DNA of 27,496 bases. Source: Andalucia godoyi And28. Lineage: Eukaryota; Protista; Jakobida. The translations under genes and the position numbers were made by a program. The notes beneath the pieces were generated by a model, which saw nothing but the letters and a program-made list of their open reading frames with translations, was not told the DNA's origin and searched no databases. The DNA lies in the NCBI GenBank assembly GCA_009859145.1, contig VRVR01000028.1:6865-34360 (forward strand). The letters run 5' to 3'. This document shows, in pieces, positions 1 to 27,496 of the stretch. The first letter of the stretch is position 1; the number at the start of each line of letters is the position of its first letter.

Positions 1-1702
1 GGATCCCGAAAAGGTACCTGAACTGCCGGACAATTTTCACTTCACCTGGGTGAAGTGATTTCCCCGTGAAAGTGCAACTATCGAGAGATCTGCAGATTGC
101 GAAACGCATGTTTAATGCCCCGCCTGACAACCATGAGTGCAGTGTTTCGAAGGAGTGGTCGTGCTTGACAAGAAGAACAACCAGTCATCAGGTGCAACAC
201 GAAACTGCGGATCAGAAAAAAGCCTTAAGAAAGAGAATGCAAGTGACACTTTACTTATAATGATTTTGCGAGGCATCGTTTACTGAGCCGTTCATATGCC
301 TGATGATATCTGCAGGACGTTAGGACACTATACCGATTTGGTGCAATTGAATCAGGACATTATCGTAAAAGCACAACATTGTTCTTCTTCAGTAATGCCG
401 ACACCACGGAGTTAAAACAAACAAACAAAAAAACGACTAAATATCAAACTGGGATCGCGAAAACAAATAAAGTCGCAGGCTACAGCAACCGTCATCATCT
501 TGGGTAATATGATAAATCATTAATACATAAGATTGCGAATTCATTTCATTCCGCTTTTCGGTCAGCAGCGATATCTGTGAGTACTAATGGCGGTTCCACG
601 GCGATCCTGTGACTCCCCGGCGATCCCTGCAACAGCACGAGCAGCAGCGGCGTACTACTGTGAAATACTGTGTTCTGCCAGAACAACGGTTGTAGTTCTC
701 TAAAAAACTGAATTTAAAAAAACGTACAGATGTCCCCACACATGCCGAACGCTCTCGAGCGCGATGATACCATGGCCATTTTTGATGATCATTTCCCTGT
801 TTTACGAGTCAGTTTTTTATTTTTTTCCAAATTCTCGTTCCGGAGCGTTTGCTGGGTGTACCACGGCACCCCAGACGATCACACAAAAACCCCACTAAGT
901 AAGTCAAAGACGCGCTATTTAACGCGTATCGAAACACCAAAAACCCACGAGCCGTTTCCATTCTGGCATAGCACCAGGTACCCATATTCAACCCTAACCC
1001 ATGGGCTGCAGTACGTGAATGAATCAATTCAGCATGAATGAACGTGTGTGTTTATTGTTTACTTATGCAGTGGGATGGAAAGACGCTGCACGCCATGCAA
1101 CTGCAATGCATCTAGTGTTGACGGAGTGAAAAGAGTGTGGTGGAGTATAATAACTGGTTGACAAAATGTTTTATGTCAATCGACCGTAGTCTAGCGACCT
1201 AGCGGTCGACGATCGACACTGGTACTATCACTCTGTCAGTCCCCAGCATTACCTGAGAAAAAGTCGTCTGGCACACTTTCCTGTATTTATAAAGGAATGC
1301 CCGAGTAGCAGCTCATGTGTCAGGAATTGGAAGATGGCTTCATGCGCAGATGAAGCTGTTCGAGAAGCGTGATAATCTTGGATTGGCTGCGCCAACTGGC
1401 ATTCCCTTTCGTTTGGTAGTCTCATGAGTCCGCTCAATCTTGGACATGATACCCTCAACCAAATCTCTTGTAAGATCATGAGCTTGAAGGGTTTGAAGCG
1501 GACTGAACTGCTAAGCAGGATACAGTTTCCATTTCAGGGAATCCTATATTCATGGGATCCAGATAACGCGGTGCGTGTGCGGTATCGGACATAGTTGAAC
1601 GGAGAGTGGCGAGCGTCGTTGCGAAGTTCAATGCAAGAAACAGGATTAAATATAGCCAATAAAAAATTACATGAGAGGACGGAGGTTGAAACGGTGTGAC
1701 GT

Positions 1703-2332
1703 TTACACGGAAGGGTTCAGAAAACACAGAGCATGGCAACCAATCAGACCGGAGGACTCAGTGGACGCGGCATTCAAAATGTACTGGCCATTTTCAGAAC
1801 TGATAGTACACTGTCCCAAACTAGTCGCCGCTTGCACAAAAGCAAAGCAAGTCGCGGGTAAAGATACGGGAAGTACCAAGACCGCAGAACCAGTGCCTCC
1901 CACGTGGAATACCTGGATATATGTCCCCATAAACACTCGAAGCACGGCCGAGATCGCAGCCACCTCACTGGAGACAGTGGAGATATCGTTTTGCAATTCT
2001 TCTTTCAACACCGCAATCGAGGAATCCGTGTACTCTTCAGAATCGGACTTAGTTTGAGCAAACTTCTGAGGAAGGACAGAGGCAGTGCAATTCGAACGAA
2101 GGTCATAGAAGTCTTGGCAATAATCGCAAGCATCTCCTTGGAAATGTCCGCGAATATCATCATTAAAGCAAGAGCAGTACGGCAAAGGAAGAGGGCCCAA
2201 TCGAACAAGGCGCACACCGTTCTCACAGCGGAAACAGGAAGGATCCGACTGATCGCATCCTGACGCAAATGCTGTCGGTACGATGAAGATTGCTGCGCAC
2301 ACCGCAGAAAGCACCACGGTGGTAAGATGCAT
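1703..2332 (-). CDS. Secreted Cys-rich protein: signal peptide, laminin/EGF-like module, short coiled coil, Cys-containing C-terminal beta domain
   Basis: 209-aa ATG ORF. Hydrophobic N-terminus (MHLTTVVLSAVCAAIFIVPTAFA), CSC-x4-IRGHFQGDACDYC-x7-SNC motif, heptad-like YTDSSIAVLKEELQNDISTVSSEVAAI. Paralogous to 20605-21310. Pyrimidine-rich leader upstream. Confidence 0.75.
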   Translation of the reverse strand: MHLTTVVLSAVCAAIFIVPTAFASGCDQSDPSCFRCENGVRLVRLGPLPLPYCSCFNDDIRGHFQGDACDYCQDFYDLRSNCTASVLPQKFAQTKSDSEEYTDSSIAVLKEELQNDISTVSSEVAAISAVLRVFMGTYIQVFHVGGTGSAVLVLPVSLPATCFAFVQAATSLGQCTISSENGQYILNAASTESSGLIGCHALCFLNPSV

Positions 2333-3309
2333 TTGGTTCGGAGACTGTTGGATTTGAAAAATTGAAAAACTGAATGAATGAATGAGAAGAATGAAAAGAA
2401 CGGGTTTTGGGCAACTATGGAATGGAAATTGTTATTTACAATATTGAGGTCTGCACGAATCCACTATGTTATGCAATCAGACCTCGGGAACTTCAAGTCC
2501 CAAAACTGTCGGATTTCTGTTTGGTCGCACAAGTGGTTGTCGAAGTGTCTTCATCCAGAGACTCACGCTTCCAGGCGGAGTCAGTTTCAAACAGCTGGCG
2601 ACTCTCCTGCTCAGATATCGTTGTTGGGGATCTTCAACTCGGATCCCTTTGCGTGAGCAGGAGCAATAACAATGGGGGCAATCTGGACAGCACACAATTA
2701 AACATTTTCGTCGTGTCTCCGTTCCACTTTTGGAGACATATTGTTCATGTGCTGGTGCAGTGATCCACAGCATGATCAGAAATTTTCTAACTCTTTTTCC
2801 CGGTTTGATGCAGTCATGCAAGTTCTGCTGTGCACAGATCCAGTACACGCGATATTACAGTTTTTTCGGTTTTCAATTTCAGCCTTTTCATGTTTTTGGA
2901 GCTCTAGAATTATTATCAATTGTTTCTTGCAATGATTGTTTGATCCGTATGGTTTGTGGATCTACAGTACAACAAGAGGATTGAATACATATTCGGGCGG
3001 TGAATGATAGTTGTACTGCAATCCATGCCTCCTTTAAGAAGCGATGCGCTATTCCTGGGCAAATCGACGGGTGGCAGCTTGAATATGACAACCGCAGTTC
3101 AATTAGAACTGTTTGCTCACAATTCTTCATAAAGTTTTCAAGTGAGTGTCCGCTCAATCGTTGTGTGTTCACATTCGGTTGCACCTGTTTCGATCGATTT
3201 GTGCCTTTAGTTAATACTGACGAAACAATGACATGTGTAAGCCGCAGATTCCGTCGATGATCCTTACACTCACCGCGTCTTCTGGTGCACAACAGACGCA
3301 CCACGATCC

Positions 3310-4749
3310 TTGGTGAGCCGCCGCCGAACTTTGCACGGTATCACAGACAGGATGTGCGCTGCTGGCGTGATATGGCCGCTGCAGTTTGGATCGTACTATC
3401 TGCTTCGTCCGGCGTTTATGAGCGAGTATGGACAAGCACTCGTGAAAGCAGTGACCTCGGTTTCTGACCAGCGAGGAAGCTATTTGCACCAAGATTTGCT
3501 GCGCGGTGACTTTGTTCATCGAGACGCCTTGTCTGTGCAAATCACGGATCATGAGCATCAGATGATGCTTCATGGCCTGGACCATACGTTCTCGAAGCAG
3601 ACGATTTGCATGCGAGAGGCCGTTGGAGGAAATTCAATGGTCTTGTTTTTTCCGGCACTGTGTCGCATGGAGCATCCGCCGCTGGTTCGCCATCCATCCG
3701 TGCTGGTCACCTATTCGTTTTCGGGGCCTGCGGAAGACATTTATGCAACTCTGGTGATCCGCATGCACTACACGGGCGAGTTCAAAAAGAAGGGGCTTTG
3801 GATGCGTGCTGTTGAATTTTCATCGAAGAAGAGCGATTCGAAGATTATGGGATGTAAGTTGACTCCTGGTACCGAGGAGCGAAACGGGTCGCTGAACGTG
3901 TTTTTCGATCCCCAGATTGAAATCGGCGAGATAATTCTGTTTTGCCAGTTCATTCACAATCACCTTCACCAGAAGAATGCAAAAGACGTTGTGCGAATTC
4001 GCCATTATGTCTGTGCCTGTGGATGCGCGTCAGACAATCACGTTGTTCAAAAAAGAAAGGATCGTGGATGCGACTTTGTTCGTTGTCCTGATTGCGACAA
4101 GAAGATGCCTTTTGAAGACGAGATTGAAAGGCATTTTGTGGATCCGGAGGTGGATGTGCGCGTGGCAGAGCTGAACGTTCAGACGAACTTTGCTCTGGAT
4201 AACGAGAGCAAGGAACGGGTGCTTGTGGGAGAAGTCATTGCGATGGCGTCAAATGCTGGGCAGATCTGCCGCGAGCTCACGACTTCGGATCACGGAATTG
4301 ACGTGGAAATCGAGTTCAAGAACGATGGCCATCAAGACACTGGTCAACGCTTTTATCTGCAGTTGAAATCCTGCGATTCTCACCTTTACAAGAGAGCAAA
4401 TGGCGACGAGGTGTTTCGCATCCCGAACGTCCGACACCACAAATATTGGAGCGAGTCGTCTTCGTATGTGTTTTTGGTGGTTCGATCGTCGAATGGGGAT
4501 ATTCGGTGGATGGCAATCCGCGAGCATTTGAGACAGCTGCATGCCGATCATCCCAACATCGACATTCACCAAATCATCTTTCAAGGCGAGCCGTTCAGCA
4601 TTGCATCGATTCGCCAATGGAGAGAACGAGTGCTTCATGAGGCTCAAGTACCGTGCAGACCTGCGGTTGTGAACCAGCCCACTGCCGAGGACGAGGACGA
4701 CAGTTCATCGGGCCCCTCTTCACCGGCTCCAAAGCGCAGCAAACGGTAA
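3310..4749 (+). CDS. COR-like region + Zn-ribbon + DUF4365-type PD-(D/E)XK nuclease; resembles the C-terminal half of prokaryotic WD40/Roc-COR-DUF4365 proteins; 5'-truncated relative to them
   Basis: 479-codon ORF (TTG start; first ATG at 3352). Segments HPSVLVTYSFSGPAEDIYATLVIRMHY, YVCACGC...CPDC, LDNESKERVLVGEVIAMASNAGQICRE, SDHGIDVEIEFK, FYLQLKS, RHHKYW, IRWM and IFQGEPF match my recollection of that prokaryotic family. No Roc G-motifs are present in this ORF. Confidence 0.85.
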   Translation: MVSRRRTLHGITDRMCAAGVIWPLQFGSYYLLRPAFMSEYGQALVKAVTSVSDQRGSYLHQDLLRGDFVHRDALSVQITDHEHQMMLHGLDHTFSKQTICMREAVGGNSMVLFFPALCRMEHPPLVRHPSVLVTYSFSGPAEDIYATLVIRMHYTGEFKKKGLWMRAVEFSSKKSDSKIMGCKLTPGTEERNGSLNVFFDPQIEIGEIILFCQFIHNHLHQKNAKDVVRIRHYVCACGCASDNHVVQKRKDRGCDFVRCPDCDKKMPFEDEIERHFVDPEVDVRVAELNVQTNFALDNESKERVLVGEVIAMASNAGQICRELTTSDHGIDVEIEFKNDGHQDTGQRFYLQLKSCDSHLYKRANGDEVFRIPNVRHHKYWSESSSYVFLVVRSSNGDIRWMAIREHLRQLHADHPNIDIHQIIFQGEPFSIASIRQWRERVLHEAQVPCRPAVVNQPTAEDEDDSSSGPSSPAPKRSKR

Positions 4750-4990
4750 TCATACGTTCGGTAGATGGCCTCTTTCGTCAAAGTGTGAATGGTAAAGTTG
4801 CGTAACATGCAGTAATGTTGATTCTCAATTGTCCAATCGATGGTCGACGGAACTTCTGACCTTGAGTCTTGAAGTGATGGAGAAACGCCCGAATTTCTTT
4901 TGATGTTCTGTGGCATGTCACTGGACACTTTTTTTTGGGAGCACACATGTTTTTTGGATTTAGAAATAAGGAACTGTATTTGTGTGGACA

Positions 4991-5275
4991 ATGTCGAGCT
5001 GCCTGTTGAGGTTCGTGTTGGCATCGGTATCTGCGGTCGTGGTACCGATCGCGCTGTCTCCTTTGCTTTCTCTGGTTGGGTTTGGAGCAGCGGGAGTGGC
5101 TGTCGGAACTGCTGCTGCGCGCATCCAGAGTAAGTTCTACAGAGGATTGACAAGTGGAATCTTCGCGGTCCTGCAAAGCGTCGGCAGCGCTGGACTGTCC
5201 TCCTCAGCAGCGTGTCTGATTGGTCTGGCAACATTTGCTGCTACTTGGTTCATCATGTCGATGTTCGTGATGTGA
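4991..5275 (+). CDS. IFI6/IFI27 (ISG12, Ifi-6-16)-like small hydrophobic protein
   Basis: 94 aa from ATG 4991. LSLVGFGAAGVAVGTAAARIQS...SGIFAVLQSVGSAGL fits the family pattern GF-x3-G(I/V)-x2-G(S/T)-x-AA-x3-S...G-x2-FA-x-LQS-x-G-x2-G. Confidence 0.7.
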   Translation: MSSCLLRFVLASVSAVVVPIALSPLLSLVGFGAAGVAVGTAAARIQSKFYRGLTSGIFAVLQSVGSAGLSSSAACLIGLATFAATWFIMSMFVM

Positions 5276-5563
5276 TTTCGTCGAGATGTCACTGAAAACC
5301 CACACAGCGAAAATGGTGATGACAATGGACACGCTGGCAATTCTTGTCCTATCGCATGCATTCTAAAACAAGTCCCTCGGTTGACCCTTGTGTTCGATTT
5401 TTATTTGCACTAAAGCCATGTTCGAAAACAACAGAATCCTTTCTTTTTGCTTGTTTTTTGTTCCTTTTCTTGATTTTTGTTTGATTTTTGATTGGTTTTT
5501 TCTTCGTCATCCCGTTGACCGTTGCTCTTTGGACGACATCAACACATTCGCTGTACTACATTC

Positions 5564-5690
5564 ATTCCGCAAGTGGCACTTCCGGAGGGACACGATCCAC
5601 GGCGACGACTCGCGTGATATGCACGCATGATCTGAAACACGCGAGTCGTCGCAATGGGTCATGCCCCTCCGGAAGTGCCACTTAGGGAAT
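5564..5690. repeat. Long imperfect inverted repeat (foldback) with ~53-nt arms and a 21-nt loop
   Basis: Perfect 19-bp pair 5571-5589/5665-5683 (AAGTGGCACTTCCGGAGGG) and perfect 15-bp pair 5602-5616/5638-5652 (GCGACGACTCGCGTG), in register without gaps. Confidence 0.92.
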
Positions 5691-5743
5691 ATTTGCAGTA
5701 AAGAGAGAGTGCCGACGAGCCGGAACGCAGACCAAAGCCTGGA

Positions 5744-6256
5744 TCAAGGAGCATCGACCAGAGAAACATGAATGCGCCGTTGGCGGAGCTCTTGATGAAG
5801 ATTGTGCCATTCGAAATTCTGTACTCCGGGGTCCACATGCAAGATTCCATCTGCAAACATGATATCCACATTGTGCGTGTGGTAACGTCTTTGGATTTCT
5901 TTGATCGTTTCCCCCTGGTTGCCAATGAGTCGAGGGATTTCCTGTTTCAAAATGCGAAAATGCCGTGCGTGAGCACTCCAAGCCTGCGCCGCAACCATTC
6001 GCCGATGATAATCATTGGATGACCGTGGCCGATTCCTCGGAAACGCAGTAATCACAATTGCAGTGCCGTTAGGTCGGTGTTTGATGACTCGGAACGTATG
6101 CGCATTGATGAAGCTGTTTCGTCGCGACAATTCTTCGATAGGTATACCGCGTTCGCGCGCCCGTTGGACGGCATGATGTGTGACCTTCAGAACAGAGGAT
6201 GCAATGGAAAAATTTCCAATGTACTCGTCATACCACCTTTGGATGTTCTTATTCAT
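5744..6256 (-). CDS. DUF4258/RelE-like predicted ribonuclease fused to a KH RNA-binding domain
   Basis: Motif VTHHAVQRARERGIPIEEL...AIVITAF (DUF4258-like), then IPRLIGNQGETIKEIQRRY (KH GxxG loop). Start set at ATG 6256 because the paralogue at 19791 begins at the aligned Met; the ORF track starts at 6355. Confidence 0.75.
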   Translation of the reverse strand: MNKNIQRWYDEYIGNFSIASSVLKVTHHAVQRARERGIPIEELSRRNSFINAHTFRVIKHRPNGTAIVITAFPRNRPRSSNDYHRRMVAAQAWSAHARHFRILKQEIPRLIGNQGETIKEIQRRYHTHNVDIMFADGILHVDPGVQNFEWHNLHQELRQRRIHVSLVDAP

Positions 6257-6859
6257 GTTGAATAGTGCTCTTGTCTTGGAGAATTGAGATGGTGAAAATA
6301 CACGGGAATAAACATCAACATCCACGGTGTCTCTTGGACATGCAAGGATCTCCATATCGAAGAATCACATGGCCCCCAACGCCACCTCCCCGGCACCACT
6401 CCAGCAAGCATGAAAGCAGAATCGAGAACCTCGTGGAGGTTCGCCAATCGGAAATTGCCGGGCCGGCAGCCGCATGCGTGTAACCAGAATCAAAGCAGCA
6501 GCCAGAATGCCGCACCAGAAGGTTTCCATTGCTCGTGCAACATTCTCAAAGAAACTCAGAGACCTCTGGGGCTCTGAGGGTGAGGATGGGAGGCGAGCAA
6601 TTTACGAAATTTGCAATCTGGATTGGGAGTTAGCGCAGGAAGACAGCGAGGTGCTCAGGCAACGATTCGTGTAGTGTGAGACGCGAGTCGCTGTGCCGCA
6701 GGCAGTCGGGGAATTTTGCGGGACGGGGGTCACACTACAGTCAGAACATCCCAAATTTCGAGTTTTAAGGAAACGAGGACCGACATCAACAGCCTGATAC
6801 TTTTTTTCTTTCTTTCTTCTTTTTGCCTGTGCGTTTATGCACTGTTCCGATATAAAGTG

Positions 6860-7492
6860 ATGGCGATGGTAAGTAGGGAGAGCTATGAAGAGAACGTGCA
6901 GACGATTCAGGAACGGGAGAAAAAGAGGGCATGGATGAGGTACGATCCCACCTCGGACGGACCGCTGCACAATTGGCTGTCTCGGAATCGTCCAACTCAA
7001 GTGTGTGCAGACGAGGTAGCATGGATCTGCATTTCCAATCCGTTCCGGCAACAAGAAGAAAATGAGGAAGCAAGTGATCTGGGTGCAATGATCGACATGT
7101 GGAACGACTATGCCGCTCATCTTTGGAGACCCGCCGAAATGGTTGCATATGCGGACGACCTTGCCAGAGAATTCAATGTCTTGAGTGGAAAATGGATGGT
7201 TTTCTGCGATCCGACCACTGTCGACGGAGCATGGGAATCGATCTGTGTTGGTGTTTTTCAAGGATCTCTTGGATCCGCTGCCAAGGTGAGTCCTATTGGA
7301 AATCAGTCAAGGTCCGTGATTTGCGTGTACACGAGCGATTACATGGACAGAGCAGGTGTATTTCGGCTGCGAGACATCCTGCGAAGACTGGGCTTCACGG
7401 CAGGACTCGGATTCAAGCCGGATGTGTACACTCATTTGGGGATATACAGGGGAAATCCATGGAACATACGCCCAGTCCGTTACTGGGATTGA
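6860..7492 (+). CDS. DUF1917 / UPF0696 (C11orf68/Bles03-like) protein, eIF4E-like fold
   Basis: LSGKWMVF...VDGAWESI...AAKVSP...VICVYTSDYMD...V...LRRLG....FKPDVYTHLGIY-x2-NPW is the characteristic DUF1917 pattern. First ATG (6860) follows a T-tract. Confidence 0.85.
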   Translation: MAMVSRESYEENVQTIQEREKKRAWMRYDPTSDGPLHNWLSRNRPTQVCADEVAWICISNPFRQQEENEEASDLGAMIDMWNDYAAHLWRPAEMVAYADDLAREFNVLSGKWMVFCDPTTVDGAWESICVGVFQGSLGSAAKVSPIGNQSRSVICVYTSDYMDRAGVFRLRDILRRLGFTAGLGFKPDVYTHLGIYRGNPWNIRPVRYWD

Positions 7493-7723
7493 TTGACCTC
7501 TCGATCGGGTTTATTGGTCAAGGAAGAACCTGACGGTCAGTGAATTCCTTTGAATTATTCGTGAACGCAAGAAACGGATAATCGGTGGTTCAATTGAGTA
7601 TGCGGTCAGAAAATGTTTACAAAGACGGAGTACTCGGTACTCGACGTCGATGACTGTTAGCAGTGCGCTCACCACCAAACGCTGCTAAAAATCCAAGGAC
7701 GTAAAGAACAGCCAGCAGAAAAC

Positions 7724-8260
7724 TTATGCGCGATAAACACGAAATTCACGAGAACTGTCTGCTTGGACCTCGCCGCTGAATCCACAGTCATATTCGTCAA
7801 ATCCCTCTTCACTCAGACCAAAACCTTGTACAGACGTGCATGGAATGCCCCTGGTGAGGCAGAACTCAAAGAATGCGTCGACATATCGAGAAACCTGGTC
7901 ACGCAGCCTCTGGCGGCTCTGTCTCCTGCGTGTGCACGCTGTTCGGCCGCTCATTGTTTCTCCTTGAATAAACTTCACTTCCACCACTGCGAATCGTCCA
8001 CCACCATCAGTGAACACCAGATCGCCTTTGCCCATGTCTGTGCGAGACTCTGCAACCTCCCATTCGTACTCGACGAGAAACGGATGGGCGATGTGAAACC
8101 GAGTCATTCGGTCCGTGGCCTGCCGCACTGTTCCGGGGATCTCGCAGTAGTTGCGAGAGACGAAGGCCTGAAGAAGCTTGAATTCGTTGTTGATGCTCCA
8201 GGTGCGCTCTCGAATGTAGGAACGCAGAACAGCGTCTCGCACTTGCGCGGATGGCTCCAT
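7724..8260 (-). CDS. Stand-alone PD-(D/E)XK restriction-endonuclease-like protein
   Basis: HPFLVEYEWEV...GKGDLVF-x5-FAVVEVK followed by a basic patch and LRDQVSRY helix. Likely start ATG 8260 (ORF open to 8365). Confidence 0.7.
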   Translation of the reverse strand: MEPSAQVRDAVLRSYIRERTWSINNEFKLLQAFVSRNYCEIPGTVRQATDRMTRFHIAHPFLVEYEWEVAESRTDMGKGDLVFTDGGGRFAVVEVKFIQGETMSGRTACTRRRQSRQRLRDQVSRYVDAFFEFCLTRGIPCTSVQGFGLSEEGFDEYDCGFSGEVQADSSREFRVYRA

Positions 8261-8676
8261 GTTCTTTCTTCTGTGCGACTTGCAGGACTCAACGAGAGCG
8301 ATGCGTACAGCACAAGGTGTTGAACAAGAGATGTTGCATATTGTCGCCCTTCCGAAACGAAGCATCCAGAGATACCAGGCTCTGGAACTGCAGACTCCAT
8401 CGCCGGATCCTGCCGTTCGGCAAACGTTGCTTCTCCGTCATCTCGTTGAAAGCATATGACGCAATCTGTTACTTCTACCGAACCCACCAGCTCGTACCAA
8501 GGTGCGGAATTGCAAAGTTGCATTTAATCGTCTTCCTCCTCACACACCAGTATAGCAGAAAGCATGCACACACCGAATAAAATGGAACGGTCCGTTTAAT
8601 GACAACAATCCAGAATGATCAGGTCCATTTCATGTTGAAAGGGGAGAAAAAGCACAAGTGGTTCCCTGCTGCTTGG

Positions 8677-9567
8677 TCAGTTGTCCACCGTGGAAACTGC
8701 ATTCTCGGAAAACATGATTGTTTGTTGCCGCCCAGCATTTCCGAACCAGTTGCCAGATCCGTGGAACTTGATCGATTCGGTAGAAGATGTCGGCTCGAGA
8801 ACGAGTGTTCCGGAGAACAATAGCTCTTCGAAGGGCCCCGCGTTCTCGGAAGCAGCAACGACTTTGTAAATAGAGACGTTTCCATTCGGAAGGCCATGAG
8901 CAAAGGATCCCTGGATGCGCCAGTGCTTTGGAATCACAAGCGTTCCTTCGCCGTGGAACTGCAGCTCGAGAAACGACCCGACAAACGCGTCGTACATGTT
9001 GTCTTTGTCGCGGGGCATTCCAACAAAGTCGCGAGCTCCCGCAGCAACAGCATCGGCCACCTTTGTAGCGGTTGACTCTGGATTCTTGATGCGCCGAAGC
9101 ACTGACTGGGCAATCGTGGTTCCGTGCTCCGACCAGTACTTGCGGCAGGCTGCCATGCATTTTGACACTAAAATGCGGTCTGCATGGCAACGCACTGCGT
9201 TGAGAGTTTGAGTCGTAACTGCGCCAACACCAACAAGAAGTCCGATTCCAGCCCACATGCTACGACCAAGACTCGCGGCCTTGAGAAAGGTTGTCACTGC
9301 TGCGCCGCCACGGACAGCAGTCGTTGCAACGGCAGCGATCCCGGTCACTGGCAGAACAACCGTCGCAGCAAGCGAGGCAACGGACAGTGTCGCGATGGTG
9401 TACCGACGAGCAGCAGTTTCATCCATCCAGAACTCGTACAAGTGCTCGGGAAGCTCAACAGTCCCTTCGTCAGTCCGCAGCGGGAATACATTGGAAGCAG
9501 TCGAATGCTCGAATGCATCAGCTGCAATTTTTTTGAGCGAGACCAGAATTTCCGAGGGCTCCGTCAT
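8677..9567 (-). CDS. Hypothetical protein with Ala/Gly-rich hydrophobic segments and about two MORN-like repeats
   Basis: ORF open to 9636, first ATG at 9567. Hydrophobic ATLSVASLAATVVLPVTGIAAV and MWAGIGLLVGVGAV. FVGSFLELQFHGEGTL-x5-IQGSFAHGLPNG resembles tandem MORN repeats. Confidence 0.6.
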   Translation of the reverse strand: MTEPSEILVSLKKIAADAFEHSTASNVFPLRTDEGTVELPEHLYEFWMDETAARRYTIATLSVASLAATVVLPVTGIAAVATTAVRGGAAVTTFLKAASLGRSMWAGIGLLVGVGAVTTQTLNAVRCHADRILVSKCMAACRKYWSEHGTTIAQSVLRRIKNPESTATKVADAVAAGARDFVGMPRDKDNMYDAFVGSFLELQFHGEGTLVIPKHWRIQGSFAHGLPNGNVSIYKVVAASENAGPFEELLFSGTLVLEPTSSTESIKFHGSGNWFGNAGRQQTIMFSENAVSTVDN

Positions 9568-10108
9568 GGTGGTCACGGTGATCAGTGCACTGAACACAAC
9601 ACAGAGCGCGACTCGTAAAAGGTGATGATGAAACAAACAACTTGGGACAATGGGGACAATGCAAGTGCCCGCTTGATATGCTTCCTGAAGTTGCCCAGAA
9701 CTTTCCCGAAATCGGGATGACCACGTTTTGTCTCCAAAGCAAAAATGAGGCCAACAATCGGGAGTGATGCTAGAATTTCAAAACCTTTCCTTTAACTGAT
9801 GTTTGTGCATCTCGGCGCTCAGTTTCGTTTATCTACTTTCGTATCTATGTCCGCGGAATTGGAACGAAGCATTGGACGCCAGACTGCGGATTGGAGAATT
9901 TATTTCTCCGTTTTGTACCGTCTGCCGTTGTTCTTGTCCGTACGCCGTAACAGCTGTCTGCATTTAATTTTAAATGAAATTCTACAAAAGACAAAATCAA
10001 CGAACGCACTGCAGCTGCAAGACCTAGAAAACGTGAGTACCGGCGACTCGGAGATGAATGGAGTCGCTTGCTCTGAAGAAGCCTCGATTGAGCACCGATG
10101 AACCGTGA

Positions 10109-11804
10109 ATGACGGAGAAAATGATCCGATCAGTGCACGTGCGGCAAGAAAACAACAATAGGAAACCCGTTCACTTCTTCTCCGTCGGCTCCATGAAAAG
10201 GCTGCTCTCCGTCATCAAGGGCCTTGATAAACCGTCGAATTCGGACAGCAGATCGACTCTCATCCGAATCACTCCTGCTGACAAAAATAACGTGCAATAC
10301 GTTCTTTTCGTTCAATCTGATTCTCTTCAGATTCCGCTGTATGAAACTTTTCAATGCGCCTTCATGCGGCTCGTCCATCTGTTCATTACTGACTACTTTA
10401 GCAGGAAAGACTGGACTAACAGTGCGCATCATTCTGGAAAGACGAAATTCATCTGGGACATTTTCATTCTTGCTGCCGAGCGACCACAAACATACAGCGA
10501 AAGGTCTCGCACTGACGTCCGTCATTATTTTTCAAAAAAGACTGCACAGCAAAAAACAAATCGAAAACTGACGGAAACTCTGCTGCGGCGGGAGCTAAAG
10601 AAGGGAGTGACGTTGGAATGTTTCCGATGTGAACGGGCAAGCGAGTTGCCATGGTGGAGAATTGTCGGTCACGCGTCTGGAACATCATCGGTCAGCAATG
10701 TAGCAGTGCAAGAGATTTCTTTTCACCATCCATGCGAAGATTTCTCAATCTCTGCGATCAATCTGCTCATGATGCTTCCCGGCGGGCAACAGCAACCAGT
10801 CGAACTTGCGACGATTACACTCGTGGCGGAACGTGTTGTGGATCCCAAGGCATATGGGTTGTCTGTGCGTATCAAGTATTCCAGAGGCGTTGGTCCAATC
10901 CGTGTGGTTCCGGACCCCGTTTCTTTCGTCCTCGAGCACACTGTGTACCCGGGTCGCGTCAGGAACATGGCTCCCGATCCGAGGAAGAAACGAGTCGCAC
11001 GCGGGTTTGATCAATGGCGCTCTCGGCTGGTGTATACGCGCGCCCCGCGATCCAGATCGAATAAAGTACAATCGATTCCGACGATCCGCATGATCGACAG
11101 GAATCTGCTTCGACAAGCACAGACGAAGCTGAGCCCGGAAACGGTGGCGCTTGCCAAGTCGGCGGTGAAGATTGACAATCATGCGAGTGTGTTCCGTCTG
11201 CTTTCGGAACTTGCGCTGCTGGGTTCGTCGCAGGCTCTCCGGCGATTTGATGTCGCATCCGTTCTGCTAAGCCTGCTGCCCAGTCATGGCTGCGATGAGC
11301 CTCGTGCGCGAGTGAATGTGGGCCCGGAGCTGATCAAAAACAAGAGATTCAAGCTGCATCCTGGACTCGGAGCGGCCATCTCGTTCGCTGAAGCCACCGC
11401 ATCGTCGCATGCGTATCTGACGTTTGTTTAACTGACTGTAGCGATGCATACGGGATTAAGACGCAGATGGTCAGGTCGTATCGTGCACATCCAATGTTGA
11501 TGCAAGTTCCCAACAAGCTCTTCTACAAGGGCACACTCCAGACCGTTCCGCCGTCATCACGGTGAACTACTTGCTCAGCATTCATCGGTCCGAAGTAGCA
11601 CATCGGGAACAACACTCTCGCTTGAACGGTGATGTGGAAAGAAGCGTGTCGACCACGACCCTGGGCGTGATTTCACCGTATGCCGCACAGGTTGTGAGGC
11701 GCAAAGAATTGTGCGCAAGTGAGTCGGTGTTGCGGAACTGCGCAGAGCTTACGAAGTCTGTACGTGTTGCGGCAGGATTGTCGTTTGATGGTCATGGCTT
11801 TTGA
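10109..11804 (+). pseudogene. Decayed or internally deleted MOV10/SDE3 (Upf1-like SF1B) RNA helicase-like gene
   Basis: The 440-aa ORF ends with NHASVFRLL...LRRFDVASV (cf. SDE3/MOV10 NY..YF..LL..EE....R.YDM..V). Frame 1 at 11473-11541 gives RSYRAHPMLMQVPNKLFYKGTL (cf. RNYRSHP.IL..PN.LFY...L). Frame 3 at 11661-11693 gives LGVISPYAAQV. Walker A/B and motif VI were not found, and the pieces lie in three frames. Confidence 0.55.
11413..11441 (+). other. Candidate 29-nt spliceosomal intron
   Basis: GTATCTGACGTTTGTTTAACTGACTGTAG has GT...AG ends and a CTGAC branch-like motif. Removing it deletes the TAA stop of the 440-aa ORF and joins it in frame to DAYGIKTQMVRSYRAHP. Confidence 0.3.
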
Positions 11805-11860
11805 GAGCGAGATGGGGTTTACTGACGAAAGTGCATGCTACATGTGTAATTCACTACCTT

Positions 11861-12412
11861 TCACACTTCAGAGAATTCATTCCGAGCCAGCAACAACTGG
11901 TACTGGTCTGGGTTCAGCAAGAACCATTCAGTTCCTGCTCCCTGCACTGCAGGACGAGGACCGATGTCGGATAACCAGCGGTGCAGGGTTGATTCTCTTG
12001 TAAATGCGTTAGGAAACTCTCGCGACGTTCGCATCAGCACCATCCTCCACGGACTGCCGGTCTGCAAGACTGCCACGCGTAAATCCGGACGCAGAGACTT
12101 TCCTACTTTGGCCCAAATTATGCTATTAGCAACTTCCATTTCCAACGCGATAACGTAAACTCGTCCGCGAGGAGAAATATCCCTACGAAACATTATCAAG
12201 GCGGTCAAATCTTGGGCAATTTGATGTCTAGGAACAAGTGGATCCGATGCAGCAGATATGAAAGCATGAACAATTCCATGCTCGGAGGTCACTGGTTTTT
12301 CATTTCTTTGAAGACGTGGCGTCTTCCATTCTCGTTTTAACTGTTGTCGTTCGTTGTAATTTCTGCAACACATGATTACGATTGGAATAGTCAGAAATCG
12401 TACACACTGCAT
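11861..12412 (-). CDS. T5orf172/MUG113-family GIY-YIG nuclease domain protein
   Basis: GRVYVIA...WAKVGKSLRPDLRVAVLQTGSPW...FTRESTLHRWL...GTEWFLL matches the family pattern G.VY.I...KIG.S..P..R...LQTG.P...E..LH..L...EWF. Confidence 0.8.
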   Translation of the reverse strand: MQCVRFLTIPIVIMCCRNYNERQQLKREWKTPRLQRNEKPVTSEHGIVHAFISAASDPLVPRHQIAQDLTALIMFRRDISPRGRVYVIALEMEVANSIIWAKVGKSLRPDLRVAVLQTGSPWRMVLMRTSREFPNAFTRESTLHRWLSDIGPRPAVQGAGTEWFLLNPDQYQLLLARNEFSEV

Positions 12413-12598
12413 GTCAGTGAGATTTCTTCTTGTTCCCTCACGGCATCACGACGAATAAACACAAACTGCACTACATAAGACATTGGAAAAATTCATTTGA
12501 TGATGCAAGCTTTCAGCCATTCACACGGTGAAGTACGTACAACGAATTGCGGACAACCATTTCGCCATTAGAAACTGAAGAATATCTGAACAACCTTG

Positions 12599-15500
12599 CT
12601 ACTCGTACAACCCGGGGAGAACACTGCAGAACAGGAACTGCGCGGCGAACAGAGCGCTAGTGAAGGAAGCATATGGCTTTGCAGCGTCCGTTCGCGATCC
12701 TGCGAAGTCCATCACTGCCTTTTGGAACAAGAAGATTGGTTTCCTGGGTTCATTCTCAATCGCCTTGGCAATTCCAACGCCTTCCATCTCGATGGCACGC
12801 AGCTTGCGGGATGCGGTATCTCTGCGCAGCTGGTCCCATCCTGCTTTGTTTTGGAGATCCTCCTTGACATGGTCCACTGCACAACCTATGGAACCGGTCA
12901 GTGCATTGGCCTTGATTGGGATACCATTTGTGTTGGAATTCAGCATCTTGCCATACGTAGAGGAAGCCGCAATGAACGTCGCTATGCCAGAAGATGGATC
13001 CTCGATCTTTGCATTCCACACGCTCACTGTGTTGGAGATCAGTGCTTGGAGATTCGCACCCGGCGCAGAATTCAGGGTGATCCTTTCAATGTCGAATTTC
13101 ATGCCTTCGTGCGTCGCCTTGCCTCGTGTCACACTAAACACATCCGTTGCCACAACGACGGTCCCGAAGCCAATGTCATTGTATCCCGGATACCCAGCAC
13201 AAACACCCGAGACAAGGACGTGCGACGGCTTGAAATGCAGCAGTAACTGGGGCACGACTACCGCAAAATGAACTGATCCTTGGACGTCGCCAAAGTTGAT
13301 GTGATGCAGCCGGTACACTTCCGTATTGCCGCGACCCTTGTTTCGGAAAATGAACGTCTGGATCTCCAATGGATGAACTTGATCCTCGGAGAGCTTCGCA
13401 CTGGCCTCTACGCACTCCACAGACACGTGGGTGGGGTCTAAGAGGTCTGCCAAGACGGGATTCTCGTTCCCGCACAGCGATTCCAAGAGCCGGTTCCGAG
13501 TTGCTCCTGAAACCTTCTTCGCTGCCTTTCCAATGTCGCACAGCTGGATGAATGCAACTTTGAAGGCTGTGCCCTCTTCAGGTGTTACAGTTAGAATAAT
13601 GCCAACGCCGGGCGACAATCGAGCAGGCTGTGCAGGCGGCACGCTTGAGGACGCAGATCCATGCGACGTGGGCGCTTGGGAAGCAACACGGGTAGGAATA
13701 CTCGCAGCAGGCGGAAAGAGAATGGCGTTGACTTCTGCTAGAACAGCGGGATACTGAGACAGAAATTGGTGGAAACGCGGAAGTGCATCCTCATGCTTTG
13801 GGTTCAGAACAATCTTTTTCATCCACTTTTTCACCGCTTGTTCTCGATCGTCCATCTCCAGCAAGGTGTCCGACTGACCAGGGCTAATGTTGTACAAGGC
13901 ATGTACTGCATTCTTGAAGACTGCATCATAATGCCTCACAAAGTACCTGAGGAAAGGAATCAGCTGCGCATCAAAGGCAGCTATGAATTCAGTTCGCGTG
14001 CGGGATGACAAAGATGGACCACGAGCAAACTCGCTCTGAGTGACAGAAGTGGCGACTAGCTCACACGAGAGCACGGATCTGGACATCGGATCCTCATTCA
14101 GAAACGCAGTCAACAATTCAAACATATCTGGTACACCCGTCGCATGAGGGGAAGACAAGGTATCAAAATGGAAAATGGAAGAGGCTCCTTTCTCACGATC
14201 AAGACGGATTCTGCACCTCAAGGAACTAGCAGGACGACAAACGATTACATCAAGCCCCAGTGCCGGGGGGGAATTAAGAGAGATGTTAGGATACAGACCC
14301 CGCTTTCCAAGGAATGTGATGAACCGCCAGAAATGCAGATCGGTCACCACTCCGTCGTACATTCCAGCCAAGACTCCGCATCCGATACATCGAACTGAAA
14401 GTGAAACCGGAGTAGCGGCAGCAGTGTTGGAGCATATCGACGTCCAGCGAATACCAAGCGTAACCGGAGCGTGTGTGTGCGGATCGCAGTGACGGTGCCA
14501 CTGTGGGAAGTACACAAGTTTGGATTCTTGGTCCATCGGAACAACAACACCAAGCGTGACGAGCATCGCAAGAACCTGTTCCGCAACCAACCTGTGAGAA
14601 TCAACAGGGCAAATCTTGTTAACAAGAAGATATCCTTCCATAATACCTTTCGCTGTTTCATACTGGATAATACCCGCATACTCCAACAAATCCTTGTAGA
14701 TAACCCTTTTGCTATGACCAACATGCAGCAGTCCGCCCTTTCCATCCGTCGGCGGAATTAGTTGAGCACACGTACGGATGAAGACATCCGGTCGCAACAC
14801 GATCATGTGTCCATCCGACGAACAGGCAAAGAAACATCCGAGCGCGACTAGATCATCAAAACCTTCCTTAATCTCATCTGGCGTCATGCCCAAGGCAGCG
14901 ATTCCTGGTATCCGAACGCTGATCTGATCGACAGCAAGTACCACATCCTTACAATCCCTGCACATCTGCTCGAGAACAAGGTTACGTAGGAGAACCTTTG
15001 GCAGTCGACGATGGAATTCTTCAATCTCCTTGGACAGCCACTCCATCATTGGTTTCTGGCCGTTCTTCCGCTGACGACTGTCTTTTTCGACAACGATGAA
15101 CCATCGATCGTCGGAGAACTGTTGAACTTCAAAGAACGCTTTGAACTGAGGTTGCACGAGAACCTTTCCCAAGCACGAATTGCACGCATCCAGAAACGTC
15201 TTCTGCCAGTCCCATTCGAGAGAGGAAAGAAAACTACGAACCTTGTCCCACAAAGATGCAGCATACGAGTTTCCATGCGTGCCGATGAGCACCACCTTCG
15301 ACATCAATTTCTCTTCTTTGGTCGCATTGCACGCGCCAACATTGGCAATGATGCGCAGCCACGAAAAGATGTTACTCTCGATTGCCTTCTCCAGTGTCCC
15401 GGTCTGATGGGCGGCATACAGATCGCGTAGGCTAAACACGCAAAAGTACAGAGATTGCTTGCCGAAGAAGAGCGGATCAAACACGCGAAACACGTTCTGA

Positions 15501-16519
15501 CCTGCAAAATCGAGAATACTCACCGACAGCGTATCTTTCTCCAGATCTGTCAATACTCGAGAGGCGACGTTGATGCGTTCACGAGCAGTGACTGTTTCGC
15601 GAGCAACATTCGGCGATGGTGGAGATGCGGAAGCAGATGGCTCTTGAATCGCAGTAGTCGCACTCATTAAATCATCAACTTGCGCTGACGCTGGCCCGAT
15701 CACGGGTGATTCCCCTGTGCTCGGTTGGGGGGTGGAGGAACCATCAGTATTTCGGAGTGGCGTTCTGGTCTCTTGTTCCCTATTCGCGACGTGTCGCTGC
15801 ACCATTCGCTTCAACAGCGTTGTTCCAATGCTCGTTGTGGTGTCGGTCCACACATGCTTCCGGATCGGTATCTCCAGCGTTCGCACATCACCCACTTCCG
15901 TGGAATTCTCCGTTGGATCAAATTCTGTCCCACCAGACGAGAGGTTCTTGATCAAGCTCGTCTTTCCCACCCGTGCATTTCCAACCACCAGCAGACGCAA
16001 GCGCGACGGCCCAACCCATACGCTATCATCAATTTCGATGTTGGAAATATCAATCTGCATATCTGTGAAGTTGGGAACTGGAAATGAAAGCGGTCGGATG
16101 TCTCCGAGATCTTCCAACAGAGATCGATTGGATGGCGCAGTCGTGATTGCTTCCAGAGGAGCCACAACCTGTTCGCCCACAAGATACTCGGCAGACATGA
16201 ACCGCAGGTCGAACACGGATTTTGAAATGGAAGACGATATTGCGCGGTAACGGGCACTCACAGAACAATCAGCCTCAGGAATGAGATGCAGGATTTCTGT
16301 GGAACCGTCATCGTTGCCTTCTACAACAAGAATGCGATGGCCAACTCGCACAGCGGAGCAACAACATCTTGGAATCGTCAAACTCGGACCATCAATCCAC
16401 CTGTCCATTCGAGGTTCGTAAATCTCGACAGTATCAGTTCCAATACCTCCAATTGCATAGATCAAGCCATGGACAATGACTGCAGAGTGCGAAAAACGTT
16501 GCGCGTTCATCGATGACAC
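12599..16519 (-). CDS. ROCO protein: Kelch repeats-Roc GTPase-COR-helical domain-PNP_UDP_1 (MTA/SAH nucleosidase / ATP-nucleosidase-like) effector; downstream part of a gene starting at 17149
   Basis: 1306-aa ORF. Kelch (IYAIGG...VEIYEPRMDRW); P-loop GNARVGKTS (15956-15982); G3 DFAGQ (15497-15511); G4-like IGTHG (~15272-15286); COR-like LVALGCFF...IVLRPDVF. PNP motifs GIILTVTPEE, PSHVLVSGVCAG, GTVVVATDV, IEMEG (EME 12782-12790) and KAVMDFA...PYASFTSALFA. Confidence 0.92.
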   Translation of the reverse strand: MSSMNAQRFSHSAVIVHGLIYAIGGIGTDTVEIYEPRMDRWIDGPSLTIPRCCCSAVRVGHRILVVEGNDDGSTEILHLIPEADCSVSARYRAISSSISKSVFDLRFMSAEYLVGEQVVAPLEAITTAPSNRSLLEDLGDIRPLSFPVPNFTDMQIDISNIEIDDSVWVGPSRLRLLVVGNARVGKTSLIKNLSSGGTEFDPTENSTEVGDVRTLEIPIRKHVWTDTTTSIGTTLLKRMVQRHVANREQETRTPLRNTDGSSTPQPSTGESPVIGPASAQVDDLMSATTAIQEPSASASPPSPNVARETVTARERINVASRVLTDLEKDTLSVSILDFAGQNVFRVFDPLFFGKQSLYFCVFSLRDLYAAHQTGTLEKAIESNIFSWLRIIANVGACNATKEEKLMSKVVLIGTHGNSYAASLWDKVRSFLSSLEWDWQKTFLDACNSCLGKVLVQPQFKAFFEVQQFSDDRWFIVVEKDSRQRKNGQKPMMEWLSKEIEEFHRRLPKVLLRNLVLEQMCRDCKDVVLAVDQISVRIPGIAALGMTPDEIKEGFDDLVALGCFFACSSDGHMIVLRPDVFIRTCAQLIPPTDGKGGLLHVGHSKRVIYKDLLEYAGIIQYETAKGIMEGYLLVNKICPVDSHRLVAEQVLAMLVTLGVVVPMDQESKLVYFPQWHRHCDPHTHAPVTLGIRWTSICSNTAAATPVSLSVRCIGCGVLAGMYDGVVTDLHFWRFITFLGKRGLYPNISLNSPPALGLDVIVCRPASSLRCRIRLDREKGASSIFHFDTLSSPHATGVPDMFELLTAFLNEDPMSRSVLSCELVATSVTQSEFARGPSLSSRTRTEFIAAFDAQLIPFLRYFVRHYDAVFKNAVHALYNISPGQSDTLLEMDDREQAVKKWMKKIVLNPKHEDALPRFHQFLSQYPAVLAEVNAILFPPAASIPTRVASQAPTSHGSASSSVPPAQPARLSPGVGIILTVTPEEGTAFKVAFIQLCDIGKAAKKVSGATRNRLLESLCGNENPVLADLLDPTHVSVECVEASAKLSEDQVHPLEIQTFIFRNKGRGNTEVYRLHHINFGDVQGSVHFAVVVPQLLLHFKPSHVLVSGVCAGYPGYNDIGFGTVVVATDVFSVTRGKATHEGMKFDIERITLNSAPGANLQALISNTVSVWNAKIEDPSSGIATFIAASSTYGKMLNSNTNGIPIKANALTGSIGCAVDHVKEDLQNKAGWDQLRRDTASRKLRAIEMEGVGIAKAIENEPRKPIFLFQKAVMDFAGSRTDAAKPYASFTSALFAAQFLFCSVLPGLYE

Positions 16520-16549
16520 GTCCGACCACCTACCTTCCCGAGGATCACA

Positions 16550-17149
16550 TCATTCAACACTTCGCAAGAAATGCAGTTTGGAACGACCACCAGTCGCAGA
16601 AATACAATTATTTGTAGGATCCGCGACAGCCGCAAACAACGATCTTGATCGTTTCATTGAATGTGTTTCAGGAAACCATTGATCAGTCTGCGGATCGTAT
16701 GTCTTGACGGAAGAAAGATGGGTCCTATTCGAAATTCCGCCGAGCACGAAAATCCTTTCATTCAAGCAAACTGCACAATGGTTGTCTTGAAAAATGCTTA
16801 ACTTGGAAGGCAGAGGTGACCAACTTTCATCTGCGCCATTTCTGAGAACATGCACAGAATCTTCTCGAATGCAGAAAATGCCTCTATCACGTAAAACAGT
16901 TGAAACAGAATACGGAAAAGCACCGTTCAATGCAGGTCCACGCCTCCAACGCAATTCCGGAACATCTGTATCGAGCACTTCGACCTGCCGATTGCAATCA
17001 ATTGCATAAATTTGACCATTTGGCTTAACAACTGCAGTGCAATAGCTTTGAATATTTTGTAATCGCAGTCCCGGCAGCCAAACTCCATGAGAATCATCTC
17101 TTCGGTTGATGGCTTCCCATTGCTCCTCCAAATTCCCACTCATCGCCAT
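16550..17149 (-). CDS. N-terminal Kelch-repeat segment of the ROCO gene, in frame with 12599-16519 and separated from it by a single TGA
   Basis: Kelch motifs (QIYAID, RWRRGPAL, RIFVLGG...SVKTYDPQTDQW). Translation across the stop reads FLRSVE*CDPREGRWSDVSSMNAQRFSHSAV, which is one continuous Kelch repeat. Confidence 0.85.
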   Translation of the reverse strand: MAMSGNLEEQWEAINRRDDSHGVWLPGLRLQNIQSYCTAVVKPNGQIYAIDCNRQVEVLDTDVPELRWRRGPALNGAFPYSVSTVLRDRGIFCIREDSVHVLRNGADESWSPLPSKLSIFQDNHCAVCLNERIFVLGGISNRTHLSSVKTYDPQTDQWFPETHSMKRSRSLFAAVADPTNNCISATGGRSKLHFLRSVE

Positions 17150-17560
17150 GGCTCCAAAACTGCAAAATCAACGTCAATCCGTCTCGCTGCTGAGTGTGTG
17201 AATCTTCCAAGAGAAAGAATTAGAGCTCTCTCCTTCGGTGGGAATAACCCGAAGGCTCGATTCATCAAGTCAATGATACTTTGCAACAATGAGAATAGCC
17301 ATTCATTTTGCTAACTTCAGAAGCCAAGACTTCAAATGTGAAGGAGCGTCTTAATGACGACTGCCATCCGCTGACCTTCGGCGGTTCTCCCTCACGTCCG
17401 CGGGTTCTACTCTGCTCAGACGTGCCAAAATCCTTGAGCACGTCACGATTGCATCAACACATCCCTTGAAAATGAATTGCACCTTGCTCGTTGCCATCTT
17501 GATAATTTTTTTAATTTTCCCAACTTCACACACCCGCATGCATATTTCCTCATTAGCAAA

Positions 17561-18580
17561 ATGGGCATCTTGGCGGAAAAAGCATCCAACCCTCGTCGCT
17601 GGAATCGGACCGACACGGTGAAGGCGATCAAGATTCTAGTCGTTCTTGCATGGACGGTTGTTCTGTGCGCCACGTTTCGCTCTCTGAACTGCGTCTATGC
17701 GGACCAGCAAGATAACGTTGGAGGTGGAAGCTCGACGAACGGGCCAACAGGGTCATGGTGCTGGATAAGGGGGTCGTCCCTCGAGTCGGAACTGGATGCC
17801 TTGAGATCGCACGGTTACTCGGACATCCTTGTCACGAATGGGAAAGTTCCTCTTTCCGGGTTCTACTATTTTCAATGGCAGTGGGTTACTCTGGTCACCG
17901 TGCTGTACGCCGCGATTTCTCATGTCGCAACGAGGATCATGGAAATCAAGGACTATGTCAGCTTCGGATATTGGTATCACAGAATCATTTTTATTGCAGG
18001 GGGACTGATCGCCTCCGTGCTCAAAATGTGTTTTGACGGAATCAACTCTGAACTAAACCAACGGACTGTGTATCTAACCTCAAGCAATTTACCAGGGTTT
18101 GTGTTGGCTGTGAAGTCAGCGGCAGACTGTGCAAGTCGGTCCTTCTGTGTTCAAGCCGATTTCTCTGATGCCGGATTACCAAGCACAAATCTTCTTGTTT
18201 TGGCAATCCTACTAGCCCTCCTTTCCACATCATATATATGGGCCTCCATTTTGAATGCTTTTTGCTGCTGTTGTGTCGACAAAGGCACCTCTTATCTGCA
18301 GGTGTTGATTCTCCAACTGAACGTTTTGCTGAGCATCATCATTGCCGGAGGTGTGGTTCTGATTGTGGTCATGTGGGACGACATGGACTACATTTTTCAA
18401 TTTCCGAAATTCTCGCCTCAGGTATACTTGGGGTTTGGCGTAATGGGGTTTCTGGATGCTTTTGCAGACACACTGCTGCTGTTTAATTGGTCGTGTGCAC
18501 GTTCGAAACGATCACATACATCACACCTTCCAACAGCAGATCCGTTTGCCACTTCGGATGCGGTGTATTACAGGCTGTGA
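17561..18580 (+). CDS. Multi-pass (about 7 TM) membrane protein with a GSWCWI motif, weakly cAMP-receptor/GCR1-like GPCR
   Basis: 339 aa from the first ATG (ORF open from 17477). Six strong and one weak hydrophobic segment. LAWTVV...GPTGSWCWIRG. Confidence 0.75.
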   Translation: MGILAEKASNPRRWNRTDTVKAIKILVVLAWTVVLCATFRSLNCVYADQQDNVGGGSSTNGPTGSWCWIRGSSLESELDALRSHGYSDILVTNGKVPLSGFYYFQWQWVTLVTVLYAAISHVATRIMEIKDYVSFGYWYHRIIFIAGGLIASVLKMCFDGINSELNQRTVYLTSSNLPGFVLAVKSAADCASRSFCVQADFSDAGLPSTNLLVLAILLALLSTSYIWASILNAFCCCCVDKGTSYLQVLILQLNVLLSIIIAGGVVLIVVMWDDMDYIFQFPKFSPQVYLGFGVMGFLDAFADTLLLFNWSCARSKRSHTSHLPTADPFATSDAVYYRL

Positions 18581-18965
18581 CTATGAAACGACAGAAGAAG
18601 AATTCATGAACGCAATCCAGTGTCAGATGCGGTGCTGCAATGTCTACCCAGAATCGGTATGAAACAAGAATTAGTGTGTCTGCTTAGCTGCAGTCATTCA
18701 TTCATGTGAGCAGCACTCCCAAGCGTTGCATCTGGAGACTGCCATTGAGAGAGAGCCATTTATTTGACTGGTTGATTTCCTCTGTCAAAGCAGCTCCAGG
18801 TTGATACATTCCTGTTGTCAATGACGACAACAGTATCGAAAATGAAGGGCCTTTTCTGTTCTTTGAAGAGTTTGTACCTTTCAGCATTCACCCGGCTGCC
18901 TCTTCAACCCCTGGTTAGCCAACATCCCTCGAATACGCAAGGTAACAAGTTGTGTCCAACGACAC

Positions 18966-19475
18966 GTGAAAAGTCGTCAATTCGCAAATCTCAATAATCA
19001 CCGTCCTGACAGCTGGCAAGAAGGGATTCAGGGTTTTCGTCAAGCATGGAAAGAATGGAGTGCTGCTGATCATGGTGAAGAGGTGTCTTCTGAAATCAAA
19101 AAGACTGACCGCGCTTCTCTTCATTTCTTGACCCAGGTCATGCGTGAGGACATGGCCTACGATCATCTCTCGTATGCATACCAGATGGGTGACCTTTTGT
19201 TTGGAGCGTCCAAGCCATACCATCCGCCGTCGCAGGCATGGATTGATGCGATGCGCTCTGCCGGTTTCGATATCGAAGTTCATCGTTCGCTCTACCATCA
19301 GCACAACTGCTGGCTGTTCGTGTTTGCGGAGTACGGAGTAGATATGAAGCGTGCCATCTGGTTCCTAGAGTCGGATTCAGGCTTGTTTCGTGCCAGCTGG
19401 ACGAGGGGACACATTGCAAGGAGCTCGACTCCGGAGACCGCGTCGTCCGGCATCATCGATCTCACAAACGAATGA
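18966..19475 (+). CDS. Hypothetical protein, possibly the 3' part of a decayed gene; C-terminal IIDLT SUMO-interacting-like motif
   Basis: 169-codon ORF (GTG start) with globular-looking composition, ending SSGIIDLTNE. The upstream frames contain stops. No family recognised. Confidence 0.35.
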   Translation: MKSRQFANLNNHRPDSWQEGIQGFRQAWKEWSAADHGEEVSSEIKKTDRASLHFLTQVMREDMAYDHLSYAYQMGDLLFGASKPYHPPSQAWIDAMRSAGFDIEVHRSLYHQHNCWLFVFAEYGVDMKRAIWFLESDSGLFRASWTRGHIARSSTPETASSGIIDLTNE

Positions 19476-19790
19476 GTGATCCCCGTAACATTCAGCATCA
19501 TGGTCCGTGCGCATTTGTATGATCGCAGCACTATCTCCTATTTGCAATCCAGTTCCCTAAGAACCCCCCGGGAAGTCATTCGCACGGCAGGACCGTCACG
19601 TTGTTTCTGACTCCACAATCAGAACAAGGAGCCGGTCACTGTAACGTAAACGCAGACGCAACTGGGTTCATACTCGGGAGAGGGCTGGATTGGTGAGGTG
19701 GACAAGGCCCGTGATGTGTTGACTTGTTTCTTCATCTCTCCTTCTTATTGTTATTTACCATCTAAAATTTCAAAGAACATTTGGCTGAGC

Positions 19791-20063
19791 ATGGATAAGA
19801 ACAGACAATGGTGGTGTAACGAACATGTAGGAGACCTTTCAGTACCTTCCCCCTCGCTGAAACCTACCCATCATGCTACTCAACGAGCGCGCGAGCGTGG
19901 CATGCCCATCGAAGAACTGTCGAAACGAAACAGCTACATCAACGCTTTCACGGACCGAGTTTGTGGCGAGCGGATCAACAGCGAGATGGCCGGCATACGG
20001 AACTTCCCTCCCAACCGTGTCTTTTTTGTCCCTTCTTGCTACCCTGTTTCTACCTTCTTGTAA
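19791..20063 (+). CDS. Truncated paralogue of the DUF4258-like gene at 5744-6256, without the KH domain
   Basis: MDKNRQWWCNEHVGDLSVPSPSLKPTHHATQRARERGMPIEELSKRNSYINAFTDRV aligns without gaps to the 6256 copy (about 37 of 57 identical by manual count) and stops after 90 aa. Confidence 0.65.
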   Translation: MDKNRQWWCNEHVGDLSVPSPSLKPTHHATQRARERGMPIEELSKRNSYINAFTDRVCGERINSEMAGIRNFPPNRVFFVPSCYPVSTFL

Positions 20064-20604
20064 TTTTACCGGTTCCTCTATTTTGTTTTCATTGATATTT
20101 TATAGTGAAGAGACGAGGGGTGCGGCATCTTTCCTTTGCTTTCATGAGTTTCGAATGCACGCAGCGCCGCTTCATTCACAAGTTGACATGTGCAATCCGT
20201 AGGCGAATCCGCCCGTTGAATCTCCACTCTCCTGTCCCCAACGCACAATGATGCGCCATCCACATTCCACTGCGCATGATGCATCGGTCAGAAACCGAAA
20301 ACCCACCGTAAGCCTACCGCAAGATCGCGCCAGTCGACGTGTGCTCGTATGCCGACCTCAATTGTGCTGCTCATACAGCTCTGCTCGTGCATCCAACTCG
20401 CACAACGCACTCCGAGATCCGAGTTCAAGTTCCTCAGCAGCTTGTCCATCATCATATTCACGGTTTTGTCCATCCGCGCACTGGGGCACCAACGCACGAA
20501 CCCAGTGGCTCTGTTCTTTCCAATCCCCCTCCATCTTTCATCCTTGTCGTCCTATCTTCGCTTATTGGGCTCTTCTATCATACAGCAATTGACCAAGAAT
20601 CAAG

Positions 20605-21310
20605 ATGCTCCGAGCGTCCAGCGCGATTCTTCTCGCGTGTGTCTTGCACCTCGGACGTTCGCTTGGATCACGATAAGTATTCGCTGTACGACGCACTGAA
20701 CTGTTCCGACACGGCGAACATCACAGCGTGCAGTCGCAAAGTGTGCAATGGAAACGGCGTATTCCAGGTGATCGGCGCTCTTCTCGACATGCCCTGCGTA
20801 TGCTATGCCTCCGATGCCCGCGGATACTGGGCAGGACAGTACTGCGAGAAGTGCCTTCTGGGCTGCGACCCCGCGTCCAACTGCACACAGTGTGTCCGGT
20901 ATGATGACTGGGTGAGCATCAAGGGCGTGGTCCAGCAGCAGCAACAGTCTGTGCAGATGCTGTCGTCGAACGTTTCCTCGCTTCAGAGTGCAATCGCGGG
21001 CAATGCGCACGACATTCTTTCCTTGCTGGCGAGCGACGCCGTGTTCACAAGGTGGTTCTCCACCGTACTGGGTGCGCCTGCCGAGTTTTGGCAAGCGGCC
21101 ACCACCGGAGAATCCAAGCAACTGGGCGCCGTCAGTTCCAAGTTCTGCGTATTATCGGCGTCCCGCATGGCCGCGTACCAAGGCACCGGGTTCGATTTCA
21201 CCTGCCGACCGACCACAGTTGACGGCCAGTGGACCTTGCAATCCTCGAGCAGCGGCCCCAATCTAACGATTGTCTGCGAGTCGCTGTGCTGGACTCTGCC
21301 GCAATTCTAG
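20605..21310 (+). CDS. Secreted Cys-rich EGF-like/coiled-coil protein, paralogue of 1703-2332; needs an intron or frameshift near 20640-20680
   Basis: The frame-2 ORF (20339-21310) has CVC-x4-ARGYWAGQYCEKC-x7-SNC, a coiled coil, and FCVLS...CRPTTVDGQWTL...CESLC, but no ATG before the Cys-rich region. ATG 20605 in frame 1 gives signal-like MLRASSAILLACVLHLG. Confidence 0.65.
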
Positions 21311-21705
21311 CTTCGATAAGTGCCTACGGAGTCGAGGTCACAGAACTCCTTGTCGACTTGGACTCGGAGGTCGCGAACAAGGACGCTGCATGCGCGTTGT
21401 TGCAGAGTGGATTACCAAAAGCACGAGACGATGATGTGACTGCGTTCGCGAACATGAACAATGCGGGTTCTCTCAAGGCACAAATACTGAGCCAGGTGAT
21501 CTCTCTCACCGCCCAGTTTTCTACTGTGGAAGCGTCATACCAGGCGGCATTCCAGAATGAAAAGGTGAAGGAAGGCGTGTCACCAAGCTGTGGGAAACTT
21601 CTCAACAGTTCTGCGAGGAGGTCGTTCCGTCGTTTGGCTTTACGCGCACCAGACTGGAGGATGACGCGGTGGAAAACTGAGAGAGATCACGTGTGTTACT
21701 CCTGA
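21229..21705 (+). CDS. Possible hypothetical helical protein or gene fragment
   Basis: 158-codon ORF with helical-looking composition. No convincing ATG start, it overlaps the preceding gene, and there are competing ORFs on the minus strand. Confidence 0.2.
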   Translation: MDLAILEQRPQSNDCLRVAVLDSAAILASISAYGVEVTELLVDLDSEVANKDAACALLQSGLPKARDDDVTAFANMNNAGSLKAQILSQVISLTAQFSTVEASYQAAFQNEKVKEGVSPSCGKLLNSSARRSFRRLALRAPDWRMTRWKTERDHVCYS

Positions 21706-22205
21706 AACGAGCTGCTGCTCGCCGACGTATCCCATTTTGGCAACATGGTGGAACATCCTTTCTCACGGTGCCCATAACTATGGTCTCTGCGATACTCAGC
21801 CCAAAAGCTGCGCCCCATATCCGAACGCTTCTGCCAAGAAATGGTCGCCAACGAGAGTTCGGCCGTTTGGGATTTTGGTCCATAGTCAAAAAACAAAAAG
21901 AGGATTAAACATAATAAACATTACACTTTCGTTTTCCGAGCGTATGCATTCTTGTTTTTTGACCGGAATCTAGCGTGTCGTTTCTTTGTTTAAAAACATC
22001 TTGGATTTTCAACAGACAAGCATCTCGATGCTGGTGCTGTGGTTTCGACGATGGAGACGCAAACAGACCTACCAGTACAACCAATAGGAACGGAGTGCGA
22101 GGTTCTTACGTTTACCAAGAACAGTACACAAATGTGCTCGATAGAAGAGACAAACAACATACATATTGACCGAATTGTTGGCTACAGAAACATGCAAATG
22201 ACAGA

Positions 22206-24857
22206 CTACAACAACAAACTGAGAACGAAAACGAAGCACACCCACTTGTCCCAGACAGCAAAACGCAACGATCCACTTTCAGAGGACCGGACAACCGGCA
22301 GTGTCAGAGTGCCAAAGTACTCTTTCTGATCATTCACGTTGAAAACAGTCCAGACGACTTTCACCGACGCAGCGTCTTTTGCCACAGCCGAGGGAAGAGA
22401 AAACGAAACAGATGCTGGATGCCCTTCACGATGCCCTTCCGCAATCGGTACAATGGAAATTCCCTGAGGTCCCAGCACTTCTGCGTGCCAGCGAGCTTCA
22501 AATCCTGACCGAAGTACTGGCGATCCTGGCATATTGTACGATACATGGTACTTGCCATCAACGACAGCATTCAGTTTCAAGGGATAGACTTCTGTGCTCT
22601 GCTGACAGAGAGGAAGGCTCGAGATAGCGGAAGTGACAATCTGCTGCGGAAGACTTCCAACGTCAACTGTGATCACCACCGGAACTGCAGTGGAGGACCG
22701 ATTCACGTTGAGGATAACTTGATTTGTTTCTGCAATTGAATTGGGGAGCGAAACTTGGAAAGCCTGAAGCGTTGCAGGTGTGATGCATGGAAGAACTTGG
22801 TAAGAAGCGGTTCCGCAGGCTTGCGTCCACAGCGGCCAGTAGGCACCCGGACATGATGACAAGAAGGGAACAACAACGCTCACAATGTCCCCAGCGTCCG
22901 TTGGATTTTCCGGCCCTCGACAGGTTCCATTCGTGATCTGGAGACTGTCACGAACGGTGCACTGGCAAAGTTGCTGGTTCGGACCAAAAGAGAAGCTATC
23001 GCACGAGCAAGACGCTGTTGAAAAGGCATCCGAATACACACACTTGCCGAAAACGCAATTCGGGCACTGAACGTTACAAGAAGAGCCTCTCCACTCGGTC
23101 CTGCACACACACGTCCCATTGCCGTATCGTCCATCCACACAGTGATCCGTGTTCGTCTGATTGCACAAACACCGCTGCGAACAGTTCCAACCATAATCAT
23201 ACAGAGCACAAATATGGGTATCACATGTCGGAAACTGCGGTGTCGGACGTAATGACAGCAAAAGTTGGTCATCCCCCATGAAATTCTGTGTTCCATTCGA
23301 TGCTGCCATGGAAAAGGTCGTGCTGATCCTGTAAGAATAGTCTCCGATAATAATGTCCGAGAGGGCAGGTATGGGAACAAACGATCCCGTGGACACAGAT
23401 AGAGGGCACTGCCCATTTGGAATGTCTTCAGGATTCGTGTTTCGTAGACAGAATGAACAAAATGCATCATCATGTACCACATCACAGCAAGCAGTGCAAG
23501 AAGCAAGGCTCAGTCTGTTTGCGGGATTCCGAATCACACAGCGTGGCGACTGCGCGCAGCTCAGTGGCGATTGTTCTTGAGGAAATATCGTTACTGCAAC
23601 GGAATCCACGACCTCCACAGTCAAAGTTTTGGTCGACGGAGAGCAGAGAAAGTTGAGCGTTGCATTTCCGAAAGGAGCAACGAAAGAAGCAGATGTTCCG
23701 TTGTCGGGCGCGCACTGACGCGACGGGATAAAAGCAATCTCATCGCCAGCGATGGCATCTCCGATGCTGACCACATGGGAGTCATTGCTCATCACCGTAA
23801 AGGATGCCCCAAAGGACGTCTGGTTCAGGAATGTCCGAAAACATGACTGGTCACTGAGAGCCAATGCACTGGAAGAGTCGGGACAGATGTTCGAGTCTGG
23901 AATGGCCCAATCAGCCGGAATCGTGCTTGTGAGTAAAACGGAGAAATCTTTGATATCTGTAGACACTCGATAGTGTTCCCACAATGGGACAACAGACGAA
24001 GGATCCGCAGCTGGCTGAGAAGCCGAATAAATCAGATTATTACTACCGTACCGGACGGGAATCTCGCCATACCAGCCAACGCCGCCCTGCAATGTACCGA
24101 ACAATTTCGGCGAAATGACCCCTGCAAAGGAAATGTAGTACGAACTTCCACAAGGGGCATCGATGTGCAGTTCAAGCACGCCGACTCCTGAAATTCGGAT
24201 TTCAAACGCTCCTGCATACGCAATGACACTGATCGGGCCTTGCGAGAACACATCGAGATCCGTAAGCAGGGCCGACGTCAAAACTTTTGACGTTCCATCC
24301 CTTCCATAGCAAGTCAACGCAGATGGGCTCGTTGCTTCACATGCTAACCCGGAACCGGAGTAGTGATCAATCCGAAGTCCGTTGATGGCCCCCACATGTC
24401 CACACCACGGAGCCACTCTTGCGACGAGAGCAAACTGGGGGCTGAGTAGCAGGTAGACATTCCCCGAAAAATCCAGGGAAAAGACAATGGCGGTCAGAAT
24501 CGCCTGACAATGGGGGTCTTCATAACAATAAAAGTATCCAGGAGCCACGACACCTTTCGAGAGACAGTCGTACCCGCTGCTGCCCAAGTTGCACTGACAA
24601 ACATTGTTGGCAACACACGTTCCGTCTCTTGCAGCAAATCCACATCCTCCAAACATGCAACACGCATCTGCGTCGTCGGATGGCATGAATGTCTGTGGGT
24701 CTGCGACTGCATTATCTTCAGCTGCAGTCATAAACGCTTCGTAGCGGAGATGAAGCGCCTTGCTGTCAAACGCCCTCTTTGCGTGAACAAGGGCTGCAGG
24801 ACCAAAGAAGGCCAAAAAAATCGCAGAAAGAAGGACGAGATGACGGATCATCTTCAT
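22206..24857 (-). CDS. Large cell-surface protein with signal peptide, EGF-like Cys repeats and hydrophobic (GPI/TM-like) C-terminus
   Basis: ORF open to 25025. ATG 24857 gives MKMIRHLVLLSAIFLAFFGPAALVHA. EGF-like CVANNVCQCNLGSSGYDC and CALYDYGWNCSQRCLC...GNGTCVCRTEWRGSSC. Ends WVCFVFVLSLLL. Confidence 0.85.
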   Translation of the reverse strand: MKMIRHLVLLSAIFLAFFGPAALVHAKRAFDSKALHLRYEAFMTAAEDNAVADPQTFMPSDDADACCMFGGCGFAARDGTCVANNVCQCNLGSSGYDCLSKGVVAPGYFYCYEDPHCQAILTAIVFSLDFSGNVYLLLSPQFALVARVAPWCGHVGAINGLRIDHYSGSGLACEATSPSALTCYGRDGTSKVLTSALLTDLDVFSQGPISVIAYAGAFEIRISGVGVLELHIDAPCGSSYYISFAGVISPKLFGTLQGGVGWYGEIPVRYGSNNLIYSASQPAADPSSVVPLWEHYRVSTDIKDFSVLLTSTIPADWAIPDSNICPDSSSALALSDQSCFRTFLNQTSFGASFTVMSNDSHVVSIGDAIAGDEIAFIPSRQCAPDNGTSASFVAPFGNATLNFLCSPSTKTLTVEVVDSVAVTIFPQEQSPLSCAQSPRCVIRNPANRLSLASCTACCDVVHDDAFCSFCLRNTNPEDIPNGQCPLSVSTGSFVPIPALSDIIIGDYSYRISTTFSMAASNGTQNFMGDDQLLLSLRPTPQFPTCDTHICALYDYGWNCSQRCLCNQTNTDHCVDGRYGNGTCVCRTEWRGSSCNVQCPNCVFGKCVYSDAFSTASCSCDSFSFGPNQQLCQCTVRDSLQITNGTCRGPENPTDAGDIVSVVVPFLSSCPGAYWPLWTQACGTASYQVLPCITPATLQAFQVSLPNSIAETNQVILNVNRSSTAVPVVITVDVGSLPQQIVTSAISSLPLCQQSTEVYPLKLNAVVDGKYHVSYNMPGSPVLRSGFEARWHAEVLGPQGISIVPIAEGHREGHPASVSFSLPSAVAKDAASVKVVWTVFNVNDQKEYFGTLTLPVVRSSESGSLRFAVWDKWVCFVFVLSLLL

Positions 24858-24892
24858 TTGGATTGGGAAATCGAGGGATGATAAAGTATATA

Positions 24893-24924
24893 CTGCAAAA
24901 ACAAGGAAGGAAAAAAAAAGGAAA
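24893..24924 (-). promoter_or_regulatory. Polypyrimidine tract + CAG, 36 nt upstream of ATG 24857 (splice-acceptor-like or T-rich leader element)
   Basis: Minus strand reads TTTCCTTTTTTTTTTCCTTCCTTGTTTTTGCAG. Similar tracts precede several other starts. Confidence 0.35.
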
Positions 24925-25522
24925 CGGGACTTTAACCGAGCAACGGCACTAAAGCTTTTGAGATAGGTTGCAGCAGCAGGGATATTCTCGAAACCCAATA
25001 TCCAACCCCAGAAAATTCGACGCACAGAAATCCTGCGGAAATGCCTTGCTTTGTTCTTTGGGCACCGGCCAAAATTCGAAAATTCGGCGAGGATTCGACG
25101 CCGCCGAGATGAACGCCCCAGAACAATGGCCGATCTGAGCGAAAACAGAAGACGGATGTTCGGAATGCTGTCCGAGCAAAGCGACTGAAAACAATGCAGG
25201 GGCGTGTTGGGTCAAATCATTCAGCTGTCATCGTAAGCTCACATGTCAATCAAACCGATCGCGCATGCTTTGGCAGCTGTGATTCCAAATGCAGATGTCA
25301 AGATGTCGAGCTTGCCGATTTGGCGTAGCAGCAAGACGGATGGCTCGGACAGTGTTGGTTACAGAATCCGTGAATCAAGACACGTACGTTTCGGAGCAGA
25401 ACGAGGCGAGCAGAGTAAGGTCCCAAAAATTTGCACACAAAGTCAGCAAAAGGTCAGGAGCGACCCACTTTCTGATTTGTGTTTCTTGCTGAACGACGAA
25501 TGAACACGGATGATCAGTGAAT

Positions 25523-26896
25523 ATGATGGAGTCGCATGCCTCTGTTGAGTTCCTCTCGCGGCTGAACATATATCTCATTGTAATCTCTCTGTTCACAATC
25601 ACATTCAATGTCTTGTACGACATTTCAGAGTTTGCCACGATTCCAGATAACCTTCGGATAGGTTTTTGTCTGGTTGCGATTTGCGGTGCCATAACACTGA
25701 TTGCTGTTATGTTGTACTTCTTGCAAGAATCCTTGCTTCGAGATACCTTAGAGAAACGGTTTGTAACCGAGGAGATGCCTTGTCTGAAACTCGAGGTCCA
25801 CTACCTCATCATGACTGGACTGCTGGTGGCGGGCCTCTTCTTCTACGTAATTGTACAGAGAATTCATCCTTGGCATTTGGTTTTGAATGCCTTCTCAACT
25901 TTTCTTTTGACCGGGGTCCTGCTTTTGTTGATTAGCGGATCCTACTCGCTGATGACGGGCTACGAAGAGACTCGCCTTGCTGCAGACATTATTCGATGGA
26001 CACTGTTTGCTCATGCCGTCGCGTCGCTGTTGGTGAATATCCTTCTCTCTGCTGTTTCCGCCGATACTGCTCGGAACATTTTCACGGATGACGAGCCGGG
26101 ACGCAATCTGGTTGAGGTTTTTATTGAGTTTTTTAACATTTACGATATATTTGTCTTGTTCGCAACCGGAGGAGGTTTTGAGCCATTTTTCTCCGCTGTC
26201 GAAATTCCCAGCGAGTTTGTTGGATCTCCTGGAGCTATGAGTGCGTCAGGAGTTTTCAACAACAGATTCAAGTTTTCTGGAGTGTTCCTGAAGTCTCTCG
26301 TCAAGCCTTTTATCGTCTTCTTGCCGTTCACCGAATGTGTGTTTTCGTTCACGATTCATTCCGATCAGGATAATCTCTCCTATGAATTTCTGGATGTTTT
26401 TGGAGGTGTTTATATTATTTTCGTGATTTGCCTCTTAGCTTCTGTGATCAGAAGACCTACTCTCAAGGGCCTGCTGCAAGACCGCCGTGATGATCAGGAC
26501 ACATTCAAGGACTATCGTAGTTGGGTGACTTTAGTTGTCGTCGCCATCTGTGCAGACATCACTGCTAATGCATTGTCTCTCGCCGCTACTGTGGATGACA
26601 ATAGCATGGGAGCGAACAAAGACTGGAAAGAATCGTGGTGGATGATCGCAATTGGATTCGAAGTGGACATTTTAGCCATTGTCCACTTTTTCTTCTTCTC
26701 CGAAGGGCTTGTTTCAAACTATGTCAAGCAGTTTCTCGTCGTTCGCGGTGTCGCTCGACTATTGTTTGGTGCACTAACCCTCGGTTCATTTGACGCCTCG
26801 ATTGTCGCAGTTTTAATATCACTGAGGAACATCTTTAATATCTTGTGCATTGAAACCCACCTGTTGCGACATTCTCCCGAGACAGAGCCGGCATAA
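25523..26896 (+). CDS. Multi-pass membrane protein of unknown family (about 10-12 hydrophobic segments)
   Basis: ORF 25517-26896, first ATG at 25523, strongly hydrophobic throughout. The C-terminal third aligns with the ORF at 26940-27496. Confidence 0.8.
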   Translation: MMESHASVEFLSRLNIYLIVISLFTITFNVLYDISEFATIPDNLRIGFCLVAICGAITLIAVMLYFLQESLLRDTLEKRFVTEEMPCLKLEVHYLIMTGLLVAGLFFYVIVQRIHPWHLVLNAFSTFLLTGVLLLLISGSYSLMTGYEETRLAADIIRWTLFAHAVASLLVNILLSAVSADTARNIFTDDEPGRNLVEVFIEFFNIYDIFVLFATGGGFEPFFSAVEIPSEFVGSPGAMSASGVFNNRFKFSGVFLKSLVKPFIVFLPFTECVFSFTIHSDQDNLSYEFLDVFGGVYIIFVICLLASVIRRPTLKGLLQDRRDDQDTFKDYRSWVTLVVVAICADITANALSLAATVDDNSMGANKDWKESWWMIAIGFEVDILAIVHFFFFSEGLVSNYVKQFLVVRGVARLLFGALTLGSFDASIVAVLISLRNIFNILCIETHLLRHSPETEPA

Positions 26897-26939
26897 GCGT
26901 AAGGACTGGAGTGATGAAAACTCGACGATTTCCTATCTG

Positions 26940-27496
26940 CTACTCTGTCGAAACCATCAAATGCCTTTCGAGAATAAAAACGTTGAATGTATTGTGCAAG
27001 AAAACAGTTATTGCCACCCAGATGGATGCAAAGTTCGCAAGAACAATTCCACCAACAATTATTCTGGTCACAGAACGGGTCACAATATACAGCCTAAATC
27101 TGTCGGATTCTCTGCCTTTCAGAAAGGCATCCAGATGGAACAGCGAAAAATAGTCTACCATAATGTTAAATGAGAAAATTGCCCAACTTTCTTTCCAGTT
27201 CTCCTTTCCGAACTGATCCGGCTCCAGAGCCATCACGAGCGACAGGAATGCTCCTGCAACATCCATGAGCAGCGCGAGATAATGCTCAAAGACCTTTATC
27301 CTGTCCTTTTCGTCTTCTGGAGCAGCAGGATGTGCAGCCCCGCTCGCCCCAGCAGCAGGTTGTGCAGTCTCTCTTTGATCATCAACTTTTCTTCCCAATG
27401 TTGTGCATACGCCAAATATCGCGAAATACACAATGTACACAATCATCGGAAAAAGTGCTCCTGGCTCGTCTGTGGTGAACCCCAGACCAAGACAAA
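26940..27496 (-). CDS. Paralogue of the 25523-26896 membrane protein; 5' end lies beyond the window
   Basis: The frame stays open to the window edge (CLGLGFTTDEPGALFPMIVY...). ENWKESW...VDYFSLFH...IVTRSVTRIIVG...FLHNTFNVFILERHL aligns with KDWKESW...VDILAIVH...LVVRGVARLLFG...SLRNIFNILCIETHL. Confidence 0.75.
   Translation of the reverse strand, partial: CLGLGFTTDEPGALFPMIVYIVYFAIFGVCTTLGRKVDDQRETAQPAAGASGAAHPAAPEDEKDRIKVFEHYLALLMDVAGAFLSLVMALEPDQFGKENWKESWAIFSFNIMVDYFSLFHLDAFLKGRESDRFRLYIVTRSVTRIIVGGIVLANFASIWVAITVFLHNTFNVFILERHLMVSTE

Follow-up and report, generated by a model that had tools for sequence, protein, structure and literature searches.

The window analysed here is a stretch of 27,496 nucleotides of nuclear DNA from the free-living jakobid Andalucia godoyi. 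Its minus strand, which carries every feature described below, contains a colinear reading frame of 1516 codons (12599–17149), with the ATG at 17149 and the terminal stop at 12599–12601. The frame is interrupted only once, by an in-frame TGA at codon 200 (16550–16552), leaving pieces of 199 aa and 1306 aa. At this point the window shows 'SVE*CDPREGRW', as against 'SVERRDLRAEKW' in the paralogue, and a tblastn search with residues 1–1190 of the intact paralogue P0002 gives an unbroken alignment to 17143–13643 that spans the TGA. No further family copies were found in the window by tblastn with P0002. Excision of the TGA within an intron was rejected, as the codons to either side of it follow the Kelch motif of the paralogue in colinear fashion. 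A selenocysteine or structured-RNA account was also rejected, because an Rfam scan of the window returned no SECIS and no other structured-RNA match. The public protein model (P0001, 1303 aa) starts downstream of the TGA at MNAQRF, and the 199-aa upstream ORF is absent from the public protein collection. The original prediction had treated 12599–17149 as a single gene. The single colinear frame bears this out, but the TGA was overlooked and the ORF is not intact. Due to this premature stop, the window copy probably no longer encodes the full protein: it is either a recent pseudogene or a truncated gene that yields only an N-terminally shortened product of ~1303 aa lacking the propeller. The TGA could also be an assembly error.

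The N-terminal portion of the conceptual frame (residues 23–291; 16277–17083) forms a six-bladed Kelch beta-propeller, as indicated by Pfam, PDB matches and the paralogue alignment. Both ORF pieces exceed the Pfam Kelch_1 gathering score of 20.1 (41.2 and 34.1 bits; E 1.1e-10 and 1.9e-8), and Kelch proteins in the PDB are matched at E 1.5e-12. All six blades are recognisable on visual inspection, in agreement with the propeller originally proposed. The TGA lies in the last strand of blade 4 and splits the propeller after that blade. Several GG doublets present in the paralogue's propeller are missing in the window copy.

The propeller is followed by a Roc-type GTPase domain (residues 377–716; 15002–16021), identified by Pfam, by profile comparison with the PDB and by hhalign. 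Pfam Roc is matched at 36.9 bits (E 5e-9; gathering score 27) in two separate stretches, and all six paralogues match the same model. With the family profile, the top solved relative in the PDB is the Roc domain of LRRK2 (E 8e-7), with MbRoco2 (4wnr) also matched (E 4e-5), and hhalign with LRR-Roc-COR proteins gives a probability of 98.9 from G3 to the end of Roc. The P-loop (G1, GNARVGKTS, 15956–15982), switch I with its threonine retained (STEVGDV, 15884–15904) and G3 (DFAGQ, 15497–15511) are all present. Between switch I and G3 lies an insert of ~100 aa (15530–15829) that is rich in Ser, Thr and Pro, predicted to be disordered and modelled at pLDDT <35; a split Roc of similar kind is also found in P0164 and P0165. 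The G4-like motif (GTHGN, 15269–15283) reads T-H-G-N against T-H-L-D in LRRK2, and the base-specifying Asp is missing in 6/6 paralogues. The prediction of a Roc domain with G1, G3 and G4 motifs is therefore correct as to Roc, G1 and G3, but G4 is non-canonical and the set incomplete. Since the guanine-specifying Asp of G4 is absent, the domain may not act as a conventional GTP switch. A Pfam scan of the whole ORF finds no kinase domain, as had been predicted.

The region after Roc (residues 717–1026; 14072–15001) occupies the position of a COR domain and is kept in 6/6 paralogues. It had been called COR, and the protein ROCO, but sequence comparison gives no signal for this. There is no match to Pfam COR-A or COR-B at E<=10 in the region or in any of the six paralogues, and when its COR-like part is compared with the bona fide COR of P0166 by local hhalign, the probability is 0.1. 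The profile search of the PDB matches Roc stretches only and no COR, and the hhalign match to LRR-Roc-COR proteins extends precisely to where Roc ends and no further. When the COR of P0166, which is Pfam-positive, is used alone in phmmer against the PDB, it too retrieves no solved COR; with P0166 the result was swamped by LRR matches, and bacterial ROCO loci sought for a COR profile yielded one LRR-only locus. A weak structural hint comes from a poor AF2 model of Roc plus the middle region, built from six sequences (pLDDT 45). Its only Foldseek match at E<=0.001 is LRRK1 (1e-5, 505 columns), followed by LRRK2 (1.3e-3 over 403 columns, and 1.5e-2), and these top matches of the low-confidence model span 400–520 aligned columns. 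The nearest Roc relatives outside Andalucia carry COR-A immediately after Roc, and reviews state that no case of Roc lacking COR has been reported (PMC6320773). The middle region of ~310 aa may be a divergent COR; as a COR is not demonstrated, the label 'ROCO' is not established. Further downstream is a helical linker module (residues ~1051–1150; 13700–13999) also present in P0002 and P0004, with BLASTP identity of 59–66%; P0004 ends directly after it. The linker was considered as an adaptor shared with P0007, a stand-alone PNP protein, but it has no significant similarity to the N-terminus of that protein and the idea was dropped.

The C-terminal portion consists of a PNP/MTAN-fold domain (residues 1176–1516; 12602–13624), in which a helical insert of ~50 aa follows strand 1. 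Pfam alone leaves the proposed PNP_UDP_1 assignment below threshold. The whole-ORF scan reports Kelch and Roc only and no PNP, and the domain scanned alone reaches 18.2 bits (PF01048, E 0.0018; gathering score 25.1), with paralogue P0007 at 23.1 bits. A phmmer search of the PDB with the domain finds MTAN only, at E 0.43 (13 bits). The assignment is instead established by relatives, profile and structure: 146 of the 150 nearest relatives (phmmer, 1.84 billion representatives) are PNP_UDP_1, the family profile finds MTAN structures (E 2.6e-17), and Foldseek pairs an AF2 model of the domain (pLDDT 72, pTM 0.77) with MTAN (E 1.2e-12). The acidic motifs picked out originally (TPEE, IEMEG and VMD) are all present and align with catalytic positions of MTAN, given here in E. 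coli numbering. Strand 1 and its acidic pair (GVGIILTVTPEEG, 13571–13609; E1191 and E1192), matched in P0008 as 'VILAAVAEEGGAVKIQF', align with MTAN 'GAMEEE' (Glu12). RAIEMEGVG (12773–12799; M1455 and E1456) aligns with Met173/Glu174 and QKAVMDFAG (12698–12724; D1481) with the catalytic Asp197; M1455, E1456 and D1481 are invariant in the family. R1448 (SRKL), just upstream of the 12773–12799 span, and K1477 are nearly invariant. D1481 corresponds to the class of residue mutated in DtcC D353A (Rousset et al., bioRxiv 10.1101/2023.01.24.525353).

Of the defence models, PADLOC PDC-M60C scores best on this domain (46.9 bits, E 4.3e-13), with a further match to the CBASS PN effector model (E 3.2e-5). 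The housekeeping MTAN equivalog NF004079 reaches only 18.7 bits against an NCBIfam cut-off of 169, and TIGR01704, likewise a housekeeping MTAN model, gives no match. No typical housekeeping MTAN occurs among the 150 phmmer relatives, where the PNP proteins are instead ~400 aa in length. Some relatives are fused to Response_reg, NACHT, NB-ARC, nSTAND3, SIR2, EAD5 or TPR/HEAT, and one (P0160) lies within a three-gene Detocs-like operon. The basic residues K1344, R1448, K1477 and K1486 are conserved in the domain and missing from aligned MTAN sequences. Judged by HMM scores and nearest relatives, not by a rooted tree, the domain is of the immune DtcC/Cap17-like type, in line with the original inference of a (d)ATP-depleting effector, and not a housekeeping MTAN. 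PNP effectors in eukaryotic immune-like proteins have already been described, and ATP nucleosidase activity, as well as toxicity in E. coli, has been shown for homologues of this clade from fungi and sponges (Rousset et al., bioRxiv 10.1101/2023.01.24.525353). Aravind and colleagues have also proposed that the PNPase domains of conflict systems may produce a messenger (PMC7159879).

Kelch, Roc, middle region and PNP follow one another in the same order in P0002 (ANDGO_00489, 1655 aa), a paralogue whose frame is intact. Because it shares this architecture, the fusion seen in the window is real and not an assembly artefact. The window copy is 51% identical to P0002 in Kelch and 87% in PNP. Four further paralogues keep Kelch, Roc and the middle region, and the C-termini vary across the family, being PNP, weakly CD-NTase-like, none, or of no recognised type. 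The CD-NTase assignment for the C-terminus of P0003 is weak (PADLOC E 6e-4, Pfam SMODS E 0.21), and this region has no match in the PDB. In the family fragment P0162 the catalytic Asp is replaced by Asn. P0005 is labelled 'mitochondrial' at NCBI, a label of the 'unknown function' class that reflects a targeting prediction. C-terminal modules are swapped within the family and Kelch diverges fast, a modular pattern of the kind to be expected for conflict receptors.

Several known systems resemble parts of this architecture. The fungal NLR-PNP (NLRN, Hyaloscypha), sponge Death-PNP (DDAN) and STING-PNP proteins of Rousset et al. share the PNP clade, as judged from HMM scores and nearest relatives, and the catalytic Asp. 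Proteins of this type are likewise tripartite, combining a repeat 'sensor', an NTPase and an effector, and the Andalucia paralogues swap effectors. However, the central NTPase in Andalucia is a Ras-like Roc rather than a STAND ATPase (NACHT/NB-ARC), and the sensor is an N-terminal Kelch and the effector C-terminal. Jakobids (Discoba) are not mentioned in that study (Rousset et al., bioRxiv 10.1101/2023.01.24.525353). Pfam finds no STAND NTPase (NACHT, NB-ARC etc.) in the gene, Roc being the central NTPase, and the classical NLR order is reversed, in that the sensor comes first and the effector last. The description 'NLR-like' is apt as an analogy only, since the gene lacks a STAND NTPase.

Among the ROCO proteins (LRRK2, LRRK1, DAPK1, MFHAS1, Dictyostelium Roco and C. 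tepidum Roco), LRRK2 provides the best solved relative of the Roc domain. In these proteins Roc is likewise found inside a large multidomain protein with flanking repeats and an output domain after it, and in DAPK1 Roc-COR is coupled to a death output. The Andalucia protein differs in that it has no sequence-detectable COR, kinase, LRR or death domain, its output is a nucleosidase, and its Roc carries the THGN form of G4 and the disordered insert of ~100 aa. Kelch motifs are known in ROCO proteins of Dictyostelium (PMC6320773). With Detocs DtcC/PDC-M60C the PNP domain has in common the motifs GxVxxA, GVCxG, GK, RK-x-A-x-EME and K-x-V-M-D, but identity is only 24–36% over aligned segments. Unlike Detocs, the Andalucia gene has no receiver (no Response_reg match) and no histidine kinase or phosphotransfer partner, and is a eukaryotic, monocistronic gene for a single polypeptide. 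With the housekeeping MTA/SAH nucleosidase MtnN the domain shares its fold (Foldseek E 1e-12, TM ~0.7 on target) and the catalytic Glu, Met-Glu and Asp positions, but it has extra helical inserts and a receptor-like fusion partner. No description of Roc and PNP in one protein was found in the literature, in keeping with the earlier statement that the architecture is undescribed. What appears to be new is the fusion partner of PNP, whereas the principle of a PNP effector is already known.

The best explanation, with a probability of roughly 0.55, is that the gene encodes a conflict sensor, ROCO-like in build and analogous to NLRs, whose effector is an ATP nucleosidase, and that the window copy is probably a pseudogene or truncated. 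The locus is one member of an A. godoyi family of large cytosolic proteins, with the intact paralogue ANDGO_00489 as its presumed functional representative. The family plan begins with a six-bladed Kelch and Roc, continues with a middle region of ~310 aa (perhaps a divergent COR) and a helical linker, and ends in a C-terminal module that varies. In this gene and in ANDGO_00489 that module is PNP, of the clade that serves as an ATP/dATP N-glycosidase effector in bacteria (CBASS Cap17, Detocs DtcC and STAND/Avs fusions) and in some fungi and animals. In the most likely mechanism, Kelch would keep the molecule off until a non-self or altered-self ligand is bound. The nucleotide switch of Roc, together with the middle region, would then alter the state of the dimer or oligomer and bring the PNP domains together. 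Active sites of the MTAN family require a partner subunit. The assembled enzyme would remove adenine from ATP or dATP, leading to arrest or death of the cell.

The chance that the window copy is simply dead, with the TGA a real nonsense codon in a recent pseudogene without function and ANDGO_00489 the only functional copy, is about even. The TGA replaces an Arg of the paralogues amid a conserved Kelch motif, GG doublets of the propeller have been lost, no SECIS element is present, and the public model begins downstream with the upstream ORF excluded; the Asp to Asn change in P0162 indicates that decay does occur in the family. However, this is one disruption in 4.5 kb, the catalytic and P-loop residues are all intact, and PNP remains 87% identical to that of the intact paralogue. 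The stop could be a sequencing error, or a truncated product could be made from the downstream ATG. The further idea that separate Kelch, GTPase and PNP genes were joined by an error of assembly or annotation is effectively refuted. It draws on the single interruption and the partial public model, but the 4.5-kb continuous frame has paralogue homology on both sides of the stop, the 1655-aa paralogue is an independent and intact example of the identical order, Kelch-Roc-middle recurs in four more paralogues, and A. godoyi genes are mostly intron-free (PMC7050145).

A different question is whether the protein is a ROCO protein at all. The region after Roc is possibly, though not in our view preferably, a lineage-specific one unrelated to COR. 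The protein would then be a Roc-like small GTPase set within a scaffold of a new kind, and the dimer switch of LRRK2 and CtRoco would be inapplicable. The missing COR-A/COR-B matches, the profile–profile probability of 0.1, the end of the hhalign match exactly with Roc and the non-canonical G4 are all consistent with this. On the other hand, COR is a very divergent domain, even the COR of P0166 finds no solved COR by phmmer, and the Foldseek matches of the pLDDT-45 model to LRRK1 and then LRRK2, the COR-A directly after Roc in the nearest non-Andalucia relatives and the reviews on Roc without COR (PMC6320773) all point the other way. It is unlikely that the protein is instead a non-immune enzyme, that is, a GTPase-gated and possibly mitochondrial nucleosidase acting in salvage or in signalling through release of adenine or a ribose-phosphate messenger. 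The PNP superfamily is mostly metabolic, the best named matches, although weak, are MTAN and futalosine hydrolase, a messenger role fits the proposal of Aravind and colleagues (PMC7159879), and the Kelch-containing ROCO proteins of Dictyostelium are signalling proteins (PMC6320773). However, housekeeping scores fall far under their cut-offs (18.7 vs 169), the nearest relatives are proteins of defence type, and C-terminal module swapping with a fast-evolving sensor is seen in the family. The mitochondrial label of P0005, which would otherwise fit such an enzyme, is a targeting prediction.

The significance of the conflict-sensor reading rests on computational evidence, and the window copy itself is broken. 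ATP nucleosidases of the Cap17/DtcC type are a recently recognised immune module common to bacteria, fungi and animals, and the jakobid example, identified computationally, would extend it to Discoba, a deep branch of the eukaryotes. Because the PNP module is here wired to a Roc GTPase and not to a STAND ATPase, the architecture suggests that ROCO-like proteins are able to play the role of NLRs. A broader reading, which we consider doubtful, is that Discoba have a third class of tripartite innate-immune receptor, separate from STAND/NLR, whose central switch is a Roc-type GTPase with a divergent COR. In this class a Kelch sensor would gate interchangeable effectors of bacterial type, in the present gene an ATP nucleosidase and, in ANDGO_05994, possibly a domain resembling CD-NTase. 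For LRRK2, the way in which Roc governs its output domain is still an open question, and a ROCO-like protein that ends in a simple and toxic enzyme which can be assayed would lend itself well to its study. If the broader reading is true, the family would offer a simple model of Roc switch control over an output domain, relevant to LRRK2, DAPK1 and MFHAS1, and immune or cell-death output would be an ancient role of ROCO proteins.

The gene at 12599–17149 (minus strand) consists of one frame of 1516 codons with a single interruption, an in-frame TGA at 16550–16552. The original prediction treated this span as one gene; the single frame is borne out, but the stop was overlooked. ORF listing splits the copy into pieces of 199 aa (16550–17149) and 1306 aa (12599–16519). 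The TGA lies at the end of the fourth Kelch blade, inside a Kelch motif, where the window copy reads 'SVE*CDPREGRW' and ANDGO_00489 (P0002), an intact paralogue of 1655 aa, reads 'SVERRDLRAEKW', with Arg at the position of the stop. Since the tblastn alignment of ANDGO_00489 to the window is colinear across the TGA, an intron or chimeric join at this point is excluded. Neither a SECIS element nor any other Rfam family was found in the window by an Rfam scan. The public protein model (P0001, 1303 aa) begins at the next ATG downstream of the TGA, and the 199-aa piece upstream of it is absent from the protein collection.

All close homologues of the long ORF are A. godoyi proteins (ANDGO_ identifiers, EukProt/NCBI), and the window also encodes a Bles03 domain of eukaryotic type, so the window is nuclear DNA of A. 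godoyi. This jakobid flagellate has a compact genome of ~20 Mb with mostly intron-free genes (PMC7050145). The Bles03 (C11orf68-like) ORF at 6716–7492 (plus strand; Pfam E 1.5e-28) is an ordinary eukaryotic gene. A 479-aa ORF at 3310–4749 (plus strand) carries a C-terminal, restriction-endonuclease-like DUF4365 domain (Pfam E 5e-15) and matches PADLOC models for a pAgo-associated REase and PDC-M02A (E 3e-7 to 1e-6); it represents a second domain of bacterial-defence type within the same eukaryotic window. Pfam and PADLOC give no match for four further long ORFs, at 22206–25025 (minus strand, 939 aa), 25517–26896 (plus strand, 459 aa), 10109–11431 (plus strand, 440 aa) and 17477–18580 (plus strand, 367 aa).

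The N-terminal portion is a Kelch propeller, as originally predicted. Pfam Kelch_1 matches both ORF pieces (E 1.1e-10 and 1.9e-8), solved Kelch propellers in the PDB match the window copy (E 1.5e-12), and six blades are readable at residues 23–291, numbered in the conceptual frame read through the TGA.

The Roc GTPase that follows scores 36.9 bits in Pfam against a threshold of 27. A profile of six paralogues compared with solved structures finds LRRK2 Roc best (E 8e-7), followed by a Methanosarcina Roco2 RocCOR fragment. The domain is split between switch I and G3 by an S/T/P-rich disordered insert of ~100 aa (15530–15829, minus strand); in two metagenomic Roc-COR-A proteins (P0164 and P0165) the insert at this place is longer still. 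The Roc assignment itself and the predicted G1 (GNARVGKTS) and G3 (DFAGQ) motifs stand, and these motifs are canonical, as is the switch-I Thr. The predicted G4, however, does not: the corresponding motif (15269–15283, minus strand) is THGN, equivalent to THLD in LRRK2, and lacks the Asp. Neither the six A. godoyi paralogues nor the three non-Andalucia relatives have this residue; the latter carry THxN rather than T/N-K/H-x-D. The guanine specificity of the Roc domain is therefore uncertain, and base specificity may be relaxed or altered.

The ~310 residues C-terminal of Roc, where a COR domain would be expected, are strongly conserved among the A. godoyi paralogues. No Pfam match to COR appears at E<=10 in any paralogue, and with hhalign the alignment to LRR-Roc-COR proteins (probability 98.9) ends exactly where Roc does. 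The profile of this region aligns to the Pfam-positive COR of the protein P0166 with a probability of 0.1. These negative sequence results are weak, because the COR of P0166 itself finds no solved COR by phmmer. A hint in favour of COR comes from a poor AF2 model of Roc and the middle region (pLDDT 45.5, pTM 0.33). Its only Foldseek match at E<=0.001 is LRRK1 (8e05; E 9.8e-6, 505 aligned columns), followed by LRRK2 (E 1.3e-3 and 1.5e-2, 403–522 columns), and these alignments extend far beyond the length of Roc. By eye, 'LVALGCFFAC...VLRPDVF' and 'LGVVVPM...YFPQW' in the middle region resemble winged-helix motifs of COR-A. As this evidence is indecisive, the label 'ROCO' is provisional for the protein.

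The C-terminal domain, scanned alone, scores 18.2 bits for PNP_UDP_1 in Pfam, below the threshold of 25.1. Searched exhaustively with phmmer, 1.84 billion representatives yielded 339 matches at E<=1e-3, and Pfam assigns PNP_UDP_1 to 146 of the best 150 of these. A profile of 14 family sequences matches MTA/SAH nucleosidase (MTAN) structures at E 2.6e-17, and the AF2 model of the domain (pLDDT 72, pTM 0.77) matches MTAN structures in Foldseek at E 1.2e-12, with a TM of ~0.7 on the target. In the profile alignment, the family motif iitAledE (window E1191/E1192) stands opposite MTAN iGAMeeE (Glu12), AvEMEg (M1455/E1456) opposite AVEME (Met173/Glu174), and vKsVmD (D1481) opposite vRavSD (Asp197), the MTAN positions being given in E. 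coli numbering. Because these motifs align with MTAN active-site residues, and the Met-Glu and Asp do not vary in any family alignment, the TPEE, IEMEG and VMD motifs of the original prediction are real and were rightly interpreted.

The scores do not group the domain with housekeeping MTAN, the outcome that would have counted against an immune-type effector. The domain reaches 18.7 bits with the NCBIfam MTAN equivalog, whose cut-off is 169, and 13 bits with the best solved MTAN (phmmer, PDB). With the PADLOC candidate-defence model PDC-M60C it reaches 46.9 bits (E 4.3e-13), and with the CBASS 'PN-superfamily effector' model an E of 3.2e-5. The nearest relatives are mostly bacterial proteins of ~400 aa, several with a receiver domain; for one of these, P0160 from Bacillus, the receiver-PNP gene shares its operon with genes for a large protein and a receiver protein, the arrangement of Detocs. 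In further relatives the fusion partner is NACHT, NB-ARC, nSTAND3, SIR2, EAD5 or TPR/HEAT. The closest non-Andalucia relative (P0008; BLASTP E 1e-19), a metagenomic protein of 381 aa on a 1.6-kb ENA contig, has an N-terminal PNP domain and a ~120-aa tail without Pfam match that looks helical and Death-like by eye.

Neither this effector type nor its role in eukaryotic immune-like proteins is new. PNP domains of the Cap17/DtcC clade cleave ATP/dATP, the D353A mutation of DtcC abolishes defence, eukaryotic members include NLR-like, Death and STING fusions, and the domains from fungi and a sponge show activity and toxicity; Kelch and GTPases are not mentioned, and 'Roc' turns up only as the start of other words (Rousset et al., bioRxiv 10.1101/2023.01.24.525353). 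In Dictyostelium, Roc-COR is known with Kelch motifs at its flanks (PMC6320773), and Roc-like 'AP-GTPases' are present in bacterial conflict systems (PMC7159879). Literature searches that combined ROCO and PNP_UDP_1, Cap17 and Roco, or PNP domain, NLR and protist turned up no account of a Roc-PNP fusion, in agreement with the earlier impression that the architecture is undescribed.

The A. godoyi genome encodes at least six Kelch-Roc-middle paralogues, which differ in their C-terminal modules. ANDGO_00489 carries the same PNP domain as the window copy, and its helical linker is apparently duplicated (weak internal similarity). ANDGO_05994 (P0003), whose protein model has no Kelch part, instead ends in a different, weakly CD-NTase/SMODS-like domain (its residues ~890–1162) with DxD-like and 'VDVLPA' motifs. 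This domain has a weak match to CBASS oligonucleotide cyclases (PADLOC E 6e-4; SMODS Pfam E 0.21) and none in the PDB; it may represent a CD-NTase-like effector attached to the common scaffold. ANDGO_07311 (P0004) ends after the helical linker, and the tails of P0005 and P0006 are without assignment. P0005 (L001, contig VRVR01000031.1) is named 'mitochondrial Kelch and P-loop NTPase domain-containing protein' by NCBI, where 'mitochondrial' goes back to a computationally predicted mitochondrial proteome and not to localisation data. Two genes encode PNP only. ANDGO_01237 (P0007) is a stand-alone protein of 462 aa (73% identical) whose helical N-terminus, 120 aa long, has no assignment, and ANDGO_00552 (P0162) is a 168-aa fragment in which replacement of the catalytic Asp by Asn (VMN) suggests a decayed copy.

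In the mechanism we envisage, Kelch would act as ligand sensor or autoinhibitor, and Roc together with the middle region would switch the dimer or oligomer state depending on nucleotide. The PNP domain would be activated by proximity, since enzymes of the MTAN type are obligate oligomers, and would then deplete ATP/dATP. The missing G4 Asp warns against carrying the LRRK2 GTP cycle over uncritically to this protein.

Identity between the window copy and ANDGO_00489 is 51% in Kelch, against 59–80% across Roc plus the middle region and 87% in the PNP domain. Conflict receptors are expected to show such a pattern, in which the sensor diverges, the effector is conserved and C-terminal modules are exchanged; this is supportive, not conclusive. 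The Kelch-Roc-PNP protein gains interest from a link that may exist between ROCO proteins and immunity, and loses some through the unproven COR and the disruption of the window copy.
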